A stretch of DNA of 64,000 bases, from assembly GCF_048403405.1 (NCBI RefSeq), contig NZ_CP183129.1; one strand, given 5' to 3'. How positions within the stretch are numbered: the stretch's first letter is position 1; the number at the start of each line of letters is the position of its first letter. The notes under the pieces were generated by a model. That model had not been told where the DNA came from, did not search any database, and was given only the letters and a program-made list of their open reading frames with translations. This document shows, piece by piece, positions 1 through 64,000 of this stretch. A program made the position numbers and the translations under genes. This DNA is from Escherichia coli. Lineage in GTDB: Bacteria; Pseudomonadota; Gammaproteobacteria; Enterobacterales; Enterobacteriaceae.

Positions 1-164
1 ATCTATAGCGATAAATGAAACATCTTAAAAGTTTTAGTATCATATTCGTGTTGGATTATTCTGCATTTTTGGGGATAATGGACCTGCCGACTGATTAATG
101 AGGGTTAATCAGTATGCAGTGGCATAAAAAAGCAAATAAAGGCATATAACAGAGGGTTAATAAC
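1..164 (+). promoter_or_regulatory. ompC promoter and 5' UTR (window begins inside the OmpR-binding region)
   Basis: AT-rich sequence immediately upstream of the ompC ATG at 165, matching my recollection of the K-12 ompC upstream region; long leader before the start codon. No TSS mapped here. Confidence 0.55.
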
Positions 165-1259
<1,095 letters not shown>

Positions 1260-1277
1260 TCTCGATTGATATCGAAC

Positions 1278-1300
1278 AAAGGGCCTGCGGGCCCTTTTTT
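1278..1300 (+). terminator. Rho-independent terminator of ompC
   Basis: GC hairpin aaagggcctgcgggccc followed by a T-run, 20 bp after the ompC stop. Confidence 0.7.
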
Positions 1301-1370
1301 CATTGTTTTCAGCGTACAAACACAGTTTTTTGGTGTACTCTTGCGACCGTTCGCATGAGGATAATCACGT

Positions 1371-2426
1371 ATGGAAATAAGCTTTACCCGCGTGGCACTG
1401 CTGGCTGCCGCGCTCTTCTTTGTTGGTTGCGATCAAAAAACACAACCCGCCAAAACCCACGCTACTGAAGTTACCGTTCTTGAAGGCAAAACCATGGGTA
1501 CCTTCTGGCGTGCCAGCATTCCGGGCATTGACGCCAAACGCAGTGCCGAACTTAAAGAAAAGATTCAGACCCAGCTGGACGCCGACGATCAGCTGCTTTC
1601 GACCTATAAAAAAGATTCCGCGCTGATGCGATTTAACGACTCGCAAAGTTTATCGCCGTGGCCGGTAAGTGAAGCGATGGCCGATATCGTCACCACCTCG
1701 CTGCGCATTGGCGCAAGGACCGATGGTGCGATGGATATAACCGTCGGGCCGCTGGTGAATCTGTGGGGCTTTGGCCCGGAACAACAGCCGGTTCAAATTC
1801 CGAGCCAGGAACAGATCGATGCGATGAAAGCCAAAACCGGCTTACAGCACCTGTCGGTCATTAATCAGTCGCATCAGCAATATCTGCAAAAAGACCTGCC
1901 GGATTTATATGTCGATCTCTCCACTGTCGGTGAAGGTTATGCGGCGGATCACCTGGCACGCTTGATGGAGCAGGAAGGTATTTCTCGCTACCTGGTGTCG
2001 GTGGGCGGGGCGCTGAACAGCCGTGGTATGAACGGTGAAGGCCAGCCGTGGCGAGTGGCGATTCAAAAACCAACCGATAAAGAAAACGCAGTTCAGGCGG
2101 TGGTGGATATCAACGGCCACGGTATCAGCACCTCCGGCAGCTACCGCAACTATTACGAACTGGACGGCAAACGCCTTTCTCATGTTATCGATCCGCAAAC
2201 CGGACGACCTATCGAGCATAATCTGGTATCCGTGACGGTGATTGCACCGACGGCGCTGGAAGCCGACGCCTGGGATACAGGTTTGATGGTGCTCGGGCCA
2301 GAGAAAGCCAAAGAGGTTGTTCGCCGGGAAGGGTTGGCGGTTTATATGATCACCAAAGAGGGCGATAGCTTTAAAACCTGGATGTCGCCGCAGTTTAAAA
2401 GCTTCCTGGTGAGCGAAAAAAATTAA
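1371..2426 (+). CDS. apbE: FAD:protein FMN transferase (ApbE/Ftp) lipoprotein
   Basis: 351 aa; lipoprotein signal ...LFFVGC; full-length match to the ApbE sequence as I recall it. Confidence 0.9.
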   Translation: MEISFTRVALLAAALFFVGCDQKTQPAKTHATEVTVLEGKTMGTFWRASIPGIDAKRSAELKEKIQTQLDADDQLLSTYKKDSALMRFNDSQSLSPWPVSEAMADIVTTSLRIGARTDGAMDITVGPLVNLWGFGPEQQPVQIPSQEQIDAMKAKTGLQHLSVINQSHQQYLQKDLPDLYVDLSTVGEGYAADHLARLMEQEGISRYLVSVGGALNSRGMNGEGQPWRVAIQKPTDKENAVQAVVDINGHGISTSGSYRNYYELDGKRLSHVIDPQTGRPIEHNLVSVTVIAPTALEADAWDTGLMVLGPEKAKEVVRREGLAVYMITKEGDSFKTWMSPQFKSFLVSEKN

Positions 2427-2432
2427 AGCGCA
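2420..2432 (+). promoter_or_regulatory. Ada box (AAANNAAAGCGCA) of the ada-alkB promoter, overlapping the apbE stop codon
   Basis: aaattaaagcgca matches the Ada-box consensus and lies about 70 bp upstream of the ada ATG. Confidence 0.55.
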
Positions 2433-2499
2433 AGATTGTTGGTTTTTGTGTGATGGTGACCGGACAGACTAAAGGCTATCCTTAACCAGGGAGCTGATT

Positions 2500-3564
2500 A
2501 TGAAAAACGCCACACGCTTAACTGACGATCAACGCTGGCAATCTGTCTTAGCACGCGACCCGAACGCCGACGGCGAATTCGTTTTCGCCGTGCGCACCAC
2601 GGGTATCTTTTGCCGTCCGTCTTGCCGCGCCAGACATGCCTTGCGGGAAAACGTTTCTTTCTATACGGATGCCAGCGAGGCGCTTGCCGCTGGCTTTCGC
2701 CCCTGCAAACGTTGTCAGCCAGATAAAGCCAATGCCCAGCAACATCGCCTTGATAAAATTACCCACGCCTGCCGACTGCTGGAACAGGAAACGCCTGTAA
2801 CGCTGGAAGCCTTAGCTGACCAGGTGGCGATGAGTCCGTTCCATTTGCATCGATTGTTTAAAGCGACTACCGGAATGACGCCGAAAGCCTGGCAACAGGC
2901 ATGGCGTGCTCGCCGTTTACGCGACTCGCTGGCGAAAGGGGAGAGCGTGACTACATCTATTCTTAACGCTGGATTCCCCGACAGCAGCAGTTACTACCGT
3001 AAAGCCGACGAAACGTTGGGCATGACGGCTAAACAGTTTCGTCACGGAGGTGAAAATCTGGCTGTGCGTTATGCGCTGGCTGATTGTGAACTGGGCCGTT
3101 GCCTGGTGGCTGAAAGCGAGCGGGGGATTTGCGCGATATTGCTGGGCGATGATGACGCGACATTAATCAGCGAGTTGCAGCAGATGTTTCCCGCTGCCGA
3201 CAACGCGCCTGCCGATTTGACGTTTCAACAACATGTGCGTGACGTGATCGCCAGCCTCAATCAACGCGATACGCCGCTGACGTTACCGCTGGATATTCGC
3301 GGCACTGCTTTTCAGCAACAAGTCTGGCAGGCACTGCGCACGATACCTTGCGGTGAAACCGTCAGTTATCAGCAACTGGCTAACGCCATCGGCAAACCGA
3401 AAGCGGTACGGGCCGTTGCCAGCGCCTGTGCCGCCAACAAGCTGGCTATCGTAATACCCTGTCATCGAGTGGTCCGTGGTGATGGCACACTTTCAGGTTA
3501 CCGCTGGGGCGTGTCGCGTAAAGCGCAACTGCTGCGCCGCGAAGCTGAGAATGAGGAGAGGTAA
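2500..3564 (+). CDS. ada: Bifunctional transcriptional activator / O6-methylguanine-DNA methyltransferase Ada
   Basis: 354 aa; N-terminal Cys cluster (CRPSCRARH...CKRCQPD), AraC-type HTH, C-terminal PCHRVV active-site motif. Confidence 0.95.
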   Translation: MKNATRLTDDQRWQSVLARDPNADGEFVFAVRTTGIFCRPSCRARHALRENVSFYTDASEALAAGFRPCKRCQPDKANAQQHRLDKITHACRLLEQETPVTLEALADQVAMSPFHLHRLFKATTGMTPKAWQQAWRARRLRDSLAKGESVTTSILNAGFPDSSSYYRKADETLGMTAKQFRHGGENLAVRYALADCELGRCLVAESERGICAILLGDDDATLISELQQMFPAADNAPADLTFQQHVRDVIASLNQRDTPLTLPLDIRGTAFQQQVWQALRTIPCGETVSYQQLANAIGKPKAVRAVASACAANKLAIVIPCHRVVRGDGTLSGYRWGVSRKAQLLRREAENEER

Positions 3565-4214
3565 TGTTGGATCTGTTTGCCGATGCTGAACCGTGGCAAG
3601 AGCCACTGGCGGCTGGTGCGGTAATTTTACGGCGTTTTGCTTTTAATGCTGCGGAGCAACTGATCCGCGATATTAATGACGTTGCCAGCCAGTCGCCGTT
3701 TCGCCAGATGGTCACCCCCGGGGGATATACTATGTCGGTGGCGATGACCAACTGTGGGCATCTGGGCTGGACGACCCATCGGCAAGGTTATCTCTATTCG
3801 CCCATTGATCCGCAAACAAATAAACCGTGGCCCGCCATGCCACAAAGCTTTCATGATTTATGTCAACGTGCGGCTACGGCGGCGGGCTATCCAGATTTCC
3901 AGCCAGATGCTTGTCTTATCAACCGCTACGCTCCTGGCGCGAAACTGTCGCTGCATCAGGATAAAGACGAACCGGATCTGCGCGCGCCGATTGTTTCTGT
4001 TTCTCTGGGCTTACCCGCGATTTTTCAATTTGGCGGCCTGAAACGAAATGATCCGCTAAAACGTTTGTTGTTGGAACATGGCGATGTGGTGGTATGGGGC
4101 GGTGAATCGCGGCTGTTTTATCATGGGATTCAACCGTTGAAAGCGGGGTTTCATCCACTCACCACCGACTGCCGCTACAACCTGACATTCCGTCAGGCAG
4201 GTAAAAAAGAATAA
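3564..4214 (+). CDS. alkB: Fe(II)/2-oxoglutarate-dependent DNA/RNA demethylase AlkB
   Basis: 216 aa; start overlaps the ada stop (TAATG); LHQDKDE iron-binding motif. Confidence 0.95.
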   Translation: MLDLFADAEPWQEPLAAGAVILRRFAFNAAEQLIRDINDVASQSPFRQMVTPGGYTMSVAMTNCGHLGWTTHRQGYLYSPIDPQTNKPWPAMPQSFHDLCQRAATAAGYPDFQPDACLINRYAPGAKLSLHQDKDEPDLRAPIVSVSLGLPAIFQFGGLKRNDPLKRLLLEHGDVVVWGGESRLFYHGIQPLKAGFHPLTTDCRYNLTFRQAGKKE

Positions 4215-4289
4215 AAATAAGAATTATTATTGCTGTGCGCGCGAAGATGTTTAAACTGCGGGCTGTAATTCATTGTCCGGGTTTTCTGC

Positions 4290-5933
4290 ATGGAACTTCT
4301 TGTACTTGTCTGGCGGCAGTATCGCTGGCCATTTATCAGTGTGATGGCGCTAAGCCTCGCCAGTGCGGCATTAGGCATTGGCTTAATTGCTTTTATCAAT
4401 CAGCGCCTTATCGAAACGGCGGATACCAGTCTGCTGGTGTTGCCGGAGTTTCTGGGGTTATTGCTGCTGTTGATGGCCGTCACTCTCGGATCGCAACTGG
4501 CGCTCACCACTTTGGGGCATCACTTCGTTTACCGACTGCGTAGTGAATTTATCAAGCGAATTCTCGATACCCACGTCGAGCGCATTGAACAACTTGGTAG
4601 CGCCTCGTTGTTGGCGGGGTTAACCAGCGATGTGCGCAATATCACCATTGCTTTTGTGCGTCTGCCGGAACTGGTGCAGGGGATCATCCTCACTATCGGT
4701 TCCGCGGCGTACTTGTGGATGCTGTCGGGCAAAATGTTGCTGGTAACGGCTATCTGGATGGCAGTCACCATCTGGGGCGGTTTTATACTGGTGGCGCGGG
4801 TGTACAAACATATGGCGACCCTGCGTGAAACCGAAGACAAGCTGTACACGGATTTTCAAACCGTACTCGAAGGGCGCAAAGAGCTGACTCTGAACCGGGA
4901 ACGCGCCGAGTATGTGTTTAACAACCTCTACATTCCTGATGCGCAAGAGTATCGCCATCATATTATCCGCGCAGACACCTTCCATCTTAGTGCCGTGAAC
5001 TGGTCAAACATCATGATGCTGGGCGCAATCGGTCTGGTGTTCTGGATGGCGAACAGTCTCGGTTGGGCTGATACCAACGTTGCCGCGACCTATTCGTTGA
5101 CGCTGTTATTCCTGCGTACGCCGCTGCTTTCGGCGGTTGGTGCATTACCGACGCTGCTGACGGCGCAGGTGGCGTTTAACAAGCTGAACAAATTCGCACT
5201 CGCGCCTTTCAAAGCAGAGTTTCCGCGCCCACAGGCGTTTCCCAACTGGCAAACGCTGGAGCTGCGTAACGTGACGTTTGCTTATCAGGATAACGCGTTT
5301 TCCGTTGGGCCGATTAACCTCACCATCAAACGTGGCGAGCTGCTGTTTCTGATTGGCGGCAACGGTAGCGGAAAATCGACGCTGGCGATGTTGCTGACGG
5401 GCTTGTATCAGCCACAAAGCGGCGAAATCTTGCTGGATGGCAACCCTGTCAGCGGCGAACAACCGGAAGATTATCGCAAACTGTTTTCGGCAGTGTTTAC
5501 CGATGTCTGGCTGTTCGATCAACTGTTGGGGCCGGAGGGTCAACCCGCTAACCCGCAACTGATTGAGAAGTGGCTGGTGCAGCTGAAAATGGCTCATAAG
5601 CTTGAGTTAAGCAACGGGCGTATTGTTAACCTGAAGTTATCAAAAGGGCAGAAAAAACGCGTCGCGCTGTTGCTGGCGCTGGCAGAAGAACGCGATATTA
5701 TCCTGCTGGATGAATGGGCGGCGGATCAGGATCCACACTTCCGTCGTGAGTTTTATCAGGTGTTGCTGCCGCTGATGCAGGAGATGGGTAAAACTATTTT
5801 CGCCATCAGTCATGATGATCATTACTTTATCCACGCCGACCGCCTGCTGGAAATGCGCAACGGGCTACTTAGCGAGCTGACAGGCGAAGAGCGCGATGCT
5901 GCTTCGCGTGATGCCGTTGCCCGGACGGCATAA
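4290..5933 (+). CDS. yojI: ABC transporter (fused permease/ATPase), microcin J25 efflux protein YojI
   Basis: 547 aa; N-terminal TM helices, Walker [13 protein letters not shown] signature LSKGQKKR. Confidence 0.9.
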
Positions 5934-6138
5934 TATTTCGACGCTGACCTGGCGGACTGCTGCTGCCAGGTCAATATTCTAAAAATCCCTTCGTTTCTAA
6001 TAACCCTATAATTAATCAACGAAATTATAATGTTTCTAAAAATAGAATATAATTTATAAACATTATTTAAATGTTGTTACTTAAGTGTTACCGTTGATGC
6101 CGCGCAAATCTCACCTGCAATAAAGCGACTAAAAGTAA

Positions 6139-7796
<1,658 letters not shown>

Positions 7797-7797
<1 letters not shown>

Positions 7798-7930
7798 TGA
7801 TGTGCCACATCCGGCATGGTATGCCGGATGTGGCGTATGCTGATAAGACGCGCCAGCGTCGCATCAGGCAACCGGCTTGGGCGTTAGATGTCGGATGCGG
7901 CGTGACCGCCTTATCCGACCTACGGGGTGG
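7797..7930. repeat. REP/BIME palindromic repeat cluster between convergent mqo and eco
   Basis: Several imperfect palindromes of the GCCGGATG...CATCCGGC and GCCTGATGCGACGCTGGCGCGTCTTATCAG type, typical of enterobacterial REP elements. Confidence 0.6.
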
Positions 7931-7946
7931 AGCACTTCACGGCAGT

Positions 7947-8435
7947 TTAGCGGACTACCGCGTTGTCAATTTTCTCTTCCGCCTTCCAGATGCGGTACTT
8001 CACATCCACATTGTCTGGCGTATACACCACGATCGGCAGCTTGCTGTTATAACGCAGCATTCCGGCATCGCCCAGATACGCGGTGACAAATTTCTTCTCT
8101 TTCTTGCCATCCGGGCAGGCCATCATCGTCGAAACCGGGGAACTGACTTTATCAAAGACATAATAATCATAGCCCCAGCCTTCCAGCGTTTTGCTTTCCA
8201 GCTTCCCGCCGAGACGATGCAAATTGCAATCGACTTCCAGCGTCTGACCGATTAACAGTTCTACTTTCAGGGTAGATTCATCTTCTTGCGGGGTTAACTG
8301 AATCACCTGACGCTTCATGCCTTTTTCAGCTTGCGGATAAGGCGCGATTTTTTCCAGTGGCTGGACGCTCTCTGCCGCCCAGGCGGAGGTGGTGGCGAAA
8401 GCGGCAAACAATACTGCAGGTAGAATGGTCTTCAT
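7947..8435 (-). CDS. eco: Ecotin, periplasmic serine protease inhibitor
   Basis: 162 aa with signal peptide [20 protein letters not shown]. Confidence 0.9.
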
Positions 8436-8711
8436 TTTTGCTTTCCTTCTTCATTTATAGGTTTTCACCGATGATGTCGCTGAAGGTTAACATATTCATC
8501 AGATTTATTAATTTGCTTTATGAATAACTTAAAGAACATTCAGATAATTTTACCTGCTCTTTTAGTGTTAAATTCTGATGAGAGAGCAAACCAACAGAAA
8601 TATTTCTGGTGAATTAATCGCTATATAAATATGTTTATAACCATTTGAAATGTGAGCAAAAGCCCGTTTTTGCCACGCTTCCCGCCACTCTTTTGATCCT
8701 GCTACAGGTTT

Positions 8712-8727
8712 TACCCCGATCGGGGTA
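8712..8727. promoter_or_regulatory. 7-2-7 inverted heptamer (TACCCCGATCGGGGTA), probable NarP/NarL site of the napF promoter
   Basis: Perfect 16-bp palindrome built from TACCNCT-type heptamers, about 115 bp upstream of the napF start. Confidence 0.5.
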
Positions 8728-8840
8728 TGCATCTTTGACACATCCTTTAATATCTTAGCGGCTATAAAAATGGCTTATTAATTATGCGGTTTATTTGGTC
8801 GCTCTCAATTTTCAGAGCGCGTTAATGATGGAAGGTCAAT

Positions 8841-9335
8841 GTGAAGATTGATGCATCCCGTCGGGGCATACTCACTGGTCGCTGGCGCAAAGCCAGTAAC
8901 GGTATCCGTCCGCCCTGGTCCGGTGATGAATCTCATTTTCTGACCCATTGCACCCGCTGCGACGCCTGTATTAATGCTTGTGAAAACAACATTCTGCAAC
9001 GCGGCGCGGGTGGCTATCCGAGTGTTAATTTCAAAAATAACGAGTGCAGCTTCTGTTACGCCTGCGCGCAGGCTTGCCCCGAATCGCTATTTTCTCCGCG
9101 CCACACCAGGGCCTGGGATTTGCTGTTCACCATCGGGGAGGCGTGCCTGGCGTATCAAACAGTTGAATGCCGCCGCTGTCAGGATAGCTGTGAGCCAATG
9201 GCAATTATCTTTCGCCCGACGCTCTCCGGGATCTACCAGCCGCAACTTAATAGCCAACTTTGCAACGGATGTGGAGCATGTGCAGCCAGCTGTCCGGTAT
9301 CAGCCATAACTGCGGAGTATCTCCATGCACACTAA
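8841..9335 (+). CDS. napF: Ferredoxin-type protein NapF
   Basis: 164 aa; multiple Cys-x2-Cys-x2-Cys-x3-CP 4Fe-4S motifs; GTG start. Confidence 0.9.
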   Translation: MKIDASRRGILTGRWRKASNGIRPPWSGDESHFLTHCTRCDACINACENNILQRGAGGYPSVNFKNNECSFCYACAQACPESLFSPRHTRAWDLLFTIGEACLAYQTVECRRCQDSCEPMAIIFRPTLSGIYQPQLNSQLCNGCGACAASCPVSAITAEYLHAH

Positions 9336-9588
9336 CTGGCAAGTTTGCAGCCTGGTCGTGCAGGCCAAAAGCGAACGAATTTCAGACATCAGCACCCAAC
9401 TGAACGCCTTTCCCGGCTGTGAAGTTGCTGTCAGCGACGCGCCGAGCGGTCAGTTGATTGTGGTGGTGGAAGCAGAAGACAGCGAAACGCTGATTCAAAC
9501 CATTGAGTCAGTACGCAACGTAGAGGGCGTGCTGGCGGTGTCGCTGGTTTATCACCAGCAGGAAGAGCAAGGTGAGGAAACACCATGA
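9325..9588 (+). CDS. napD: NapA chaperone NapD
   Basis: 87 aa; overlaps napF and napA. Confidence 0.9.
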
Positions 9589-12071
9589 AACTCAGTCGTC
9601 GTAGCTTTATGAAAGCTAACGCCGTTGCGGCCGCTGCGGCGGCTGCCGGTCTCAGCGTGCCGGGCGTTGCCCGCGCCGTTGTTGGTCAGCAGGAAGCCAT
9701 TAAATGGGATAAAGCGCCGTGCCGTTTCTGCGGTACTGGTTGCGGCGTTCTGGTCGGAACGCAGCAGGGGCGTGTGGTGGCCTGTCAGGGCGACCCGGAC
9801 GCACCGGTTAACCGTGGTCTGAACTGCATTAAGGGCTATTTCCTGCCCAAAATCATGTACGGTAAAGACCGTTTGACGCAGCCGCTTCTGCGTATGAAAA
9901 ACGGTAAATATGACAAAGAAGGCGAATTTACCCCAATCACCTGGGATCAAGCCTTCGATGTGATGGAAGAGAAATTCAAAACCGCCCTGAAAGAAAAAGG
10001 GCCGGAATCGATCGGTATGTTCGGTTCTGGTCAGTGGACTATCTGGGAAGGTTATGCCGCGTCCAAGCTGTTTAAAGCGGGATTCCGTTCGAACAACATC
10101 GACCCGAACGCGCGTCACTGTATGGCGTCGGCGGTAGTTGGCTTTATGCGTACCTTTGGTATGGATGAGCCGATGGGCTGCTATGACGACATCGAGCAGG
10201 CTGATGCGTTTGTGCTGTGGGGCGCGAACATGGCGGAAATGCACCCGATCCTCTGGTCGCGCATCACTAACCGTCGTCTCTCTAACCAGAACGTCACCGT
10301 GGCGGTGCTTTCTACCTACCAGCATCGTAGCTTCGAGCTGGCGGATAATGGCATCATCTTTACGCCGCAATCAGACCTGGTGATCCTGAACTACATCGCC
10401 AACTATATCATTCAAAACAATGCGATAAATCAGGACTTCTTTAGCAAACACGTTAACCTGCGCAAAGGGGCGACGGACATCGGCTACGGTTTACGTCCGA
10501 CCCATCCGCTGGAAAAAGCAGCGAAGAATCCAGGTTCTGACGCCTCCGAACCGATGAGCTTTGAAGATTACAAAGCCTTCGTTGCTGAGTATACGCTGGA
10601 AAAAACTGCCGAAATGACCGGCGTGCCGAAAGACCAGTTAGAACAACTGGCGCAGCTGTATGCCGATCCGAACAAGAAAGTCATCTCCTACTGGACGATG
10701 GGCTTCAACCAGCATACCCGTGGTGTATGGGCCAACAACCTGGTCTACAACCTGCACCTGCTGACCGGCAAAATTTCCAAGCCGGGTTGCGGTCCGTTCT
10801 CCCTGACCGGGCAGCCTTCCGCGTGTGGTACTGCGCGTGAAGTGGGCACCTTTGCTCACCGTCTGCCTGCGGACATGGTGGTAACTAACGAGAAACATCG
10901 TGATATCTGCGAGAAGAAGTGGAATATCCCGAGCGGCACCATTCCGGCGAAAATCGGTCTGCATGCGGTAGCACAAGACCGTGCGCTGAAAGACGGCAAG
11001 CTGAATGTTTACTGGACCATGTGTACCAACAACATGCAGGCCGGGCCGAACATCAATGAAGAGCGTATGCCGGGCTGGCGCGATCCGCGCAACTTCATCA
11101 TCGTCTCCGATCCGTATCCGACAGTCAGTGCGCTGGCCGCCGACTTGATCCTGCCGACCGCAATGTGGGTAGAAAAAGAGGGTGCTTACGGTAACGCCGA
11201 ACGCCGTACTCAGTTCTGGCGTCAGCAGGTACAGGCACCGGGCGAAGCGAAATCGGATCTCTGGCAGTTAGTCCAGTTCTCCCGCCGCTTCAAAACTGAA
11301 GAAGTATGGCCGGAAGATCTGCTGGCGAAGAAACCGGAACTGCGTGGCAAAACGCTGTACGAAGTTCTGTATGCCACCCCGGAAGTGAGCAAATACCCTG
11401 TATCCGAACTGGCGGAAGATCAGCTGAACGATGAATCCCGCGAGCTGGGCTTCTATCTGCAAAAAGGGCTGTTCGAAGAGTACGCATGGTTTGGTCGCGG
11501 TCACGGTCACGATCTGGCACCGTTCGATGACTACCACAAAGCGCGCGGTCTGCGCTGGCCGGTGGTGAACGGTAAAGAAACACAGTGGCGTTACAGCGAA
11601 GGTAACGACCCGTACGTGAAAGCGGGCGAAGGCTATAAGTTCTACGGTAAACCGGATGGCAAAGCGGTGATCTTCGCACTGCCGTTCGAACCGGCGGCGG
11701 AGGCACCGGATGAAGAGTACGACCTGTGGCTCTCTACCGGACGCGTCCTGGAGCACTGGCATACCGGCAGTATGACTCGCCGTGTACCGGAACTGCACCG
11801 TGCCTTCCCGGAAGCGGTCCTGTTTATTCACCCGTTGGATGCGAAAGCGCGCGATCTGCGCCGTGGCGACAAAGTGAAAGTGGTTTCTCGCCGTGGCGAA
11901 GTGATCTCGATTGTTGAAACGCGCGGTCGTAACCGTCCGCCACAGGGCCTGGTGTACATGCCGTTCTTCGACGCCGCACAGCTGGTTAACAAACTGACGC
12001 TGGACGCGACCGATCCGCTCTCGAAAGAGACGGACTTCAAGAAGTGCGCGGTCAAACTGGAGAAGGTGTAA
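9585..12071 (+). CDS. napA: Periplasmic nitrate reductase catalytic subunit NapA
   Basis: 828 aa; twin-arginine signal SRRSFMK...ARA; CRFCGTGC Fe-S motif; molybdopterin oxidoreductase. Confidence 0.95.
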
Positions 12072-12077
12072 GCCATT

Positions 12078-12773
12078 ATGTCCCGGTCAGCGAAACCTCA
12101 AAATGGTCGCCGCCGCTTTCTGCGCGATGTCGTTCGCACAGCTGGCGGGCTGGCTGCCGTGGGTGTGGCGCTGGGGTTACAACAGCAAACCGCACGCGCA
12201 TCTGGCGTGCGGTTGCGCCCGCCCGGAGCCATAAACGAGAACGCCTTTGCCAGTGCCTGTGTGCGTTGCGGTCAGTGTGTTCAGGCTTGCCCTTACGACA
12301 CCTTAAAACTGGCGACGCTGGCTTCTGGCCTGTCGGCGGGCACGCCATATTTTGTCGCACGGGATATTCCTTGCGAAATGTGTGAGGACATTCCGTGCGC
12401 CAAAGTGTGCCCGAGCGGTGCGCTGGATCGTGAGATCGAATCGATCGACGACGCGCGGATGGGGCTGGCGGTACTGGTGGACCAGGAAAACTGTCTCAAC
12501 TTTCAGGGGCTGCGCTGCGATGTTTGTTATCGCGAATGCCCGAAAATTGATGAGGCAATCACCCTGGAGCTGGAGCGCAACACGCGTACCGGTAAGCACG
12601 CCCGCTTTCTGCCGACGGTTCACAGCGACGCCTGTACCGGCTGCGGTAAGTGCGAAAAAGTGTGCGTGCTGGAACAACCGGCAATCAAGGTGTTACCGCT
12701 GTCACTGGCGAAAGGGGAGTTAGGTCACCATTACCGCTTCGGCTGGCTGGAGGGGAACAATGGCAAATCGTAA
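12078..12773 (+). CDS. napG: Ferredoxin-type protein NapG
   Basis: 231 aa; Tat-like RRRFLR leader; four Cys-rich ferredoxin motifs. Confidence 0.9.
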
Positions 12774-13623
12774 ACGTGACGCCGGGCGCGAGGCGCTGGA
12801 GAAAAAAGGCTGGTGGCGCAGCCACCGTTGGCTGGTGTTACGTCGCCTTTGTCAGTTCTTCGTGCTGGGGATGTTTTTGAGCGGTCCGTGGTTTGGTGTG
12901 TGGATCTTGCACGGCAACTACAGCAGTAGCCTGTTATTCGACACCGTTCCGCTGACCGATCCGCTGATGACGCTGCAAAGTCTTGCCAGCGGTCATCTGC
13001 CTGCCACGGTGGCGTTGACCGGTGCGGTAATTATCACCGTGCTCTACGCCCTGGCAGGAAAGCGATTATTTTGCAGCTGGGTCTGCCCGCTGAACCCGAT
13101 TACCGACTTAGCGAACTGGTTACGCAGGCGCTTTGACCTCAATCAGTCTGCGACGATCCCTCGCCACATTCGCTACGTGCTGTTGGTGGTCATTCTGCTG
13201 GGATCGGCCTTAACCGGCACACTCATCTGGGAATGGATCAACCCCGTTTCCCTGATGGGGCGCAGTCTGGTAATGGGATTCGGCAGCGGCGCGCTGCTTA
13301 TTCTCGCGCTGTTTTTATTTGATCTACTGGTCGTTGAACACGGCTGGTGCGGGCACATTTGTCCGGTTGGCGCGCTGTATGGCGTGCTGGGTAGCAAAGG
13401 TGTCATTACCGTTGCGGCCACCGATCGGCAGAAATGTAACCGCTGTATGGATTGTTTTCATGTTTGCCCGGAACCGCATGTGCTACGTGCCCCGGTGCTG
13501 GATGAACAAAGCCCGGTGCAGGTCACCAGCCGCGATTGCATGACGTGCGGTCGCTGCGTGGATGTCTGTTCTGAGGATGTATTTACAATAACTACACGAT
13601 GGAGTTCGGGAGCGAAATCATGA
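12760..13623 (+). CDS. napH: Membrane ferredoxin-type protein NapH
   Basis: 287 aa; TM helices plus C-terminal CxxCxxCxxxCP motifs. Confidence 0.9.
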
Positions 13624-14069
13624 AAAGCCATGACCTGAAGAAAGCGCTGTGTCAATGGACGGCGATGCTGGCCCTGGTGGTGAGCGGCGCGGTTTGGGCG
13701 GCTAATGGCGTCGATTTTAGCCAGTCGCCGGAAGTATCCGGGACGCAGGAAGGGGCCATTCGGATGCCAAAAGAGCAGGATCGGATGCCGCTGAACTATG
13801 TGAATCAGCCGCCAATGATCCCGCATAGCGTTGAAGGTTATCAGGTAACGACCAATACCAACCGCTGCTTGCAGTGCCACGGTGTCGAAAGCTATCGCAC
13901 CACTGGCGCGCCGCGCATCAGTCCTACTCACTTTATGGACAGCGACGGCAAAGTGGGCGCGGAAGTGGCTCCGCGTCGTTATTTCTGTCTGCAATGTCAC
14001 GTACCGCAGGCCGATACCGCGCCAATCGTGGGGAATACCTTTACCCCGTCAAAAGGTTACGGGAAATAA
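13620..14069 (+). CDS. napB: Diheme cytochrome c NapB
   Basis: 149 aa from the internal ATG (MKSHDLKK...); two CxxCH motifs (CLQCH twice). Confidence 0.9.
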   Translation: MKSHDLKKALCQWTAMLALVVSGAVWAANGVDFSQSPEVSGTQEGAIRMPKEQDRMPLNYVNQPPMIPHSVEGYQVTTNTNRCLQCHGVESYRTTGAPRISPTHFMDSDGKVGAEVAPRRYFCLQCHVPQADTAPIVGNTFTPSKGYGK

Positions 14070-14078
14070 GAGGTTATT

Positions 14079-14681
14079 ATGGGAAATTCTGACCGTAAGC
14101 CTGGTCTGATTAAGCGCCTGTGGAAATGGTGGCGTACTCCCAGCCGTCTGGCGCTGGGGACGCTGCTGTTGATCGGCTTTGTTGGCGGCATCGTCTTCTG
14201 GGGCGGCTTTAACACCGGGATGGAAAAAGCCAATACCGAAGAGTTCTGCATTAGCTGCCACGAAATGCGTAACACGGTGTATCAGGAATACATGGATTCC
14301 GTGCACTACAACAACCGTAGCGGCGTTCGTGCGACCTGTCCGGATTGTCACGTTCCGCACGAGTTTGTGCCGAAGATGATACGCAAGCTCAAAGCAAGTA
14401 AAGAGCTGTATGGTAAAATTTTTGGCGTTATTGACACGCCGCAGAAATTTGAAGCTCATCGCCTGACGATGGCACAGAATGAGTGGCGGCGCATGAAGGA
14501 CAATAACTCGCAGGAGTGCCGTAACTGTCACAACTTCGAGTATATGGATACAACCGCCCAGAAATCGGTTGCCGCGAAGATGCATGACCAGGCGGTGAAA
14601 GATGGGCAAACCTGTATTGATTGCCATAAAGGGATAGCGCACAAGCTGCCCGATATGCGCGAAGTCGAGCCAGGTTTTTAA
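14079..14681 (+). CDS. napC: Tetraheme cytochrome c NapC
   Basis: 200 aa; four CxxCH motifs (CISCH, CPDCH, CRNCH, CIDCH). Confidence 0.9.
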   Translation: MGNSDRKPGLIKRLWKWWRTPSRLALGTLLLIGFVGGIVFWGGFNTGMEKANTEEFCISCHEMRNTVYQEYMDSVHYNNRSGVRATCPDCHVPHEFVPKMIRKLKASKELYGKIFGVIDTPQKFEAHRLTMAQNEWRRMKDNNSQECRNCHNFEYMDTTAQKSVAAKMHDQAVKDGQTCIDCHKGIAHKLPDMREVEPGF

Positions 14682-14693
14682 CAGGGTTATTGC

Positions 14694-15317
14694 GTGGGTA
14701 TGCTTGAAGCCAGAGAGTTACTTTGCGAGCGGGATGAACGAACCTTATTTAGTGGCTTGTCATTTACGCTGAACGCAGGAGAGTGGGTACAAATCACCGG
14801 TAGCAACGGCGCGGGGAAGACAACGCTTCTCCGTTTGCTGACGGGGTTGTCTCGCCCTGATGCGGGTGACGTTCTCTGGCAAGGGCAGCCCTTGCATCAG
14901 GTACGCGACAGCTACCATCAAAACCTGTTATGGATAGGCCATCAGCCGGGGATCAAAACCCGGCTGACGGCGTTAGAAAATCTGCACTTTTATCATCGCG
15001 ATGGCGATACCGCACAATGTCTGGAAGCCCTGGCGCAGGCCGGGCTTGCCGGATTCGAAGATATTCCGGTAAATCAACTTTCTGCCGGGCAACAACGCCG
15101 CGTCGCTTTAGCGCGTCTGTGGCTAACCCGTGCCACGTTATGGATCCTCGACGAGCCTTTTACCGCGATTGACGTTAACGGCGTCGATCGTCTGACCCAG
15201 CGTATGGCGCAGCATACGGAGCAGGGGGGGATTGTGATTCTGACTACCCACCAGCCGCTCAACGTTGCTGAAAGTAAAATTCGCCGCATTTCACTGACGC
15301 AAACGAGGGCCGCATGA
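14694..15317 (+). CDS. ccmA: Heme exporter ATPase CcmA
   Basis: 207 aa; Walker [13 protein letters not shown] signature LSAGQQRR. Confidence 0.9.
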
Positions 15318-15976
15318 TGTTCTGGCGCATTTTCCGTCTTGAGCTGCGCGTAGCGTTTCGCCATAGCGCCGAAATCGCCAACCCGCTGTGGTTCTTCCTG
15401 ATTGTCATTACCCTTTTTCCGCTCAGTATCGGTCCGGAGCCGCAACTGCTGGCGCGTATTGCGCCGGGCATTATCTGGGTTGCTGCGCTGCTTTCATCCT
15501 TGCTGGCACTGGAGCGTCTGTTCCGTGACGATTTGCAGGACGGCAGTCTTGAACAATTGATGTTGTTGCCGTTACCCTTGCCCGCCGTTGTGCTGGCGAA
15601 GGTGATGGCGCACTGGATGGTAACCGGTCTGCCGTTACTTATCCTTTCGCCCCTGGTAGCAATGCTACTGGGAATGGATGTTTATGGCTGGCAAGTGATG
15701 GCGCTGACGCTACTGCTGGGAACGCCTACGCTTGGCTTTCTCGGAGCACCGGGCGTGGCGCTGACAGTGGGACTTAAGCGCGGTGGTGTGCTGCTCAGCA
15801 TTCTCGTATTACCGCTGACTATCCCATTACTCATCTTTGCCACCGCCGCGATGGACGCGGCTTCCATGCATTTGCCCGTTGATGGGTATCTGGCAATTTT
15901 AGGCGCGTTGCTGGCAGGCACCGCGACATTAAGTCCTTTTGCGACGGCGGCAGCGTTACGAATCAGCATTCAATAA
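15314..15976 (+). CDS. ccmB: Heme exporter permease CcmB
   Basis: 220 aa, polytopic membrane protein; start overlaps the ccmA stop. Confidence 0.9.
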
Positions 15977-16017
15977 CGCTGGATTACTGATTTTTGTTCG
16001 AGTCTGGTATCGAAACT

Positions 16018-16755
16018 ATGTGGAAAACACTGCATCAACTGGCGATCCCACCACGGCTGTATCAAATCTGTGGCTGGTTTATACCGTGGCTGGCAATTGC
16101 CAGTGTGGTCGTGCTTACCGTTGGCTGGATCTGGGGATTCGGCTTTGCTCCGGCTGATTATCAGCAGGGAAATAGCTACCGCATTATCTACCTGCATGTG
16201 CCTGCGGCGATCTGGTCGATGGGCATTTATGCATCAATGGCGGTGGCGGCGTTTATTGGCCTTGTCTGGCAGATGAAAATGGCCAACCTGGCGGTGGCGG
16301 CGATGGCCCCCATTGGTGCCGTGTTTACCTTTATTGCCCTGGTTACCGGCTCTGCATGGGGAAAACCGATGTGGGGCACCTGGTGGGTATGGGATGCACG
16401 CCTGACTTCTGAACTGGTGCTGCTGTTTCTGTATGTTGGTGTAATTGCCCTGTGGCACGCCTTCGACGACCGCCGTCTGGCGGGCCGTGCGGCAGGTATT
16501 CTGGTGCTGATTGGCGTGGTGAATCTGCCGATTATTCATTACTCCGTGGAGTGGTGGAACACCCTGCATCAGGGATCAACGCGAATGCAGCAAAGTATCG
16601 ATCCGGCGATGCGTTCGCCGCTGCGCTGGTCGATTTTTGGCTTCTTGCTGCTGTCTGCCACGCTGACGCTGATGCGGATGCGTAATTTAATTTTGCTGAT
16701 GGAAAAACGCCGTCCGTGGGTGAGTGAACTGATACTGAAAAGAGGCCGTAAATGA
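16018..16755 (+). CDS. ccmC: Heme exporter / heme lyase subunit CcmC
   Basis: 245 aa from the internal ATG (MWKTLHQ...); WWD motif WGTWWVWDARL. Confidence 0.9.
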   Translation: MWKTLHQLAIPPRLYQICGWFIPWLAIASVVVLTVGWIWGFGFAPADYQQGNSYRIIYLHVPAAIWSMGIYASMAVAAFIGLVWQMKMANLAVAAMAPIGAVFTFIALVTGSAWGKPMWGTWWVWDARLTSELVLLFLYVGVIALWHAFDDRRLAGRAAGILVLIGVVNLPIIHYSVEWWNTLHQGSTRMQQSIDPAMRSPLRWSIFGFLLLSATLTLMRMRNLILLMEKRRPWVSELILKRGRK

Positions 16756-16961
16756 CCCCTGCATTTGCTTCCTGGAATGAATTTTTCGCAATGGGCGGTT
16801 ACGCCTTTTTTGTCTGGCTGGCGGTGGTGATGACCGTTATTCCGCTGGTGGTTTTGGTCGTGCACTCGGTGATGCAGCATCGCGCAATTCTGCGTGGTGT
16901 GGCGCAACAGCGGGCGCGTGAGGCGCGTTTACGTGCTGCGCAACAGCAGGAGGCTGCATGA
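16752..16961 (+). CDS. ccmD: Heme exporter protein CcmD
   Basis: 69 aa, single TM; overlaps ccmC and ccmE. Confidence 0.85.
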
Positions 16962-17437
16962 ATATTCGCCGTAAAAACCGCTTGTGGATTGCCTGTGCCG
17001 TGTTGGCAGGGCTGGCGCTGACTATCGGTCTGGTGCTATATGCGCTGCGCTCGAATATCGATCTCTTTTATACGCCGGGGGAAATTCTTTACGGCAAGCG
17101 TGAAACTCAGCAAATGCCGGAAGTCGGTCAGCGTCTGCGCGTTGGCGGGATGGTGATGCCGGGTAGTGTGCAGCGCGATCCCAATTCGCTAAAAGTAACT
17201 TTCACCATTTACGACGCTGAAGGTTCAGTAGATGTCTCTTACGAAGGCATTTTGCCGGATCTGTTCCGTGAAGGGCAGGGCGTTGTGGTGCAGGGCGAAC
17301 TGGAAAAAGGCAATCATATCCTCGCGAAAGAAGTGCTGGCGAAACATGATGAAAACTATACGCCGCCAGAAGTTGAGAAAGCGATGGAAGCTAACCACCG
17401 TCGCCCGGCGAGTGTTTATAAGGACCCAGCATCATGA
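16958..17437 (+). CDS. ccmE: Periplasmic heme chaperone CcmE
   Basis: 159 aa; membrane anchor plus OB-fold region. Confidence 0.9.
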
Positions 17438-19377
17438 TGCCGGAAATTGGTAACGGACTGCTGTGCCTGGCGCTGGGAATTGCGCTGCTGCTGTCCGTGT
17501 ATCCGCTATGGGGCGTGGCGCGCGGAGATGCGCGCATGATGGCGTCTTCCCGCTTATTTGCCTGGCTGCTGTTTATGTCTGTGGCTGGCGCATTTCTGGT
17601 GCTGGTCAATGCTTTCGTGGTCAACGACTTTACCGTCACCTATGTTGCCAGCAACTCTAATACCCAGCTTCCGGTGTGGTATCGCGTGGCGGCCACCTGG
17701 GGCGCGCATGAAGGCTCGCTCCTGCTGTGGGTGCTGCTAATGAGCGGCTGGACCTTTGCGGTAGCGATTTTTAGTCAGCGTATTCCGCTGGATATTGTGG
17801 CCCGTGTACTGGCGATAATGGGGATGGTCAGCGTCGGCTTTTTGCTGTTCATTCTCTTTACCTCTAATCCATTCTCACGCACGCTGCCGAACTTCCCGAT
17901 TGAAGGGCGCGACCTTAACCCGCTGTTGCAGGATCCGGGGTTGATCTTCCATCCGCCTCTGCTCTATATGGGGTACGTCGGCTTCTCGGTGGCGTTTGCT
18001 TTTGCCATTGCTTCTTTGTTGAGCGGGCGTCTGGACAGCACTTATGCGCGTTTTACTCGTCCGTGGACACTGGCAGCGTGGATCTTCCTGACGCTCGGCA
18101 TCGTGCTCGGTTCCGCATGGGCCTATTACGAACTCGGCTGGGGTGGCTGGTGGTTCTGGGATCCGGTAGAAAACGCCTCGTTTATGCCGTGGCTGGTGGG
18201 GACTGCGCTGATGCACTCACTGGCGGTCACTGAACAACGCGCCAGCTTCAAAGCGTGGACATTACTGCTGGCAATCAGTGCCTTCTCGTTGTGTCTGTTG
18301 GGGACTTTCCTCGTGCGTTCCGGCGTGCTGGTATCGGTACACGCGTTTGCCTCTGATCCGGCGCGCGGCATGTTTATCCTCGCCTTTATGGTGCTGGTGA
18401 TTGGCGGTTCGCTGCTGCTGTTTGCTGCGCGTGGACACAAAGTTCGCTCACGCGTAAACAATGCGCTGTGGTCGCGGGAATCTTTGCTGTTAGCGAACAA
18501 CGTTTTGCTGGTCGCCGCGATGCTGGTGGTGTTGCTGGGGACGCTGTTGCCGCTGGTGCACAAGCAACTGGGACTGGGCAGTATTTCGATTGGCGAACCG
18601 TTCTTCAACACCATGTTTACCTGGCTGATGGTGCCGTTTGCGCTACTGCTTGGTGTCGGTCCTCTGGTGCGCTGGGGGCGCGATCGCCCACGTAAAATCC
18701 GCAATTTATTGATTATCGCCTTCATCTCTACGCTGGTGCTGTCTCTGCTGTTGCCGTGGCTGTTCGAAAGCAAAGTTGTGGCGATGACGGTGCTCGGCCT
18801 GGCAATGGCCTGCTGGATTGCGGTGCTGGCAATTGCGGAAGCTGTGCTGCGTATTTCACGCGGCACGAAAACCACCTTCAGTTATTGGGGAATGGTGGCG
18901 GCTCACCTGGGGCTGGCAGTGACAATTGTTGGTATTGCCTTTAGCCAGAACTATAGCGTTGAGCGTGATGTGCGCATGAAGTCCGGTGATAGTGTCGATA
19001 TTCATGAATATCGCTTCACCTTCCGTGATGTCAAAGAGGTGACTGGCCCGAACTGGCGTGGCGGTGTGGCGACTATCGGCGTAACGCGCGATGGCAAGCC
19101 GGAAACGGTGCTGTATGCGGAAAAACGTTATTACAACACTGCTGGGTCGATGATGACCGAAGCGGCAATTGACGGCGGCATCACGCGTGACCTGTACGCC
19201 GCGCTCGGTGAAGAGCTGGAAAACGGCGCGTGGGCCGTGCGTCTTTACTACAAACCGTTTGTTCGCTGGATTTGGGCGGGCGGGCTGATGATGGCATTGG
19301 GCGGGCTGCTGTGTCTGTTTGATCCTCGCTATCGTAAGCGCGTGAATCCGCAGAAAACTGCGCCGGAGGCTGTATGA
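17434..19377 (+). CDS. ccmF: Cytochrome c-type biogenesis heme lyase CcmF
   Basis: 647 aa; WWD motif [13 protein letters not shown]. Confidence 0.9.
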
Positions 19378-19931
19378 AGCGCAAAGTATTGTTAATTCCG
19401 TTGATTATCTTCCTGGCGATTGCCGCGGCGCTGCTGTGGCAGCTGGCGCGTAATGCCGAAGGGGATGATCCGACCAATCTGGAATCGGCGCTCATTGGCA
19501 AGCCAGTGCCGAAGTTTCGTCTCGAATCACTGGACAATCCGGGGCAGTTTTATCAGGCGGATGTGCTGACTCAGGGCAAACCAGTGCTGCTTAACGTCTG
19601 GGCGACCTGGTGTCCGACCTGCCGTGCGGAACATCAATATCTGAATCAGCTTTCTGCGCAGGGCATCCGCGTGGTCGGCATGAACTATAAAGACGATCGC
19701 CAGAAGGCAATCAGCTGGCTGAAAGAGCTGGGCAATCCTTACGCACTAAGCCTGTTTGATGGCGACGGCATGTTAGGACTGGATCTCGGTGTCTATGGCG
19801 CGCCAGAAACGTTCCTCATCGACGGCAACGGCATCATTCGCTATCGCCATGCGGGCGATCTCAATCCTCGCGTCTGGGAAGAAGAGATCAAGCCGCTGTG
19901 GGAGAAATACAGTAAGGAGGCCGCACAATGA
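19374..19931 (+). CDS. ccmG: Thiol:disulfide interchange protein CcmG/DsbE
   Basis: 185 aa; thioredoxin motif WATWCPTCR. Confidence 0.9.
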   Translation: MKRKVLLIPLIIFLAIAAALLWQLARNAEGDDPTNLESALIGKPVPKFRLESLDNPGQFYQADVLTQGKPVLLNVWATWCPTCRAEHQYLNQLSAQGIRVVGMNYKDDRQKAISWLKELGNPYALSLFDGDGMLGLDLGVYGAPETFLIDGNGIIRYRHAGDLNPRVWEEEIKPLWEKYSKEAAQ

Positions 19932-20980
19932 GGTTTTTATTGGGCGTGCTGATGCTGATGATCTCCGGCTCAGCGCTGGCGACCATCGACGTGTTGCAGT
20001 TTAAGGATGAAGCGCAGGAGCAGCAGTTCCGGCAACTCACTGAAGAACTACGCTGCCCGAAATGCCAGAACAACAGCATTGCCGATTCCAACTCGATGAT
20101 TGCCACCGACCTGCGCCAGAAAGTGTATGAACTGATGCAGGAAGGTAAAAGTAAGAAAGAGATTGTCGATTATATGGTGGCGCGTTACGGCAACTTCGTC
20201 ACTTACGATCCGCCGTTAACGCCGCTGACCGTGCTGCTGTGGGTGCTTCCGGTAGTGGCTATTGGCATTGGCGGTTGGGTCATTTACGCCCGTTCGCGGC
20301 GTCGGGTACGCGTGGTGCCGGAAGCGTTTCCTGAACAAAGCGTGCCGGAAGGTAAGCGTGCCGGATTTGCTGTTTACCTGCCGGGTATTGTTGTGGCGTT
20401 AATTGTGGCTGGCGTCAGCTACTACCAGACTGGCAACTATCAGCAGGTGAAAATCTGGCAGCAGGCCACGGCACAGGCTCCGGCGTTACTGGACAGGGCG
20501 CTGGATCCGAAAGCCGATCCGCTCAACGAAGAAGAGATGTCGCGCCTGGCGCTGGGGATGCGTACTCAACTGCAAAAAAATCCGGGAGATATAGAAGGCT
20601 GGATTATGTTGGGCCGCGTTGGCCTGGCGCTGGGTAACGCCAGTATCGCCACCGATGCATACGCTACTGCGTATCGCCTCGATCCGAAGAACAGCGATGC
20701 TGCACTGGGATACGCTGAAGCGTTGACACGTTCATCTGATCCCAACGACAACCGCCTCGGCGGCGAACTGCTGCGCCAGTTGGTGAGAACGGACCATAGC
20801 AATATTCGTGTGTTAAGCATGTATGCGTTTAACGCCTTTGAGCAGCAGCGATTTGGCGAAGCCGTTGCCGCGTGGGAGATGATGTTGAAACTCTTACCTG
20901 CCAACGATACTCGCCGTGCGGTGATTGAACGTAGTATCGCGCAGGCGATGCAACATTTGTCGCCGCAGGAGAGTAAATAA
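19928..20980 (+). CDS. ccmH: Cytochrome c-type biogenesis protein CcmH (fused CcmH/CcmI type)
   Basis: 350 aa; LRCPKCQ motif and C-terminal TPR-like region. Confidence 0.9.
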   Translation: MRFLLGVLMLMISGSALATIDVLQFKDEAQEQQFRQLTEELRCPKCQNNSIADSNSMIATDLRQKVYELMQEGKSKKEIVDYMVARYGNFVTYDPPLTPLTVLLWVLPVVAIGIGGWVIYARSRRRVRVVPEAFPEQSVPEGKRAGFAVYLPGIVVALIVAGVSYYQTGNYQQVKIWQQATAQAPALLDRALDPKADPLNEEEMSRLALGMRTQLQKNPGDIEGWIMLGRVGLALGNASIATDAYATAYRLDPKNSDAALGYAEALTRSSDPNDNRLGGELLRQLVRTDHSNIRVLSMYAFNAFEQQRFGEAVAAWEMMLKLLPANDTRRAVIERSIAQAMQHLSPQESK

Positions 20981-20983
20981 AAA

Positions 20984-21016
20984 GAGGCCCGATGGTGATG
21001 CCATCGGGCTGTTTTT
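20984..21016. terminator. Bidirectional terminator between convergent ccmH and narP
   Basis: Hairpin gcccgatggtgatgccatcgggc flanked by an A-run and a T-run. Confidence 0.65.
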
Positions 21017-21662
21017 ATTGTGCCCCGCGTTGTTGCAGGAACAGAATGGTGGCCGCCACGCGTGAGCGGACATTGAGTTTACGCAGCAGATTGCGAATGT
21101 GTACTTTTACTGTCTGCTCGGAAATATTCAACACCGAGGCAATCTGTTTATTTGACAGCCCCTGTGCCAGCTCGTGCAGAACATCCAGCTCGCGCTCCGT
21201 CAGCACGCTGAAGGGATCTTCTTCCGCGCCAAACATTTCACGTTCACGTAAGTACTGATTGACGCGTTCGCTAAAGACTTTGCTGCCTTTCGCTCCGGCA
21301 CGAATCGCTTCCAGCAACACTTCCGGGTCGCTGTCTTTCAACAGATAACCGTCTGCGCCTGCGTCTATCAGCGCAAAGACATCGCTGGAGGCATCGGATA
21401 CGGTCAGGATAATAATTTGCGCGGTAACGCCATCCCTGCGCAAGGCATTGAGGGTATCCAGGCCACTCATACCTTTCATATTGAGATCCAGCAAGATCAC
21501 GTCGATATCCAGTCTATTCGCCAGATCGATCGCGCTCGCGCCGTCGCCCGCTTCGGCGACCACTTCAAAGCCAGGATCAAGCTCCAGTAACTGACGAACA
21601 CCGCGTCGCATAAGTGGATGATCATCCACAATCATCACCTGAAAAGGCGTTGCTTCAGGCAT
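21015..21662 (-). CDS. narP: Nitrate/nitrite response regulator NarP
   Basis: 215 aa from the internal ATG (MPEATPFQVMIVDDHPLMRRG); receiver domain plus LuxR-type HTH. Confidence 0.9.
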   Translation of the reverse strand: MPEATPFQVMIVDDHPLMRRGVRQLLELDPGFEVVAEAGDGASAIDLANRLDIDVILLDLNMKGMSGLDTLNALRRDGVTAQIIILTVSDASSDVFALIDAGADGYLLKDSDPEVLLEAIRAGAKGSKVFSERVNQYLREREMFGAEEDPFSVLTERELDVLHELAQGLSNKQIASVLNISEQTVKVHIRNLLRKLNVRSRVAATILFLQQRGAQ

Positions 21663-21981
21663 AGTAGTCTCCTGAGGTTTTATTAGAATCATTATGTTTG
21701 AGCGTAGCGTTGGTAACGCTACCAGGCGCGTGAATGTTACCCCATTTTATGTATGGACATGTAGCGAAAACTACAACCTTGTCGTTCGCTTTGGCATCAC
21801 TTTCATTATAAAGACGGAATTTTGCATCAGCTTCTCATCAAGAAAAACAACTAAAAAATCAATCACAATACTTGTGCATTTCTTTAAACAGTTTTTAAAA
21901 ACTGACTCCGGGTATGGAGCTATGGGTATTTTCTCTACCCAATGCTTTTAACAGCAATTAATTTCATAGGATGAAAGCTCA

Positions 21982-24573
21982 ATGCATCAATCTGGTTCTG
22001 TTTCTCTTTGTCGTTCCGCAATATCTGTTCTGGTGGCTACAGCGTTATATTCACCCATAGCATTGGCATCAACAGTTGAGTATGGTGAGACAGTTGATGG
22101 TGTTGTCCTGGAAAAAGATATCCAGCTGGTTTATGGGACCGCCAATAATACGAAAATCAATCCTGGCGGAGAACAGCATATTAAAGAATTTGGTATAAGT
22201 AGTAATACTGAAATTAACGGCGGGTATCAGTACATTGAAATGAATGGCACCGCAGAATACTCAATATTAAATGATGGTTATCAAATTGTTCAAATGGGTG
22301 GTGCGGCAAACCAGACTACCCTCAATAATGGTGTGTTACAGGTTTATGGCGCAGCGAATGAACCTACGATTAAAGGCGGGCGCTTAATTATTGAAAAAGA
22401 TGGGATTACCGTCTTTGCCGCTATCGAAAAGGGAGGATTACTGGAGGTTAAAGAGGGGGGATTAGCATTTGCGGTAGATCAGAAAGCCGGCGGTGCGATT
22501 AAAACAACCACCCGGGCCATGGAGGTATTCGGAACAAACCGTCTCGGTCAGTTCGATATCAAGGATGGTATTGCTAATAATATGCTGTTGGAAAACGGCG
22601 GAAGTTTGCGAGTTGAAGAAAATGACTTCGCTTATAATACCACTGTGGATAGTGGCGGCTTACTGGAGGTTATGGATGGCGGGACTGCAACTGGCGTTGA
22701 TAAAAAAGCAGGCGGAAAATTAATTGTCTCAACGAATGCGCTGGAAGTGAGTGGTACAAACAGTAAAGGCCAATTTAGTATAAAAGATGGTGTGTCAAAA
22801 AATTATGAACTGGATGATGGTTCCGGGCTCATTGTTATGGAGGACACGCAGGCCATTGATACTATCCTTGATGAGCATGCCACTATGCAATCGCTGGGAA
22901 AGGATACTGGTACGAGAGTGCAGGCAAATGCGGTATATGATCTCGGTCGATCAGATCAGAATGGAAGTATCACGTATTCCTCAAAAGCCATCTCTGAAAA
23001 TATGGTTATCAACAATGGCCGCGCTAACGTCTGGGCTGGCACAATGGTTAACGTTTCAGTCAGAGGGAATGATGGCATTCTTGAGGTCATGAAGCCGCAA
23101 ATAAATTATGCGCCCGCAATGTTGGTGGGTAAGGTAGTGGTTTCTGATAGCGCTTCTTTTAGAACGCATGGTGCCGTGGATACCAGCAAAGCGGATGTTT
23201 CGCTCGAAAATAGCGCATGGACCATCATTGCCGATATCACTACGACGAACCAAAACACTCGCCTCAACTTAGCCAACCTTGCGATGTCTGGCGCAAATGT
23301 GATTATGATGGCTGAGCCAGTGACTCGTTCATCTGTGACGGCAAGTGCGGAAAATTTCATTACGTTGACCACCAATACCCTGTCGGGAAATGGCAATTTT
23401 TATATGCGTACCGATATGGCTAATCATCAGAGCGATCAGCTCAACGTCACCGGTCAGGCAACAGGTGATTTCAAAATATTCGTGACGGACACCGGTGCCA
23501 GCCCGGCAGCAGGAGATAGCCTTACACTGGTAACAACGGGCGGCGGTGATGCTGCATTTACGTTGGGCAATGCCGGAGGCGTTGTTGATATCGGTACGTA
23601 TGAATATACCTTGCTGGATAATGGCAACCATAGCTGGAGCCTCGCAGAGAATCGCGCGCAAATTACCCCTTCAACCACTGATGTGCTGAACATGGCAGCA
23701 GCACAACCGCTGGTATTTGATGCAGAACTGGACACCGTGCGTGAGCGTCTTGGTAGCGTAAAAGGCGTTAGTTACGATACGGCGATGTGGAGTTCGGCAA
23801 TTAACACCCGCAACAACGTGACCACTGATGCGGGAGCTGGCTTTGAGCAAACATTGACGGGCCTGACGCTCGGTATCGATAGCCGTTTCTCCCGTGAAGA
23901 AAGCAGCACAATTCGCGGCTTGTTCTTTGGTTACTCTCATTCTGATATTGGTTTTGATCGCGGCGGCAAAGGTAATATCGATAGCTACACCCTGGGGGCT
24001 TATGCCGGTTGGGAGCATCAGAACGGTGCCTATGTTGATGGAGTGGTGAAAGTTGACCGTTTTGCCAACACCATCCATGGCAAGATGAGTAATGGAGCAA
24101 CAGCGTTTGGCGATTACAATAGTAACGGCGCGGGTGCTCATGTCGAGAGCGGGTTCCGTTGGGTTGACGGATTGTGGAGTGTTAGACCCTATCTGGCCTT
24201 TACCGGCTTTACCACAGATGGTCAGGACTACACGTTATCAAATGGCATGCGCGCGGATGTGGGAAATACCCGGATATTACGCGCTGAAGCGGGAACGGCG
24301 GTAAGCTATCACATGGACCTGCAAAACGGTACGACGTTGGAACCCTGGCTGAAAGCCGCCGTGCGTCAGGAATACGCCGATTCTAACCAGGTGAAAGTTA
24401 ATGACGATGGCAAATTTAATAATGATGTGGCTGGAACCCGTGGCGTTTATCAGGCTGGGATAAGGTCATCGTTTACCCCGACGTTAAGCGGTCATTTGTC
24501 AGTCAGTTATGGCAATGGCGCAGGGGTAGAATCGCCGTGGAATACTCAGGCGGGTGTGGTCTGGACGTTCTGA
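21982..24573 (+). CDS. yejO: AIDA-I-type autotransporter YejO, intact
   Basis: 863 aa; signal peptide, repetitive G-rich passenger region, C-terminal beta-barrel ending ...QAGVVWTF. From memory this gene is IS5-disrupted in K-12. Confidence 0.8.
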   Translation: MHQSGSVSLCRSAISVLVATALYSPIALASTVEYGETVDGVVLEKDIQLVYGTANNTKINPGGEQHIKEFGISSNTEINGGYQYIEMNGTAEYSILNDGYQIVQMGGAANQTTLNNGVLQVYGAANEPTIKGGRLIIEKDGITVFAAIEKGGLLEVKEGGLAFAVDQKAGGAIKTTTRAMEVFGTNRLGQFDIKDGIANNMLLENGGSLRVEENDFAYNTTVDSGGLLEVMDGGTATGVDKKAGGKLIVSTNALEVSGTNSKGQFSIKDGVSKNYELDDGSGLIVMEDTQAIDTILDEHATMQSLGKDTGTRVQANAVYDLGRSDQNGSITYSSKAISENMVINNGRANVWAGTMVNVSVRGNDGILEVMKPQINYAPAMLVGKVVVSDSASFRTHGAVDTSKADVSLENSAWTIIADITTTNQNTRLNLANLAMSGANVIMMAEPVTRSSVTASAENFITLTTNTLSGNGNFYMRTDMANHQSDQLNVTGQATGDFKIFVTDTGASPAAGDSLTLVTTGGGDAAFTLGNAGGVVDIGTYEYTLLDNGNHSWSLAENRAQITPSTTDVLNMAAAQPLVFDAELDTVRERLGSVKGVSYDTAMWSSAINTRNNVTTDAGAGFEQTLTGLTLGIDSRFSREESSTIRGLFFGYSHSDIGFDRGGKGNIDSYTLGAYAGWEHQNGAYVDGVVKVDRFANTIHGKMSNGATAFGDYNSNGAGAHVESGFRWVDGLWSVRPYLAFTGFTTDGQDYTLSNGMRADVGNTRILRAEAGTAVSYHMDLQNGTTLEPWLKAAVRQEYADSNQVKVNDDGKFNNDVAGTRGVYQAGIRSSFTPTLSGHLSVSYGNGAGVESPWNTQAGVVWTF

Positions 24574-24632
24574 TAACAGAAAATAAACAGGCCGTGATGT
24601 GTCGCGGTCTGTTTATCGAATTAAATGCAGAT

Positions 24633-24668
24633 ATAAAAAAACCAACCGTAAAGGTTGGTTTTTTTTGG
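24633..24668. terminator. Bidirectional terminator between yejO and proL
   Basis: Hairpin aaccaaccgtaaaggttggtt flanked by A7 and T8 runs. Confidence 0.65.
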
Positions 24669-24674
24669 GATTTT

Positions 24675-24751
24675 TGGTCGGCACGAGAGGATTTGAACCT
24701 CCGACCCCCGACACCCCATGACGGTGCGCTACCAGGCTGCGCTACGTGCCG
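24675..24751 (-). tRNA. proL: tRNA-Pro (GGG anticodon)
   Basis: The reverse complement reads CGGCACGTAGCGCAGCCTGGTAGCGCACCGTCATGGGGTGTCGGGGGTCGGAGGTTCAAATCCTCTCGTGCCGACCA, a cloverleaf with a GGG anticodon and encoded CCA. Confidence 0.9.
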
Positions 24752-24825
24752 ACTCGTGGCTGTTAATACTACCGTTTTCCACACCGATTGCAAGTAAGAT
24801 ATTTTGCTAACTGATTTATAATTAA

Positions 24826-26586
24826 TCAGTTAGCGATAAAACGCTTCTCGTCTGTCAGTACTTGCAATAACAAACTTAACTGTGGTTTTTCATCTTTCAC
24901 TCTTTCACCACGTAAGTTGTAAGTACGGTATTTACCGTTATTGTTCAGCACCAGCGTCTTTTTCGGGGTGGTAATTGCCAGCGTATCGTTATCCGCGGCG
25001 GTAACCCAGTAATGACGGCGTTGAGAGTTGAACAAATCCTGACCTTGCGAATATTCGCTGGCAGGTGTGCTGACATGTAGCAGGCGTTGCATCAGCGTCG
25101 TCATCAGATCGGTATGATCAGTCAGAGCATTAATACGCTGCGCCGGCGTACCTGGCCAGTGAATCACTAATGGCACCTGCAGATGACCGTGGGACCAGTC
25201 AAAGGTTTCTTCCTCTTCGCTCAGCGGAATACCCCGACCGGCAGTGATAATCACCACCGTATTGTCCAGTTTGCCAGAATCACGTAGTGCATTGAGCACG
25301 CGGTTGATCTGGTCATCGACATTGCTTGCCGCCCGGCTATATTTCCGTGCAAATGCCTGCTGATTGCTGTCGTCAATGTTAGTGCCATTGAAAGAAACCC
25401 ACGAGAACCAGCGGTTATCTTCTTGTGCGTAGCGGCCCAGCCAGTTGATCCACTGCGTGGCGGTCTGCTCGTCGGATTGGGTGCGTACGCTCGGCATCGA
25501 GAAATCTGACAACAATGCCTGGCGATACAGCGGGCTGGTAAAGCCATCTGACGAGAATAACCCCAGCTGATAGCCTTGCTGATTAAGCGCAGTAATTAAC
25601 GCCGCAGGCGTACGGGTCGACAGAATGCCGTCCATATAGCTCGGCGAGATGCCATAGAACAGGCCAAAGATGCCGTTGTCTGTAGTGTTGCCGGAGCTCA
25701 TATGGCGCGTGAACGAAATATTTTGCTCAGCAAAACCTGCCAGCGCAGGCATCTGCTTCTCGAAGCGTGAGTAGTTCAGGCCATCGACAGTAATCAACAA
25801 GACATTCTGCCCGGTGCCCATATCGCGATAGCGCAGTTCGCTTAACGGATACTGAACGGAAACGGCGTCTGGATTACCTTGCTCAATGAGACGGCGTTGA
25901 TACTCCTGCGCATCAAGCAGACCATGCTTCTCAAGAAAACGTCGCGCCGTCATCGGGTACGAAAGCGGTAGGTTAGCGCGCTGCATGGTGATCGGGCGAT
26001 AGAAGTTGGCATCGGCCCAGATATACACCACATGCGAGGCGATAAAGGCGATAAATAAGAATGCGGCCAGCGGGCGCGCGAAGCGCCGACGACGCGTCAG
26101 GCTGCGTAGCTTTTGCCAGCTCCACGTCGCAAACACCAGTTCAAGCAATAAAATAACCGGCACGCTGATGAACATCAGCTGCCAGTCGCGCGCCATCTCA
26201 TTTTCGTCTGGGTTGATAACCAGTTGCCAGACGATGGGATTAAGATGGAGATGGAAACGAGTAAAGACTTCGCTATCGATCAGTAATAGCGTCATTCCCG
26301 CCGTTGCCAGAATGACGGACAAAAACCTCATCAGCCTCTGGGAGCCGACGATAAAGGTCAGCGGGAAGAGGATCAGCAAGTAGGTGGCGAACACCAGGAA
26401 GCTGAAATGGCCGATAATGCTTACGTAGGAATAAATGCGACCAGCAAGCGTTGTCGGCCAGTCGGCGATAAACAGGTAACGGCTGCCAATGACGAGCGAA
26501 AGCAGAATATTGAACAGTGCAAACCAGTGCCCCCAACTGACCATCTGGGAGACTTTTTCACGGTAGCGCTGACGATGAGTTACCAT
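24826..26586 (-). CDS. yejM: Inner membrane protein YejM (PbgA/LapC), LPS/cardiolipin homeostasis
   Basis: 586 aa; five N-terminal TM helices plus a periplasmic sulfatase-like domain. Confidence 0.9.
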   Translation of the reverse strand: MVTHRQRYREKVSQMVSWGHWFALFNILLSLVIGSRYLFIADWPTTLAGRIYSYVSIIGHFSFLVFATYLLILFPLTFIVGSQRLMRFLSVILATAGMTLLLIDSEVFTRFHLHLNPIVWQLVINPDENEMARDWQLMFISVPVILLLELVFATWSWQKLRSLTRRRRFARPLAAFLFIAFIASHVVYIWADANFYRPITMQRANLPLSYPMTARRFLEKHGLLDAQEYQRRLIEQGNPDAVSVQYPLSELRYRDMGTGQNVLLITVDGLNYSRFEKQMPALAGFAEQNISFTRHMSSGNTTDNGIFGLFYGISPSYMDGILSTRTPAALITALNQQGYQLGLFSSDGFTSPLYRQALLSDFSMPSVRTQSDEQTATQWINWLGRYAQEDNRWFSWVSFNGTNIDDSNQQAFARKYSRAASNVDDQINRVLNALRDSGKLDNTVVIITAGRGIPLSEEEETFDWSHGHLQVPLVIHWPGTPAQRINALTDHTDLMTTLMQRLLHVSTPASEYSQGQDLFNSQRRHYWVTAADNDTLAITTPKKTLVLNNNGKYRTYNLRGERVKDEKPQLSLLLQVLTDEKRFIAN

Positions 26587-26605
26587 AACCTGTTATCTGT
26601 TTCCC

Positions 26606-26833
26606 TTAGTGCGCTTTGTCTTCGTTGATAGAGGACTGTAAGGCGCGGGCAAAAGAGTTGGCAATTGCCTGGCGTTGGGCCGGGGCAATGCTGGTGTTGA
26701 TAAGGTTAGTGACCATGTTGCCTAACACCATCAGGGAAAGGTCGGTCGGAGCCTTATGTTTTTCCAGTACGTTGAGCAGCTCTGCGAGCAATTGTTCAAC
26801 CTGTTCATCACTGTAGCGGGAAATTTGTGGCAT
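26606..26833 (-). CDS. yejL: UPF0352 protein YejL
   Basis: 75 aa, [20 protein letters not shown]... Confidence 0.85.
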
Positions 26834-27014
26834 AAATCGAAATCAGTTAGTTGATGAAAGGGCAACATATTACCGTAGCAACGGTTTTTTTTCTGCTTTT
26901 TTATGCGTTAAATCATTCTCGTTACGCCGCCTTCTGTAAAATGACCGCCATCTTTTATTGCGTCGCTTAACCGGCGGTGGTTGAATACCGCCCGGTCTTA
27001 AAGGAGAGTTTATC

Positions 27015-28022
27015 ATGAGTCTGGATATCAACCAGATTGCTCTGCACCAGCTTATCAAGCGTGATGAGCAGAACCTTGAGCTGGTGTTGCGCGATTCATT
27101 GCTGGAACCGACAGAAACCGTCGTTGAGATGGTGGCAGAACTGCATCGGGTCTATAGCGCCAAAAATAAAGCTTACGGCTTGTTTAGCGAAGAGAGTGAA
27201 CTGGCGCAGACACTGCGCTTACAGCGTCAGGGCGAAGAGGACTTTCTGGCATTTAGCCGCGCGGCAACCGGTCGCCTGCGTGACGAATTAGCGAAATATC
27301 CTTTTGCTGACGGTGGATTCGTGCTGTTTTGCCACTATCGCTATCTGGCGGTGGAGTATCTGCTGGTGGCAGTTCTGAGCAACCTGAGCAGTATGCGTGT
27401 TAACGAAAATCTCGACATCAACCCAACCCATTATCTTGATATCAATCATGCGGATATTGTTGCGCGTATCGATTTAACCGAGTGGGAAACCAATCCAGAG
27501 TCGACCCGCTATCTCACTTTCCTGAAAGGGCGAGTAGGGCGCAAAGTGGCGGATTTCTTTATGGATTTCCTCGGGGCCAGCGAAGGGTTAAACGCGAAAG
27601 CGCAAAACCGTGGGCTGTTGCAAGCGGTTGATGATTTCACTGCCGAAGCACAACTGGATAAAGCAGAGCGACAGAACGTGCGCCAGCAGGTTTATAGCTA
27701 CTGTAATGAGCAGCTGCAGGCAGGCGAAGAGATTGAACTGGAATCGCTGTCGAAAGAGCTGGCAGGCGTCAGCGAAGTGAGCTTCACGGAGTTTGCGGCT
27801 GAAAAAGGCTACGAACTGGAAGAGAGCTTCCCGGCAGACCGTAGCACACTGCGTCAGTTGACGAAGTTTGCCGGTAGCGGCGGTGGCTTGACTATTAACT
27901 TTGATGCGATGCTGTTAGGTGAACGCATCTTCTGGGATCCAGCAACCGATACCCTGACCATTAAAGGCACGCCGCCGAATTTGCGCGATCAATTGCAGCG
28001 CCGGACGTCTGGCGGCAATTAA
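27015..28022 (+). CDS. yejK: Nucleoid-associated protein YejK (NdpA)
   Basis: 335 aa full-length match. Confidence 0.9.
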
Positions 28023-28028
28023 TCGGTT

Positions 28029-28080
28029 TTGTGTTCTGAATGCCAGATGCGGCGTGAACGCCTTATCTGGCCTGCAAAAA
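28029..28080. repeat. REP element
   Basis: gccagatgcggcgtgaacgccttatctggcctgc, the canonical REP palindrome. Confidence 0.6.
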
Positions 28081-28115
28081 ATAGCAATACCGTAATCAGG
28101 CATATTCTGCAGATA

Positions 28116-28144
28116 CAAAAAACCCCGCCGGAGCGGGGTTTTTT
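28116..28144. terminator. Bidirectional terminator between convergent yejK and rplY
   Basis: aaaaaaccccgccggagcggggtttttt. Confidence 0.75.
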
Positions 28145-28160
28145 ACAACTTATTCAGCAA

Positions 28161-28553
<393 letters not shown>

Positions 28554-28569
28554 TCAATCAAAACTACCA

Positions 28570-30329
28570 TTAACCGCGTAATTCGTGCGCCCGACGAAAA
28601 CGACCTTCGTAATCGAACACTTTTTCACGCACTTGCCAGTACTGACCTTTCATGCGGGCGACGACAAAATCCGGGTGTCGCAGTAATGCTTGCTGGGCGA
28701 GGATATCAGCGGCGGTGATCCAGCGCAGAGGGATGCCCGGTGTGCGCGTATGCGGGCGGATAAAAAGCTGCTCGAAGGCGGTACGCTGAGCGGGCGTTTG
28801 CAGACGGAAACGCTCACTCACATCCGCGCCGTCTTCATCGTAATAGGTGATTTTCAACCATTCGCCTTTCTCGTCGTGCCCATGCTGCAAAGACATGCCG
28901 CTACAGCGTAATACCAGCGCGTCTTTCAGTCGTAGCGCCGCTTTTAACATATCATCCGGATCAACCAGTACGGTGTCACATTCGCGGCAGCGGCGGGCGG
29001 CAATATCGTTTTCCGCGTTACATTGCGGGCAATTTTTAAAACGGAAACGGAAATCACACTGTTCTCGATGACCGTCGTCATCTTCAAACCATCCCTGACA
29101 GCGGCGACCAAAGTGTTCAATCAATGTCCCGTCGGCGGTCGTTTTCCCCAAAAGGTGTTGGCAAAACCGCAGGCAGGGCAGAAAACCTGTACCGGAACGT
29201 TGTCACTTTTGCCTTTCGGTGTACCAACTTCCGGCGCGTAGAGATCGTGAGGGTTACCCGCATAATCAAGAATTAAGCAATCAGTCTTGCCTGGAGCGAG
29301 ACGCAGACCGCGCCCGACAATTTGTTGGTAAAGACTCACCGATTCGGTAGGGCGCAGAATAGCAATAAGATCGACGTGCGGGGCGTCAAATCCAGTGGTC
29401 AGTACCGCGACGTTGACCAGATAGCGAAAACGCTGGGCTTTAAAATCTTCAATTAACACATCGCGCTCAGCGCCGGGTGTGTCGCCAGTAATCAGTGCTG
29501 CATCTTCGGCAGGCAGCAGTCCCACTATCTCCTTGGCGTGTTCAACGGTGGCGGCGAAAATCATCACTCCTTTACGCTTTTCGGCGAACTCCATAATCTG
29601 GCTGATGATGTGCGGGGTAATACGTTGCTGTTTTTTCAGCTCGCGGTTGAGATCGGCTTCGCTGAAAAGCCCGTTACTCTGTGCCTGCAAGCGGCTGAAA
29701 TCGTATTGCACTACTGGCATATCCAGTCGTTCTGGCGGCGTCAGATAGCCGTGTTTAATCATATAACGCAGCGGCAGCTCATAAATGCAGTCACGGAAAA
29801 GGGCTTTCTCATCGCCGCGTACCATGCCGTGATAATGGAACTGGTAGATCCAGCCTTTGCCCAATCGAAAAGGCGTGGCAGTCAGCCCCAGCAGGCGTAA
29901 GTGGGGATTCACTTTTGTCAGGTGAGTGAGGATTTGCTGATACTGGCTCTCTTCATCGTCACCAATACGGTGACATTCATCGACAATCAACAGCGAAAAT
30001 TCACCCTGAAAGGCATCAAGATTACGGGCGACCGACTGCACGCTGCCAAATACCACTTTACCGTGGCTCTCTTTGCGCTTTAGCCCGGCGGCAAAAATAT
30101 CGGCTTCCAGCCCCAGCGCCTGATATTTTGCATGGTTTTGCGCCACCAGTTCTTTAACGTGTGCCAGCACCAGCACGCGACCACGCGCCAGCCGCGCCAG
30201 TTCCGCTATCACCAGGCTTTTACCTGCACCGGTGGGCAGCACGATAACGGCAGGGGTTTTATGACGACGAAAATGGTTGAGCGTGGCATCCACGGCTTCT
30301 TGCTGATATGGGCGGAGTGTAAAAATCAT
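28570..30329 (-). pseudogene. radD: ATP-dependent helicase RadD (YejH), split by a -1 frameshift at a G4A4 run (about 29142-29150)
   Basis: Two adjacent minus-strand ORFs (402 aa and 193 aa) together cover the roughly 586-aa RadD. The upstream ORF ends ...[10 protein letters not shown] where the intact protein reads ...[14 protein letters not shown], and the downstream frame begins [12 protein letters not shown]. Walker A LPTGAGKS and DECH box are present. Confidence 0.8.
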
Positions 30330-30478
30330 GGTCTCGCGTAGGTAGATTATTCTGCTAATAGTATGCCACGGATCTTTTTCCCTTGAGGGAAGTTATTAGA
30401 CCGCTATACTGGGCAGACAACAGTTCAGATTTTCGGGTCATTACCCGACCTCCGTTTTTTACAGGCAAAATCACACAC

Positions 30479-31174
30479 ATGCGACTTGATAAATTTATCG
30501 CACAGCAACTCGGCGTTAGCCGTGCTATTGCCGGGCGTGAAATCCGCGGCAATCGTGTCACCGTCGATGGCGAAATCGTCCGTAATGCAGCGTTCAAACT
30601 GCTCCCTGAACATGATGTCGCTTACGATGGCAACCCGCTGGCGCAGCAACACGGTCCACGTTACTTCATGCTCAATAAACCTCAGGGCTATGTTTGCTCC
30701 ACGGACGACCCGGATCACCCAACGGTGCTCTATTTTCTTGATGAACCGGTAGCGTGGAAACTGCACGCTGCAGGGCGTCTGGATATCGATACCACCGGTC
30801 TGGTACTAATGACAGATGATGGTCAGTGGTCGCACCGCATTACTTCTCCGCGCCATCATTGCGAGAAGACCTATCTGGTGACGCTGGAATCACCCGTAGC
30901 TGACGATACGGCAGAGCAATTTGCTAAAGGCGTGCAGCTGCATAACGAAAAAGATCTCACTAAGCCGGCGGTGCTGGAAGTGATTACCCCAACGCAGGTT
31001 CGTTTGACCATCAGCGAAGGGCGTTATCATCAGGTGAAACGTATGTTCGCCGCCGTGGGTAACCATGTGGTTGAGCTGCATCGTGAACGTATTGGCGGCA
31101 TTACGCTGGATGCTGATTTAGCTCCCGGTGAATATCGTCCGTTAACTGAAGAAGAAATTGCCAGCGTCGTCTAA
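30479..31174 (+). CDS. rsuA: 16S rRNA pseudouridine-516 synthase RsuA
   Basis: 231 aa from the internal ATG ([12 protein letters not shown]...); S4 domain plus pseudouridine synthase domain. Confidence 0.9.
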
Positions 31175-31201
31175 CTTTTCAATGACTTTCAGGAGCCCGT
31201 T

Positions 31202-32392
31202 GTGACCACCCGACAGCATTCGTCGTTTGCTATTGTTTTTATCCTTGGCCTGCTGGCCATGTTGATGCCGCTGTCGATTGATATGTATCTGCCCGCGCTA
31301 CCGGTAATTTCAGCGCAGTTTGGCGTACCGGCAGGCAGTACGCAGATGACCCTCAGTACTTATATTCTGGGCTTTGCGTTGGGGCAGTTAATCTACGGGC
31401 CGATGGCAGACAGCTTCGGGCGTAAGCCGGTGGTTCTTGGCGGTACGCTGGTGTTTGCCGCCGCCGCGGTGGCGTGTGCGTTGGCAAACACCATCGATCA
31501 GCTGATTGTGATGCGTTTCTTCCACGGGCTGGCTGCGGCTGCGGCCAGCGTGGTCATTAATGCCCTGATGCGCGATATTTACCCGAAAGAAGAGTTCTCG
31601 CGGATGATGTCGTTTGTCATGCTGGTGACCACTATTGCACCGTTGATGGCACCGATTGTCGGCGGTTGGGTGCTGGTGTGGCTGAGCTGGCATTACATCT
31701 TCTGGATCCTGGCATTAGCGGCGATTCTGGCTTCGGCAATGATTTTCTTCCTGATTAAAGAAACGTTGCCGCCAGAGCGTCGTCAGCCATTTCACATTCG
31801 TACCACTATTGGTAACTTTGCGGCGCTGTTCCGTCATAAGCGTGTCCTGAGTTATATGCTTGCCAGTGGTTTCAGCTTTGCCGGGATGTTCTCGTTCTTA
31901 AGCGCCGGACCGTTTGTCTACATTGAAATTAACCACGTCGCGCCGGAAAACTTTGGTTATTACTTTGCGCTAAACATTGTTTTCCTGTTCGTGATGACTA
32001 TCTTTAACAGCCGCTTCGTCCGCCGAATTGGCGCGTTAAATATGTTCCGCTCGGGGTTGTGGATACAGTTTATTATGGCGGCGTGGATGGTCATCAGTGC
32101 GCTGCTGGGGCTGGGATTCTGGTCGCTGGTGGTTGGCGTTGCGGCGTTTGTGGGCTGCGTGTCGATGGTGTCATCTAATGCGATGGCGGTCATTCTTGAT
32201 GAGTTTCCCCATATGGCGGGAACGGCATCTTCGCTGGCAGGAACCTTCCGTTTCGGCATAGGGGCAATTGTTGGCGCATTACTTTCTCTTGCGACCTTTA
32301 ACTCTGCATGGCCGATGATTTGGTCAATTGCATTCTGCGCAACCAGCTCCATTCTCTTCTGTCTGTACGCCAGTCGGCCGAAAAAACGGTGA
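31202..32392 (+). CDS. bcr: MFS efflux transporter Bcr (bicyclomycin/multidrug)
   Basis: 396 aa, 12-TM MFS; GTG start. Confidence 0.9.
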
Positions 32393-32724
32393 TCTATTGC
32401 ACAACGAGGAAGCTAAAAGGCTTCCTTTGTTGATGCATGTCAACCACAAATCCATCATTCCCCCGATATATGTTTATTTTATGTAAAATCAATTTATGTA
32501 AAAAGTCACATCATTGTAGTTAAAAAGGTTGAGTTAGATCGCAGAAACGGGTACATATAGCCCCGCAAACGTGACCACGCCCGCAGATATTATTTAAATC
32601 AGAGCCATAGAGGCCACGCTGGCGAGGCATCAATCTTTACGATCTGTATAAAGACGGATTGTTGATGATGTGTTAAAATTGATGTAAATAAATTGTGAAG
32701 TAAATGTGCTTCCGGGGAAAATAA

Positions 32725-33069
32725 GTGACTTCATTACAACTCTCAATCGTCCATCGACTGCCGCAGAACTATCGCTGGTCTGCTGGTTTCGCAGGTTCGA
32801 AGGTTGAACCGATTCCGCAAAATGGACCGTGCGGTGACAACAGCCTGGTGGCGCTTAAATTGCTTAGCCCGGATGGTGATAATGCATGGTCGGTGATGTA
32901 CAAACTCAGCCAGGCGTTAAGCGACATCGAAGTTCCATGTTCGGTACTGGAGTGTGAAGGTGAGCCGTGCCTGTTTGTAAATCGCCAGGACGAGTTTGCT
33001 GCAACATGCCGATTGAAAAATTTTGGTGTGGCAATTGCCGAACCCTTCTCAAACTACAATCCTTTTTAA
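32725..33069 (+). CDS. yejG: Uncharacterized protein YejG
   Basis: 114 aa full-length match; GTG start. Confidence 0.8.
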
Positions 33070-33072
33070 GCG

Positions 33073-34662
33073 TCAGCTCAACGCCAGTAGCTGACGCGTA
33101 TACTCCTGCTGCGGTGCGGCAAACACGCGCGCGCACGGTCCTTGTTCCACTACTTCCCCTTGTCGCAGTACGATAACCTGATGACATAACGCGCGGACAA
33201 CGTGCAAATCGTGACTGATAAACAAATAGGCCAGTTGATGCTTTTGTTGCAATGATTTCAATAGCGTCAATATTTGCGCCTGTACCGTTTTGTCGAGCGA
33301 TGATGTTGGTTCATCAAGAATGATCAGCGAGGGCTTAAGAATTAACGCCCTGGCAATCGCAATACGTTGCCGCTGACCACCAGAGAACTCCGCCGGATAA
33401 CGGTGGCGTGTTTCAGGATCTAATCCCACTTCATGCATCACGGCTATCACTTGTTGTTCGCGTTGTGCGGCAGAAAGCGTCGGCTGGTGAACCCGTAAGC
33501 CTTCCTCAATAATCTGCAAAACGTTGAGTCGTGGGTTGAGCGAGGAGTTTGGATCCTGAAATACCACCTGAATGCGATGACGAATAGGTAACAGCTGGCG
33601 ACGATTTAAATTTTGCAGTGGCTGACCGTCAAAGATAATGCTGCCCTGAGAGTTAATCAGTCGCAGCAGCGCCAGTCCCGTCGTGCTTTTCCCGGAACCT
33701 GACTCGCCTACTAAACCCAGTGTTTCACCCGCTCGTAGCGTAAAACTGATGTTTTTCACCACCACATTATGATCCACAATGCGCTTCAAAATCCCTTTGC
33801 GAATGGGGAAGGCAACCTGAAGCTGTTCAACATCCAGCAACGTTGAGGCAGGTTCTGGCAATGGTACCGGGTCGCCTGACGGTTCACTGTTGAGTAGCTT
33901 TTGTGTGTAAGGATGAGTGGGTGAGGCAAATAGCGTAGCGGCGTTATTTTGCTCGACACAGCGACCGTTTTGCATTACCGCCACGCGATGGGCCAGTTTT
34001 CTGACAATGCTGAGGTTATGAGTAATAAACAGCATACCCATATTCAGCTCGCCTTGCAGTTCGCGCAACAGCTGTAAAATTTGCGCCTGAACAGAGACGT
34101 CCAGTGCGGTGGTTGGTTCATCGGCAATTAATAATTCAGGTCGCGTTAACAGCGCCATCGCAATCATCACCCGCTGGCGTTCGCCGCCGGAGAGCTGATG
34201 CGGATAATCTGTCAGCCGTTTTGCCGCCTGGCGGATACCGACGCGATCAAGGCAGTTAAGAATTTCGCCACGAGCCGCTTCCCGACGCATCCCGCGGTGG
34301 AGTGAAAGCACTTCATAAAGCTGTTTTTCCAGGGTATGCAATGGATTTAATGACACCATCGGCTCCTGAAAAATCATGGCGATCTTATTACCGCGTACAC
34401 CGCGCAACGTTTGATCGCTGGCATGAAGCAGCGATTCGCCATGAAAACGAATATCGCCGGAGAGATATTCAACCGGCGGGGAAGGGAGCAGGCGTAAAAT
34501 TGACAGCGCGGTAACGCTTTTGCCTGAACCTGACTCACCCACCAGCGCCAGCGTTTCGCCAGCCTCAATCTGAAGTGAAACATCATTGACTACTGTACGT
34601 ACGGTTTGCTGATGGCGAAAACCCACCGACAAATTTTCAATCGCTAACAGAGTTTGCGTCAT
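33073..34662 (-). CDS. yejF: ABC transporter ATPase YejF (two ATP-binding domains), microcin C / peptide uptake
   Basis: 529 aa from the internal ATG ([13 protein letters not shown]...); two Walker A motifs (GESGSGKS twice). Confidence 0.9.
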
Positions 34663-34663
34663 G

Positions 34664-35689
34664 CTACACCGCCTTATTAGGATCAAATGCGTCGCGGACG
34701 GCTTCACCAATAAAGATCAGCAAAGACAACAATATCGCCACCGACAAGAAGGCGGTGATCCCAAGCCACGGGGCCTGAAGGTTATTTTTCCCTTGTAACA
34801 GCAGTTCGCCGAGTGACGGTGAACCGAGCGGCAGACCGAAGCCGAGGAAATCGAGTGAGGTCAGGGTGGTGATCGAACTACATAAAATAAACGGTAAAAA
34901 GGTGAGGGTAGCGACCATGGCATTTGGCAACATATGACGCAGGATGATACTGCGATCGCTGACGCCAAGCGCCTGCGCCGCGCGGATGTAGTCGAAATTA
35001 CGGGTACGTAAAAACTCCGCCCGCACCACGCCGACCAGACTCATCCAGCCAAACAAGACGGTAATTGCCAACAGCCACCAGAAGTTAGGCTGTACGACGC
35101 TGGAAAGTAAAATAATCAAAAACAGCGTCGGCATCCCCGACCATACTTCAATAAAACGTTGCCCCCAGAGATCGACTTTACCGCCGTAATAGCCTTGTAG
35201 CGCCCCCGCCAGCACGCCCATCACGCTGGAGCAGAGGGTCAGCATCAGGCCAAACAGAACTGAGATCCGCGTGCCATAGAGAATACGTGCCAGCACATCG
35301 CCGCCATTGGCATCCGTTCCCAGCCAGTTTTGCCGGGAGGGTGGGGAGGGGAAGGGCTTGTCGGTAGAAAAGTTGATACTGGTAGCGCCAAAGCGAATCG
35401 GTGCCCATAGTACCCAGCCTTTATCTTCCAACCGCTGTTTCAGCCACGGGTCCTGATAATCAGCCTGGCTTGCCAGCGGGCCGCCAAAATCGCTTTCGCT
35501 GTAGTTTTTCAACAACGGGAAATACCAACTGCCGTCATAACGTACCAGCAACGGTTTATCGTTGGCGATCAGTTCAGAACACAAACTCAAACCAAACAAA
35601 ACGAGGAAAATCCATAACGACCAGTAGCCGCGACGGTTATGACGAAAACGCGCCCAACGGGCCTGATTGACGGGGCTGAGTCGCGACAT
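34664..35689 (-). CDS. yejE: ABC transporter permease YejE
   Basis: 341 aa, polytopic membrane protein with an ABC permease fold. Confidence 0.9.
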   Translation of the reverse strand: MSRLSPVNQARWARFRHNRRGYWSLWIFLVLFGLSLCSELIANDKPLLVRYDGSWYFPLLKNYSESDFGGPLASQADYQDPWLKQRLEDKGWVLWAPIRFGATSINFSTDKPFPSPPSRQNWLGTDANGGDVLARILYGTRISVLFGLMLTLCSSVMGVLAGALQGYYGGKVDLWGQRFIEVWSGMPTLFLIILLSSVVQPNFWWLLAITVLFGWMSLVGVVRAEFLRTRNFDYIRAAQALGVSDRSIILRHMLPNAMVATLTFLPFILCSSITTLTSLDFLGFGLPLGSPSLGELLLQGKNNLQAPWLGITAFLSVAILLSLLIFIGEAVRDAFDPNKAV

Positions 35690-36783
35690 TAACGTCCCTC
35701 AAAATCTATACGCGGATCGACCAGCGTATAGCTGATATCACTGACAATATTCAGCAGCAGGCCAATCAGGGTGAAAATATACAAGGTACCAAACATTACA
35801 GGATAATCGCGCGAGACGGTCGCTTCGTAGCCCAGTAAGCCAAGACCATTGAGTGAAAACATCACCTCAATCAGCAGCGAGCCGGTAAAAAACATGCTGA
35901 TAAACGTCGCCGGAAAACCGGCAATCACCAGCAGCATGGCGTTGCGGAACACATGTTTCCAGAGAATATTTTTTTCACTTACCCCTTTCGCACGGGCGGT
36001 CACCACGTATTGCTTGCGCACTTCATCAAGGAATGAGTTTTTTGTCAGCATGGTCAGCGCCGCAAAGCCGCCAATCACTGTCGCCAGCACCGGCAGCGTG
36101 ATATGCCACAGATAATCGGTGATTTTCTGATACCACGGCAGCGAATCAAAGTTAGCGGAAACCAGGCCGCGTAGAGGGAACAGGTCGAAATAGCTGCCGC
36201 CTGCGAAGAAGACAATCAGCAGGATGGCAAACAAAAAGGCCGGAATGGCGTAGCCGATGATGATAAATGCACTACTCCAGACGTCAAAGCGACTACCATT
36301 ATAAACAGCTTTGCGAATGCCTAACGGAATCGACACCAGATAGATAATCAGCGTGCTCCATAATCCGAGGGTGATGGAAACCGGCAGACTATCTTTAATC
36401 AGCGTCAGTACCGAGGCGCTGCGAAAAAGGCTGTCGCCAAAATCAAAGCGGATGTAGTCCCAGAGCATTTTGAAGTAACGTTCGTGGATCGGCTTATCGA
36501 AACCGTAGCGATGAGTGATCTCGGCGATCACTTCTGGATCTAATCCGCGTCCGCCACGGTAATTACTGTCGCTGATATTGCCGACGCCCGTTTGCGCATG
36601 GCTGGCGCGAACACCTTCACCGCCTGCGCCGGGTAATACTCCGGCATTACCAAACTCAATGGCGGCGATGGCCTGGTCGACCGGACCGCCAGGCGCAATT
36701 TGCACGATGAAAAAGTTGATAGTGATAATCGCCCATAACGTTGGGATCACCAGCAACAGACGGCGAATCAGATAAGCGCCCAT
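35689..36783 (-). CDS. yejB: ABC transporter permease YejB
   Basis: 364 aa, DppB-like permease. Confidence 0.9.
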
Positions 36784-38598
36784 CTACTCTCCCTGTTGTC
36801 TGGCTGACGGCAGTTTGGCCGCTTTATTAACGTCATACCACCAGGTATCGATACCCAGGCTGTAAACAGGGCGTACAGCGGGTTGGGAGAATTTATCCCA
36901 CCAGGCGAGACGGTCTTCCGCCATGTACCACATTGGCAGCATGTAATAATTCCACGTTAATACGCGATCCAGTGCTCGCCCCAACGGCAGTAATTTTTCT
37001 TTATTTCCCTGCGCGGCAATAATTTGGTTGATCAGCGAGTCGATAACCGGGCTTTGCACGCCGGGGGCATTATAAGTGGAATTGATATATTCCGATGACC
37101 AGGAAATCTGTAAATCGGAACTGGGCCACGGCATCGCCCGCCATACGCGCGGCATCATGTCATAGTCGCGACTGCGCATGCGGTTGGTGATTTGCGAGTT
37201 ATCCACTTTGCGAATGTCCATGTTGATACCCAGCCGTTGCAGGCTGTGCTGGAACGGCAATACCCACTGACTATTGCTGCTCGAAGGTAGCAATAACTCA
37301 AAGCTGAGCGGCTGACCCGTTGTGGCATTTACGCGTTGCTGACCCTTCAGCACCCAGCCCGCTTCGTTGAGAAGTTTGTCGGCTTTTAACAGGTTGTCAC
37401 GATCGTAGCCATCGCCTTTGGATACCGGCGGCTGGTAGATTTGCGTGAAGACTTCTGGCGGTAGATCTTTTTTCATTGGTGCCAGAAGCACCAGCTCCGC
37501 GGCGTCGGGGTAATTTCTGGCCGCGTATTCGGTATTCTGAAAATAACTGTTCGTGCGACTCCAGGCATTGTAAAACAACGCTTTGTTCATCCATTCAAAG
37601 TCAAAGGCGAGAGTGATCGCTTCCCGCACCCGGCGATCGCTGAATACCGGACGTTGGATATTAAACGCCAGCCAGCGCGTATCCTGGGCTGATTCGTTCT
37701 TTTGCTCATCTTTGATGATGTATTTCTTATCGAAATTTTTACCGGTATAGCGCGTGGCCCAGTTTTTGGCGTCGTTTTCCATACGCAAATCAAAGGCACC
37801 GGCTTTAAACGCTTCAAAGGCGACATTATCATCGAGGTAATAATCGTAGCGAATGGTGTCGAAATTCCAGCGTCCACGGTTTACCGGTAAGTTTGCTGCC
37901 CAGTAATCTTTCACGCGGGAATAGACAATATTTTGCCCCATTTTCCAGGACGTAATTCGGTACGGACCACTGGCAAGCGGAGGCGTGGCGAGCGGGTCGC
38001 TAAGTTTGTGATTCTTCCAGTACTTTTCTGGAAACACCGGCAGCGAAAACAGACTCAGCATATCTTCTTTGCCGGGTTTAGCTAACTCAATGCGCACGGT
38101 TAACGGCGCAATGGCTTTGACGGTGGTGCCTTTGTAGACCAGACGAAATTGCGGCACGCCTTCGGTCATAAATTTTTGAAAAGTAAACTCTACATCGCGG
38201 GCAGTAATGGGCGAACCATCATGAAAACGGGCGAGCGGATTAATAGCGACCTCCACCCAGGAATAATCGTCAGCATAGCGTGCACTTTCAGCAATCAGCG
38301 GGTAATAACTGCCTGGTTCGTCATCGGAAGTTGTAAATAGCGTGTCGTACAGCTGCTCGGTGCGTGCGCCCGGGTTGCCGCGCAGTGCATAGCGGTTGAA
38401 ATTATCGAAGGTGCCGAGGGCTGACAACGTTATCTGCCCCCCTTTTGGCGCGGCGGGGTTCACATAATCAAAATGGTTGAAATTAAACGCGTACCGGGGT
38501 TCGCCCAGCACGGCAAAGGCATAGCTTTCCTTGATAGCCTGCGCCTGCGCACCAAAGGTGAACAGAGCGATAAACAGCAGCAGTATGCGCACAATCAT
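36784..38598 (-). CDS. yejA: Periplasmic oligopeptide-binding protein YejA
   Basis: About 604 aa with signal peptide [19 protein letters not shown]; the start could be two codons upstream at 38604. Confidence 0.85.
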
Positions 38599-38679
38599 CT
38601 GCAACGGATTTCCTTTTACTCATCATTAGCCGCAATCCGGCATGCTTTCACTATGAATAATAAGGGACGTAAGCACACC

Positions 38680-40236
38680 TTACCACTGCGGCGTATACGG
38701 TTTCTTCAGCCAGCGGACAAAATCGTCCAGCGGTAACGGGCGACTAATCCAGTAGCCTTGCATGAAATTAACGCCGCGTTCGCTTAGCCATCGCGCCTGT
38801 TCCGGCGTTTCGACCCCTTCAGCAACCGTCAGCATATTGAGACGTTTCGCCAGCGTCAGCACCGCGTCAAGTACGGGTGAAGTGATCGTTTCCGTACCGA
38901 TGGCGTTGATAAATCCACGGTCAATTTTCAGATAATCGAGCGTAAAACGCTCAAGGTAGATAAGCGCGCTGTGCCCGGTACCGAAGTCATCAATAGCAAT
39001 TTCTACGCCGACCGAGTGTAGCCAGGCAAAGAGTTGCGTGGCTTCTTGCTCTTTCAGCATATCGCGCTCGGTAATTTCCAGCACAATCTGGAAATGGTGT
39101 GCGGGCAGGGAAGTGAGCAGTTTCTGGATATCTGCTTTAAAGCTTTCGCTGTGCAGATGGTCCGGCGCAATGTTAATGCCAAATTTGACGCCTACCGGCA
39201 GTACTTTTTCTAATTCTGCGGCATCGCGGGCAATCAACTCAAACAGGTGCTGAGTCAGTGGCACAATCATCTTTTGCGATTCGGCAAAGTTAATGAAGGC
39301 ATCCGGGGGTATTTCTCCCGCGACAGGATGCCGCCAGCGTAGCAGTACTTCCAGGCCCGTTACTCGCAAAGATTGTGTATCCACCACCGGTTGATACGCC
39401 ACGTAAAATTGTTCGCGCTTGATGGCGGTCATGATTTCTCTGCCGGGGCGCATACGTACGCTCATCAGGTAATAGCAGAGCAGGCCAACGACAGTTCCAC
39501 TCATGCCGCCCAGTAAAAATGCGTACCACACATCGTTCCATGTCCAGTCATCTGCATAAAGCCGAACGGTCAGAGGAATGCCCGCAATTTTAGTTTCACG
39601 GACCGGCATGTCGGTTAATTCATTAACGTTCATCAAACGTGAAGAAAAGGTAGATAGCGCAGTATTGCCAATAATGAGGGCGACGCCATCGTAATCTTCC
39701 TGCCGTGAACTATAAAAGAGAGAAGGCGTCAGATTGAGATTCAGAGCGGCAAACACGCCGCTATTTTTCAGCAAAGGGTTGCGATACCAGATGACGATTG
39801 CGGGTTTGTTCGGCACCATCGGCGTGCCGGGTAAGATCGCCATATCGACGTTTTTATTAATGTCGAGCGCCGGAATCAATTCATTGAGTGGAATGTCCAT
39901 CTCACCAGTCGCAGATGAACAGAATGTTTTTTTATCTTTTACCAGCACAAACGTACGGACATTCATGCTAAATGCCGCGCGGGCAGTCAGTTCGGGGTTA
40001 GCCTGCTGGCAGGTATCTAAGGTCAGCGGCTGGAGCCGGTCAGTAGTGGATTTCAGGTCGGCAAAATAGGTATCGAGATATTTTTGTACGTCGGTAATCA
40101 GTGTGTCGTATTTGACTTCGTGCTTATGCCAGGCCACTAAAAACTGAAGGCAGCTCACCAGTATCGCAATCATCACGCCTGCAACAATGCAGGTAAGCAG
40201 GAGCTTACGTCCAGAATTGGGAGCGCGTATGAACAT
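38680..40236 (-). CDS. pdeN: c-di-GMP phosphodiesterase Rtn/PdeN (CSS sensor plus EAL domain)
   Basis: 518 aa; N-terminal TM, periplasmic domain, second TM, C-terminal EAL domain. Confidence 0.85.
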   Translation of the reverse strand: MFIRAPNSGRKLLLTCIVAGVMIAILVSCLQFLVAWHKHEVKYDTLITDVQKYLDTYFADLKSTTDRLQPLTLDTCQQANPELTARAAFSMNVRTFVLVKDKKTFCSSATGEMDIPLNELIPALDINKNVDMAILPGTPMVPNKPAIVIWYRNPLLKNSGVFAALNLNLTPSLFYSSRQEDYDGVALIIGNTALSTFSSRLMNVNELTDMPVRETKIAGIPLTVRLYADDWTWNDVWYAFLLGGMSGTVVGLLCYYLMSVRMRPGREIMTAIKREQFYVAYQPVVDTQSLRVTGLEVLLRWRHPVAGEIPPDAFINFAESQKMIVPLTQHLFELIARDAAELEKVLPVGVKFGINIAPDHLHSESFKADIQKLLTSLPAHHFQIVLEITERDMLKEQEATQLFAWLHSVGVEIAIDDFGTGHSALIYLERFTLDYLKIDRGFINAIGTETITSPVLDAVLTLAKRLNMLTVAEGVETPEQARWLSERGVNFMQGYWISRPLPLDDFVRWLKKPYTPQW

Positions 40237-40416
40237 GATTCCGTTAATTTCCTGAAATTACGACAACATTTAAAAGATAACAATGACCGGACTATAGCCT
40301 GGATCAAGACGCGGAAACATCATTTTCTCTGATGAATGAAAACAAAAAAGCACTGCCTAAGCAGTGCTTTCAGTTAACTCGTCAGGATAGCCAAGGGATT
40401 GCATCCAAACGGTTTA

Positions 40417-40983
40417 TTAGCTGCGGCTGAGAACCCGGCGTGCTTCGTTGTAACGCTTCTTCCAGTACGGTTCATTCATGCTGGAAATAATAACACCACT
40501 GCTGGTGGAAGCATGGACAAACTGATTGTTGCCGATATAAATACCGACATGGCGTCCCGTTGAACCGGCACGGAACAGAACTAAATCACCCGTACGCAAA
40601 TTACTGCGGGAAACAGATTTACCCATTTCCTGCTGTTCGTAAGTCGAACGCGGAAGTTCTAAGCCAAATTGCTCACGGAATGTACGCTGTACGAAACCAG
40701 AACAATCGATACCTTTTTTAGTGCTGCCGCCCAGGCGATAACGTACGCCTTTCCAGTCAGCATACTGATCCATAATTCGCGATTTTACGTCGACATTACG
40801 AACCAGGTTTTCAAATTCATCCTGAGAAGCTTGCAGTGATGATGTTTCACTACCCACTGCACGTGTCTCAGGATGCATATTCTTTGCGGTGTTATTTGCA
40901 CTACATGCAGAAAGCAGAACCGCTACTGCAATCGCGGGAATCCCGCGCAAGATATATCTCAAAATCGGTTGAGATTTGACCAT
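40417..40983 (-). CDS. mepS: Peptidoglycan DD-endopeptidase MepS (Spr), NlpC/P60 lipoprotein
   Basis: 188 aa; lipobox LSAC; catalytic DCSGFVQ. Confidence 0.9.
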
Positions 40984-41394
40984 GTTGTTTGTTTTCCCTT
41001 GAAGTCCTTAACGACAAATATCGTTATAAAAAAATGCCAAGCGACACGAGACTAATTACCTGGGCATGTTGAAACAATTCCTTAAGGCCAAATCTGTGGA
41101 CTAACGCACAAAATTATATGCTGTGAGGATAATCTACCGCCGAGGCAAAACGAGTTCGAGATTACCCGATTGGTGCGGTCTTGGCGAGCGGTTTTACATG
41201 ATTTTTTATAAGAAAAAGTGATACAGAAAGTTAATAAGCGGGATTGGTCAATTAAAGTACGATTGAGTGAAGCGCATGCAATCCATTCATTTACTTAGAG
41301 AATGATTTTTGCGTTCGATAGATGAAAGCACGGTGCGCATCATCAGGATTATCCTCACTATAAAAATAACCCTGATGATGTTAATTACTGTGAG

Positions 41395-42108
41395 TTATTT
41401 GTTTTGGAAATGTTTGTTTTTTCCCGGTAGTGATTTGTCAAAAAAGGTGATTAATCGATCACTTAATGGCGTCAGCAACACCCAGGGCAAACCGATCAAT
41501 ATCACGGTCATCGAACCTACAATGATGTCAGTAAACCAGTGTGCGCCAATCATTACTCTGGGAAATGCAAAAACCACAAAAATAATAAGGGCGATAAGGC
41601 CTGCAACTTTGCCGAAATAACGCCACATGAATGCCGAAAAAATAAGCAGCATCATACCGTGATCACCGGGAAAGCTATCTCGTGAGGCATCTTTCGTGGG
41701 GACAGAGAGCAGTTCGCTGACGCGGTTAATATTGGTAAAAGTCAATGTTGGGCTGGCCCGTTTTACAGGAATTAATGCCTGACCCAGCTGGTTTAATACC
41801 ACTGCAGTTAATAGCATGACCAGACCAATAATCACGATACGTCGTCTGCCAGGGGCGTTTTCTTTCAGCCAGAAACTCAGCATCAACATTCCCATCGCCA
41901 GCAGAGAACAACCGTCGAAAGCGCGATTGTTGGTCAATGCAACCAGCCACAAAAAGGCCTTACTTTCGACCAGTTTCTGATTAAAGAAATAAAAAATATC
42001 CGCATCAATCGGCAACCAGAATCCATGATTAACGGGAATATACCAGGAAAGAAACAGCGCGAGGCCGACAATATTCAACAACACTATTTGCGGCAAATTT
42101 TTAATCAT
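41395..42108 (-). CDS. lpxT: Lipid A 1-diphosphate synthase LpxT (YeiU), PAP2 family
   Basis: 237 aa from the internal ATG (MIKNLPQIVLLNIV...). Confidence 0.85.
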   Translation of the reverse strand: MIKNLPQIVLLNIVGLALFLSWYIPVNHGFWLPIDADIFYFFNQKLVESKAFLWLVALTNNRAFDGCSLLAMGMLMLSFWLKENAPGRRRIVIIGLVMLLTAVVLNQLGQALIPVKRASPTLTFTNINRVSELLSVPTKDASRDSFPGDHGMMLLIFSAFMWRYFGKVAGLIALIIFVVFAFPRVMIGAHWFTDIIVGSMTVILIGLPWVLLTPLSDRLITFFDKSLPGKNKHFQNK

Positions 42109-42146
42109 ATTTTCTCTAATTATCTTACTGAAAAACGCAGGCAACC

Positions 42147-43133
42147 TTACGCGGTAGTCGCTAAACGAAGCTTCAACAGCGCGCTCTGCAAGGCATTCCA
42201 GTCAGCTTCGCTGCTGGAAATCAGCTCAATACGACTGTCCGGTGGCGCAACGTTTTGCGTTTCAATGTGCAGGTCATCGCCCTGACGGTTGATTCGCACC
42301 AGCCCTTCGGGAATACGCATCACGCCTTTGACGCGTTCCACCGGTGCAAGTCGCGCCCATTCCAGAATGCCAATGGTGTCGAATACCGTATCAGCGTCGA
42401 ATATCCAGCCACAAGCCTGATGCCCTTGTCCGCTGTTCAGACTGCGACGCCAGCGTTGATGCTCTGGCAGGCTTAACGCTGCTAACCCTTTTTTCACGCT
42501 ATGATGATGAGAATGTGCGGCGCTGGCGGGCAACTCGGCTAAATTGCGACGCGGCAAATCCAGAAGATGACCGTCAATTTTCCCATGCTCGCTGTGAATT
42601 AATTGCCGATCGCCACCATTTTGCTGCCACCAGCGCTGTAGCGCTTGCTCACTTTCGGGCGTCGCACGGTCGGATTTATTGGCGACAATAATGTCTGCGG
42701 CAGCCAGCTGGTCACGGAAGTTTTCATTGCTGGCGCTTTTTTCGTCCAGCAGCAGGCGTGGATCGAGAATGCACAACGTGGCGCGCAGATCTATCCACGG
42801 TTCATAGACTGGTGCGGTTAAGAGATCGAGGATTTGTTTCGGATGGCCCAGCCCGGTCGGCTCTATCAACAAGCGGTCTGGTTTTCCCTGACGCAGTAAG
42901 GTATTCAATCCTACCTGCATGGGTAAACCATTAACGCAGCACATGCAGCCGCCGGGGATCTCTTTCAGCAATGCGCCGCTATCGGCGAGCAAAGCACCAT
43001 CAATTCCGACTTCCCCAAATTCATTAACCAGTACCGCCCATCTTTCGTTGGGATCTTTATGGGCTAACAGATGAAGAATCGACGTAGTTTTCCCGCTGCC
43101 GAGAAAACCGGTGATGAGGTTGGTCCTGGTCAC
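42147..43133 (-). CDS. yeiR: CobW/COG0523-family zinc-binding GTPase YeiR
   Basis: 328 aa; P-loop GFLGSGKTT; CxCC motif GGCMCC. Confidence 0.85.
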   Translation of the reverse strand: MTRTNLITGFLGSGKTTSILHLLAHKDPNERWAVLVNEFGEVGIDGALLADSGALLKEIPGGCMCCVNGLPMQVGLNTLLRQGKPDRLLIEPTGLGHPKQILDLLTAPVYEPWIDLRATLCILDPRLLLDEKSASNENFRDQLAAADIIVANKSDRATPESEQALQRWWQQNGGDRQLIHSEHGKIDGHLLDLPRRNLAELPASAAHSHHHSVKKGLAALSLPEHQRWRRSLNSGQGHQACGWIFDADTVFDTIGILEWARLAPVERVKGVMRIPEGLVRINRQGDDLHIETQNVAPPDSRIELISSSEADWNALQSALLKLRLATTA

Positions 43134-43250
43134 AACGGCTCCGCAATACTCTTAAAAGTTAACTGAGCGTTAATCCTGGCTAAAAAAGGCAGAAAAGAGA
43201 AGGGGGGAGCGGACGAAGGCGAGCTTCATCCGCTTTAACCGCAGAAATCG

Positions 43251-44717
43251 TTAAATTTTGAGGGTGTTTAATAGCGCCTGATGCGCGCCGAATTGTGCGA
43301 TTTGTTGCCAGGCTTGTTCGATAGCCTGCACAAAATGCGGGTTATCTGGCAGATCATCACCGAAAACTTCACGCAGGGAAAGCAGGGCGGTGACGCGTTG
43401 TTCACTGCTACTGCCCGCAACAAGTTCGCGAATTTTATCGCTAAGCGGATCGCGAACATCAATGGCATTTCCGGCATCATCAACGCCGCTGACGTAACGC
43501 ATCCAGCCTGCAACGCCTAATGCCAGCAACGACCAGTCCGTTTCGCGCGCCAGATGTATGCGAATACCTGCCAGCATACGTTGCGGTAATTTCTGGCTAC
43601 CATCCATTGCGATTTGCCAGGTCTTATGTTTCAGCGCCGGGTTAGCAAAACGTGCAATTAACTTATCCGCATATTGTGTTAAATCGACATCTTTAATTCG
43701 CAGTGTTGGCGCTTGCTCATCCAGCATTAATGTTCTGGCGGCATGGCGAAATGCGCGATCCTGCATGCAATCACTGATATGGGCGAATCCTGAGAGGTAA
43801 CCCAGATAAGCGAGAAAAGAGTGGCTGCCATTAAGCATACGCAGTTTCATCTCTTCCCATGGCAGGACATCATTCACCATTTGTACACCTGCGACTTCCC
43901 AGGCAGGACGCCCAGCGACGAAGTTATCTTCCACCACCCACTGGATAAACGGTTCGCAGCTAATCGCGCAGGGATCATTCACCCCCAGATGCTGGCTGAT
44001 TTCCGCTAGTGATTCGTCGGTTGCAGCCGGAACAATGCGGTCGACCATGGTTCCCGGAAAACTGACGTGTTCTTTTATCCACCCGGCGAGTTCTGGTGAA
44101 CGTTTTTCCGCCATCCCCAGCACCGCGTTTTTCACCACATGGCCATTGTCGGGAATATTGTCGCAGGAGAGTACGGTAAACGGTGCAAGGCCGCGTTCAC
44201 GGCGTCGTTTCAGTGCTTCGACGAGAATACCCGGCGCGGAGTGAGGTTCTTCAGGGTTTTGTAGATCGTGAATAATCCGCGGATTGCTGGTGTCGAGTGC
44301 ACCGGTGGCCGGGTCAATACAATAGCCTTTTTCGGTAATCGTCAGGGAAACAATTGCCACCTGTGGCTCGCAAAACTTCTCAATAATTGCCGCTAAGGAA
44401 TCCAGTTTTGCATTCAGGCATTCGTGAACGGCACCGACAATTATCGCCTGATTGCCGTCCGCCCCTTTCTCCAGCACGGTATATAAATGGTTCTGTGCGC
44501 GGAGCTGGCTCATCAGTTGATCGCCGCTGAACAAGCTGATTTCACAGATCCCCCAGTCGCCGCCCTGGGCATTCAGCACACGATCGGTCAGTAATGCCTG
44601 ATGTGCGCGGTGAAAGGCACCAAAGCCAAAATGAACGATACGTGATTGCAACTGCTGGCGATCGTAGCGTGGAGCGTGTACATGATGCGGGAGCGTAACG
44701 GAGGCGATTGTATTCAT
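43251..44717 (-). CDS. yeiQ: Mannitol dehydrogenase-family oxidoreductase YeiQ
   Basis: About 488 aa; NAD-binding N-terminus; full-length match. Confidence 0.85.
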   Translation of the reverse strand: MNTIASVTLPHHVHAPRYDRQQLQSRIVHFGFGAFHRAHQALLTDRVLNAQGGDWGICEISLFSGDQLMSQLRAQNHLYTVLEKGADGNQAIIVGAVHECLNAKLDSLAAIIEKFCEPQVAIVSLTITEKGYCIDPATGALDTSNPRIIHDLQNPEEPHSAPGILVEALKRRRERGLAPFTVLSCDNIPDNGHVVKNAVLGMAEKRSPELAGWIKEHVSFPGTMVDRIVPAATDESLAEISQHLGVNDPCAISCEPFIQWVVEDNFVAGRPAWEVAGVQMVNDVLPWEEMKLRMLNGSHSFLAYLGYLSGFAHISDCMQDRAFRHAARTLMLDEQAPTLRIKDVDLTQYADKLIARFANPALKHKTWQIAMDGSQKLPQRMLAGIRIHLARETDWSLLALGVAGWMRYVSGVDDAGNAIDVRDPLSDKIRELVAGSSSEQRVTALLSLREVFGDDLPDNPHFVQAIEQAWQQIAQFGAHQALLNTLKI

Positions 44718-44939
44718 AGGAGTCACGTCTTAGTAACGATTAATTAACAATGACAGTGTAAAGTTATATGACAGCAATTGAAATTGGTCTGGATTGTTAA
44801 TGCGATGAAGTGTGAGGGCGATCAATCAACGAGTGAATATTGCGGGCGTAAGGTGTTCAGGAAGCGCAAAATAGAAGATTGGTATAATAAATTAAAAAAG
44901 GGACAGCCTGAGCTATCCCTTTTCTGCATGCGGCTGAAG

Positions 44940-45512
44940 TTAGTCAGCACGCCCCATATAACGGCGTTCTTCGATATGGATACGAATTTTTTCGCCCGGG
45001 CTTAAGTATTCTGGTACCTGAATCACCAGACCAGTGCTCAATGTCGCCGGTTTGTTACGGGCGCTGGCAGATGCCCCTTTGATGCCAGGTGCGGTTTCAA
45101 CGATTTCCAGATCAACGGTCTGCGGCAGCTCAAGCGCCAGCAGTTGACCGTCCCAGGTCAGCACCTGCATGTCCGGCATGCCGCCCTCTGGCATAAACAG
45201 CAACTCTTCTTCAATCTGATCTTTGGTGAAGGTATACGGGGTATAGTCTTCTTTATCCATAAAGACATATTCGTTACCATCGACATAGGAGAAGTCAACG
45301 TAACGGCGGGTCAGAGTCACGGTGTCAACGATATCATCTCCTTTGAAACGCTCTTCTACTTTCAGCCCGGTACGGACATCAGAAAAACGCATTTTGTACA
45401 GCGTAGCGGCACCGCGGGCAGTGGGCGACTGAATATCAATGTCCTTAACCAGCAGCAGTTTGCCGTTGTAATTCAGTACCATACCTTTTTTAATTTCGTT
45501 CGCTCTTGGCAT
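44940..45512 (-). CDS. yeiP: Elongation factor P-like protein YeiP (EfpL)
   Basis: 190 aa from the internal ATG ([20 protein letters not shown]...). Confidence 0.85.
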
Positions 45513-45666
45513 CGAAAAATTCCTGTAGTCGAAAATGTCAAAAATATCGCGACAAAGTACTCGCGACGGGCCTTTCGGGCAAGTGGTATTCGCACTTTTG
45601 CTGGTGCAAAAAAGGTGGTACTGTGCGCGCTCATCAATCCGGTGGTTAACCTTAAGAGAACAACGT

Positions 45667-45921
45667 ATGGAATGCCGTCCGGGTTGCGGGGCGTGTTGCA
45701 CTGCCCCTTCAATTTCCAGCCCTATTCCCGGTATGCCAGATGGCAAGCCCGCCAATACGCCCTGCATTCAGCTTGATGAACAGCAACGCTGTAAAATTTT
45801 CACCTCGCCACTGCGACCGAAAGTTTGTGCGGGCTTACAAGCCAGCGCTGAAATGTGCGGTAACTCGCGTCAGCAGGCAATGACCTGGCTTATCGATCTG
45901 GAAATGCTGACCGCGCCTTAA
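45667..45921 (+). CDS. yeiW: UPF0153 Cys-cluster protein YeiW
   Basis: 84 aa ([15 protein letters not shown]...); 3' end overlaps the setB 3' end. Confidence 0.75.
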
Positions 45922-47099
45922 ACATCTTTAATCCGCAGTAAGCAAAACAGAGTGGCGATAATCATCACCATCGCAAACCAGAACACAGCGTGATAATTCC
46001 AGATCTCGGCGACGATGCCCGCCACTGATCCTGCGATGATCCAGCCCACGCGCGAAGTGTTGGTATAGAGCGTGGTGGCTGAACCTGCCTGACCGGGCAT
46101 CAAATCCTGAAAATAGAGCATCCCGATGCCGCCCAGAATGCCAATAAAAATAGCATTAAGCAGCTGCAAGCCCAACAGAATGACAGGTGAATGCGCCATC
46201 AGCATTCCTGCGTAAAAACAGACGCCACCCACGGCAGCAACGCGCATTAAGAAACGCTTACCCAAACGTTTGGCGAAATATCCGGCAATCAACATGGTCG
46301 GGATTTCCAGCCCGGCGGCGGTCCCCATCATCACACCGGCCAGTTTCTCGGGAAGATGCAGTTCGTTGATAATAAATAGCGGCATGTTGATGATGTACAG
46401 GCTGTTCGAGCCCCACATCAATGTACAAATGACAAACAGCAGCAGCGTATCGCGACGGTTACGGCGCGGCGCTTCAACCGTGCCGGTCGCCAGTGGAAGT
46501 TCTTTTTGCATCGACGGTAAAAACAGCCACACCATCACACCGCAAACAATAAACGCTACCGCTGCGCTCAGATACATTACCGTAAAGCTGAAACCCATCG
46601 CTAAGGCATAAGCCAGCGGCGGGCCAATGACCCATGCCAGTGAAACCTGAGCGCGTAAAAAAGAGCTGAACATCACCGCTTCACGTCCGGTTTTGTCAGC
46701 ATGTTCACGGGCGAGGGCAAACATTTGCGGGTTAGCAGTCGAGCCAAAGCTGCTAAGAAAGACGCCAACGAATAGCAAAACAAAGTAGTTGCGATTCCAG
46801 GCAAAAAGAGTGCAGGCCAGCACGCCTAACAGGCAGCAAAAGACAATCAGCGATTTGCGATCGCCGCGCTTATCAGAGCGCCCGGCGAGAAACTGACTTA
46901 CCAGAATCCCAATGACAGCGCTGCCGGTAAAGAAGAATCCCACCATCGCCGGGCGGGCATGTACTTCATCAGTAAGAAAAATACTGAGTGTCGGGGTTTG
47001 TAGAGCGCCCGCAATACCGGTGAGAAAGGCAACGATTAAAAACGCCATCGAGGTCAGGTCAAACGATTTCGCGCTGGAGACTGCGGGGGAGTTATGCAT
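45918..47099 (-). CDS. setB: Sugar efflux transporter SetB (MFS)
   Basis: 393 aa, 12-TM MFS. Confidence 0.9.
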
Positions 47100-47367
47100 G
47101 CTGGTCGATCACTGGAAGAGGAAGACGCGGAGTTTACGCTGCTTGTCAGAAAATAAACAGACAGCGAAATCAAAAGCGCCACGAATAATCAAAATGCCAT
47201 TTCACTGTTGCTGATTGGCTGCTGACGCTGCTGAAATGAAATTGCTGATAACGGATTTTCCCATCAGCAATTAGGAAAAATGACAAAAAATTGTGCAGCA
47301 CATCAAACTTTTGCTCATAACTTTACGGCTTTCCTTGCGTGCTGAAACAGAAGTATTATGCTTTCTT

Positions 47368-47379
47368 GAAACGTTTCAG
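47368..47379. promoter_or_regulatory. Cra (FruR) operator in the fruBKA promoter, distal site
   Basis: Palindrome TGAAACGTTTCA within cttgaaacgtttcagc, matching the Cra consensus. Confidence 0.65.
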
Positions 47380-47431
47380 CGCGATCTTGTCTTTAACCCT
47401 AAGCCAGGTTGGCGCTTTTTTTCTCATAGAA

Positions 47432-47452
47432 GCTGAATCGTTTCAATTCAGC
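47432..47452. promoter_or_regulatory. Cra (FruR) operator in the fruBKA promoter, proximal site
   Basis: gctgaatcgtttcaattcagc, about 15 bp upstream of the fruB ATG. Confidence 0.65.
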
Positions 47453-47466
47453 AAGAGAGGAGAACT

Positions 47467-48597
47467 ATGTTCCAGTTATCCGTACAGGACATCCATCCGG
47501 GCGAAAAGGCCGGAGACAAAGAAGAGGCGATTCGCCAGGTCGCTGCGGCGCTGGTGCAGGCCGGTAATGTAGCTGAAGGCTACGTCAATGGCATGCTGGC
47601 GCGCGAACAGCAAACCTCTACGTTCCTCGGCAATGGTATTGCTATTCCACACGGCACTACCGACACCCGCGATCAGGTGCTGAAAACCGGCGTTCAGGTA
47701 TTTCAGTTCCCGGAAGGCGTCACCTGGGGTGACGGCCAGGTAGCGTACGTGGCGATCGGTATTGCTGCCAGCTCGGATGAACATTTGGGCCTGCTACGCC
47801 AGCTGACCCACGTACTGAGCGATGATTCCGTTGCTGAACAACTGAAGTCAGCAACAACAGCAGAAGAACTTCGCGCATTGCTGATGGGCGAAAAGCAGAG
47901 TGAGCAGCTGAAGCTCGACAACGAAATGCTGACGCTGGATATCGTCGCCAGCGATCTGCTGACTCTTCAGGCGCTGAACGCTGCTCGTCTGAAAGAGGCG
48001 GGGGCAGTTGACGCCACTTTCGTCACCAAAGCCATCAATGAACAACCGCTGAACCTCGGACAGGGTATCTGGCTGAGCGATAGCGCCGAAGGCAATCTGC
48101 GTAGCGCGATTGCGGTAAGCCGTGCGGCAAATGCTTTTGATGTGGACGGCGAAACGGCAGCCATGCTGGTGAGTGTGGCGATGAATGACGATCAGCCCAT
48201 TGCGGTTCTAAAGCGTCTCGCTGATTTGTTACTCGACAATAAAGCTGACCGCTTGCTGAAAGCGGATGCGGCAACGTTGCTGGCGCTGCTGACCAGCGAT
48301 GATGCGCCGACCGACGACGTGTTAAGCGCGGAGTTTGTGGTGCGCAATGAACACGGCCTGCATGCTCGTCCAGGTACCATGCTGGTCAATACCATTAAAC
48401 AATTTAACAGTGATATTACCGTGACAAACCTTGATGGCACCGGCAAACCGGCAAACGGACGTAGTCTGATGAAAGTTGTGGCACTTGGCGTTAAGAAAGG
48501 TCATCGCCTACGCTTTACCGCCCAGGGTGCAGATGCTGAACAGGCGCTGAAAGCCATTGGCGACGCTATCGCTGCTGGTCTTGGGGAGGGCGCATAA
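47467..48597 (+). CDS. fruB: Fructose PTS multiphosphoryl transfer protein FruB (EIIA-M-FPr)
   Basis: 376 aa; EIIA motif GIAIPHG; C-terminal HPr-like domain with NEHGLHARP. Confidence 0.95.
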
Positions 48598-49535
48598 TGA
48601 GCAGACGTGTTGCTACTATCACCCTTAATCCGGCTTATGACCTTGTTGGTTTCTGCCCGGAAATTGAACGCGGCGAAGTGAACCTGGTGAAAACCACCGG
48701 TCTGCATGCGGCGGGTAAAGGCATCAACGTGGCCAAAGTGTTAAAAGACCTGGGAATTGATGTCACTGTTGGCGGCTTCCTCGGTAAAGACAATCAGGAT
48801 GGTTTTCAGCAACTGTTCAGCGAGCTGGGCATTGCCAACCGTTTCCAGGTTGTACAGGGGCGCACCCGAATTAACGTTAAGCTGACGGAAAAAGACGGCG
48901 AAGTGACCGACTTCAACTTCTCGGGTTTTGAAGTCACTCCCGCCGACTGGGAACGCTTTGTGACTGATTCTCTGAGCTGGCTCGGTCAGTTCGATATGGT
49001 CTGTGTCAGCGGAAGCTTACCGTCAGGCGTCAGCCCGGAAGCGTTCACCGACTGGATGACTCGCCTGCGTAGTCAGTGTCCTTGCATTATCTTTGATAGT
49101 AGCCGTGAAGCGTTAGTAGCAGGTTTGAAAGCGGCACCGTGGCTGGTGAAACCTAACCGCCGCGAGCTGGAAATCTGGGCAGGCCGTAAACTGCCTGAAA
49201 TGAAAGATGTGATTGAAGCTGCACATGCGCTACGTGAACAAGGTATCGCGCATGTCGTTATTTCACTGGGTGCCGAAGGCGCGCTTTGGGTTAATGCCTC
49301 CGGCGAATGGATCGCCAAACCACCGTCAGTCGATGTCGTAAGCACCGTTGGCGCAGGGGATTCTATGGTTGGTGGCCTGATTTATGGCTTGCTGATGCGT
49401 GAATCCAGTGAACACACACTGCGTCTGGCGACAGCTGTTGCAGCCCTGGCGGTAAGTCAAAGCAATGTGGGTATTACCGATCGTCCGCAGTTGGCCGCAA
49501 TGATGGCGCGCGTCGACTTACAACCTTTTAACTGA
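48597..49535 (+). CDS. fruK: 1-phosphofructokinase
   Basis: 312 aa, PfkB family (GAGDSMVGG); start overlaps the fruB stop. Confidence 0.95.
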   Translation: MSRRVATITLNPAYDLVGFCPEIERGEVNLVKTTGLHAAGKGINVAKVLKDLGIDVTVGGFLGKDNQDGFQQLFSELGIANRFQVVQGRTRINVKLTEKDGEVTDFNFSGFEVTPADWERFVTDSLSWLGQFDMVCVSGSLPSGVSPEAFTDWMTRLRSQCPCIIFDSSREALVAGLKAAPWLVKPNRRELEIWAGRKLPEMKDVIEAAHALREQGIAHVVISLGAEGALWVNASGEWIAKPPSVDVVSTVGAGDSMVGGLIYGLLMRESSEHTLRLATAVAALAVSQSNVGITDRPQLAAMMARVDLQPFN

Positions 49536-49551
49536 CAGCAGGAGAGGCATA

Positions 49552-51243
49552 ATGAAAACGCTGCTGATTATTGACGCTAATCTCGGTCAGGCACGCGCCT
49601 ATATGGCGAAGACCCTGCTGGGCGCGGCGGCGCGAAAAGCAAAACTGGAAATCATCGACAATCCGAACGACGCTGAAATGGCGATTGTTCTCGGTGATTC
49701 CATCCCGAACGACAGCGCGCTGAACGGTAAAAATGTCTGGCTGGGCGATATTTCCCGGGCAGTTGCGCACCCTGAGCTGTTCCTGAGTGAAGCCAAAGGC
49801 CATGCGAAACCTTACACTGCGCCGGTCGCTGCGACAGCACCGGTTGCCGCCAGCGGTCCGAAACGCGTAGTTGCGGTGACTGCTTGCCCGACTGGCGTAG
49901 CACACACCTTTATGGCGGCTGAAGCCATTGAAACCGAAGCGAAAAAACGTGGCTGGTGGGTGAAAGTTGAAACCCGTGGTTCGGTTGGCGCGGGTAATGC
50001 AATCACCCCTGAAGAAGTAGCCGCAGCAGATCTGGTGATTGTGGCGGCAGATATTGAAGTGGATCTGGCGAAATTTGCTGGTAAACCGATGTATCGCACC
50101 TCTACCGGTCTGGCGCTGAAGAAAACCGCGCAGGAACTGGATAAAGCGGTTGCTGAAGCAACGCCGTATGAACCGGCGGGCAAAACTCAAACAGCGACCA
50201 CTGAAGGTAAGAAAGAGAGTGCAGGCGCTTACCGTCACTTGCTGACGGGCGTCTCTTACATGCTGCCGATGGTCGTTGCAGGTGGTCTGTGTATCGCGCT
50301 TTCTTTTGCTTTTGGTATCGAAGCGTTTAAAGAGCCGGGTACGTTGGCTGCGGCGCTGATGCAGATTGGTGGTGGTTCAGCCTTTGCGTTGATGGTGCCG
50401 GTACTGGCAGGTTATATTGCCTTTTCCATTGCCGATCGTCCGGGTCTCACGCCGGGTCTGATTGGCGGTATGCTGGCGGTCAGCACCGGTTCTGGCTTCA
50501 TTGGCGGTATTATTGCGGGCTTCCTGGCTGGTTACATTGCGAAGTTAATCAGTACGCAATTGAAACTGCCACAGAGTATGGAGGCGCTGAAACCGATTCT
50601 GATCATTCCGCTAATTTCCAGTCTGGTGGTCGGTCTGGCGATGATCTACCTGATCGGTAAACCGGTTGCTGGCATTCTCGAAGGGTTGACTCACTGGCTG
50701 CAGACCATGGGGACTGCGAATGCGGTTCTGCTGGGGGCGATCCTCGGTGGCATGATGTGTACTGACATGGGCGGTCCGGTAAACAAAGCAGCGTACGCGT
50801 TCGGTGTGGGTCTGCTGAGTACTCAAACCTATGGCCCGATGGCGGCGATTATGGCGGCAGGTATGGTGCCACCGCTGGCAATGGGCCTGGCAACAATGGT
50901 GGCGCGTCGTAAATTCGACAAAGCGCAGCAGGAAGGTGGCAAAGCCGCTCTGGTATTGGGACTGTGCTTCATTTCGGAAGGTGCAATTCCGTTTGCTGCC
51001 CGTGATCCGATGCGAGTGCTGCCGTGCTGTATCGTGGGTGGGGCGCTGACTGGCGCAATCTCAATGGCGATTGGTGCGAAACTGATGGCACCGCACGGTG
51101 GTCTGTTTGTTCTGCTGATCCCTGGCGCGATTACGCCGGTATTGGGTTACCTGGTAGCCATTATTGCCGGTACGCTGGTGGCGGGTCTGGCCTATGCCTT
51201 CCTGAAACGTCCGGAAGTGGACGCAGTAGCGAAAGCAGCGTAA
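49552..51243 (+). CDS. fruA: Fructose PTS EIIB'BC component
   Basis: 563 aa; duplicated IIB domains plus IIC membrane domain. Confidence 0.95.
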   Translation: MKTLLIIDANLGQARAYMAKTLLGAAARKAKLEIIDNPNDAEMAIVLGDSIPNDSALNGKNVWLGDISRAVAHPELFLSEAKGHAKPYTAPVAATAPVAASGPKRVVAVTACPTGVAHTFMAAEAIETEAKKRGWWVKVETRGSVGAGNAITPEEVAAADLVIVAADIEVDLAKFAGKPMYRTSTGLALKKTAQELDKAVAEATPYEPAGKTQTATTEGKKESAGAYRHLLTGVSYMLPMVVAGGLCIALSFAFGIEAFKEPGTLAAALMQIGGGSAFALMVPVLAGYIAFSIADRPGLTPGLIGGMLAVSTGSGFIGGIIAGFLAGYIAKLISTQLKLPQSMEALKPILIIPLISSLVVGLAMIYLIGKPVAGILEGLTHWLQTMGTANAVLLGAILGGMMCTDMGGPVNKAAYAFGVGLLSTQTYGPMAAIMAAGMVPPLAMGLATMVARRKFDKAQQEGGKAALVLGLCFISEGAIPFAARDPMRVLPCCIVGGALTGAISMAIGAKLMAPHGGLFVLLIPGAITPVLGYLVAIIAGTLVAGLAYAFLKRPEVDAVAKAA

Positions 51244-51253
51244 TAAAAGGTGT

Positions 51254-51284
51254 GTTACAGGGCAGAAATTTCCTGCCCTGTAAC
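51254..51284 (+). terminator. Hairpin immediately downstream of fruA
   Basis: 12-bp perfect stem gttacagggcag/ctgccctgtaac with a 7-nt loop, followed by a moderately U-rich tract. Confidence 0.55.
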
Positions 51285-51398
51285 ATTTGATGCGCGCAAA
51301 GAGAATGACCGGTTTGTGAATGTAATTTTATGAATTTAAATGGTTTTATCTTTTAGTGGAAACCTGAAACTTTCATCAAACACTAAGGTTATTTCCTC

Positions 51399-51427
51399 AA
51401 GGGCAGATTAATTTCTGCCCTTTTTTA
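51399..51427 (+). terminator. Second rho-independent terminator about 150 bp downstream of fruA
   Basis: aagggcagattaatttctgccctttttt, a 9-bp stem plus T6. Confidence 0.65.
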
Positions 51428-51666
51428 GTGTTCCTGTTCTGTGCATCCCGTCACAAATTCCCCCTTTTTATAATTCAGGTATTTAATCGCGTTTTGTGAG
51501 CCTGCTCAAATCTGCCCATTTTGCCTCTCTGGCGGTAATTTACTTTACGTAAAACATGCATACTATGAGCACATGTTTAAATATGAACACATGTTTAAAC
51601 CGTCTTTGCAGTATCAATATTCTTGTGGATTGACAGGGTTGGTAATTTTTTACCAGAGGACGTGCT

Positions 51667-52608
51667 ATGCGCGAAAAGGATTATGTCGTAATTATAGGTT
51701 CGGCGAATATTGATGTCGCCGGATATTCACATGAATCATTAAATTATGCGGATTCAAATCCAGGTAAAATAAAATTTACGCCTGGTGGAGTAGGGCGCAA
51801 TATTGCACAAAACCTGGCGTTGCTGGGGAATAAAGCCTGGCTACTGAGCGCAGTAGGCAGTGATTTTTATGGTCAATCGTTGCTAACGCAAACCAATCAA
51901 TCTGGTGTTTATGTCGATAAATGCCTGATTGTGCCGGGAGAAAATACGTCGAGCTATTTATCATTACTCGATAATACCGGTGAAATGCTGGTTGCTATAA
52001 ATGACATGAATATTAGCAACGCTATTACAGCTGAATATCTCGCACAGCACGGTGAATTTATTCAGAGGGCAAAGGTCATTGTCGCGGACTGTAATATCAG
52101 TGAAGAGGCACTGGCATGGATTCTGGATAATGCCGCCAACGTACCCGTATTTGTCGATCCTGTTTCCGCGTGGAAATGTGTCAAAGTGCGCGACCGTCTA
52201 AATCAAATCCACACTCTCAAGCCAAACCGCCTTGAAGCGGAAACCCTGAGTGGGATTGCTTTGTCAGGGCGTGAAGATGTGGCAAAAGTTGCTGCCTGGT
52301 TCCATCAACATGGCCTGAACCGACTGGTATTGAGCATGGGCGGCGACGGCGTTTATTACAGTGATATCAGCGGTGAAAGTGGTTGGTCTGTGCCGATCAA
52401 AACCAATGTCATTAATGTTACCGGAGCGGGCGATGCCATGATGGCTGGACTTGCTTCGTGTTGGGTAGACGGAATGCCGTTTGCCGAATCTGTTCGTTTC
52501 GCACAGGGATGTTCGTCAATGGCGCTCTCCTGTGAATACACCAATAACCCCGATTTATCGATTGCCAACGTTATATCGTTAGTGGAGAACGCAGAATGTC
52601 TGAATTAA
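51667..52608 (+). CDS. psuK: Pseudouridine kinase PsuK (YeiC)
   Basis: 313 aa, PfkB family (GAGDAMMAG). Confidence 0.9.
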   Translation: MREKDYVVIIGSANIDVAGYSHESLNYADSNPGKIKFTPGGVGRNIAQNLALLGNKAWLLSAVGSDFYGQSLLTQTNQSGVYVDKCLIVPGENTSSYLSLLDNTGEMLVAINDMNISNAITAEYLAQHGEFIQRAKVIVADCNISEEALAWILDNAANVPVFVDPVSAWKCVKVRDRLNQIHTLKPNRLEAETLSGIALSGREDVAKVAAWFHQHGLNRLVLSMGGDGVYYSDISGESGWSVPIKTNVINVTGAGDAMMAGLASCWVDGMPFAESVRFAQGCSSMALSCEYTNNPDLSIANVISLVENAECLN

Positions 52609-53534
52609 AAATTTCCCCTGAATTATTACAAATTTCCCCGGAAGTGCAGGACGCTTTAAAAAACAAAAAACCGGTTGTGGCGCTGGAATCGACCATTATT
52701 TCTCACGGGATGCCGTTCCCACAAAATGCCCAGACCGCAATTGAAGTTGAAGAAACTATTCGTAAACAGGGCGCTGTACCTGCCACTATCGCCATTATTG
52801 GCGGCGTGATGAAAGTGGGTTTAAGCAAAGAAGAAATTGAATTGCTGGGTCGTGAAGGGCATAACGTGACCAAAGTTAGTCGTCGCGATTTACCTTTTGT
52901 TGTTGCCGCCGGAAAAAATGGCGCAACTACCGTTGCTTCAACGATGATTATTGCGGCGCTTGCCGGAATTAAAGTATTTGCCACCGGGGGAATTGGTGGT
53001 GTGCATCGCGGGGCGGAACATACCTTCGATATTTCTGCCGATTTGCAAGAACTGGCAAATACTAATGTCACCGTTGTTTGTGCCGGTGCAAAATCTATTC
53101 TCGATTTAGGATTAACAACAGAATATTTAGAAACCTTCGGTGTGCCGTTAATTGGCTATCAGACAAAAGCGCTGCCTGCGTTTTTCTGCCGTACCAGCCC
53201 ATTTGAAGTTAGTATTCGCCTTGATAGTCCCACGGAAATCGCTCGTGCAATGGCGGTGAAATGGCAAAGCGGTCTGAACGGTGGCCTGGTGGTGGCAAAT
53301 CCGATCCCGGAACAGTTTGCGATGCCGGAACACACTATCAATGCGGCGATCGATCAGGCGGTAGCTGAAGCTGAAGAGCAGGGCGTTATTGGTAAAGAAA
53401 GCACACCGTTCCTGCTGGCTCGTGTTGCTGAACTGACTGGCGGTGACAGCCTGAAATCCAACATCCAGCTGGTGTTCAACAACGCCATTCTGGCGAGCGA
53501 AATTGCCAAAGAATATCAGCGTCTCGCGGGTTAA
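52596..53534 (+). CDS. psuG: Pseudouridine-5'-phosphate glycosidase PsuG (YeiN)
   Basis: 312 aa; start overlaps psuK. Confidence 0.9.
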   Translation: MSELKISPELLQISPEVQDALKNKKPVVALESTIISHGMPFPQNAQTAIEVEETIRKQGAVPATIAIIGGVMKVGLSKEEIELLGREGHNVTKVSRRDLPFVVAAGKNGATTVASTMIIAALAGIKVFATGGIGGVHRGAEHTFDISADLQELANTNVTVVCAGAKSILDLGLTTEYLETFGVPLIGYQTKALPAFFCRTSPFEVSIRLDSPTEIARAMAVKWQSGLNGGLVVANPIPEQFAMPEHTINAAIDQAVAEAEEQGVIGKESTPFLLARVAELTGGDSLKSNIQLVFNNAILASEIAKEYQRLAG

Positions 53535-53627
53535 TTTCTGACGGGCAGAAAGCCGTCGCCCGTACTCATCAAGCATACCAAAACCTGGCGCTGACGCCGG
53601 GTTTACTGGCATGAAGGGAAAATCATT

Positions 53628-54878
53628 ATGGATATAATGAGAAGTGTTGTGGGGATGGTGGTGTTACTGGCAATAGCATTTCTGTTGTCAGTGAATAAAA
53701 AGGGCATCAGTTTGCGCACGGTTGGAGCCGCACTGCTGCTGCAAATCGCTATTGGTGGCATCATGCTCTACTTCCCACCGGGAAAATGGGCAGTAGAACA
53801 GGCGGCATTAGGCGTTCATAAAGTGATGTCTTACAGTGATGCCGGTAGCGCCTTTATTTTTGGTTCATTGGTCGGGCCGAAAATGGATGTCCTGTTTGAT
53901 GGCGCGGGCTTTATCTTCGCCTTTCGCGTACTCCCGGCGATTATCTTCGTCACTGCGCTCATCAGCCTGCTGTACTACATTGGCGTGATGGGACTGCTGA
54001 TTCGCATTCTTGGCAGCATTTTCCAGAAAGCTCTCAACATCAGCAAAATCGAATCTTTTGTTGCGGTTACCACTATTTTCCTCGGGCAAAATGAGATCCC
54101 GGCGATCGTTAAACCGTTTATCGATCGCATGAATCGCAACGAGTTGTTTACCGCAATTTGTAGCGGGATGGCGTCCATTGCTGGTTCGATGATGATTGGT
54201 TATGCCGGAATGGGCGTACCAATTGACTACCTGTTAGCGGCATCGCTGATGGCGATCCCTGGCGGGATTTTGTTTGCACGTATTCTTAGCCCGGCAACCG
54301 AGCCTTCGCAGGTCACATTTGAAAATCTGTCGTTCAGCGAAACACCGCCAAAAAGCTTTATCGAAGCAGCGGCGAGCGGTGCGATGACCGGGTTGAAAAT
54401 CGCCGCTGGTGTGGCGACGGTGGTAATGGCGTTTGTCGCAATTATTGCGCTGATTAATGGCATTATCGGCGGAATTGGCGGCTGGTTTGGTTTTACCAAT
54501 GCTTCTCTGGAAAGTATTTTTGGCTATGTGCTGGCACCGCTGGCGTGGATCATGGGTGTGGACTGGAGTGATGCCAATCTTGCGGGTAGCCTGATTGGGC
54601 AGAAACTGGCGATTAACGAATTCGTCGCTTACCTGAGTTTCTCCCCATACCTGCAAACGGGCGGCACGCTGGAAGTGAAAACCATTGCGATTATCTCCTT
54701 TGCGCTTTGTGGTTTTGCTAACTTTGGTTCTATCGGTGTTGTCGTTGGCGCATTTTCGGCTATTTCGCCTAAACGCGCACCGGAAATCGCCCAGCTTGGT
54801 TTACGGGCGCTGGCAGCAGCAACGCTTTCCAACCTGATGAGCGCGACCATTGCCGGGTTCTTTATTGGTTTAGCTTGA
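53628..54878 (+). CDS. psuT: Nucleoside transporter PsuT (YeiM), CNT family
   Basis: 416 aa; near-identical paralog of nupX (56815-58065). Confidence 0.9.
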   Translation: MDIMRSVVGMVVLLAIAFLLSVNKKGISLRTVGAALLLQIAIGGIMLYFPPGKWAVEQAALGVHKVMSYSDAGSAFIFGSLVGPKMDVLFDGAGFIFAFRVLPAIIFVTALISLLYYIGVMGLLIRILGSIFQKALNISKIESFVAVTTIFLGQNEIPAIVKPFIDRMNRNELFTAICSGMASIAGSMMIGYAGMGVPIDYLLAASLMAIPGGILFARILSPATEPSQVTFENLSFSETPPKSFIEAAASGAMTGLKIAAGVATVVMAFVAIIALINGIIGGIGGWFGFTNASLESIFGYVLAPLAWIMGVDWSDANLAGSLIGQKLAINEFVAYLSFSPYLQTGGTLEVKTIAIISFALCGFANFGSIGVVVGAFSAISPKRAPEIAQLGLRALAAATLSNLMSATIAGFFIGLA

Positions 54879-54884
54879 GTTTCA

Positions 54885-54935
54885 TTGCCGGATGTACGCG
54901 CTTATTTAGCGTCACATCCGGCAATCGCTCTATTG
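54885..54935. repeat. REP-like palindrome / bidirectional terminator between psuT and yeiL
   Basis: ttgccggatgt ... acatccggcaa inverted repeat. Confidence 0.5.
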
Positions 54936-54945
54936 CAAATAATTT

Positions 54946-55605
54946 TTACTGCATCATCCCTGAGAATTTATTTTCCGGGTCCATCTCCAGTGCCAGTCCT
55001 GACAACTGCTTTCTGTTTTTAATTAGATACCCTTTCTTGCTTTTAATTAATAAACCGTCGTGAATGAATTGCGCTAGAACATATAAAAGATGTCGATAAG
55101 AAACGCCTAAATACTCTGCCGCTTGCGTATGCTTTTCGTGATAAAGATCACCTTCCTGCGAGAGTAATATAAAAGCTGCCAGGCGATTCACTAACGGAAA
55201 TGATTGATTCTGAGTTAAAGAAACAATATTGCGATAATTTTTATGGCTTAAGGTGACGCAGAGTTTTCGTAAAAATAGCGTGTCGTTTAATAACAGCGGA
55301 CGGTAATGTTTCATAGGGAGCGCAAGGCACCAACACTCTTCAATAGCCTGTACCGCACGCGGTTCATGGTCTTTGTCGATTAACTCAATCTCGCCAATAA
55401 AACAGGGAGCGGCAAAGAAATCGATCAGCGACACGCGACCATTAGCTAGCGTGGCGTAAAGCCTGGCGCGGCCTCGCGTCAGGTAAAACAGCCAGGACGG
55501 CTGTTGCCCTTCCTGCACAATGTAGTCACGCGCTAAAAAATGAAACAGCCGCGTATCGGCTGAAACATCCGTTGAAAAGCAATCCTTAAACGCGGATTCA
55601 CTCAT
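54946..55605 (-). CDS. yeiL: Crp/Fnr-family transcriptional regulator YeiL
   Basis: 219 aa from the internal ATG ([10 protein letters not shown]...); cNMP-binding-like domain plus C-terminal HTH. Confidence 0.85.
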
Positions 55606-55773
55606 CAATTGCTGCTTAAGGTCATTATTGTGGATTTCTTTCACGATGTTTATCCGCTATGAGATTTCTCATATTTAGCATACTTACGCTGTTGTTAAGA
55701 TTCAATCATCGGCCCGGTCGAATTTTCTTTGCTGTAGAAAAAATAACGCAACTGGAAACAGAGGAAATAAACA

Positions 55774-56715
55774 ATGGAAAAGAGAAAAATTATTCTGGAT
55801 TGTGATCCGGGTCATGATGATGCTATTGCCATAATGATGGCAGCGAAACATCCGGCAATAGATTTATTAGGCATCACCATTGTGGCGGGTAATCAGACGC
55901 TTGATAAAACATTAATTAATGGCCTGAATGTTTGCCAGAAACTGGAGATTAATGTTCCGGTTTATGCGGGGATGCCACAGCCCATTATGCGTCAACAAAT
56001 CGTTGCCGATAATATTCACGGTGAAACCGGACTGGATGGCCCGGTATTCGAGCCGCTGACCCGCCAGGCAGAAAGCACTCATGCGGTGAAATATATCATC
56101 GATACCCTGATGGCAAGCGATGGCGATATCACTCTGGTGCCGGTTGGTCCGCTTTCAAATATCGCGGTGGCAATGCGCATGCAGCCCGCAATCCTGCCGA
56201 AAATCCGTGAAATTGTGCTGATGGGCGGCGCTTACGGTACTGGCAACTTTACGCCATCCGCCGAGTTCAACATCTTTGCTGACCCGGAAGCCGCACGCGT
56301 GGTGTTCACCTCCGGCGTTCCGTTGGTGATGATGGGCCTCGATCTCACCAACCAGACCGTTTGCACCCCGGACGTGATTGCCCGGATGGAAAGGGCAGGC
56401 GGCCCTGCCGGAGAGCTGTTCAGCGACATCATGAACTTCACTCTCAAAACCCAGTTCGAAAACTATGGCCTGGCTGGCGGCCCGGTGCACGACGCCACCT
56501 GCATCGGTTATCTGATCAACCCTGATGGCATTAAAACCCAGGATATGTACGTCGAAGTGGATGTTAACAGTGGCCCTTGCTATGGGCGTACCGTCTGCGA
56601 CGAGCTGGGCGTTCTTGGCAAGCCAGCCAATACCAAAGTCGGCATCACTATTGATACCGACTGGTTCTGGGGCTTAGTCGAAGAGTGCGTGCGCGGCTAC
56701 ATCAAAACCCATTAA
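55774..56715 (+). CDS. rihB: Pyrimidine-specific ribonucleoside hydrolase RihB (YeiK)
   Basis: 313 aa; N-terminal DCDPGHDDA nucleoside hydrolase motif. Confidence 0.9.
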
Positions 56716-56728
56716 GTGTTGATAACAA

Positions 56729-56762
56729 GCCGGGCCGGTATCGCAAGATGCAGGCCCGGCTA
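56729..56762 (+). terminator. Hairpin downstream of rihB
   Basis: gccgggccggtatcgcaagatgcaggcccggc followed by TATTT. Confidence 0.55.
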
Positions 56763-56814
56763 TTTCTGATGGGCAGAAAGCCGTCGCCCAAAATGACATG
56801 AAGAGATAATAACT

Positions 56815-58065
56815 ATGGATGTCATGAGAAGTGTTCTGGGAATGGTTGTATTGCTGGCAATTGCGTTTTTGCTGTCAGTAAACAAGAAGAAGATCAGCCT
56901 GCGTACCGTTGGCGCGGCGTTAGTGTTACAGGTCGTGATTGGCGGCATTATGCTTTGGTTACCACCAGGGCGTTGGGTCGCAGAAAAAGTCGCTTTTGGC
57001 GTGCATAAAGTGATGGCGTACAGCGATGCAGGTAGCGCATTTATCTTTGGTTCTCTGGTCGGACCGAAAATGGATACCTTATTTGATGGCGCAGGATTTA
57101 TCTTTGGTTTCAGGGTATTACCGGCAATTATCTTCGTTACAGCACTGGTGAGTATTCTCTACTACATCGGTGTGATGGGGATCTTAATTCGCATTCTCGG
57201 CGGTATCTTCCAGAAAGCATTAAATATCAGCAAGATCGAGTCATTCGTCGCGGTCACTACCATTTTCCTCGGGCAAAACGAAATTCCGGCAATCGTCAAA
57301 CCCTTTATCGATCGGCTGAATCGCAATGAATTATTTACAGCGATTTGTAGTGGCATGGCCTCGATTGCTGGTTCGACAATGATTGGTTACGCTGCACTGG
57401 GCGTGCCTGTGGAATATCTGCTGGCGGCATCGTTAATGGCGATCCCCGGCGGGATCTTGTTTGCCCGCCTGTTAAGCCCGGCTACCGAATCTTCGCAGGT
57501 TTCCTTTAATAACCTCTCTTTCACCGAAACTCCGCCAAAAAGCTTTATCGAAGCAGCGGCGAGCGGTGCGATGACCGGACTGAAAATCGCCGCAGGTGTG
57601 GCGACAGTGGTGATGGCATTTGTTGCAATAATTGCGTTGATTAACGGTATTATCGGCGGCGTTGGCGGCTGGTTTGGTTTTGAACATGCCTCGCTGGAGT
57701 CCATTTTAGGTTACCTGTTGGCTCCACTGGCGTGGGTGATGGGGGTTGACTGGAGTGATGCGAATCTTGCCGGGAGTTTGATTGGACAGAAACTGGCGAT
57801 TAATGAATTTGTCGCTTACCTCAATTTCTCACCTTATCTGCAAACAGCTGGCACTCTGGATGCTAAAACCGTGGCGATTATTTCCTTCGCGTTGTGCGGT
57901 TTCGCTAACTTTGGTTCTATCGGGGTGGTGGTGGGGGCGTTTTCTGCGGTTGCGCCACACCGTGCGCCGGAAATCGCCCAGCTTGGTTTACGCGCGCTGG
58001 CGGCGGCGACACTTTCTAACCTGATGAGTGCCACCATTGCAGGATTCTTTATTGGCTTAGCGTAG
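56815..58065 (+). CDS. nupX: Nucleoside permease NupX (YeiJ), CNT family
   Basis: 416 aa; paralog of psuT. Confidence 0.9.
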   Translation: MDVMRSVLGMVVLLAIAFLLSVNKKKISLRTVGAALVLQVVIGGIMLWLPPGRWVAEKVAFGVHKVMAYSDAGSAFIFGSLVGPKMDTLFDGAGFIFGFRVLPAIIFVTALVSILYYIGVMGILIRILGGIFQKALNISKIESFVAVTTIFLGQNEIPAIVKPFIDRLNRNELFTAICSGMASIAGSTMIGYAALGVPVEYLLAASLMAIPGGILFARLLSPATESSQVSFNNLSFTETPPKSFIEAAASGAMTGLKIAAGVATVVMAFVAIIALINGIIGGVGGWFGFEHASLESILGYLLAPLAWVMGVDWSDANLAGSLIGQKLAINEFVAYLNFSPYLQTAGTLDAKTVAIISFALCGFANFGSIGVVVGAFSAVAPHRAPEIAQLGLRALAAATLSNLMSATIAGFFIGLA

Positions 58066-58120
58066 TGCGCGATTTATGAGCCGGATAAGACGCGGTCAAG
58101 CGTCGAATCCGGCAAGATTG

Positions 58121-59209
58121 TTACACCATCGGCACTAATGAAAGCGCGTTATCGGCAGACAGGGTAGGGTTGTTTAAGCTGCCGCTGGCGCGTGAAATTG
58201 CCGCGCAGGCCATCGCAAAACGGGCGCTGTCACGGAAATTGTTTCCTTCCAGAAAGCTATATACCAGGCCCGCCATAAAACCATCGTCAGCACCAAAACT
58301 GTCTACTGTCGTATGCGCTGGTGCGGTCAGCAAAAATTGTTCTCCATCCTTTTCGCTGCAATAAACTGACTCATCGGGCAAATAAACAAACAGTTGCTGA
58401 ACGCCTTGCTGATGCAACGCATTCACTGCGGTATTACGGTCAGCATCGCTGGTGATCGCCTGTCCCCATAAAATTTCCAGCTCCGGTAAAGTGGGTTTCA
58501 GGGTGTGAATATGCGCCAGCCAGTGTTTGATTTTGCCCGCTTTGAATTCTGAAACGGTATCGACAAACACCGGGATTTCATCAGCGAGGGTAAAGACCCA
58601 CTCCAGCGCCTCGGCTGTCAGGTTGCAATCAGCCAGTACCACGCCCGCATGACGAAGTAAATCGCGCGACCCGTTCAGTAGTTGCGGTGTCAACTGTTCC
58701 AGCAGATGGGTATCGTTAATCGCCAGCACGGTTTGATCGTCTCGATTGGCAATTGCCAGATACGTCGATGTGCTTTGACCATGTAAACGAACGCAGCCGG
58801 AGACATTCACGCCGGCGCGGCGCGTTTCTTCCAGGAGCATTTCGCCATAAAAGTCATCGCCAATCACTGAAAGCAAATGGACGTCGCGGCCTAACAGCGC
58901 CAGATTGTGGGCGATATTGCGTCCAACGCCGCCTGCCGAGCAATGAATTGTACCGGGATGAGAAGCCGCTTGCGGGTAACGGATATCCGCCATCCCGCGA
59001 ATATCCATATTGATTGTCCCCACCACTACGCAGTATTCCTGCTCGGTGAGAATGTAACCTTTGCCTTTAATCCGACCTTTGCGCATTAAATCCATAATAT
59101 GCGCCGCAACGCGCGAACGGCTGATTTGCAGCATATCAGCAATTTCGTTCTGCTGAATCAGCGGGTTACGCCGTAAAATTGCAAGGATCTCCTTCTCCCG
59201 GTTGTTCAT
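58121..59209 (-). CDS. yeiI: PfkB-family sugar/nucleoside kinase with N-terminal HTH, YeiI
   Basis: 362 aa; N-terminal winged-helix (MNNREKEILAILRRNPLIQQNEIADML), C-terminal PfkB motif GADDGFMAG. Confidence 0.85.
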   Translation of the reverse strand: MNNREKEILAILRRNPLIQQNEIADMLQISRSRVAAHIMDLMRKGRIKGKGYILTEQEYCVVVGTINMDIRGMADIRYPQAASHPGTIHCSAGGVGRNIAHNLALLGRDVHLLSVIGDDFYGEMLLEETRRAGVNVSGCVRLHGQSTSTYLAIANRDDQTVLAINDTHLLEQLTPQLLNGSRDLLRHAGVVLADCNLTAEALEWVFTLADEIPVFVDTVSEFKAGKIKHWLAHIHTLKPTLPELEILWGQAITSDADRNTAVNALHQQGVQQLFVYLPDESVYCSEKDGEQFLLTAPAHTTVDSFGADDGFMAGLVYSFLEGNNFRDSARFAMACAAISRASGSLNNPTLSADNALSLVPMV

Positions 59210-59211
59210 CT

Positions 59212-60069
59212 TCAGGCTACCGCTTTTTCAGTTTGTTGCGCTTTCAGCCAGGCGATCTCTTCTGCCCAGATATCCGGGTTGATGGTTTCAAGGATCAGCG
59301 GAATGCCGTCGAAACGGTCGTCCTGCATGATCCAGCGGAACGCATCATGACCGATATTGCCTTCACCGAGGCTATGATGGCGGTCAACGCGGCTGCCAAA
59401 GGTGCTTTTCGCATCGTTAAGGTGCATCCCGCGCAGATACTTAAAGCCGACAATACGGGCAAAATCCGCGAACGTTTTCTCGCATTCGGCTGGAGTACGC
59501 AAATCATACCCGGCAGCAAAAGCATGGCAGGTATCAATGCAGACGCCGACGCGGGATTTATCTTCCACGCCGTCGATAATCGCCGCGAGATGTTCGAATT
59601 TAAACCCTAAGTTACTGCCCTGACCGGCGGTGTTTTCAATCACCGCTGTCACACCTTGAGTTTTATCCAGCGCAATGTTGATGGATTCGGCAATACGCGC
59701 AAGGCAATCCTCTTCTGAAATCTGCATCAGATGGCTGCCAGGGTGGAAGTTGAGCAAAGAAAGCCCCAGCTGTTCGCAACGCTGCATTTCATCTATAAAC
59801 GCATCGCGCGATTTTTCCAGAGCTTCAGCGACCGGATGTCCGAGGTTAATCAGATAACTGTCGTGGGGAAGAATTTGCGCCGATGTGTAGTGATATTTTT
59901 CACAGGCGGCTTTGAATTCATCGATGGTTTGCGTCGTGAGCGGTGCGGCACGCCACTGACGTTGGTTTTTGGTGAACAAGGCAAACGCGGTTGCGTCGAT
60001 TTCGGCGGCGCGAATTGCGGCATTTGCCAGACCGCCAGCAGCACTAACGTGCGCTCCAATGTATTTCAT
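59212..60069 (-). CDS. nfo: Endonuclease IV
   Basis: 285 aa, [14 protein letters not shown]...; AP-endonuclease TIM-barrel family. Confidence 0.95.
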
Positions 60070-60142
60070 GCGAGGACTCCTGTTAAACCCGCTGGAGGAA
60101 AACGGTAATGATAGCGGGTTAACAGGAGCAAGATGTAGTGGT

Positions 60143-61192
60143 TTATGCGATGACGCTTTGAATCACATAGTTAATCGCACCACCACCAACAATCAGCCAG
60201 GCAAACAGTACCAGTGCCATCAGCAGAGGTTTCGCCCCGGCTTTTTTCAGCGCGCTGACGTGAGTGGTCAGACCCAGCGCCGCCATCGCCATTGCCAGCA
60301 GGAAGGTATCCAGCGTTACCAGCATGTTCACCACGCTCTGCGGTAACAGGTGGAACGAGTTAAAGATGGCAACTACGATGAACAAGATGGCAAACCACGG
60401 AATAGTGATTTTGCTTTTCTCGCCGCTGTTCGCCCCAGACAGCTGTTTAACACGCGCCGCCAGCAGGATGAGGAACGGAGCCAGCATCATCACGCGCAGC
60501 ATTTTGGAAATAACTGCTGCGTTTTCTGCATCCGGGCTGATGGCATGACCTGCCGCCACCACCTGCGCCACTTCGTGCACAGTAGAACCAATGTAGATAC
60601 CGAAAGTTTCCGGACTAAACCATTGAGACATCAGCGGATATATCGCCGGGTAGAGGAAAATCGCGACGGTCCCGAAGATAACAACGGTTGCAACAGCCAC
60701 GGTTACTTTACTGGCTTCCGCTTTCACTACCGGCTCAGTCGCCAGTACCGCGGCAGCACCACAAATACTGCTACCGGCACCGATCAACCAGCTGGTGTGC
60801 TTATCCAGACCAAACACTTTCTGCCCCAGGAAGCAAGCCAGCAGGAAGGTACTGGACAGCGTCAGCACGTCAATGATGATCCCACTGATACCGACATCGG
60901 CAATTTGCGAGAACGTCAGACGGAAGCCATAAAGAATGATACCCAGACGTAATAAATATTGCTTGGCAAACAGCACACCACCGTCACAGCTTTTCCAGAT
61001 GTGCGGATAGATGGTGTTGCCTAAAACCATCCCCAACAAAATTGCGAGGGTGAGGGCACTAAACCCGGCACCCGCAACCGCGGGAATGGAACCACCCCAC
61101 AGGGCGACCCCGGTGATAACTGCACTCAGGGCTAACCCCGGAATAAAATGCCACAGTGTACGATGTTGTTTCTGTAAGGTGATATTCGTCAT
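60143..61192 (-). CDS. yeiH: UPF0324 inner membrane protein YeiH
   Basis: 349 aa, polytopic membrane protein. Confidence 0.85.
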
Positions 61193-61290
61193 AACCCTCT
61201 CCTTTAACCGGGCATAAGGTTACGACTAACTGGTTTAAAAATAAAATTGATTATATATTTATAATTAATCTTTATAAGTGGTAAGCGACT

Positions 61291-62172
61291 ATGCACATCA
61301 CCCTCCGGCAGTTGGAAGTTTTTGCAGAAGTATTGAAAAGTGGATCAACCACCCAGGCGTCGGTGATGCTGGCGTTGTCGCAATCAGCAGTGAGCGCAGC
61401 CTTGACCGACCTGGAAGGGCAGCTTGGCGTTCAACTGTTTGATCGCGTGGGGAAAAGACTGGTAGTTAATGAACACGGGCGACTGCTCTATCCGCGCGCG
61501 TTGGCACTGCTTGAACAGGCGATCGAAATCGAACAACTGTTTCGCGAAGACAACGGTGCGATTCGTATCTATGCCAGTAGTACCATCGGTAACTACATTC
61601 TGCCTGCAGTTATCGCCCGTTATCGCCATGATTATCCGCAGTTGCCGATTGAACTTAGCGTTGGGAACAGCCAGGACGTGATGCAAGCGGTGCTGGATTT
61701 CCGCGTTGATATTGGCTTTATTGAAGGACCGTGCCACAGCACTGAAATCATCTCAGAACCGTGGCTGGAAGACGAGCTGGTGGTTTTCGCCGCGCCGACT
61801 TCACCATTGGCTCGTGGACCTGTCACCTTAGAACAGCTGGCCGCTGCGCCGTGGATCCTGCGTGAACGCGGCTCCGGCACGCGGGAGATTGTCGATTATC
61901 TGTTGCTGTCACATTTACCGAAGTTTGAGATGGCGATGGAATTAGGTAACTCCGAGGCAATCAAACATGCGGTGCGTCATGGGTTGGGAATTAGTTGCCT
62001 GTCGCGGCGGGTGATTGAAGATCAATTGCAGGCAGGCACATTAAGTGAAGTTGCGGTCCCTCTGCCGCGCCTGATGCGTACGTTGTGGCGTATACATCAT
62101 CGGCAAAAACACCTTTCCAACGCGCTACGGCGCTTTCTGGACTATTGCGATCCCGCGAATGTACCGCGTTAA
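61291..62172 (+). CDS. yeiE: LysR-family transcriptional regulator YeiE
   Basis: 293 aa; N-terminal LysR HTH; divergent from yeiH. Confidence 0.85.
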
Positions 62173-62376
62173 GTTGCTGTACAAGAACATGCTGGTGCTG
62201 TGTCGATTTCGTGACGCAGCGCCCTCAGCATGCATTCGCCAGAAAAGAGATTGGCTGCTTTACTTATAATCCCTGGGCGATCATGAAGGTGTCTTATAAC
62301 CGTGTATTTCTGCCGGAAGGATTGCCAATCGTCTGCTACAATCGCGCCTCATTTTTAAGATGGATAGCATTTTTGT

Positions 62377-63846
62377 ATGGGTTCCGAAACTAAAACTACA
62401 GAAGCGCCGGGCTTACGCCGTGAATTAAAGGCGCGTCACCTGACGATGATTGCCATTGGCGGTTCCATCGGTACAGGTCTTTTTGTTGCCTCTGGCGCAA
62501 CGATTTCTCAGGCAGGTCCGGGCGGGGCATTGCTCTCGTATATGTTGATTGGCCTGATGGTTTACTTCCTGATGACCAGTCTCGGTGAACTGGCTGCATA
62601 TATGCCGGTTTCCGGTTCGTTTGCCACTTATGGTCAGAACTATGTTGAAGAAGGCTTTGGCTTCGCGCTGGGCTGGAACTACTGGTACAACTGGGCGGTG
62701 ACTATCGCCGTTGACCTGGTTGCAGCTCAGCTGGTCATGAGCTGGTGGTTCCCGGATACACCGGGCTGGATCTGGAGTGCGCTGTTCCTCGGCGTTATCT
62801 TCCTGCTGAACTACATCTCAGTTCGCGGCTTTGGTGAAGCGGAATACTGGTTCTCACTGATCAAAGTCACGACAGTTATTGTCTTTATCATCGTTGGCGT
62901 GCTGATGATTATCGGTATCTTCAAAGGCGCGCAACCTGCGGGCTGGAGCAACTGGACAATCGGCGAAGCGCCGTTTGCTGGTGGTTTTGCGGCGATGATC
63001 GGCGTAGCTATGATTGTCGGCTTCTCTTTCCAGGGAACCGAGCTGATCGGTATTGCTGCAGGCGAGTCCGAAGATCCGGCGAAAAACATTCCACGCGCGG
63101 TACGTCAGGTGTTCTGGCGAATCCTGTTGTTCTATGTGTTCGCGATCCTGATTATCAGCCTGATTATTCCGTACACCGATCCGAGCCTGCTGCGTAACGA
63201 TGTTAAAGACATCAGCGTCAGTCCGTTCACCCTGGTATTCCAGCACGCGGGTCTGCTCTCTGCGGCGGCGGTGATGAACGCAGTTATTCTGACGGCGGTG
63301 CTGTCAGCGGGTAACTCCGGTATGTATGCGTCTACTCGTATGCTGTACACCTTGGCGTGTGACGGTAAAGCGCCGCGCATTTTCGCTAAACTGTCGCGTG
63401 GTGGCGTGCCGCGTAATGCGCTGTATGCGACGACGGTGATTGCCGGTCTGTGCTTCCTGACCTCCATGTTTGGCAACCAGACGGTATACCTGTGGCTGCT
63501 GAACACCTCCGGGATGACCGGTTTTATCGCCTGGCTGGGGATTGCCATTAGCCACTATCGCTTCCGTCGCGGTTACGTATTGCAGGGACACGACATTAAC
63601 GATCTGCCGTACCGTTCAGGTTTCTTCCCATTGGGGCCGATCTTCGCATTCATTCTGTGTCTGATTATCACTTTGGGCCAGAACTACGAAGCGTTCCTTA
63701 AAGATACCATTGACTGGGGCGGCGTAGCGGCAACGTATATTGGTATCCCGCTGTTCCTGATTATTTGGTTCGGCTACAAGCTGATTAAAGGAACTCACTT
63801 CGTACGTTACAGCGAAATGAAGTTCCCGCAGAACGATAAGAAATAA
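62377..63846 (+). CDS. lysP: Lysine-specific permease LysP (APC family)
   Basis: 489 aa, 12-TM amino acid permease. Confidence 0.95.
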   Translation: MGSETKTTEAPGLRRELKARHLTMIAIGGSIGTGLFVASGATISQAGPGGALLSYMLIGLMVYFLMTSLGELAAYMPVSGSFATYGQNYVEEGFGFALGWNYWYNWAVTIAVDLVAAQLVMSWWFPDTPGWIWSALFLGVIFLLNYISVRGFGEAEYWFSLIKVTTVIVFIIVGVLMIIGIFKGAQPAGWSNWTIGEAPFAGGFAAMIGVAMIVGFSFQGTELIGIAAGESEDPAKNIPRAVRQVFWRILLFYVFAILIISLIIPYTDPSLLRNDVKDISVSPFTLVFQHAGLLSAAAVMNAVILTAVLSAGNSGMYASTRMLYTLACDGKAPRIFAKLSRGGVPRNALYATTVIAGLCFLTSMFGNQTVYLWLLNTSGMTGFIAWLGIAISHYRFRRGYVLQGHDINDLPYRSGFFPLGPIFAFILCLIITLGQNYEAFLKDTIDWGGVAATYIGIPLFLIIWFGYKLIKGTHFVRYSEMKFPQNDKK

Positions 63847-63863
63847 GTTTCCTCCCTTCCTTG

Positions 63864-63893
63864 CTAAGCCCTCTCAACCGAGAGGGCTTTTTC
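63864..63893 (+). terminator. Rho-independent terminator of lysP
   Basis: aagccctctcaaccgagagggcttttt. Confidence 0.75.
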
Positions 63894-64000
63894 AATTCCA
63901 TTTCCCTGACAAATCATGCGGATATAAAATTTAACATTTGGATTGATAATTGTTATCGTTTGCATTATCGTTACGCCGCAATCAAAAAAGGCTGACAAAT

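Follow-up and report, generated by a model that had tools for sequence, protein, structure and literature searches.

Ada acts on its own gene through an operator that has been described at this same locus in another E. coli strain, K-12, as the Ada box (Teo et al., 1986) and as a pair of elements, box A and box B (He et al., 2005; both boxes are defined in PMC4437013, which cites that work). Ada methylated at Cys38 binds the operator and makes contacts with both boxes, R45 and R71 read A/T base pairs just downstream of box A, and activation needs the C-terminal domain of RNA polymerase alpha (PMC4437013). In Table 7 of PMC6505713, AATTAAAGCGCAA is entered 66 nt upstream of ada. In that study MNNG induced ada, alkB and alkA more than any other genes, and a single induced segment covered ada, alkB and yojI (PMC6505713), and on a plasmid in E. 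coli the ada fragment from -100 to -1 gives strong induction of GFP by MMS and MNNG (PMC3788762).

Two further K-12 promoters resemble that of ada. The alkA promoter has the AAT-N6-GCAA core (AATATGAAAGCAA), and its TATGCT is the hexamer that most Enterobacteriaceae have at the TAnnCT position of ada. The alkA transcription start site (TSS) in the dataset of Kim et al. puts TATGCT at -12 to -7 and the box at -47 to -35 (centre -41), as the literature expects. The alkA box thus overlaps the -35 region, whereas the ada box stands 10 or 21 bp farther upstream, depending on the start site used; the mode of polymerase contact at alkA is described as different from that at ada (PMC4437013). The aidB promoter also carries AAT-N6-GCAA (AATGTTTTAGCAA), with CATACT 45 nt from box A as against 44 nt to CAGCCT in ada, and its box A begins 2 nt after the TAA of a co-oriented upstream gene, yjfC. 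Unlike the arrangement at ada, the aidB box follows the upstream stop and does not overlap it, and box B is directly preceded by A instead of C, for which an approximately 10-fold lower affinity has been reported (PMC3788762). The Salmonella ada promoter (GAATTAAAACGCA; the box sequence is the same in PMC3788762) shares the overlap with the AAT-TAA of apbE (L026, L027), but a 10-nt insertion separates its CAnnnT and TAnnCT blocks, and Salmonella Ada is reportedly a weaker activator (PMC3788762).

Here we examine the operator in a 64-kb stretch of E. coli DNA (the window). The window is identical to K-12 from apbE codon 348 through the T-tract, with the same flanking genes, 73-nt spacing and ATG. 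Three substitutions distinguish its core promoter from that of K-12 (2449 C>T, 2464 G>A and 2468 C>A) and leave the box untouched; the last turns the CAGCCT of K-12 into CAGACT, which all six representatives of other Escherichia species have as well. The site is the Ada operator of the ada-alkB promoter, a K-12 textbook site, and as such is already known. What is added here is the family-wide freezing of the last codon and stop of apbE, the placement of transcription starts relative to the box, and an appraisal of read-through from apbE.

The Ada box at the apbE-ada junction

The genes apbE, ada and alkB are co-oriented (Table 1), and the annotation of the first as apbE is shared by K-12 and strain TUM14771. 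AlkB has an NCBIfam equivalog match of 381 bits. Homology of ApbE to more distant solved structures (6nxi, 5mgy) stops at residues 343-346 of 351, so the tail of the protein lies outside the conserved fold. Upstream, the ompC terminator isolates apbE from the strong ompC transcript, and the ompC unit in the SMRT-Cappable-seq table ends at 2311603, or about window position 1302. An Rfam scan of window positions 1-6000 returned no RNA family.

Table 1. Features of the apbE-ada-alkB region, in window coordinates.
Feature	Position	Strand	Basis or remark
ompC intrinsic terminator	1278..1305	+	terminator scan: 8-bp stem and T-run
apbE (ftp) CDS, including TAA stop	1371..2426	+	ORF list; NCBIfam equivalog NF007774, 725 bits, full length
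Teo-type Ada box, AAATTAAAGCGCA	2420..2432	+	sole match in the window; same in K-12
Ada box A (AAT), the last sense codon of apbE (Asn351)	2421..2423	+	AAT-N6-GCAA match at 2421-2433
apbE stop TAA, which opens the A/T-rich 6-nt spacer from box A to box B (its first 3 nt)	2424..2426	+	ORF end
Ada box B (GCAA)	2430..2433	+	invariant in 83/83 junction sequences
Conserved GGTTTTTG block	2441..2448	+	gap-free, fixed distance from the box
CAGACT (K-12: CAGCCT), conserved CAnnnT	2465..2470	+	putative -10 of the Ada-dependent promoter (P1)
TATCCT, conserved TAnnCT block	2477..2482	+	-10 hexamer for TSS 2489 (-12 to -7 of that TSS)
Classical meAda-dependent start (putative)	2478	+	8 nt after CAnnnT
Shine-Dalgarno AGGGAG of ada	2488..2493	+	AGGAG block conserved 6-7 nt before ATG in the 80-species alignment
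ada TSS, mapped in exponential growth without induction	2489	+	PMC3415461; conversion: ada ATG 2308427 = window 2500
ada CDS	2500..3564	+	ORF; NCBIfam equivalog NF011964, 748 bits
alkB CDS	3564..4214	+	ATG shares one base with ada TAA (TAATG)

An earlier note on this DNA had claimed an Ada box at 2420-2432 that overlaps the apbE stop and lies about 70 bp upstream of the ada ATG. Direct reading and a pattern search both bear this out. The match to AAATTAAAGCGCA on the + strand is the only one in the 64 kb, the reading frame of apbE ends GAA AAA AAT TAA with the stop inside the box, and 67 nt separate the box end at 2432 from the ATG at 2500. Its identification as the Ada site of the ada promoter, overlapping the 3' end of apbE, likewise agrees with the published descriptions (PMC4437013; PMC6505713, Table 7). 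In the A/B description, an Ada site consists of AAT, a 6-nt spacer and GCAA, all on the same strand as the gene under its control, and this is found in AATTAAAGCGCAA at 2421-2433 on the + strand. The spacer opens with TAAA, which places A/T pairs directly 3' of box A, and AATTAAA is invariant in the 83 junction sequences save for one CAT variant.

The lone match in 64 kb is not significant by itself: the chance expectation for a pattern of the AAATTAAAGCGCA type in this length is 0.15, and at least one match occurred in 15 of 100 shuffles. The looser AAT-N6-GCAA was found six times in the window against 17 expected. Significance comes instead from position and conservation; we estimate the chance of a motif on the right strand less than 100 bp upstream of ada at roughly 1e-4.

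Conservation across the Enterobacteriaceae

The survey covered 80 species of Enterobacteriaceae in 17 genera, with 83 junction sequences available for the motif and 81 for hexamer spacing. The gene directly upstream of ada is apbE in all 80 species, and the spacer measures 66-83 nt with one exception. AAT-N6-GCAA stands at offset -3 from the apbE stop in 82 of the 83 junctions, across all 17 genera; in one species (L034) box A reads CAT. Within E. coli, the 321-bp junction is present in 5421 of 5426 genomes, each at 90% identity or more. A megablast search of all E. coli genomes with the 36 nt of the box region gave no match, and low-complexity masking of this A/T-rich query is the probable cause.

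The last codon of apbE is AAT in 79 of the 80 species, whereas AAT accounts for 43% of 1379 other Asn codons of apbE and ada. Its stop is TAA in 80/80, while at the same loci TAA makes up 66% of ada stops and 85% of alkB stops. Synonymous positions are frozen only at this last codon and stop, the codons upstream vary freely, and conservation reaches 10-25 nt past the stop codon. In one sequence (L072) apbE ends earlier at a TAG, and AATTAAAGCGCAAG is nevertheless retained, which indicates that it is the DNA, and not the protein, that is under constraint.

The consensus AAANNAAAGCGCA, against which the earlier note had read the box, is matched in the window but proved lineage-specific. The full pattern occurs in just 11 of the 83 junctions and its AAAGCGCA core in 13. 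Most genera have AAAAAGCAA, so the AAANNAAAGCGCA consensus belongs to Escherichia and a few other lineages. By comparison of the junctions, then, the conserved core of the operator is AAT-N6-GCAA and not the older AAAGCGCA box.

Core promoter and transcription starts

Kim et al. (2012) list an ada TSS at 2308438 of NC_000913.2, minus strand, with 29 reads, a 5' UTR of 11 nt and a promoter string ending in CCTTAACCAG (PMC3415461, supplementary file 2). This corresponds to window position 2489, which lies 7 nt after TATCCT and gives the box a position of -68 to -56, centred at -62. The Cappable-seq supplement (PMC4782308) has no entry in the 23104xx, 23105xx and 23115xx coordinate ranges, and none of the Kim 2012 rows listed is a Klebsiella ada start.

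Two hexamers in the spacer are conserved in their distances. A TAnnnT hexamer is found 17 nt from the ada ATG in 73 of the 81 sequences, and the distance from the start of box A to the start of CAnnnT is 44 nt in 80 of them, including one with an insertion of about 150 nt farther downstream. Between the CAnnnT and TAnnCT modules, Salmonella has an insertion of 10 nt, the C. freundii group one of 6 nt and C. sedlakii one of about 150 nt. The GGTTTTTG block may provide the Ada-coupled promoter with its -35 region (TTTTTG, 2443-2448), with an UP-like contact for RNA polymerase alpha, or with both.

In the classical numbering of ada, +1 presumably falls near 2478, with the box at -57 to -45 and its centre at -51. 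Mutations described by Sakumi and Sekiguchi in 1989 reportedly lie at C-47, inside AAAGCGCA, and at T-34, and since 2478 is the only +1 that fits these positions, we infer it as the classical start. The induced start may lie near 2478, a placement that draws also on comparison between species, and of the conserved -10-like hexamers it is CAnnnT that would serve the induced promoter. The TSS at 2489, measured without alkylation, is 11 nt away from the putative classical start. A mapped start that could not be reconciled with the box would have spoken against the site; both 2489 and the putative position near 2478 leave the box upstream, where it is competent for activation, and no incompatible start was encountered.

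On the + strand of the apbE-ada junction a sigma-70 scan detected nothing that resembles a promoter, as expected for a promoter that depends on an activator. Read directly, TGGTGA/TATCCT scores 7/12 and TTTTTG/CAGACT 5/12. A weak core that fails a consensus scan, combined with an activator site upstream of -35, is the pattern of a class I sigma-70 promoter. Two other candidates were rejected. GATGGT (2452-2457) as a -10, which the window's 2449 C>T would provide with an extended -10 TG, fits neither TSS 2489 nor the conserved blocks, and in the pair TTGCGT/TAAAGG neither hexamer is conserved.

Tentatively, the spacer may hold two nested promoters, although we consider this arrangement rather unlikely. 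P1, coupled to Ada, would consist of box A, the 44-nt distance and CAnnnT, with its start near 2478; P2, basal and independent of Ada, would consist of TAnnCT, the 17-nt distance and the ATG, with its start at 2489.

Transcription across the junction

The earlier note had further pointed out that apbE read-through and Ada autoregulation share a few base pairs. If this had a functional side, apbE transcription would contribute materially to Ada or compete with methylated Ada (meAda) at these positions, and the adaptive response would be tuned by the expression of apbE. The layout is favorable to this idea. The genes share a strand, the spacer is short, the apbE-ada arrangement is kept in 80 species, and the terminator scan found no hairpin with a T-run from the stop of apbE to the start of ada; the sole hairpin predicted in the spacer pairs box B with the T-tract and has no U-run after it. 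A tiling-array apbE segment extends from about window position 1346 to about 2480, roughly 20 nt before the ada ATG, and so crosses the box and the core promoter.

The expression data point the other way. The MNNG-induced segment consists of ada, alkB and yojI and excludes apbE, whose own segment is classed as unchanged by MNNG at 10.34 versus 9.98 log2 (PMC6505713). With the noise floor at 9.0, this signal indicates that apbE is weakly transcribed. In uninduced cells ada has its own TSS (PMC3415461), and the -100 to -1 fragment alone is strongly inducible on a plasmid (PMC3788762). The strand, spacing and lack of a terminator are those of an apbE-ada-alkB operon, but among the SMRT-Cappable-seq units listed there is none that spans apbE and ada, whereas the ompC unit is listed and ends at its terminator. 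Basal Ada production has been put at about one molecule per generation, Ada is absent from 20-30% of cells, and a second copy of PAda-ada on a mini-F plasmid has the effect of a plain gene duplication. Basal expression can therefore be explained without read-through, which cannot be large. The idea of functional read-through is thus weakly supported, and we regard it as improbable.

Less probable still, and in our view very unlikely, is that the conserved block after the stop (GCAAGATTGCGGGTTTTT in most genera) is mainly a small intrinsic terminator of apbE whose likeness to an Ada box is fortuitous. In most genera GCAA-GA-TTGC forms a palindrome with a conserved T-run after it, the Salmonella fold pairs CGCA with UGCG between A- and U-tracts, and the apbE array signal does stop within the spacer. 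However, the stem has a mere 3-4 bp and folds no better than shuffled sequence (z = -0.5 in Enterobacter, +0.5 in Salmonella), and E. coli has lost the palindrome (GATTGT) while keeping the box. Boxes A and B, moreover, match the structurally defined Ada contacts (PMC4437013), and AAT-N6-GCAA recurs at alkA and aidB. Neither the terminator scan nor folding found an intrinsic apbE terminator in the spacer (a G+C-rich stem of at least 5 bp with a U-run), and on these results the box-B/T-tract hairpin was ruled out as a terminator.

A chance match, or conservation owed to the coding and stop context of apbE alone, has next to no probability even though the motif turned up in 15% of the 64-kb shuffles and AAT-N6-GCAA by itself is common, since the site is the published operator (PMC4437013, PMC6505713) and the pattern of conservation across the aligned junctions (past the stop, confined within apbE to the last codon and stop, and kept as noncoding DNA in L072) already refutes it.

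Proposed mechanism and origin of the overlap

Very probably, then, 2420-2433 is the ada-alkB operator, at which meAda recruits polymerase and within which the apbE frame ends, an ancestral overlap that freezes codon and stop. Repair of methylphosphotriesters by Ada would methylate Cys38, and the N-terminal domain would thereby gain sequence-specific affinity for box A and box B. Bound upstream, meAda would recruit RNA polymerase to a core promoter, weak in itself, within the next 67 bp. The expected outcome is positive autoregulation of ada, of alkB and, by run-on, of yojI.

The site overlaps apbE because the apbE frame continues into the A/T-rich operator, where the first stop codon closes it. 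The Asn351 codon serves as box A, and the TAA belongs to the A/T spacer read by Ada. TAA is the only stop codon without a G:C pair. As a consequence of the overlap, the last codon of apbE is frozen as AAT, never AAC, and the stop is always TAA. To judge from its distribution, the overlap is ancestral to the Enterobacteriaceae, and it probably has no regulatory purpose of its own. With box A in the last codon of apbE, polymerase must cross the operator for every complete apbE mRNA, so that meAda at saturation could form a roadblock and cut apbE transcripts short while the adaptive response is under way.

Implications

The position of the operator relative to apbE can be read from any annotated K-12 record and carries little weight as a discovery. 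The junction is an example of dual-use DNA, in which a transcription-factor site fixes a synonymous codon (AAT) and the stop (TAA) of a neighboring gene throughout the family. For engineering, this means that tagging the end of apbE by a C-terminal fusion, recoding or deleting it, or exchanging its stop for TGA or TAG is predicted to damage the operator of ada, by which the adaptive response may be crippled, and that 'Pada' parts unavoidably include apbE coding sequence.

A two-module promoter, if real, would bear on the source of basal Ada, the level of which controls cell-to-cell variation in alkylation mutagenesis. Should both promoters exist, the insertions seen in some lineages would alter the leader length of the induced transcript with both modules untouched, and P2, not leakage of P1 or read-through from apbE, would be the source of the approximately one Ada molecule per cell from which the stochastic adaptive response starts.

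The locus and its genes

The first 6 kb of the window carry, on the + strand, the ompC-apbE-ada-alkB-yojI segment of E. coli, in which four genes were identified full length by NCBIfam equivalog models; an RNA family search of the same 6 kb gave no match. Of 5426 complete E. coli genomes, 5421 carry the apbE-ada junction. Compared with K-12 MG1655, the Ada box and its flanks are identical, and the 73-nt apbE-ada spacer has only three differences (2449, 2464 and 2468), all outside the box. No plausible ORF or promoter was seen on the minus strand across 2414-2500. The ada stop and the alkB start share one base (TAATG, 3562-3566), and no + strand terminator was found after alkB (4215-4289). The MNNG-induced transcript continues into yojI in a tiling-array study (PMC6505713), and a separate yojI TSS is listed at 4237 (Kim et al., 2012; PMC3415461).

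Features of the locus and insertions in the apbE-ada spacer of reference loci (L numbers)
Feature	Position	Strand	Basis or occurrence
ApbE	1371-2426	+	NCBIfam equivalog, full length
Ada	2500-3564	+	NCBIfam equivalog, full length
AlkB	3564-4214	+	NCBIfam equivalog, full length
YojI-type ABC exporter	4290-5933	+	NCBIfam equivalog, full length
Box A (AAT)	2421-2423	+	A/B-box definition, PMC4437013
Box B (GCAA)	2430-2433	+	A/B-box definition, PMC4437013
6-nt insertion	between CAnnnT and TAnnCT		C. freundii group: L010, L012, L015-L017, L019, L021, L022, L024
10-nt insertion	between CAnnnT and TAnnCT		Salmonella (L026, L027), C. amalonaticus group (L018/L020/L023), Intestinirhabdus; also L081
~150-nt insertion	between CAnnnT and TAnnCT		C. 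sedlakii (L025 2330-2475)

Upstream, ompC (165-1259) contains an in-frame TAG at 828-830, where G>A at 829 turns Trp222 (TGG) into a stop. TUM14771, the nearest complete genome, is set apart from the window by only 2 of 5119 bases; it carries TGG and encodes an intact 364-aa OmpC. The nonsense codon thus predicts porin loss, with no OmpC in the window strain. In the compared stretch the window departs from both TUM14771 and K-12 at just one further site: G>T at 76 turns the ompC -10 hexamer (74-79) from GAGAAT into GATAAT, nearer consensus, and the SMRT-Cappable-seq ompC start (NC_000913.3 2312828) corresponds to 86, 7 nt downstream of this hexamer. It is odd to find a -10 change toward consensus paired with a nonsense mutation in one gene.

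The Ada box

In a pattern search across the 64 kb, AAATTAAAGCGCA at 2420-2432 is the sole match to AAANNAAAGCGCA. The end of apbE reads GAA AAA AAT TAA in frame, with the stop (2424-2426) inside the box, and direct reading thus confirms to the base the position and overlap described in the earlier note. The chance expectation for AAANNAAAGCGCA is 0.15 per window, with at least one match in 15 of 100 shuffles, and the shorter core AAT-N6-GCAA is common in the window (6 observed vs 17 expected). A lone match per window is unremarkable; the site is meaningful through its location and conservation.

Methylated N-Ada reads an A box and a B box at the ada, alkA and aidB promoters (PMC4437013, summarizing He et al., 2005), with Ada R45 and R71 touching A/T pairs both in box A and just downstream (PMC4437013). 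In the MNNG tiling-array study (PMC6505713), Table 7 gives exactly AATTAAAGCGCAA at a distance of 66 nt before the start of ada. The -100 to -1 region of E. coli ada alone on a plasmid confers strong MMS/MNNG induction (PMC3788762); this fragment equals 2400-2499, its first 27 bp being the end of apbE. Together with the K-12 identity, these studies identify the box as the known Ada operator of the ada promoter.

The box was followed through one genome per species (80 loci, 17 genera of Enterobacteriaceae). Every one of the 80 has apbE immediately upstream of ada and co-oriented with it, with a spacer of 66-83 nt except in C. sedlakii (227 nt). With K-12, TUM14771 and the window added, 82 of the 83 sequences have AAT-N6-GCAA starting precisely 3 nt ahead of the stop; box A always coincides with the apbE last codon and TAA opens the inter-box spacer. 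Because the full AAANNAAAGCGCA pattern occurs in only 11 of the 83 junctions (the AAAGCGCA core in 13) and most genera have AAAAAGCAA at the box, the phylogenetic footprint supports the A/B-box definition over the older 13-mer. Enterobacter asburiae INSAq146 (L034) is the sole sequence among the 83 with box A CAT (His) rather than AAT.

Spacer architecture and transcription start

Conserved blocks in the alignment are AATTAAAnnGCAAG(A/G)TT, GGGTTTTT, CAnAcT, TAnnCTTA and AGGAG, and they fall into two modules. The first runs from the start of box A to that of the -10-like hexamer CAnnnT, a distance of 44 nt shared by 80 of the 81 sequences; in the second, the end of the hexamer TAnnCT lies 17 nt from the ATG (73 of 81). 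Variation in spacer length is confined to the gap between them, 0 or 1 nt in most genera. The C. sedlakii insertion hits the downstream hexamer, and box-44-CATACT remains intact. The Salmonella adaptive response has been reported to be weak. At 2468, the CAnnnT block reads CAGACT in the window, as it does in the representatives of all six other Escherichia species, and CAGCCT in K-12; the laboratory reference may carry a minority, weaker form of this hexamer.

The K-12 aidB promoter has the first module as in ada, with AATGTTTTAGCAA and with CATACT 45 nt from box A as against 44 nt in ada. Its box (L084 290-306, NC_000913.3 4414189-4414205) lies just past the end of yjfC, a co-oriented gene, and begins 2 nt beyond the yjfC TAA, an arrangement like that of apbE-ada.

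An ada TSS was assigned to NC_000913.2 2308438, minus strand (29 reads, 11-nt 5' UTR, promoter string ending ...GGCTATCCTTAACCAG; Kim et al., 2012, PMC3415461, supplementary file 2). The alkA entry of the same table serves as an internal check: its TSS (PMC3415461) sets TATGCT at -12 to -7 and puts AATATGAAAGCAA across -47 to -35, where it overlaps the -35 region, the placement known for this promoter. Converted through the ada ATG (2308427 in NC_000913.2, window 2500), the ada TSS is G2489, which places TATCCT (2477-2482) at -12 to -7 and the box at -68 to -56 (centre -62). Sakumi and Sekiguchi reportedly found in 1989 a footprint of methylated Ada (meAda) at ada from -63 to -31, with mutations C-to-G at -47 inside AAAGCGCA and T-to-G at -34, and Landini and Volkert are said to have located meAda between -60 and -40 in 1995. 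Given the sequence, this classical numbering fits +1 at A2478 only, which would put the box at -57 to -45.

CAnnnT may serve as the -10 of an Ada-dependent promoter that starts near 2478, in agreement with the classical numbering, and TAnnCT would be the -10 for the 2489 start, which was observed in the absence of alkylation. In the tiling array, unchanged and induced segments meet at ~2480 with a resolution of 7-14 nt, so this boundary cannot separate the two starts (PMC6505713). The choice between them leaves the identity of the box unaffected. A mapped start incompatible with the box, which the earlier note had held would count against it, was not found: both starts place the box upstream of the core promoter at an activation-suited distance.

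Transcription across the operator

Polymerase must cross the operator to complete apbE, so apbE transcription and Ada autoregulation share DNA. That apbE read-through contributes meaningfully to ada, however, is unsupported. In its favour, from the apbE stop to the ada ATG there is no terminator-like structure, the sole predicted spacer hairpin pairing box B with the T-tract with no U-run after it, and the apbE tiling-array segment (NC_000913.2 2308447-2309581, minus strand; ~1346-2480) extends across box and core promoter. Yet this segment stands only ~1.3 log2 units over the noise floor and is unresponsive to MNNG; the induced segment comprises ada-alkB-yojI and excludes apbE (PMC6505713). 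Moreover, uninduced cells already initiate transcription at a start belonging to ada (Kim et al., 2012; PMC3415461), and in SMRT-Cappable-seq ompC ends at its terminator, with no apbE-ada unit among the units listed. Single-molecule counts give ~1 Ada per generation, with none in 20-30% of cells, and a second PAda-ada copy acts as a plain gene duplication (PMC6818145). These data gave no evidence for quantitative importance of the shared DNA. Of the earlier proposal, the identity and position of the box stand; the read-through link from apbE to ada is unsupported.

Three apbE TSSs were assigned at 1098-1108, 263-273 nt upstream of the ATG (Kim et al., 2012; PMC3415461); they fall within the ompC 3' end, ahead of the terminator of that gene. 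On the tiling array, the segment for apbE begins only ~25 nt before the apbE ATG (~1346).

The operator and the end of apbE

Of the 80 species, 79 have AAT as the last codon of apbE and one has CAT, as against 43% AAT (594/1379) among the other Asn codons of the same apbE and ada genes. The apbE stop is TAA in 80/80; TAA makes up 66% of ada stops and 85% of those of alkB. Codons ahead of the last one vary freely, both synonymously and non-synonymously (tails SEKN, SGKN, REQN, NGAN, GEPN), and ApbE homology to more distant solved structures reaches no further than residues 343-346 of 351; most simply read, the tail is functionally unimportant. The record named Escherichia sp. ESNIH1 (L072, ~2414-2440) has a TAG stop two codons earlier, with AATTAAAGCGCAAG retained. 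It keeps AAT-TAA-AGCGCAAG downstream of the early TAG, an operator naturally uncoupled from apbE coding.

The apbE reading frame would thus enter an A/T-rich operator and terminate there, the operator dictating its AAT last codon and TAA stop; TAA, the sole stop codon without a G:C pair, would fit the A/T requirement downstream of box A (PMC4437013). The feature itself is already known, and the additions are modest: AAT-TAA frozen throughout the family, a spacer made of two modules and the parallel at aidB.

What the first reader, a model, noticed from the sequence alone, without database searches (positions are those of the whole stretch)
8436..8840. napF promoter region with a perfect 7-2-7 heptamer palindrome
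Seen in sequence: TACCCCGATCGGGGTA at 8712-8727 is a perfect inverted pair of NarL/NarP-type heptamers. A possible FNR-like half-site (TTGAT) lies just upstream at about 8688-8700. Established knowledge: the nap-ccm operon is controlled by FNR and NarP/NarL. The palindrome is unusually perfect, and the rest of the 405-bp eco-napF gap has no confident ORF.
Basis: partly seen in the sequence, partly recalled or inferred. Interest (0 to 1): 0.2.

Follow-up and report, generated by a model that had tools for sequence, protein, structure and literature searches.

The report
Known NarP/NarL site of napF promoter
The 16-base palindrome is the long-characterised docking site for the nitrate-sensing regulators NarP and NarL in the E. 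coli napF (periplasmic nitrate reductase) promoter, identical to the K-12 sequence, so the finding is correct but ordinary.

Summary
TACCCCGATCGGGGTA lies at 8712-8727 in the 405-bp eco-napF gap, and TTGAT lies at 8693-8697. The window is E. coli chromosome, and 8633-8840 is base-for-base identical to K-12 MG1655. The palindrome is therefore the published napF 7-2-7 site. RegulonDB-derived tables list exactly TACCCCG / CGGGGTA for b2208, and the literature puts the heptamers at -49/-40. That places the P1 start at 8764 and the weak FNR site TTGATCCTGCTACA at -64.5, 20 bp upstream. Cross-species alignment (E. albertii, four Citrobacter, Leclercia) keeps TACC.C..T.GGGGTATGC, TTGATC and the -10 block, with gap-free spacing between them.

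- **Symmetry is not required.** Each heptamer misses the TACYYMT consensus at position 7. A 16-bp perfect palindrome is expected about once per 64 kb. 445 of about 5,420 complete E. coli genomes (O157:H7 and others) carry TACCTCGATCGGGGTA, and Citrobacter and Leclercia vary the centre.
- **The gap does hold an annotated ORF.** RefSeq places yojO at 8568-8732 on the minus strand, across the site. It is broken by stop codons in every relative examined and is probably spurious.

Verdict: already known, low interest.

The parts
8712..8727 (.). NarP/NarL 7-2-7 site TACCCCG-AT-CGGGGTA. Centre is 8719.5, which is -44.5 from napF P1; heptamer centres are -49 and -40.
   Evidence: Sequence. Identical in K-12. 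Both heptamers are listed for b2208 in PMC2718512 supplementary file 4. Position -40/-49 is given in PMC4549865. TACC.C..T.GGGGTA is conserved in Escherichia, Citrobacter and Leclercia.
8693..8706 (.). FNR site TTGATCCTGCTACA. Centre is 8699.5, which is -64.5. The left half-site is perfect; the right half-site is poor (7/10 to TTGAT-N4-ATCAA).
   Evidence: Sequence. It lies 20 bp from the NarP site centre. TTGATC is invariant in 8 taxa with gap-free spacing. FNR ChIP-seq peak at napF in PMC3688515. The -64.5 position is from my own knowledge of Darwin & Stewart 1995 and Darwin et al. 1998, which are not held in the library.
8748..8756 (+). Overlapping -10 hexamers: TAATAT (8748-8753, P2) and TATCTT (8751-8756, P1).
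   Evidence: Inferred from the -44.5 geometry and from the title of Stewart et al. [quoted passage not shown] The block ACACATCCT..AATATCTTA is invariant in 8 taxa. The simple sigma-70 scan does not pick it up, as expected for an activator-dependent promoter.
8761..8764 (+). Inferred transcription starts: P1 at 8764 and P2 about 3 nt upstream at 8761.
   Evidence: Inference: site centre 8719.5 plus 44.5, using -40/-49 from PMC4549865. No start-site mapping data were accessible here.
8764..8840 (+). napF 5' leader of 77 nt, with a small hairpin CGCTCT-N8-AGAGCG at 8800-8819 and a Shine-Dalgarno sequence GGAAGG at 8830-8835.
   Evidence: Sequence. An ArcZ-napF mRNA interaction from RIL-seq is mentioned in PMC8139620.
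8617..8644 (.). ModE-operator-like element ATCGCTATATA-AATATG-TTTATAACCAT. Centre is 8630.5, which is -133.5.
   Evidence: It has the same 8-7-9 layout as the K-12 modA operator CGTTATAT-TGTCGCC-TACATAACG. It is conserved in Escherichia and Citrobacter. ModE activation of nap is stated in PMC8139620. The -133.5 position is from my own knowledge of McNicholas & Gunsalus 2002. The window differs from K-12 at 8616 and 8633.
8568..8732 (-). RefSeq-annotated ORF yojO (54 aa), laid over the FNR and NarP sites. Probably not a real gene.
   Evidence: Annotated. No NCBIfam family. The reading frame carries stop codons after 16-20 codons in E. albertii, two divergent E. coli, four Citrobacter and Leclercia, while the underlying binding sites stay conserved.
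8841..9335 (+). napF, the first gene of napFDAGHBC-ccm and the gene this promoter controls.
   Evidence: TIGR00402 equivalog, E 8e-73. RefSeq annotation.
21018..21662 (-). narP, the gene for the response regulator that binds the site, about 12 kb downstream in the same window.
   Evidence: NF007708 NarP equivalog, 457 bits against a cutoff of 343, covering residues 11-225 of the ORF 21015-21692.

Best explanation
The palindrome is the common binding site for dimers of the phosphorylated response regulators NarP and NarL in the control region of the E. coli napFDAGHBC-ccm operon.

Under anaerobiosis, FNR binds the weak site TTGATCCTGCTACA centred at -64.5. With low nitrate or with nitrite, phospho-NarP binds the 7-2-7 site 20 bp downstream, centred at -44.5 and about two helical turns away. 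The two proteins together activate promoter P1. At high nitrate, phospho-NarL occupies the same 16 bp but is a poor activator, so it antagonises NarP and lowers expression. An upstream ModE-like operator at -133.5 adds molybdate input.

Shown here: sequence identity to K-12, the geometry, conservation across genera, and the population alleles. Taken from the literature: protein binding and regulatory outcome. Inferred: the exact start sites at 8764 and 8761 and the -10 hexamers.
For: - The exact 16-mer is at 8712-8727.
- 8633-8840 is 100% identical to K-12 MG1655, and the region is present in 5,421 of 5,426 complete E. coli genomes.
- PMC2718512 supplementary file 4 lists TACCCCG and CGGGGTA as the 7-2-7' NarL pair of b2208, and its text names napF among the four genes with reported 7-2-7' sites.
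- PMC4549865 gives -40 to -49 for napF, which matches the heptamer centres if +1 is 8764.
- PMC1802743 describes a NarP-dependent napF::lacZ fusion.
- PMC3688515 reports an FNR ChIP-seq peak at napF.
- In the phylogenetic footprint, TTGATC, TTTACC.C..T.GGGGTATGC and ACACATCCT..AATATCTTA are invariant, with no indels between them, in E. coli, E. albertii, four Citrobacter and Leclercia, while the flanks diverge.
- narP is encoded in the same window.
Against: - By sequence statistics alone, neither site is significant. The 7-2-7 consensus match has 2 mismatches (4 matches in the window against 2.5 expected). The FNR match has 3 mismatches (320 matches in the window against 241 expected).
- The primary footprinting and start-site papers (Darwin & Stewart 1995; Darwin et al. 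1998; Stewart et al. 2003) are not in the held library. Binding is therefore cited second-hand, and the start coordinates are inferred.
- The simple sigma-70 scan finds no plus-strand promoter here. This is consistent with an activator-dependent promoter.
Confidence: 0.96

Rival explanations
1. It is a chance palindrome in an AT-rich intergenic region and has no function of its own.
For: Perfect 16-bp palindromes are expected about once per 64 kb, and the window holds four. Matches to the NarL consensus at this stringency are at chance level.
Against: The arms are invariant across three genera while the flanks diverge. The heptamers are the ones catalogued for napF. The spacing to TTGATC and to the -10 block is fixed.
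Confidence: 0.01
2. The conservation reflects protein-coding constraint on the annotated minus-strand ORF yojO (8568-8732), whose first codons (MHTPIGVKPVAGSKE) cover the palindrome and the TTGATC.
For: RefSeq and K-12 annotate yojO here. A sigma-70-like TTGAGA-16-CATAAT on the minus strand at 8808->8781 is listed for 'yojO' in an RpoD genomic SELEX table (PMC3946193).
Against: The frame is interrupted by stop codons after 16-20 codons in E. albertii, two divergent E. coli, all four Citrobacter and Leclercia, and the start ATG is lost in three of the Citrobacter and in Leclercia (GTG) and in C. werkmanii (GAG). Only the part lying over the regulator sites stays conserved. There is no protein family. 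The minus-strand hexamers are not conserved outside typical E. coli.
Confidence: 0.02
3. The palindrome acts as a nucleic-acid hairpin or cruciform (a terminator or RNA element) and is not a protein-binding site.
For: It can form a 6-bp stem with a GATC loop, at -4.4 kcal/mol.
Against: The fold is not exceptional: z is -1.5 and 21 of 200 shuffles fold as well. No T-run follows on either strand, and the terminator scan does not call it. It lies upstream of the inferred napF start, so it is absent from napF mRNA. Citrobacter and Leclercia variants (GATT, CATT centre) and the O157 variant weaken the pairing without compensating changes.
Confidence: 0.01

Closest known systems
E. coli K-12 napF (aeg-46.5) operon control region: FNR at -64.5, NarP/NarL 7-2-7 at -44.5, dual promoters P1/P2, ModE at -133.5
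   Same: The sequence is identical from 8633 to the napF start codon. The heptamers are the same as those catalogued for b2208, the geometry is the same, and the flanking genes eco/yojO/napF are the same.
   Different: Only six SNPs and a 2-nt indel, all upstream of 8634. One is next to the ModE-like element (8616) and one is in its spacer (8633). One SNP at 8604 makes CAGAAATATTTCTG at 8595-8608 a perfect palindrome in this strain.
Other natural NarL/NarP 7-2-7 sites (nirB -69.5, nrfA -74.5, fdnG, yeaR, hcp, and others)
   Same: Inverted TACYYMT-type heptamers with a 2-bp spacer, in nitrate/nitrite-regulated, mostly FNR-dependent promoters.
   Different: Of the ten pairs in PMC2718512 supplementary file 4, napF is the only one whose two heptamers are identical. 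It also sits close to the core promoter (-44.5), downstream of FNR. At nirB and nrfA the site is further upstream (from my own knowledge).
Engineered narG -89/-89 site TACCCCTAAAGGGGTA, used for NarL-DNA EMSA and co-crystals
   Same: A perfectly symmetric 7-2-7 with TACCCC arms, bound by a NarL output-domain dimer (PMC4549865).
   Different: Position 7 and the spacer differ: T-AA-A there against G-AT-C here. The napF site is natural and carries a central GATC.

Membership tests
NarL/NarP 7-2-7 binding site | Two heptamers in inverted orientation separated by exactly 2 bp | tested here: met
   TACCCCG-AT-CGGGGTA at 8712-8727, with 100% complementary 8-nt arms.
NarL/NarP 7-2-7 binding site | Each heptamer matches the consensus TACYYMT | tested here: inconclusive
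   Each heptamer is 6 of 7, with G at position 7 instead of T. Position 7 is also the position that varies between species (G/A/C). Several catalogued natural heptamers deviate as much or more.
NarL/NarP 7-2-7 binding site | Lies in the control region of a nitrate/nitrite-regulated operon, at a position compatible with activation | tested here: met
   It lies 114-129 bp upstream of the napF start codon. The heptamers fall at -49/-40 as published.
NarL/NarP 7-2-7 binding site | Protected by phospho-NarP and phospho-NarL in vitro, and required for nitrate/nitrite control in vivo | not testable with these tools
   Literature only. PMC9262595, PMC2718512 and PMC4549865 cite Darwin & Stewart 1995 and Darwin et al. 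1997/1998. The primary papers are not held.
NarL/NarP 7-2-7 binding site | Evolutionary conservation of the arms relative to the flanks | tested here: met
   TACC.C and GGGGTA are invariant in 8 taxa of 3 genera. The exact 16-mer or its single C>T variant is present in 5,416 of 5,421 E. coli genomes.
FNR (CRP/FNR family) binding site | Match to TTGAT-N4-ATCAA | tested here: inconclusive
   TTGATCCTGCTACA is 7 of 10, with the left half perfect. There are 320 matches of equal quality in the window against 241 expected.
FNR (CRP/FNR family) binding site | FNR occupancy in vivo | not testable with these tools
   The FNR ChIP-seq peak centre for napF is 2,301,675 in PMC3688515. The site maps to 2,303,638.5 in NC_000913.3. 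After the roughly 1,977-bp offset between genome versions (my own knowledge), that is about 14 bp from the peak.
FNR (CRP/FNR family) binding site | Conserved half-site and fixed phasing to the partner activator | tested here: met
   TTGATC is invariant, and the 20-bp centre-to-centre distance to the 7-2-7 is gap-free in all 8 taxa.
ModE operator | CG.TATAT-N7-T..ATAAC-type inverted repeat resembling the modA operator | tested here: met
   CGCTATAT-AAATATG-TTTATAACC (8620-8643) against K-12 modA CGTTATAT-TGTCGCC-TACATAACG: 13 of 17 arm positions are identical and the spacing is the same. It is conserved in Citrobacter. Binding itself is literature only (PMC8139620).

The most novel reading that the evidence does not exclude
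Both activator sites carry a Dam target: GATC at 8695-8698 inside the FNR half-site and GATC at 8718-8721 at the exact centre of the NarP/NarL palindrome. Methylation state, or hemimethylation after replication, might modulate NarP against NarL occupancy. The natural O157:H7-type allele TACCTCGATCGGGGTA (445 genomes) might shift the NarP/NarL balance and hence nap expression in that lineage. In H. influenzae, GATC motifs overlap the predicted FNR site upstream of nap and are methylated (PMC12345214). Against this reading, the central GATC is replaced by AATT, GATT or CATT in Citrobacter and Leclercia, so it is not a conserved requirement.
Probability: 0.07. Interest if true: 0.35.

Novelty: already known. 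Interest (0 to 1): 0.06.

Why it matters
It matters little as a discovery. The site has been a textbook example since the mid-1990s of two homologous response regulators competing for one DNA site to give a biphasic nitrate response. The useful outcomes here are bookkeeping:
- the perfect symmetry is a feature of most, but not all, E. coli, and is not conserved across genera;
- the RefSeq ORF yojO drawn across the site is very likely an annotation artefact.

Tried and rejected
- I tried to read the primary footprint, start-site and ModE papers (PMC107417, PMC193976, PMC135098, PMC2632075, PMC1251606). None is held.
- A full-text search for the 16-mer itself and for 'napF 44.5 NarP' found nothing.
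- A first search for 'yojO' was swamped by 'Lake Yojoa'. The whole-word search found only table listings.
- The supplements of PMC9262595, which might have given the -85/+19 fusion primers and so pinned the start site, are not held.
The other 13 were unrelated ferredoxins, which I ignored. The phylogenetic footprint is therefore shallow: three genera, with no Salmonella, Yersinia or Pasteurellaceae.
- The hairpin/terminator reading was rejected.
- The yojO coding-constraint reading was rejected.
- I also checked whether the napF GTG start is odd. Citrobacter and Leclercia start at an ATG one codon downstream, so there is nothing unusual.

Full report
**Observation.**
The 16-mer TACCCCGATCGGGGTA is at 8712-8727, exactly as reported, and occurs once in the window. 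It is a perfect palindrome with two 8-nt arms and no gap (I5). It reads as TACCCCG-AT-CGGGGTA, a 7-2-7 layout. TTGAT is at 8693-8697. The interval 8436-8840 is the whole gap between eco (7947-8435, minus strand; ecotin equivalog) and napF (8841-9335, plus strand, GTG start; TIGR00402 equivalog, E 8e-73).

**Chance.**
Symmetry alone is not remarkable. The window has four perfect palindromes of 16 bp or more, against 1.1 +/- 1.2 in shuffled sequence. The consensus match is not remarkable either. Each heptamer is 6/7 to TACYYMT, with G at position 7, so the site scores 2 mismatches. At that stringency the window gives 4 matches against 2.5 expected. The FNR-like TTGATCCTGCTACA (8693-8706) is 7/10 to TTGAT-N4-ATCAA, a quality reached 320 times in the window against 241 expected. 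The case therefore rests on location, conservation and literature, not on motif statistics.

**Identity of the locus.**
The 405-bp gap is found once per genome in 5,421 of 5,426 complete E. coli genomes, always on the chromosome, at 95-100% identity in all but three of them. Aligned with K-12 MG1655, the window differs by six SNPs and a 2-nt indel, all upstream of 8634. From 8633 to the napF start codon the two are identical. Everything published for the K-12 napF control region therefore applies base for base.

**What the literature says about this sequence.**
- A table derived from RegulonDB/CoryneRegNet lists, for b2208 (napF), the NarL sites TACCCCG (forward) and CGGGGTA (reverse) as a 7-2-7' pair (PMC2718512, supplementary file 4).
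- The text of the same paper names napF, fdnG, nirB and nrfA as the genes with reported 7-2-7' sites. It notes that NarP binds only this arrangement.
- PMC4549865 places the napF 7-2-7 at -40 to -49.
- PMC9262595 summarises the mechanism. [quoted passage not shown]
- PMC1802743 uses napF::lacZ as a NarP-dependent reporter.
- PMC3688515 reports an FNR ChIP-seq peak for napF and classes it as co-activated by NarP.
- PMC8139620 adds ModE activation and IscR repression.
- The primary footprinting and start-site papers are not in the held library, so protein binding is cited second-hand.

**Geometry.**
The site centre is 8719.5. Taking it as -44.5 gives heptamer centres of -49 and -40, as in PMC4549865, and puts P1 +1 at 8764. 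TTGATCCTGCTACA is then centred at -64.5, 20 bp upstream. This is the published FNR position as I recall it from Darwin & Stewart (own knowledge). The overlapping hexamers TAATAT (8748-8753) and TATCTT (8751-8756) sit where the -10 elements of two starts 3 nt apart would be. That agrees with the title 'Dual overlapping promoters control napF' (cited). These start coordinates are inferred, not measured.

A further element, ATCGCTATATA-AATATG-TTTATAACCAT (8617-8644), is centred at -133.5. That is the position I recall for the ModE site (McNicholas & Gunsalus 2002, own knowledge). Its arms match the K-12 modA operator CGTTATAT-N7-TACATAACG at 13 of 17 positions with the same spacing.

**Phylogenetic footprint.**
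A NapF-based scan of one genome per species returned seven true orthologous loci: a divergent E. coli, E. albertii, four Citrobacter and Leclercia. In the alignment of their upstream regions the flanks diverge freely. Three blocks are invariant or nearly so: TTGATC, TTTACC.C..T.GGGGTATGC and ACACATCCT..AATATCTTA. No indel lies between them in any taxon. A highly divergent E. coli (91.6% over the core) keeps the 16-mer and its flanks intact while changing the right FNR half-site and neighbouring bases.

Within the 7-2-7, variation is confined to two places:
- Heptamer position 5 varies C/T, which the consensus allows.
- The four central bases vary: GATC in most Escherichia and in C. werkmanii, AATT in two Citrobacter, GATT in one Citrobacter, and CATT in Leclercia.

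The arms are therefore constrained, but perfect symmetry is not.

**Population view.**
A 40-mer centred on the site cannot seed a megablast hit if any of the 16 bases differs. It hits 4,971 genomes. The missing genomes are explained by a single allele, TACCTCGATCGGGGTA, with C>T at position 5 of the left heptamer. This is the same change as in E. albertii. It is found in 445 genomes, largely O157:H7, with O145, O169:H41 and others. Together the two alleles account for 5,416 of 5,421 genomes. About 8% of sequenced E. coli therefore carry an imperfect palindrome.

Perfection is nevertheless dispensable.

**The ORF question.**
RefSeq and the K-12 record annotate yojO (54 aa) at 8568-8732 on the minus strand, straight across the FNR and NarP sites. 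It has no NCBIfam family. In E. albertii, two divergent E. coli, all four Citrobacter and Leclercia, the frame hits a stop after 16-20 codons, and the start ATG is replaced by GTG (three Citrobacter, Leclercia) or GAG (C. werkmanii). Only the segment over the binding sites is conserved.

A minus-strand TTGAGA-16-CATAAT at 8808->8781 is the hexamer pair tabulated for 'yojO' in an RpoD genomic SELEX study (PMC3946193). It is not conserved outside typical E. coli. I conclude that yojO is most likely a spurious ORF.

**Rivals.**
- A purely accidental palindrome is excluded by the conservation pattern and the catalogued heptamers.
- Coding constraint from yojO is excluded by the broken frames.
- A hairpin or terminator role is unsupported. 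The fold is -4.4 kcal/mol, z is -1.5, and 21 of 200 shuffles fold as well. There is no T-run, and the terminator scan does not call it. The element lies upstream of the inferred transcription start.

**Novelty and score.**
This is the known K-12 napF NarP/NarL site, so the finding is already known and of low interest. The only loose thread is that both activator sites contain GATC, at 8695 and 8718. In H. influenzae, GATC motifs overlapping the predicted FNR site upstream of nap are methylated (PMC12345214). A Dam effect on the NarP/NarL balance, or a functional difference in the O157-type allele, is not excluded. The central GATC is not conserved across genera, so I give this a low probability.

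Noticed in passing
window 8568-8732 (- strand): RefSeq/K-12 ORF yojO (54 aa) overlaps the FNR and NarP sites. Its frame is broken by stop codons in every relative outside typical E. coli, so it looks like an annotation artefact.
   Followed up: yes
window 8716 (left heptamer, position 5): There is a natural allele TACCTCGATCGGGGTA, which is an imperfect palindrome. It occurs in 445 complete E. coli genomes (O157:H7, O145, O169:H41 and others) and in E. albertii. 4,971 genomes carry the perfect form.
   Followed up: yes
window 8595-8608: CAGAAATATTTCTG is a perfect 14-bp palindrome in this strain but imperfect in K-12 (CAGAAATATCTCTG). Its centre is about -162.5 from napF P1. I know of no role for it.
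   Followed up: partly
window 8695-8698 and 8718-8721: The only two GATC (Dam) sites in the gap fall inside the FNR half-site and at the exact centre of the NarP/NarL palindrome. The first is conserved in all 8 taxa; the second is not.
   Followed up: partly
window 8781-8808 (- strand): A sigma-70-like TTGAGA-16-CATAAT (10/12) lies inside the napF leader and points towards eco. The same hexamers are tabulated for 'yojO' in an RpoD genomic SELEX paper (PMC3946193). It is not conserved in E. albertii or Citrobacter.
   Followed up: partly
window 8800-8819: There is a small hairpin CGCTCT-N8-AGAGCG in the napF 5' leader, just upstream of the Shine-Dalgarno sequence (-5.0 kcal/mol, z -2.2). A review notes a RIL-seq ArcZ-napF mRNA interaction, but the target region is not known to me.
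   Followed up: no
window 8616 and 8633: Two of the six SNPs against K-12 fall next to or within the ModE-like operator: T for C at its edge, and G for A in its spacer.
   Followed up: no
window 21889-21904: CAGTTTTTAAAAACTG is a perfect 16-bp palindrome in the divergent intergenic region between narP (minus strand) and an 863-aa ORF (21982-24573, plus strand). Two further perfect palindromes lie inside coding sequence: 18996-19013 in the ccm region and 21614-21629 in the narP 5' end.
   Followed up: no
window 21018-21662 (- strand): narP, which encodes the regulator that binds the palindrome, lies about 12 kb downstream of its target site in the same window, just past the nap-ccm operon.
   Followed up: yes

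Follow-up and report, generated by a model that had tools for sequence, protein, structure and literature searches.

An intact yejO autotransporter gene of Escherichia coli: a probable Escherichia-specific insert between proL and narP with an ancient passenger repeat

What is the long uninterrupted reading frame that lies between narP and the tRNA-Pro gene proL in this Escherichia coli genome, how did it come to be there, and could it still encode a working surface protein? These questions were addressed in a 64,000-nucleotide window (the whole stretch of DNA that was analysed, to which all coordinates refer). The two genes at the centre of the locus are as follows.

21982-24573, plus strand: yejO coding sequence, 863 aa plus stop, intact, recognised from the ORF, its Pfam/NCBIfam domains and a 100% match to RefSeq yejO.
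24675-24751, minus strand: proL, tRNA-Pro (anticodon GGG), found by ARAGORN and by the Rfam tRNA model (54.9 bits).

The ORF begins with ATG and has zero internal stops, as expected from the original prediction of an intact 863-aa gene, and it matches the RefSeq entry "autotransporter YejO" from E. coli TUM14771 (NZ_CP128875) at 100% identity. Nucleotide identity with most E. coli is 97.5-99%, and the locus is found in 5,425 of 5,426 complete E. coli genomes. The gene order ccmH-narP-yejO-proL-yejM is shared with the annotated yejO locus of TUM14771, and both near-identity to named YejO proteins and position between narP and proL-yejM place the protein in the YejO orthologue group. The 3' ends of yejO and proL do abut, as had been proposed, converging with 101 nt between them. 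It had also been claimed that IS5 interrupts the K-12 gene and is missing here; this proved correct, with the K-12 IS5 placed at window positions 22045-22048 (codon ~22). The K-12 sequence differs from the present allele by ~2.5%, and otherwise there is no substantive difference between the annotated YejO (b2190) and the gene here. The feature is the known E. coli gene yejO (b2190), encoding a classical (type Va) autotransporter and intact in the strain at hand; taken as a whole, the explanation developed below is considered very probable.

As a named and widely annotated E. coli autotransporter gene, yejO belongs to known biology; the literature already describes the IS5 insertion in the K-12 gene, the lack of yejO in ST131 and phage integration at proL. 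What the present analysis adds are the edges of the insert that appears to carry the gene, an age for it that probably predates the split from E. albertii, an allele in 5% of genomes that lacks one four-rung module, and a tally of inactivations set beside the signs of purifying selection.

The encoded protein divides into five parts.

21982-22068, plus strand: predicted Sec signal peptide (aa 1-29, cut after ALA), from sequence features and hydropathy; residues 1-28 have pLDDT <50.
22069-23397, plus strand: variable beta-helix passenger (aa 30-472), Ag43/AIDA-like with one rung per 18-19 aa, from AlphaFold, Foldseek and phmmer.
23272-23646, plus strand: Pertactin-like domain (aa 431-555), the passenger end or autochaperone region (PF03212, E 5e-45; PDB 1dab).
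23668-23757, plus strand: alpha-helical linker (aa 563-592), predicted to pass through the barrel pore, from a DSSP helix in the AlphaFold model.
23779-24570, plus strand: 12-strand beta-barrel translocator (aa 600-863), from PF03797, TIGR01414, the model and a BrkA match.

The N-terminus, MHQSGSVSLCRSAISVLVATALYSPIALA|STV, contains a basic residue, a hydrophobic core and an A-L-A motif, with a Kyte-Doolittle maximum of 2.4 at residues 13-22; residues 1-28 are disordered in the AlphaFold model. Pfam assigns AIDA (PF16168) in two stretches, Pertactin (PF03212) to aa 431-555 and Autotransporter (PF03797) to aa 602-841, the barrel scoring E 6e-46 with PF03797 and 372 bits with TIGR01414 against a cut-off of 16. 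The model (mean pLDDT 84) comprises a beta-helix, a helix at residues 563-592 and twelve long barrel strands. In Foldseek searches the passenger matched Ag43 (7koh, 7ko9 and 4kh3) with E values of 1e-26 to 1e-17 and the barrel matched the BrkA beta-domain (3qq2) with a target TM-score of 0.91, the EspP and NalP barrels also being found; phmmer against the PDB returned Ag43, TibA, Vag8, pertactin and BrkA. As modelled, YejO has the barrel, the helical linker and the beta-helical passenger with a pertactin-like C-terminal region that characterise type Va autotransporters. On family knowledge, the predicted 29-residue signal peptide would route YejO via Sec, the C-terminal barrel (aa 600-863) would enter the outer membrane, its pore occupied by the linker (aa 563-592), and a right-handed beta-helix of ~530 residues (aa 30-560) would thread out to form an Ag43/AIDA-like adhesin stalk at the surface.

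Among known systems, the self-associating autotransporter Ag43 (Flu/Cah; PDB 7koh, 7ko9, 4kh3) is the best match to the passenger (phmmer E 9e-37, Foldseek E 1e-26). The two proteins share AIDA-type beta-helix rungs and a type Va layout, although they are only 20-26% identical and YejO scores 132 bits with the Ag43/Cah equivalog model (NF033177), for which the cut-off is 1200. AIDA-I and TibA are glycosylated adhesin autotransporters. Like YejO, they have AIDA PF16168 modules and TIGR04415 'O-heptosyltransferase target' strand-loop-strand repeats, and TibA (4q1q) matches YejO with an E value of 3e-26. In contrast to both, YejO has a much shorter passenger and, with narP and proL/yejM as its neighbours, no adjacent gene for an Aah/TibC-type heptosyltransferase; its score with the AIDA-I model (NF033176) is 70.8 bits against a cut-off of 1200. 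YpjA/EhaD and YcgV, cryptic AIDA-type autotransporters of K-12, resemble YejO in family, architecture, chromosomal location and poor laboratory expression, YpjA being the closest non-YejO relative found on E. coli replicons at 33% identity, but they are separate paralogues at other loci for which biofilm phenotypes are reported. Both have been grouped with self-associating autotransporters (PMC9289746). By analogy with such relatives, which are at most 25-40% identical to it, and from its structural resemblance to Ag43 and TibA, YejO may be displayed at the surface and mediate adhesion and self-association; the searchable literature yielded no experiments on its function, biofilm phenotype included.

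The original prediction was that yejO may be an old islet acquired beside the tRNA gene. Comparison with Citrobacter delimits four features around the coding sequence.

21663-21779, minus strand: narP upstream (promoter) region, conserved in Citrobacter (five Citrobacter narP upstream regions aligned), marking the left edge of the insert.
21780-21981, plus strand: Escherichia-specific AT-rich region 5' of yejO, presumed promoter and leader (GC 0.34; no Citrobacter counterpart).
24583-24616, unstranded: hairpin just 3' of the yejO stop and inside the insert, an inverted repeat with 15-nt arms that are 87% complementary (no Citrobacter counterpart).
24635-24665, unstranded: bidirectional intrinsic terminator (A-run, 13-bp stem, T-run) common to proL and yejO, conserved in Citrobacter.

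An Rfam search gave no RNA family above threshold except tRNA, and three sub-threshold matches on terminator hairpins (E 0.3-0.8) were dismissed. Homology to the Citrobacter region upstream of narP begins at the narP start and extends as far as window position 21772-21780 or thereabouts, and on the proL side it stops at ~24633, the right edge. In two Citrobacter loci (L007 and L009) proL and its terminator are followed ~177 nt on by narP, without yejO and with a clean junction containing zero gene fragments; only some Citrobacter species have narP adjoining proL, and the comparison rests on few taxa. Since proL directly adjoins narP in these Citrobacter, yejO with its AT-rich upstream 200 nt and its 3' hairpin (about 21780-24632) would therefore appear to be an Escherichia-specific insert, bounded on one side by the proL terminator and on the other by the narP promoter. 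No YejO-like sequence was detected within 10 kb of proL in 78 loci from non-Escherichia species (tblastn, E<1e-5). E. albertii, on the other hand, has a syntenic yejO: the upstream region 21780-21981 and the E. albertii intergenic region (GC 0.345) share 80% identity, and the C-terminal half of the gene (84-90% nucleotide identity) and the flanking genes (88-92%) have diverged similarly. From these alignments the insert was probably gained before the E. coli / E. albertii split.

The opposite history, in which the ancestors of Enterobacteriaceae already had yejO at the proL site and Citrobacter and other genera lost it, draws on the ease with which a dispensable surface-protein gene can be deleted, as in the ST131 remnant, and on the small number of taxa compared. 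We disfavour it as very unlikely, given the 0 of 78 loci, the clean Citrobacter junction, an insert composition that is atypical in two Escherichia species, and the failure to find, among 1.84 billion representatives, any passenger relative of >40% identity outside the YejO group. Acquisition is instead favoured by the Citrobacter loci without yejO, the absence from non-Escherichia loci and the atypical composition, much as had been predicted. The same donor search returned nothing between the YejO group and relatives of ~40% identity. A tblastn search of plasmids for a mobile origin likewise gave no close homologue: true plasmid relatives (YpjA, TibA, AIDA) are <=35% identical, and the top matches, multi-megabase chromosomes filed as plasmids, were rejected.

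The route of acquisition was also considered. The insert resembles tRNA-linked islands in lying directly 3' of proL, in its atypical composition and in its absence from sister genera, and absence from the same site in sister taxa together with atypical composition is what marks a genomic island. Unlike such islands it carries neither an integrase, yejO being its sole gene, nor an att repeat or direct repeats from the tRNA 3' end, and it starts 42 nt beyond the end of the tRNA, past the terminator. A blastn-short comparison of the proL end of the insert with its narP end recovered nothing beyond 11 nt that match the tRNA D-arm region; as an att scar this was judged to be due to chance, lying inside the conserved narP promoter. 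With neither an integrase nor an att scar, and with an insert whose first bases lie past the proL terminator, tRNA-targeted integration is left unsupported. The proL gene is a live integration site, for example for P4-type satellites and the gtrIC prophage (PMC4924310), but the islands integrated there today sit between proL and yejO and do not enclose yejO.

Base composition bears both on acquisition and on the possibility that yejO is a mosaic, its AT-rich passenger and promoter having recombined onto a resident barrel. The gene had been described as more AT-rich than its neighbours. This holds for the promoter and for aa 1-430 (GC3 0.407, z = -2.7) but not for the barrel (aa 601-863; GC3 0.536, z = -0.6), which is indistinguishable from the neighbouring genes. 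For yejO as a whole (GC 0.482, GC3 0.462) the z scores are -1.4 and -1.8, respectively, against the 50 other ORFs of the window; in E. coli only the promoter and the 5' half are AT-rich, and the whole-gene deviation is modest. The narP-yejO intergenic region (21693-21981) is AT-rich, as proposed (GC 0.37, falling to 0.34 in the yejO-proximal 200 nt), and composition is atypical in both the E. coli and the E. albertii insert. A mosaic origin would account for the step in GC3 from 0.41 (aa 1-430) to 0.54 (barrel), and for the drop in identity with E. albertii from 84-90% in the C-terminal half to 47-80% in the passenger, upstream of aa ~473 (boundary near aa 450-475). However, dS between the two species is similar in the passenger and the C-terminal half (1.02 vs 0.70), the difference lying in dN (0.30 vs 0.034); the E. 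albertii barrel also has a low GC3 (0.45 vs 0.57-0.63 in the flanks); and no donor-like passenger was found. We consider a mosaic quite unlikely. Since the insert was gained, strong conservation has marked the translocator half; the passenger has diverged fast, though still under purifying selection.

A tandem duplication of ~75 aa had been noted within the passenger, and it raises the further question of whether stalk length varies among strains. The relevant features are listed below.

22432-22656, plus strand: first repeat unit (aa 151-225), an AIDA PF16168 module of four beta-helix rungs with strands starting at residues 153, 172, 190 and 208.
22657-22881, plus strand: second repeat unit (aa 226-300), an AIDA PF16168 module of four beta-helix rungs with strands starting at residues 227, 246, 263 and 282.
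22483-22704, plus strand: 222-nt segment (one unit, in register) missing in one-unit alleles, with breakpoints in the VD(Q/K)KAGG motif (AAAGC[C/A]GGCGG).

At the amino acid level the duplication is real: the units are 45% identical, and their BLOSUM62 alignment score is 177 compared with 27 +/- 5 (maximum 51) in 500 shuffles. In DNA the units match at 132 of 233 positions (57%), and neither Tandem Repeats Finder nor a seed-based direct-repeat search found a tandem repeat in yejO, so that the repeat is found at the protein level only. E. albertii YejO also has two units. The two 75-aa units are a four-rung AIDA module that was duplicated long ago.

Among the 5,426 complete E. coli genomes, 272 (5%) have the junction left by the loss of 222 nt, one unit in register, as in EC21Z-097 (789 aa, WP_000554212.1), and the one-unit form also occurs in a second allele background (P0066). 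All 272 junctions are >=99% identical over the 60-nt junction query, which is consistent with one main inherited event. The reciprocal crossover junction predicted for a three-unit allele had no match in the 5,426 genomes. A 935-aa variant (P0001) was examined as a three-unit candidate and rejected, having instead a 72-aa duplication in the pertactin-like region. Rare in-register recombination at VD(Q/K)KAGG removes one module exactly, a loss that would shorten the stalk by four rungs and leave the helix unbroken. One-unit alleles in two backgrounds speak for a recent and unstable tandem duplication, a contingency locus with frequent changes in copy number; but units only 57% identical in DNA, the empty repeat searches, junctions consistent with one main event, the missing three-unit junction and the two units of E. 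albertii make this extremely unlikely, and as a frequent process it is refuted. With this DNA identity and the one-unit form as the only copy-number variant seen, yejO does not have the properties of a variable-number tandem repeat. The repeat is ancient family architecture, neither recent nor hypervariable, and its number varies modestly among strains. The combination of flank-like composition with an invariant repeat, named in the original prediction as evidence against an acquired and variable islet, was looked for and is not what the locus has.

Variation extends well beyond the repeat. IS5 of the K-12 type, after codon ~22, interrupts yejO in 357 genomes (the K-12 site is confirmed in PMC11005336) and a deletion of the ST131 type is present in 762; other lesions are IS2, W789* and deletions of a single nucleotide at nt 425 and nt 2270. 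Across E. coli these amount to at least six independent kinds of inactivation, and many lineages have inactivated the gene independently. Three of the eight sampled full-length loci are pseudogenes, and for this reason yejO is clearly dispensable. The one-unit allele (272/5,426), insertions of IS5 and IS2, large deletions, frameshifts and stops together bear out the expectation that yejO is strain-variable. At the same time, dN/dS is 0.12 within E. coli (passenger 0.23, C-terminal half 0.03) and 0.20 in comparison with E. albertii, with 0.03-0.05 for the barrel, and one YejO cluster at 90% identity has 16,859 member sequences with a representative of 863 aa. These ratios point to purifying selection on intact alleles and support the suggestion that the gene is possibly functional.

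Expression data come from K-12, where yejO ranks with the 10 genes that are expressed least often, showing expression in 106 of 3,325 RNA-seq samples (PMC10392735), figures that derive from the IS5-disrupted allele. Possible silencing, for instance by H-NS, has this rarity as its only indirect support. A sigma-70 consensus scan of 21693-21981 gave no site, and no link between H-NS and yejO was found in the literature searched. From the K-12 data and its composition, yejO is probably transcriptionally quiet in laboratory conditions. This rare expression, the many independent inactivations, the pseudogenes and the use of the Keio yejO deletion as a control strain that behaves like wild type (PMC11005336) would all suit a relic whose function is gone and which in this strain has merely not yet acquired a disabling mutation. 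We regard that as unlikely in view of the low dN/dS in both comparisons, a frame kept open since the E. coli / E. albertii split, the large cluster of sequences represented at 863 aa, and the disrupted allele behind the expression figures. For work on function, an intact allele could be supplied by the strain here or by O157:H7.

A more speculative reading, to which we attach little probability, is that the four-rung AIDA module may serve as a length cassette, and that its loss, the knock-outs and the fast-changing passenger reflect antagonistic selection and not neutral decay; YejO could, for example, be a target of phage or host immunity whose stalk has been adjusted in length to the LPS/capsule layer. 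In the intergenic region, an 85-aa ORF (21694-21951) was considered and discounted: in such AT-rich DNA it has probably arisen by chance.

The predicted uninterrupted 863-aa ORF beside tRNA-Pro is the known gene yejO, intact in this strain. When 5,426 complete E. coli genomes were searched by megablast with window positions 21693-24760, the locus was present in 5,425, and one genome, that of strain TUM14771, matched at 100% identity and carries the RefSeq name "yejO: autotransporter YejO" there, which identifies the ORF. Beyond the tRNA gene lie yejM, then yejL and yejK.

21015..21692, minus strand: narP as listed (start conserved across other species at 21662), upstream of yejO and divergent
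21982..24573, plus strand: yejO, 863 aa, uninterrupted
24675..24751, minus strand: tRNA-Pro(GGG) gene (proL), downstream of yejO and convergent

The findings of substance on yejO are already known or are routine comparative detail.

Of the domains proposed from the sequence, the repetitive passenger and the C-terminal barrel were upheld by Pfam, an AlphaFold model and Foldseek, and the signal peptide is a presumed one. Pfam assigned two AIDA modules (PF16168), a pertactin domain (PF03212, aa 431-555) and an autotransporter beta-domain (PF03797, aa 602-841). With NCBIfam the protein scored 372 bits for TIGR01414 and fell far short of the cut-off of 1200 for the Ag43 (132 bits) and AIDA-I (71 bits) equivalogs; phmmer matches in the PDB were Ag43 (E 9e-37), Vag8, TibA, BrkA and pertactin. 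In the AlphaFold model (35-sequence input alignment, mean pLDDT 84) residues 1-28 are disordered; they form the presumed signal peptide, whose sequence has a hydrophobic core and an ALA motif. A beta-helix with a rung every 18-19 residues extends from residue 29 to ~560, followed by a helix (residues 563-592) and twelve barrel strands (residues 600-862). In Foldseek searches, crystal structures of Ag43 resembled the passenger (E 1e-26), and BrkA resembled the barrel (target TM-score 0.91). By analogy with type Va autotransporters, the pathway of which is reviewed in PMC9289746, YejO would be exported through Sec, its barrel would insert, and the beta-helix would be threaded out and then displayed on the surface.

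A locus scan with YejM as query, taking one genome per species, gave 80 Enterobacteriaceae loci. Apart from a few loci that stop before proL or show no tRNA, nearly all keep the order yejL-yejM-proL, and Escherichia alone has a YejO-like sequence after proL. In two Citrobacter loci (L007 and L009) narP starts ~177 nt after proL, and alignment shows homology to the window spanning proL and its terminator hairpin to ~24633 and returning within the narP promoter at ~21775. These limits place the Escherichia-specific insert at ~21780-24632; it comprises 200 nt of GC 0.34, yejO and a 3' hairpin, and its start lies past the terminator of proL, not at the 3' end of the tRNA. A yejO gene occupies the same place in L084, a locus taken as E. 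albertii from its yejM, 99.3% identical to that of the type strain. Its C-terminal half shares 84-90% nucleotide identity with that of E. coli, much as the flanking genes do (88-92%), so the gain is older than the split of E. coli and E. albertii.

The original prediction of an old acquired islet at the tRNA thus stands as to absence after Citrobacter proL, atypical composition and age, but no integrase-type mechanism was seen: the insert holds no integrase and no att repeat. Composition itself backs a foreign origin only moderately. The gene as a whole has a GC3 of 0.462 (z = -1.8 against the 50 other window ORFs); the claim that it is more AT-rich than its neighbours holds for the 5' half encoding the passenger (0.407, z = -2.7) but not for the barrel (0.536, z = -0.6). 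In E. albertii, whole yejO has a GC3 of 0.39-0.45, and the flanking genes 0.57-0.63. Outside the YejO group all passenger relatives were at most 40% identical, and in a plasmid collection all relatives on true plasmids were at most 35% identical. Several 1.4-4.9 Mb records in that collection (matches H81-H83 and H85) are clearly chromosomes or chromosome fragments, so their yejO matches are no sign of plasmid carriage.

The adjoining proL is a hotspot of active integration. Immediately after it the E. albertii type strain and Escherichia sp. MOD1-EC7003 have a P4-type integrase gene, and in E. coli O111:NM a satellite-like island encoding a capsid protein, small terminase, RepA helicase and Icd-like protein lies between proL and yejO (insertions at L018:11913-20250, L004:12118-13298 and L003:8987-14986). 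The proL-terminator junction is non-contiguous in ~600 of the 5,426 E. coli genomes, and these insertions agree with the published gtrIC prophage site of Shigella flexneri 1c (PMC4924310). Several Citrobacter species carry unrelated AT-rich inserts of 1.3-3.5 kb exactly at the Escherichia yejO spot (L005:11912-14351, L010:11912-13212, L011:11912-15399, L015:11912-14931). In L015 the terminator-like hairpin (…AACCGTAAGGTTGGTTTTTTTA) occurs again at the narP-proximal end, which suggests repeated insertion at this spot.

Within E. coli yejO is strain-variable, as had been proposed. The first megablast located at least 80% of region 21693-24760 at a single site in 4,281 of 5,426 genomes. The K-12 interruption by IS5, which this strain lacks, maps to the site below; a one-unit allele of the internal repeat adds to this variation.

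22045-22048: IS5 insertion, K-12 lineage, 357 genomes (PMC11005336, PMC11677980)
22454-23457 and 23912-24543: missing in the ST131-type remnant, first junction in 762 genomes (PMC5654935)
within yejO: IS2 insertion (megablast match H31)
yejO codon 789: W789* stop, two sampled strains
yejO nt 425: 1-nt deletion, one sampled strain
yejO nt 2270: 1-nt deletion, O111:NM

Eight evenly sampled full-length loci comprised five intact genes and three pseudogenes, a sample too small for a reliable fraction. W789* is the same TGG->TGA change in L091 and L092 (NCTC9088 and a 2020s Malian stool isolate), reflecting either common lineage or recurrent mutation.

Intact alleles are nevertheless under purifying selection. 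Between the window and strain EC21Z-097, dN/dS was 0.12 overall, 0.23 in the passenger and 0.03 in the C-terminal half; against E. albertii the values were 0.20, 0.30 and 0.05. Conservation falls sharply upstream of aa ~473. Since the passenger and C-terminal halves have similar dS (1.02 and 0.70), the fall is ascribed to relaxed or diversifying amino acid evolution of the exposed passenger and does not point to a recent recombinational swap. Two E. albertii yejO 3' portions (L018:20257-21758 and L084:7091-8589) are 89.5% identical and the yejM genes 99.3%, so yejO alleles are far more diverse than their flanks within this species.

The proposed tandem duplication of ~75 aa is real but ancient. 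Residues 151-225 and 226-300 align with a score of 177 (shuffles, 27 +/- 5), yet the units are only ~45% identical in protein and 57% in DNA, and neither Tandem Repeats Finder nor a seed-based repeat finder gave a DNA-level match. Each unit comprises four helix rungs in the AlphaFold model and one Pfam AIDA module, and E. albertii YejO also has two; the duplication is thus old family architecture, and a recent event was rejected.

Copy number nevertheless varies, but modestly. The 789-aa YejO of EC21Z-097 lacks exactly window positions 22483-22704 (222 nt, 74 aa), with breakpoints in the VD(Q/K)KAGG motif common to both units. A 60-nt query for this junction matched 272 of 5,426 genomes (5.0%), at 99% identity or better in all 272 and at 100% in the 40 listed, and the variant P0066, from a second, 93%-identical allele background, has the same 222-nt deletion. 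The reciprocal three-unit junction had no match in the same genome set. A 935-aa variant from ENA metagenome contigs, P0001, has a 72-aa duplication inside the pertactin-like region (YMRTDMANH…YEYTLL twice); as the only member of its cluster, it could be either a real variant or a product of misassembly.

Our literature search found no report of a YejO phenotype or of H-NS binding at yejO, and a simple sigma-70 scan upstream of the gene found no consensus promoter. PMC11005336 uses the Keio yejO deletion as a wild-type-like control strain. Across a K-12 RNA-seq compendium yejO was detected in 106 of 3,325 samples, which places it among the ten annotated genes with the rarest expression (PMC10392735); the allele concerned is the IS5-disrupted one. 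From the AT-rich 5' region, H-NS silencing of yejO can reasonably be supposed.

Further window ORFs (40420-40983, 41398-42108, 51667-53531 and 54949-55605) have GC of 0.44-0.48 and GC3 of 0.43-0.49, lower than or as low as yejO, and may also be acquired. The 228-nt yejL (26606-26833) is 99.1% identical in DNA to its E. albertii counterpart (L084:10621-10848), against 88-92% for all neighbouring genes, which points to unusually strong conservation or recent transfer.

Follow-up and report, generated by a model that had tools for sequence, protein, structure and literature searches.

The window, by which we mean the whole stretch of 64,000 nucleotides of Escherichia coli DNA analysed here, carries radD (yejH) on its minus strand between rsuA and rplY, in the conserved rsuA-radD-rplY order. 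The initial annotation had described the gene as split between two minus-strand ORFs, and both ORFs, together with the sequence on which that description was based, are present at the positions that it gave (Table 1), with the break at ttttGGGGaaaacg. Apart from the frameshift the two ORFs together correspond to WP_000578079.1, which identifies the gene as radD, coding for an SF2 RecQ-like repair ATPase; the same protein, 586 aa from 1761 nt, is encoded by the intact radD of M217 and GN02461. The intact RadD of a relative matches the structure PDB 6jde over residues 1-586 (E = 0), and 7r7j, 8h5y and 8h5z are further structure matches over the same residues. With a 401-base query around the lesion site, radD was matched in 5,425 of 5,426 complete E. 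coli genomes, and the best matches, at 99.8%, spanned 402 bases compared with 401 in the query.

On the minus strand, within positions 29040-29260 of the window, the site reads gccaacacc, tttt, gggg, aaaa and then cgaccgccgacgggacattgattgaacac. The tract ttttggggaaaacg corresponds to 29153..29140 of the minus strand, with T4 at 29153-29150, G4 at 29149-29146 and A4 at 29145-29142. Translation in the upstream frame is wild type through Lys396 and then leaves the RadD sequence. The downstream ORF codes for the remainder of ZF1 as well as for the complete ZF2 and CTD, and gave weak zinc-ribbon matches in Pfam.

Table 1. Features of the disrupted radD locus, in window coordinates
Feature	Position	Strand	Remarks
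radD (yejH) locus, disrupted gene	28570..30329	-	1760 nt here, 1761 nt when intact
Upstream ORF, 402 aa	29121..30329	-	RadD residues 1-396 followed by six wrong, out-of-frame residues (RPPTGH); TGA stop at 29123-29121
Downstream ORF, original radD frame, 193 aa from TTG at 29151	28570..29151	-	
Alternative downstream product, 184 aa (residues 403-586) from TTG at 29124		-	
T4-G4-A4 tract	29142..29153	-	one G gone from G5; C4 on the plus strand
G_GGA_AAA heptamer, in the zero frame	29142..29148	-	made by the deletion; X_XXY_YYZ form

The lesion in its genomic context

Aligned end to end over all 64,000 bases, the window differs from GN02461 (NZ_CP095533.1) by four mismatches and one 1-base gap. 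This sole gap was placed at 29149, within the radD tract, in agreement with the one-nucleotide deletion at a homopolymer junction that the initial annotation had proposed. A chance pattern of ORFs is excluded as the cause of the split gene, as the one gap in 64 kb falls exactly there. Intact genomes read ttt tgg ggg aaa acg (F W G K T), i.e. TTTT GGGGG AAAA, where the window has TTTT GGGG AAAA. As the intact tract contains G5 and that of the window G4, with A4 in both, the missing base is a G; of the earlier wording that one G or A was missing, the G is thus retained and the A discarded. Comparison with radD of other E. coli genomes, which had been recommended as a check, returned T4-G5-A4 as the intact tract across 5,423 complete genomes: G5 is present in at least 5,420 of them and G4 in a single one. 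The arrangement is that of a frameshift pseudogene, with an ORF intact in the relatives and a premature stop here, six codons past the lesion. The rarity of G4 among complete genomes fits sporadic slippage combined with weak purifying selection rather than a maintained polymorphism.

The run lengths elsewhere in the window agree with those of its relative. There are 236 homopolymer runs of at least 5 nt, including 65 of at least 6 nt and 10 of at least 7 nt. Their lengths equal those of GN02461 in 235 of the 236 cases, the sole exception being the radD G5; agreement covers all 65 runs of at least 6 nt and 170 of the 171 of exactly 5 nt. No pseudogene is flagged among the approx. 60 annotated genes of the homologous GN02461 region, and only radD and ompC are broken in the 64-kb window. 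Other run-length errors, the expected company of a homopolymer artefact, were not found, the radD gap being the one indel in 64 kb. With one indel and 235 of 236 runs concordant, the assembly of the window is not riddled with indel errors. The window therefore does not bear out the earlier idea that indel errors remain in the assembly, and the ompC lesion that had been cited with it is a substitution.

Differences from GN02461 were polarised with 81-base queries against complete genomes. Four changes proved private to the window in its 64 kb, namely three substitutions and one deletion. One of them lies in ompC (165-1262, plus strand), where a G to A change at 829 turns codon 222 (828-830) from TGG into TAG, leaving an OmpC of 221 aa. 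The G in question belongs to a Dcm site (CCTGG), in which it pairs with the methylated C. Dcm sites are classical hotspots of amber mutations through deamination of 5-methylcytosine, and nanopore base-callers also err there. An 81-base query carrying the amber codon had no full-length exact match in complete genomes. The amber was found in the independent read-derived contigs DRR386112, DRR388125 and SRR32369791, and one amber-bearing contig differs from five complete genomes by the amber base alone. The ompC amber looks like a real, recurrent porin-loss mutation.

A second private substitution, G to T at position 76 (plus strand), is located 89 nt upstream of the ompC ATG. It was seen in none of 5,371 genomes, and the T is absent from all ompC-amber contigs examined. 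The surrounding TTGGAT-17 nt-GAGAAT presumably represents the -35 and -10 elements of ompC; the change converts the -10 GAGAAT into GATAAT, which is nearer to consensus, and is possibly a promoter-up mutation. Such a change beside a nonsense codon in the same gene would be an odd combination. The third substitution, G to C at 53229 (plus strand) in psuG, is synonymous (GTG to GTC, Val), hence of no use as a protein marker, and occurs in none of the 482 genomes with that psuG allele region. All four private changes affect G:C pairs, although the events are few. The remaining mismatch, at 7741 in mqo, belongs to GN02461 and not to the window: GN02461 has TAA (record position 3576000), whereas the window shares AAA with 716 other genomes. 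Mqo of GN02461 is shortened (1593-nt CDS), and the window has the common allele.

A mismatch-repair mutator background was considered and rejected, since two of the four private changes are transversions and, few as the events are, this is not the transition-plus-indel signature. The notion of a strain with accumulated lesions, also raised in the initial annotation, has weak support: the 64 kb contain four private changes, and two of these lie in or just upstream of ompC. Taken together, the pattern resembles selection acting on ompC with a single sporadic slippage besides, and not general decay.

Consequences for the RadD protein

In the 402-aa fragment, the Pfam domains ResIII/DEAD (3-155) and Helicase_C (243-344) are intact. 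In the ADP-bound structure of RadD, ZF1 is liganded by Cys384, Cys387, Cys411 and Cys425, and ZF2 by Cys434, Cys437, Cys448 and Cys451 (PMC9049331). Only Cys384 and Cys387, the first knuckle of ZF1, are left in the truncated product, which lacks the other half of ZF1, the whole of ZF2 and the CTD, the domain that binds SSB and DNA. Arg428 and Lys488, key DNA contacts of RadD (PMC9821108), are absent as well; our residue numbering agrees with that study for Phe393, Lys396 and Phe407.

The CTD is the sole SSB-binding region of RadD, and a construct reduced to RD1-RD2 showed 6% of wild-type binding to branched DNA and no SSB pull-down (PMC9821108). When a radD radA double mutant was given C437A or K37R, neither allele rescued its UV sensitivity (PMC9049331). 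Among the characterised loss-of-function constructs (C437A, RD1-RD2), the 402-aa product comes close to RD1-RD2 in being without ZF2 and the CTD. It differs from that construct in that the natural allele of the window adds 13 residues of ZF1 and a nonsense tail of 6 residues. As RadD needs ZF2 and the CTD to bind DNA and SSB and to function in vivo, we infer that the truncated allele is a functional null, a prediction drawn from these constructs.

The same tract in other public genomes

A literature search for published reports of radD/yejH frameshifts gave nothing relevant. Nevertheless, the lesion is already known in the sense that a radD with this allele has been publicly annotated as 'frameshifted'. 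The entry in question is A1.S1.18 (NZ_CP146595.1, V8947_RS13195), which has G4 in a clean context and whose radD is called 'frameshifted' by PGAP. Its pseudogene has the identical G5 to G4 change in the same tract and within an identical 81-bp context. In contrast, its haplotype is another one, with 120 mismatches per 6 kb against GN02461, the near-identical relative of the window. To judge from the haplotypes, the A1.S1.18 lesion is an independent event and is not shared with the window by ancestry.

Public assemblies have the exact 402-aa truncated product in 54 index blocks, and a cluster look-up counted 46 contigs with it. Ten listed places, the window and A1.S1.18 together comprise at least seven haplotype backgrounds that are 1-3% apart. 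Since at least seven backgrounds carry G4, the sequences indicate that the G5 to G4 event is recurrent and not clonal. In ERR2348730, ERR11040485 and SRR25617741, which represent three further backgrounds, G4 is the only length difference from the nearest complete genomes, and DRR275244 has no additional indel relative to these three.

A different picture emerged from five single-contig, megabase-scale NCBI assemblies with G4, of the JAWVH* batch and CATKVG (GCA_033723915, GCA_033723895, GCA_033660265, GCA_033660195 and GCA_949813035). They contain 5-10 extra one-base homopolymer deletions per 7.2 kb and show abnormal gene lengths for yejF, yejG, bcr, rsuA and radD. Among the contigs listed with the exact truncated RadD or truncated OmpC product none matches the window, and the nearest, GCA_949813035, is set apart from it by real SNPs. 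In the five assemblies G4 is evidently a sequencing artefact, and many apparent pseudogenes in GCA_0337239xx, GCA_0336602xx and GCA_949813035 are likely to be artefactual too. The radD call and the type of change, a one-base homopolymer deletion, are the same as in the window. However, the window has no other such deletion in its 64 kb. That five long-read assemblies share G4 might suggest an exceptionally error-prone site; we rejected this idea on account of ascertainment bias, as the assemblies had been found by searching with the lesion.

Further length variants occur at the tract. The SRR30879407 contig reads G5A3. An insertion allele, G6A4, which yields a radD product of 404 aa, was present in 44 index blocks, on contigs of up to 50-200 kb. 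In the three loci examined (SRR6184851, SRR6184891 and SRR6184764, all from the one series SRR6184xxx) the G6A4 DNA is identical, and the radD frameshift was apparently inherited within a clone or within the population of one study. The G6 allele suggests that real frameshifts arise and persist at this tract. Thus, both -1 and +1 length changes are found in public data, and at least a part of these seem to be genuine mutations that were inherited.

Origin and meaning of the frameshift

We favour a genuine G5 to G4 deletion that turned radD, an accessory gene of recombination and repair, into a pseudogene, with a probability of about 0.6. The sequences show the lesion, that within its lineage it is unique to the window, and which domains it takes away, whereas a genuine mutation and an inactive product are inferred from them. 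A real mutation is preferred to an assembly error because the window is clean and because the same allele occurs in clean data elsewhere. Moreover, the two transversions and the ompC amber among the private changes are unlikely to be homopolymer artefacts and also count in favour of a real mutation. Replication slippage in the T4-G5-A4 tract probably dropped one G. Translation would then proceed normally to Lys396, add the six wrong residues and stop. The resulting product would keep the ATPase core (RecA-like domains 1 and 2), should bind neither branched DNA nor SSB, and should behave as a radD null. The phenotype is expected to be mild on its own; irradiation, chemical damage to DNA or additional defects in radA, recG or uup would be the main conditions that reveal it. 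Overall, we regard the lesion as an ordinary frameshift by homopolymer slippage, in a repair gene that is not essential.

The choice posed at the outset between a genuine inactivating mutation and a homopolymer sequencing error proved to be the right one, and the second of these deserves serious consideration although we regard it as rather doubtful. It holds that the strain is truly G5 with an intact radD and that one G was under-called in the low-complexity tract and survived polishing. The lesion is exactly of the kind that long-read platforms generate, and the same G4 is called in the long-read-type assemblies (JAWVH*, CATKVG), in which one-base deletions in homopolymers abound. Entries of NCTC type for the C-terminal RadD fragment likewise show multiple frame errors. 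G4 is nearly absent from curated complete genomes, the RefSeq complete set did not contain the genome of the window, and the Dcm motif in which the ompC G to A of the window sits is itself a context of nanopore substitution errors. On the other hand, an under-called G would be the sole indel within 64 kb, whereas the error-prone assemblies have 5-10 per 7 kb. Furthermore, errors are more likely in longer runs, yet all 65 runs of 6-8 nt are unaffected, and three other backgrounds have G4 in clean contigs derived from reads.

It is improbable, in our estimation, that T4-G5-A4 is a mildly hypermutable tract at which RadD-null variants, or variants leaky through -1 slippage on G_GGA_AAA, recur at low frequency in natural E. 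coli populations and are perhaps sometimes favoured, e.g. in clinical lineages under antibiotic stress, so that the lesions would be more than neutral noise. Antibiotic stress comes into question because the window also carries an ompC knock-out.

Very improbable, finally, is that the split gene represents a functional switch or a case of recoding, be it a phase-variable tract, -1 frameshifting at G_GGA_AAA or termination-reinitiation at a TTGA that would give a two-piece RadD. The variants G4, G6 and G5A3 of the tract all exist in public data. However, contingency tracts are typically longer than a 5-nt run, and OFF alleles amount to approx. 1 in 5,423 complete genomes. Phase variation of radD was ruled out on tract length and allele frequency, a phase-variable locus having a long tract with both lengths common.

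The heptamer is of the canonical type for -1 frameshifting, and slipping back by one base would give FWGKTTAD, the exact wild-type sequence. Yet the 93 nt downstream of it fold no better than shuffled sequences (z = +0.82), and by reading the sequence we saw no SD-like or GGAGG-like element upstream of the heptamer. The programmed -1 sites of E. coli (dnaX, IS911/IS3) combine an X_XXZ_ZZN heptamer, a form that the zero-frame G_GGA_AAA of the window fits (PMC4066793), with stimulators. The radD site differs from them in having no stimulatory structure and in an arrangement that is not conserved among relatives (1 of 5,423 genomes). Programmed -1 frameshifting was rejected for these reasons, the heptamer notwithstanding. 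In a systematic study in E. coli, motifs without a stimulator gave at most 2-10 times a background of 0.055%, i.e. frameshifting well under 1% (PMC4066793). Given such weak unstimulated motifs and no downstream structure, any full-length RadD made by slippage should stay well below 1%. The heptamer is an accidental by-product of the deletion.

A two-piece RadD could be imagined since the upstream stop overlaps a TTG of the downstream frame (TTGA, 29124-29121), which is a termination-reinitiation geometry. However, neither fragment contains a complete ZF1, and inspection of the sequence revealed no Shine-Dalgarno element at a distance likely to be usable from the downstream ORF start. The exact 184-aa downstream product is called on 358 public contigs, which reflects the behaviour of gene callers and not expression.

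Returning to the genuine deletion, a strain that carries it would be without RadD and somewhat more sensitive to DNA damage, especially together with other recombination defects. Beyond this its significance is small and lies mostly in annotation. In public data the identical radD frameshift is clearly a long-read artefact in some entries and apparently a genuine allele in others. This coexistence calls for caution over radD 'pseudogenes' reported at the T4-G5-A4 tract, which need read support before they are interpreted.

Follow-up and report, generated by a model that had tools for sequence, protein, structure and literature searches.

The bcr-yejG intergenic region of Escherichia coli: tandem yejG promoters, two ArcA operators and the bcr terminator

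Results of our analysis indicate that the gap between the bcr and yejG genes of Escherichia coli is, with little doubt, the regulatory region of yejG together with the end of the bcr transcription unit, and that the tandem promoters it contains are repressed by ArcA. This organisation has already been published for K-12. The short direct repeats that first drew attention to the gap are ArcA-P recognition repeats, and their two clusters are the two published ArcA sites. While the original prediction singled the gap out as a stretch accounted for neither by a gene nor by a terminator, most of it is covered by the bcr terminator, two promoters, and two ArcA operators. RefSeq places no annotated feature within the bcr-yejG gap; as this case shows, genome-scale regulatory maps in the literature can fully account for a gap without such annotation.

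The window, i.e., the whole 64-kb stretch of DNA that was analysed, represents the E. coli chromosome around rsuA-bcr-yejG-yejF. On its plus strand, bcr ends at position 32392 and yejG starts with a GTG codon at position 32725, so the gap extends from 32393 to 32724 (332 bp). Of 5426 complete E. coli genomes, 5425 have this gap, which belongs to the core genome. The corresponding gap of K-12 MG1655 is of equal length and differs from that of the strain studied here at five bases (32453, 32593, 32620, 32689, and 32702). Published coordinates were converted to window coordinates by subtracting the U00096.2 coordinate from 2,308,984, a relation derived from published site sequences and gene coordinates. 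In addition, 80 orthologous loci were fetched, and 28 species of Enterobacteriaceae, spanning Escherichia, Salmonella, Citrobacter, Klebsiella, Kluyvera, Kosakonia, Enterobacter, Leclercia, Mangrovibacter, and others, were aligned. Two blocks of the gap, 32470-32565 and 32653-32724, are conserved in these 28 species with an identity of 0.83-0.95, and two stretches, 32443-32469 and 32566-32650, are variable. Little or no variation is seen among the 28 species in the TGT core of any repeat, in either -10 element, or in the ribosome-binding site. The description of the gap as very AT-rich is accurate for the regions 32440-32529 (GC content of 0.20-0.28) and 32650-32709 (0.28) and does not apply to the centre (32530-32619), in which GC pairs make up 53-55%.

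The earlier statement that no confident ORF is present in the gap agrees with the comparative data: five short ORFs touch the gap, and each of them is intact in only 1-4 of the 28 related species. Small proteins encoded in the gap were rejected as candidates, since all five ORFs are broken in most relatives. The product of yejG itself matches the Pfam family YejG (PF13989, E = 5.8e-51). The predicted ribosome-binding site of yejG, GGGGAA at 32714-32719 (plus strand), precedes the GTG start codon at 32725-32727, and both the GGGG and the GTG are conserved in the alignment. At the other end of the gene, yejG (plus strand) ends at 33069 and the convergent yejF (minus strand) ends at 33073, which leaves 3 bp between them and no space for a terminator. 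The yejF-yejG pair was found among the pairs of overlapping transcripts named excludons in a study of 2025; neither this mention nor one of yejG in a paper on autotrophy relates to the bcr-yejG gap.

The gap had been expected to hold the yejG promoter, and it holds at least two, P1 and P2, located about 120 bp apart, as indicated by primer extension and, for 32686 and 32697, by 5'-RACE-seq. Two sigma70 ChIP events were separated by Chung et al. (2013), who also confirmed two yejG transcription start sites (TSSs) by primer extension, at 2,276,299 (32685, P1) and 2,276,419 (32565, P2), with the ChIP event for P2 at 2,276,432. The 5'-RACE-seq starts of P1, for which Kim et al. (2012) printed the upstream 51-mers, are at 2276298 (38 reads), corresponding to 32686, and at 2276287 (58 reads), corresponding to 32697; the start of P2 is not among the RACE-seq rows listed in the accessible part of that source. 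Promoter P1 (32651-32697, plus strand) comprises a weak -35 element, AAGACG (32651-32656), an extended -10 element, TGtTAAAAT (32671-32679), a TSS at A32686, and a second start at G32697; the 28 species show little or no variation at its TGTGTTA and at T32679. Promoter P2 (32522-32565, plus strand) comprises an UP-element-like A-tract, AAAAAGG (32522-32528), a -35 element, TTGAGT (32529-32534), a 17-bp spacer, a -10 element, TACATA (32552-32557), and a TSS at about G32565. With an identity of 0.90-0.95 among the 28 species, it is the most conserved part of the gap. Both P1 and P2 have the elements of sigma70 promoters, properly spaced upstream of mapped starts.

The inter-promoter spacer (32566-32650, plus strand), which forms the 5' part of the P2 leader, is GC-richer and is conserved neither in sequence nor in exact length. 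Its conservation of 0.44-0.66 is the lowest in the gap, and the distances between P2 and P1 across loci are 66-67, 100, or 112-127 bp. The 17-bp spacer within P2 contains a GATC sequence (a Dam site) at 32537-32540, and the conservation of this spacer (0.90-0.95) exceeds the needs of a sigma70 promoter. A peak obtained by SELEX with the RpoH holoenzyme has been reported at 2276452, which corresponds to 32532. A scan for strict promoter and terminator consensus sequences missed the mapped promoters as well as the bcr terminator and matched only a minus-strand TTGAGA-17-TATTTT (32746-32718) and a site inside yejG; the former starts within the first yejG codons and points back into the gap, and no published TSS supports it.

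Contrary to the claim that the gap contains no recognisable terminator, an intrinsic terminator of bcr is present at 32408-32431 (plus strand). It is made up of the hairpin GGAAGCU-AAAA-GGCUUCC (32408-32425) followed by the T-tract TTTGTT (32426-32431), and an extended stem of A/U pairs encloses it at 32398-32437. The predicted RNA fold of the region 32385-32445 has an energy of -24 kcal/mol (z = -5.07), and none of 200 shuffled sequences folded as well. A GC hairpin with a T-tract is found in the same place in 21 other genera or species with different stem sequences, e.g., GGGGGCG/CGCCCCC, GGGAGC/GCTCCC, and AGAGCGC/GCGCTCT, which represent compensatory changes. A stable GC-rich stem and a U-tract located downstream of the bcr stop codon are the features of an intrinsic terminator. 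As in other Rho-independent terminators, the 7-bp GC-rich hairpin with its loop of 4 nt and the TTTGTT lie right after the stop codon, and the stem covaries; the difference is that the bcr terminator escapes a simple consensus scan.

Two ArcA-P sites can be recognised in the gap. The operator over P1, named yejG1, occupies 32659-32702 (plus strand), which corresponds to positions -26 to +18 of P1, and consists of four direct repeats, TGTTGA (32660), TGTTAA (32671), TGTAAA (32683), and TGTGAA (32694), spaced by 11, 12, and 11 bp. It contains the second of the originally quoted strings, ttgatgtaaataaattgtgaagtaaatgtg, which we located at 32679-32708. The upstream site, named yejG2, occupies 32470-32500 (plus strand) and consists of the repeats DR1, TGTTTA (32471-32476), and DR2, TGTAAA (32482-32487), and of a weak third repeat. 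This site holds the first copy and a part of the second copy of the repeated 11-mer TTTATGTAAAA, from which the description of the gap as repeat-containing originated. We found the 11-mer in exactly two copies in the 64-kb window, both strands considered, at 32478-32488 and 32493-32503, i.e., 15 bp apart, where 0.07 would be expected by chance, and none of 100 shuffles gave at least two copies. The repeat itself is real, and its reported position (about 32473-32500) differs by a few bases from the one found here. The related sequence AATTGATGTAAA represents a third copy, at 32677-32688.

The search for ArcA boxes was conducted with a matrix constructed of 114 published boxes, from which those of yejG were left out, on both strands of the window (about 128,000 positions). 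The three matches in the gap, with scores of 20.7 bits (32682-32699), 18.7 bits (32659-32676), and 18.0 bits (32470-32487), take ranks 3-5. Ranks 1 and 2 belong to the known yeiQ and mqo boxes, both of which are in the training set, and rank 6, the next match from outside this set, scores 14.7 bits; the median of the training boxes is 15.9 bits. The sites in the gap have at least two TGTTA-like direct repeats about 11 bp apart and score like known boxes. The TGTTT and TGTAAA of the upstream site are invariant across the 28 species, and the cores TGTGTTA, TGTRAA, and TGTGAA of the P1 operator are invariant or at least 90% conserved in the same species, with all four repeats kept; the ArcA repeats are conserved in the orthologous promoters. 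In 65 of 76 loci, a constant 81 bp separates the upstream ArcA site from the -10 element of P2. Two of the base differences between the strain studied here and K-12, at 32689 and 32702, fall in or beside the P1 operator, and the matrix score remains high. We also considered that the two ArcA sites might be looped together or held in helical phase. This was rejected: there is no phase constraint, as the P2-to-P1 distance in related loci spreads continuously over 117-123 bp, with outliers of 66-67, 100, and 127 bp.

Published data place ArcA at both sites. In K-12, Park et al. (2013) detected ArcA ChIP-seq/chip peaks yejG1 and yejG2. They assigned to the former the site TTGTTGATGATGTGTTAAAATTGATGTAAACAAATTGTGAAGTG (2276282-2276325), with four direct repeats, an enrichment of 8.2-8.5 fold, and a box of 18.8 bits, located at -26 to +18, and to the latter the three-repeat site ATGTTTATTTTATGTAAAATCAATTTATGTA (2276484-2276514) of 17.6 bits. 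In the same strain, the level of yejG mRNA was 11.9-fold higher in an anaerobic arcA mutant. Federowicz (2014) reported ArcA peaks at 2275985-2276585 and 2276039-2276443 of the K-12 genome, with the effect on yejG called 'Repression', and three 15-mer motifs in the gap, two of which are in yejG1 and one upstream, at 2276498-2276512. Sigma70 occupancy at yejG was 1461 under aerobic and 56 under anaerobic conditions (Myers et al. 2013), and a supplementary table appears to give a 4-fold expression ratio. The Salmonella yejG gene (STM2220) is arcA-dependent, and its ArcA motif, GTCAATGATGTGTTA, is the orthologous site of yejG1.

The gap resembles other multi-repeat ArcA-P operators, such as those of icdA, mqo, nuoA, and fumA (Park et al. 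2013), in the presence of TGTTA-like direct repeats about 11 bp apart, and in the location of more than two such repeats over the -10 element and TSS of an anaerobically repressed sigma70 promoter. Indeed, yejG itself was catalogued in the same work with a four-repeat site and a three-repeat site. Nothing essential differs between these operators and those of yejG, although DR2 and DR3 of the latter are 12 bp apart and not 11. In contrast to most ArcA targets, the product of yejG has no known role in carbon oxidation. The data place yejG under strong redox control.

Under anaerobiosis, when the quinone pool becomes reduced, ArcB phosphorylates ArcA, and ArcA-P binds to direct repeats as dimers and higher oligomers. 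At yejG, ArcA-P occupies the four phased repeats at -26 to +18 of P1, a binding that others have shown in K-12. The position of this operator over the extended -10 element and the +1 site of P1 suggests that its occupation probably excludes sigma70 RNA polymerase. Through its position at -95 to -65 relative to P2, the upstream site probably blocks the activation of this promoter: it overlaps a CRP-like site near -62.5 and abuts the A-tract/upstream-element region of this promoter, as judged from the sequence. In air, both P1 and P2 would fire, and yejG would be made.

Several other readings of the gap were weighed against repression by ArcA. In the original prediction, the region was proposed to include curved or H-NS-bound DNA. 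Such DNA in the AT-rich tracts would silence or shape the yejG promoter, and the repeats would be a by-product of AT-richness. The GC content does fall to 0.20-0.28 in two stretches of 60-90 bp, and such AT-rich promoter DNA can bind H-NS. However, the exact 11-mer repeat is more frequent than expected by chance, and the AT-rich stretches are the most conserved in the gap, base for base, across genera, which is not what a constraint on composition only would predict. ArcA matrix scores of 18-21 bits were obtained in these stretches, which also coincide with ArcA ChIP peaks. Two published tables contain no H-NS flag for this region: in the table of constitutive promoters (Shimada 2014), the neighbouring spacers are marked 'HNS', and the yejG<bcr spacer is left blank, while Table S6 of Myers (2013) shows only Fis enrichment at this spacer, not H-NS. 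Moreover, yejG is well expressed aerobically. Taken with the match of the repeats to an ArcA-P operator, these data make the proposal very improbable. When short AT-rich direct repeats are found beside an enterobacterial promoter, the ArcA direct-repeat model is worth testing before curvature or H-NS binding.

A reading that adds FNR to ArcA concerns the 5' end of the gap, where a box matching the FNR consensus, TTGATgcatGTCAA, is located at 32430-32443, with 9 of 10 bases matching TTGAT-N4-ATCAA, so that by its motif it is a predicted FNR site. A third promoter, FNR-dependent or FNR-repressed, could lie here, and the region would then integrate the signals of FNR and ArcA. Of 78 related loci, 41 carry a perfect copy and 65 a copy with at most one mismatch, and the box keeps a fixed distance of 41-42 bp from the upstream ArcA site, while the intervening bases vary. 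A sigma70 promoter, TTGATG-17-TATCAT, that uses the left half of the box as its -35 element, with the -10 element at 32453-32458, has also been predicted (Shimada 2014). On the other hand, the box is listed in Table S6 of Myers (2013) as predicted (PatSer 14.14), is not under an FNR ChIP-seq peak in anaerobic K-12, and overlaps a Fis ChIP-seq signal; because of this negative published occupancy, we do not include it in the FNR regulon. There is also no mapped TSS near 32465-32480, the predicted -10 element, TATCAT in K-12, is weakened to CATCAT in the strain studied here and is poorly conserved, and the sequence offers no good -10 element at a class II distance from the box. We consider the existence of such a third promoter to be quite unlikely. 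In being listed with a good motif and in being enriched in Fis, the box is similar to the 'silent' predicted FNR sites of Myers et al. (2013), which have no ChIP signal and are often under nucleoid proteins. It differs from them in that many genera have kept it at consensus quality and with a constant spacing to the ArcA site, which a non-functional chance motif would not show. Being conserved but reportedly unoccupied, the FNR box lends itself well to asking why good FNR motifs can be silent. A second FNR-like match, at 32679-32692, was rejected: it is not conserved as an FNR box and represents repeat 3 of the ArcA operator.

The gap could also encode a separate small RNA (sRNA), which would be transcribed from P2 with its 3' end upstream of P1 or close to it; as an Hfq-binding RNA, it would function in trans or serve as a leader with a regulatory role. 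This reading draws on several reports. Raghavan et al. 2011 (Genome Res 21:1487) reportedly listed a novel sRNA in the yejG-bcr spacer, Bilusic (2014) described an Hfq-enriched interval over the yejG-bcr RNA, named 5' UTR-yejG, and an overlapping transcript was seen in a tiling-array study. P2 gives a leader of 160 nt, and the leaders of 25 species fold slightly better than their mononucleotide shuffles (mean z = -1.1). Yet no terminator-like hairpin with a U-tract was found between P2 and P1 in E. coli or in any of 24 other species, and the transcribed stretch 32566-32650 is the least conserved of the gap. The fold of the E. coli leader is not significant when compared with dinucleotide shuffles (z = -0.49). 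The strand of the yejG-bcr RNA follows solely from the name given to it by Bilusic et al., no RNA gene is annotated there by RefSeq in K-12 or in the closest genome, and there is no match to an Rfam family: a search of 31900-33300 at E values of up to 10 returned two chance-level matches, to a fragment of a human lncRNA and to a CRISPR repeat model. The lack of a terminator between P2 and P1, the unconserved spacer, and the lack of an Rfam match do not agree with the definition of a gene for an Hfq-dependent sRNA, and for this reason we do not classify the yejG-bcr RNA as the product of such a gene. A separate sRNA appears unlikely, and the reported yejG-bcr RNA is most likely the P2 leader.

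A structured leader or attenuator was considered as well and rejected, given the z value of -0.49 in E. coli and the fact that the species mean of -1.1 was obtained with mononucleotide shuffles, a control that favours the finding of structure. The conserved T-tract near +74 of the P2 leader has no hairpin in front of it. It lies about 40-50 bp ahead of the P1 start and more probably serves P1 as upstream-element DNA.

Overlapping the end of the upstream ArcA site is a candidate CRP-like 22-mer (32492-32513), with the core TATGT-aaaaag-TCACA at 32495-32510 and the centre at 32502.5, i.e., at about -62.5 from P2. It contains the second copy of TTTATGTAAAA. The TGTAAA of this copy, at 32497, is 15 bp and not 11 bp away from the previous repeat, and the in-phase third repeat of the upstream ArcA site has only 1.4 bits (Park et al. 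2013). Therefore, the second copy is better explained by the CRP-like site, or by nothing. The 22-mer has two mismatches to TGTGA-N6-TCACA, and the number of such matches in the window (20, as compared with 25.9 expected) is at the level of chance; a CRP site assigned by the pattern alone was rejected on this ground. There is almost no variation in its right half, GTCACA, whereas the left half varies, and in 6 of the 28 species the site reads TGTGT-N6-TCACA. Genomic SELEX of CRP listed yejG as a new target, without coordinates, and in the literature we found neither a CRP footprint at this site nor a crp-dependent expression of yejG. We retain the 22-mer as a candidate and do not classify it as a CRP site. 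The arrangement is reminiscent of lac-type tandem-promoter regions with a class I CRP site (near -61.5), as a single gene is served by two sigma70 promoters, about 120 bp from each other, and the CRP-like 22-mer lies about 62 bp upstream of the P2 start, beside an A-tract. However, as compared with lac-type class I regions, the match in E. coli yejG is at the level of chance, and its position depends on the TSS of P2, known within about 1 nt. The bcr stop codon lies within another CRP-like sequence with two mismatches, GGTGATCTATTGCACA (32388-32403, plus strand), which is not conserved in other genera.

Repression by ArcA does not explain why the P2 spacer and the FNR box are conserved. The FNR box is kept in most Enterobacteriaceae but is unbound by FNR in the K-12 ChIP-seq data, the P2 spacer with its GATC is about 90-95% identical across genera, and the leader is Hfq-enriched; therefore, a further, condition-specific regulator is possible. 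With low probability, the upstream module (32430-32565) may carry regulation beyond that covered by the published data sets. The regulator could be FNR acting under other conditions or another protein of the CRP/FNR family; alternatively, the leader could be a regulatory RNA.

Certain loci deviate from the common arrangement. In Enterobacter sp. ENT03 (locus L032), the gap is only 220 bp long (2781-3000), with 65 bp separating the -10 element of P2 from the start codon, and a P1/ArcA four-repeat module could not be recognised. In the E. asburiae group (loci L066 and L068-L070), the P2-P1 spacer is shortened to 66-67 bp. The upstream module seems therefore to be more indispensable than the P1 module.

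Other observations concern the remaining part of the window and the yejG gene. The published ArcA boxes of mqo and yeiQ are at 6074-6091 (plus strand, 20.9 bits) and 44733-44750 (minus strand, 21.0 bits), respectively; together with yejG, this makes three ArcA-controlled promoters in the 64-kb window. The next-best ArcA-like match, TGGTTATCAAATTGTTCA at 22275-22292 (plus strand, 14.7 bits), is absent from the accessible part of the published box list. An FNR-like match with one mismatch, at 22271-22284, overlaps it. Inside yejG, the sequence TGAACCGATTCC (32795-32806) resembles the consensus of the Cra half-palindrome, TGAATCGATTCA. A Cra ChIP-exo site in yejG is described as 'intragenic' by Kim et al., with no position printed in the text, and in another study yejG is placed under 'Cra repression'.

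Follow-up and report, generated by a model that had tools for sequence, protein, structure and literature searches.

We identified a stem-loop in the 3' untranslated region (UTR) of the yeiR-lpxT transcript of Escherichia coli that probably serves as a barrier to 3'-to-5' exonucleases, in which role it would define and stabilise the 3' end of the lpxT mRNA, with transcription terminating elsewhere or only inefficiently at the hairpin. The element is a single-copy RNA structure of 20 base pairs that forms in this length on the lpxT strand, is conserved with covariation across the Enterobacteriaceae, lies directly before the 3' ends mapped in vivo, and takes the form of a terminator in several other genera. 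One unannotated palindrome is explained in this way as the 3' boundary of the yeiR-lpxT transcription unit, which is ordinary and of little importance in itself.

The window analysed here is a stretch of E. coli DNA of 64,000 nucleotides, in which the open reading frame list places lpxT at 41395-42108 on the minus strand (stop codon 41395-41397; layout identical to K-12 b2174). Downstream of it and co-directional is mepS (40417-40983, minus strand), which has its own promoters. The original prediction placed an inverted repeat between these two genes. The location is correct, but the intergenic region measures 411 bp (40984-41394) rather than the 412 bp given; upon alignment, 3 of its 411 positions differ from K-12 MG1655, none of them in the hairpin. 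A repeat finder returned exactly the arms that had been described, a 15-bp stem with one mismatch around a 13-nt loop: the arms at 41338-41352 (CATCATCAGGATTAT) and 41366-41380 (ATAACCCTGATGATG) are 15 nt each, 93% (14/15) complementary and 13 nt apart. The distance from the lpxT stop codon to the stem, predicted to be about 15 bp, is 14 nt (41381-41394, minus strand, CUCACAGUAAUUAA). Within this spacer, different genera share a conserved AATTAA (41381-41386) directly 5' of the stem, though it lies outside both the reading frame and the stem. The reported absence of a T-run on either strand also holds, as the tail following the stem contains one T in eight nucleotides on the minus strand (CGCACCGT) and four in eight on the plus strand (TTAATTAC).

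Inverted repeats of this quality (15-nt arms, at most one mismatch, loop of 3-20 nt) are rare, with three found by an exhaustive count of the 64-kb window compared to approximately 0.05 expected from a simple probability estimate. The other two are located at 7803-7835, which is a REP-like GCCGGATG palindrome, and at 51253-51285, where a 15-bp stem (TGTTACAGGGCAGAA/TCCTGCCCTGTAACA) is followed by TTTGATG and thus forms a long hairpin with a weak U-tract.

The structure predicted for the minus-strand (lpxT-sense) RNA by minimum free energy folding is a 43-nt stem-loop, CAUCAUCAGGGUUAUUUUUA-UAG-UGAGGAUAAUCCUGAUGAUG, consisting of a 20-bp stem capped by a 3-nt loop (-25.8 kcal/mol, z = -5.1, with 0 of 200 shuffled sequences folding as well). 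The 5' arm occupies 41361-41380, the UAG loop 41358-41360, and the 3' arm, recovered by both the repeat finder and the fold, 41338-41357, all on the minus strand. The identical 20-bp fold is printed for lpxT in the TRS tables (PMC10687069, Supplementary Data 3), where it is assigned -24.8 kcal/mol. On the plus strand the best fold is a stem of 11+4 bp with a 13-nt loop (z = -4.3, again with 0 of 200 shuffles folding as well). The minus-strand stem reaches 20 pairs because four extra positions are G·U, and these become A·C mismatches on the opposite strand. The single mismatch between the 15-nt arms is likewise a G·U pair on the lpxT-sense strand. The difference between the strands suggests that the element acts as RNA transcribed from the lpxT strand and not as a DNA site. 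A search of Rfam at permissive E-values gave no meaningful match, only chance hits to eukaryotic miRNAs and snoRNAs with E > 0.3.

The lpxT mRNA is reportedly destabilised rapidly upon a shift from 30 to 37 °C, as mentioned in PMC7356881, and we considered an RNA thermometer. In silico, the hairpin is fully folded and unchanged from 25 to 70 °C, which makes it unlikely to be the sensor behind this temperature-dependent decay, and the thermometer was rejected.

Published maps of transcript ends place the 3' end of lpxT immediately beyond the stem. Adams et al. 2021 (PMC7815308, Supplementary file 1) list a Term-seq 3' end at K-12 position 2269627 on the plus strand, with a modest 1323 reads and for LB at OD 0.4 only. 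Conversion of K-12 coordinates through the alignment puts this end at 41335 in the window, 3 nt past the last stem pair, where the sequence reads ...CCTGATGATGCGC up to the end and ACCGTGCTTT after it. Its 'orphan' label in that table reflects nothing more than a cut-off, as the 'primary' class extends to 50 nt from the stop codon and this end is 60 nt away; its assignment to lpxT corrects the label. In TRS (PMC10687069, Supplementary Data 2-4), several datasets carry a 'Primary' terminus for lpxT, placed at 2269626 or 2269628, with fractions of 0.63-0.92, P values down to 1e-175, and a 3' UTR of 62 nt. Together these ends span K-12 2269626-2269628, or 41334-41336 on the minus strand of the window, 2-4 nt past the last stem pair. 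The original prediction had proposed mapping of lpxT 3' ends as a check and had named the lack of any end at the stem as evidence against the element; the published ends do map to the stem.

The transcription units found by SMRT-Cappable-seq (PMC6131387) agree with a boundary at this position. One unit covers b2173 and b2174 (yeiR-lpxT, start 2267795) and another b2174 alone (start 2268825), and both stop before mepS; b2175 (mepS) is listed with two starts of its own, 2269810 and 2269919, and with no others, and no lpxT-mepS read-through unit is present in the list. These starts correspond to the mepS P2 start at 41152 and the P1 start at 41043, both on the minus strand, and show the same 109-nt spacing as the two mepS promoters P2/P1 described in PMC10798246. 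Because the nearest mepS start (P2) is 186 nt further downstream, the hairpin belongs to the 3' UTR of lpxT and lies outside the 5' UTR of mepS. In the mepS region itself there are further Term-seq 3' ends, at K-12 2269973-2269975 (window 40987-40989), 4-6 nt before the mepS start codon, and inside mepS at 2270136 (approximately 40826), which suggest that some transcripts end early or are processed within the mepS leader and reading frame.

The hairpin is widespread in the Enterobacteriaceae. A scan of species-representative genomes based on LpxT yielded 80 loci from this family; lpxT and mepS are syntenic in 78 of them, the intergenic length is 411-427 bp in most, and a hairpin is found directly past the lpxT stop codon in almost all. 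Most other genera carry a shorter stem of 8-16 bp, and the spacing between the arms varies from 3 to 13 nt. The common stem core is CATCAGGGATCG-TTTT-CGATCCCTGATG. The stem in Salmonella is unrelated in sequence (TACCTTCAGCGATG/CATCGTTGAAGGTA), and that in Atlantibacter has yet another sequence (AAACCGCC.../...GGCGGTTT). In three loci (Kosakonia sp., Enterobacter sichuanensis and UBA3516) the lpxT frame stops 17-26 nt after the hairpin begins and runs through it, which places the stem-loop within coding sequence there.

Covariation is evident in an alignment of 73 of these sequences, where each of the 13 pairs tested has changed on both sides (98 cells), and the basal eight pairs of the 3' arm carry compensatory changes. 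Pairing is retained in 82.9% of cells, compared to 71.1% in shuffles, of which 0 of 500 reach the observed value, and 23-42% in slid-partner controls. Wobble cells (G·U or U·G) number 55 versus 31 for A·C or C·A. This support comes from the family-wide alignment only: when Escherichia is taken by itself, the changes are all one-sided and mediated by wobble pairs, with none that compensate on both sides, and the pairing is not significant relative to shuffles.

The surrounding intergenic region (40984-41394) is also strongly conserved, with its length kept and long, nearly invariant blocks shared by many genera of Enterobacteriaceae among the approximately 80 loci. One such block, CTTTCTGTATCAC...TTCTTATAAAAAATCAT (41196-41229), lies upstream of the mepS P2 promoter. 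The degree of this conservation exceeds what the known promoters explain.

The orthologous hairpin is followed by a T-run in approximately 15 of the 80 loci, including those of Klebsiella, Raoultella, Pseudenterobacter, Huaxiibacter, the Atlantibacter type, and some Enterobacter and Lelliottia. No T-run follows the stem in Escherichia, Citrobacter, or Salmonella. A terminator scan called the site terminator-like in Klebsiella oxytoca, Pseudenterobacter and Atlantibacter, and made no call at the site in Salmonella arizonae. The Klebsiella sequence ...CCCTT-TTTTT corresponds in E. coli to ...CCTGATGATG, whose GATGATG extends the stem by pairing with CATCATC. In E. coli the element thus occupies the position of a terminator hairpin without carrying a U-tract.

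This shared position raises the question of whether the E. coli hairpin terminates transcription by itself, as a non-canonical, U-poor intrinsic terminator possibly aided by NusA or NusG, with release a few nucleotides past the stem and the mapped ends representing lightly trimmed termination points. We consider this possible but on balance unlikely. Like the canonical terminators of the other genera, the element is a stable stem-loop shortly past a stop codon (a 20-bp stem starting 14 nt after it), and its 3' ends are sharp. The lack of an lpxT-mepS read-through unit in SMRT-Cappable-seq would also fit termination at the hairpin, as would the table of Rho-dependent termination of Adams 2021 (Supplementary file 2), which has no entry in 22692xx-22699xx and none for lpxT, although the strong mepS promoters 186 nt downstream could mask read-through from the weakly expressed lpxT. 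Moreover, Dar & Sorek (PMC6061677) allow for inefficient intrinsic terminators that are backed by Rho. However, the tail after the E. coli stem (CGCACCGU) contains a single U in its first eight nucleotides, where a U-tract would have at least five, only 5 of the 20 stem pairs are G-C, and the terminator scan made no call. The published ends at +2 to +4 also differ from the approximately +7 to +9, within the U-tract, that is typical of U-tract release; in the table of Adams et al., the canonical sgrS terminator ends at roughly its eighth U. The same observations agree with the original description of the repeat as not being a classical intrinsic terminator.

We favor a protective role, by analogy with a class of 3' ends described by Dar & Sorek in 2018 (NAR, PMC6061677). 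In this class a U-poor stem-loop is found at a sharp steady-state 3' end, transcription terminates downstream, and PNPase and RNase II trim the transcript back. The lpxT hairpin has two of the features that mark such stem-loops, a 3' end directly past the stem in two independent datasets and a low uridine content after it. RNA polymerase would transcribe the repeat as a stem-loop in the 3' UTR of the yeiR-lpxT transcript and continue beyond it, and termination would follow at some distance downstream, probably through Rho, or would take place at the hairpin with low efficiency only. The 3'-to-5' exonucleases PNPase and RNase II would then trim the tail until blocked by the hairpin, which would account for the ends 2-4 nt past the stem. 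In this way the hairpin would shield the lpxT mRNA from 3' decay and mark the boundary with the separately promoted mepS. In biological terms, it may mark where lpxT is insulated from an independently controlled cell-wall hydrolase gene. The alternatives offered by the original prediction for the repeat as a whole included an RNA stability or processing element, a protein-binding palindrome and a degenerate repeat element, and only the first of these gains from the 3' ends 2-4 nt past the stem, the compensatory changes, and the G·U pairs specific to one strand. Against the protective role stand the absence of the locus from the Rho table of Adams 2021, the limited detection of the Term-seq end, the missing covariation within Escherichia, and, as described below, a stem pair that is mismatched in most E. 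coli strains and an insertion in the 3' arm in one.

A candidate Rho loading region lies downstream of the hairpin and just upstream of mepS P2, at 41168-41247 on the minus strand, where 80 nt contain 24 C and 7 G; this stretch ranks in the top 0.6% of 80-nt windows for C minus G. A similar and equally strong skew is found in genera that have a U-tract terminator at the hairpin. Because the skew is present with or without a U-tract, it is not diagnostic of Rho, and we dropped it as an indicator.

Overexpression of lpxT is toxic, and the stability of its mRNA is regulated. A regulated element at the 3' end could link the expression of lpxT and mepS by controlling read-through, by pairing with the mepS P2 leader, or by contributing to the reported destabilisation of the lpxT mRNA upon the shift from 30 to 37 °C; we regard such a link as very unlikely. 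There is perfect 12-nt complementarity between the 3' half of the hairpin (41347-41358, GUGAGGAUAAUC) and positions +19 to +30 of the mepS P2 leader (41123-41134, GAUUAUCCUCAC). A comparison with E. albertii, Escherichia sp. MOD1 and a divergent E. coli shows that this match is confined to E. coli in the narrow sense. The leader segment is almost unchanged while the top of the hairpin changes in other Escherichia, so the match does not covary, and the long-range pairing was rejected. A full-text literature search found no paper that mentions both ProQ and lpxT.

Another way in which the stem could separate lpxT from downstream RNA is through cleavage of the 20-bp duplex by RNase III. RNase III needs a duplex of roughly this length at the least, and the stem reaches 20 bp in K-12-like strains. 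However, RNase III would cut inside the stem, and the stable 3' ends lie outside an intact one. The stem is also only 8-16 bp long in most other genera, and in most E. coli strains it is interrupted internally. The main polymorphism within the species is at the eleventh nucleotide of the 5' arm, which is G in K-12 and forms a G·U pair, but is C or T in other strains, such that the eleventh stem pair is mismatched in most E. coli strains (in E. albertii this nucleotide is A and forms an A-U pair). In the supplements examined from the RNase III study of Gordon 2017, there is no entry for lpxT, mepS or 22695/22696. Processing by RNase III is thus highly improbable.

The repeat could instead act as DNA, either as a palindrome bound by a transcription factor that controls the mepS promoters or as a promoter in its own right. 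A binding site might explain why the core CAGGGATC/GATCCCTG is conserved in many genera and why the whole intergenic region is unusually conserved. However, 186 nt separate the hairpin from the closest mepS start downstream, the G·U pairs break the symmetry between the strands, and both the arm spacing (3 to 13 nt) and the stem length vary. Furthermore, the hairpins in Salmonella and Atlantibacter are entirely different in sequence, such that complementarity is maintained and sequence is not, which argues against the protein-binding palindrome suggested originally. The chance of such a site appears minimal. No better are the prospects of the promoter-like sequence TTAACA-16-TATAGT (41357-41384, lpxT-sense strand), which matches 10 of 12 consensus positions and would start a third, long mepS transcript. 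Shuffled sequences are as rich in such matches (one found versus 1.6 expected), and SMRT-Cappable-seq lists no start between 2268825 and 2269810, with the mepS starts being only 2269810 and 2269919. Its -10 part lies in the apical stem and is not conserved outside Escherichia.

The original prediction had also suggested a degenerate repeat element, but at the sensitivity of our searches the hairpin is almost certainly not derived from a dispersed repeat or a mobile element (REP/BIME or ERIC, for example): only its palindromic and intergenic nature speaks for this, whereas a 68-nt query spanning the hairpin matched a single site in each of 5425 of 5426 complete E. coli genomes and no plasmid, no further copies with up to three mismatches occur in the 64-kb window beyond chance, Rfam offered no meaningful match, and the element is syntenic and vertically inherited across genera. 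The same searches answer the earlier concern that the element might be absent or unconserved in close relatives, as it is both conserved and single-copy in those genomes. A natural disruption is found in strain 20A24 (NZ_CP147044.1, 4341368-4341538), where IS1A is inserted inside the 3' arm, and the element is therefore dispensable at least in that strain.

The kind of element described here is well known, and this particular 3' end is already present in published tables of 3' ends, where it is left uncommented. What is new is the strand-specific 20-bp structure, the covariation across the family, the single-copy status, and the link to the canonical terminators of sister genera. A local contrast is provided by the terminator of mepS in the same window (K-12 3' end 2270620/1, approximately 40342), which likewise defines a 'Primary' 3' end in the same datasets. 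It consists of a GC-rich stem followed by UUUUUU, both of which are missing from the lpxT element. With canonical intrinsic terminators in general, the lpxT hairpin shares its position and its stability just past a stop codon, and its core stem AAGGGATCG...CGGTCCCTT is shared with Klebsiella and Raoultella, where TTTTT follows. The E. coli copy differs in having no U-tract and in its 3' ends at +2 to +4.

The REP/BIME elements that stabilise 3' ends are similar in being intergenic palindromic hairpins able to block 3' exonucleases. Peters et al. reportedly proposed a similar 3'-terminal role for REP elements earlier. Unlike them, the lpxT hairpin occurs once per genome, lacks the REP consensus, and has been passed on vertically together with lpxT.

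The closest resemblance is to the class of Dar & Sorek, with which the lpxT hairpin shares a sharp in vivo 3' end right after a stable stem-loop, the lack of both a U-tract and an A-tract, a sequence downstream with more C than G, and a weakly expressed gene. It departs from this class in its unusually long (20 bp), AU- and GU-rich stem, and Rho dependence and trimming are features that we infer for lpxT. Dar & Sorek 2018 (PMC6061677) proposed that stem-loops could switch between states with and without a U-tract in evolution. The lpxT hairpin is a clean and phylogenetically traceable case of this kind, with a U-tract in some genera and none in others.
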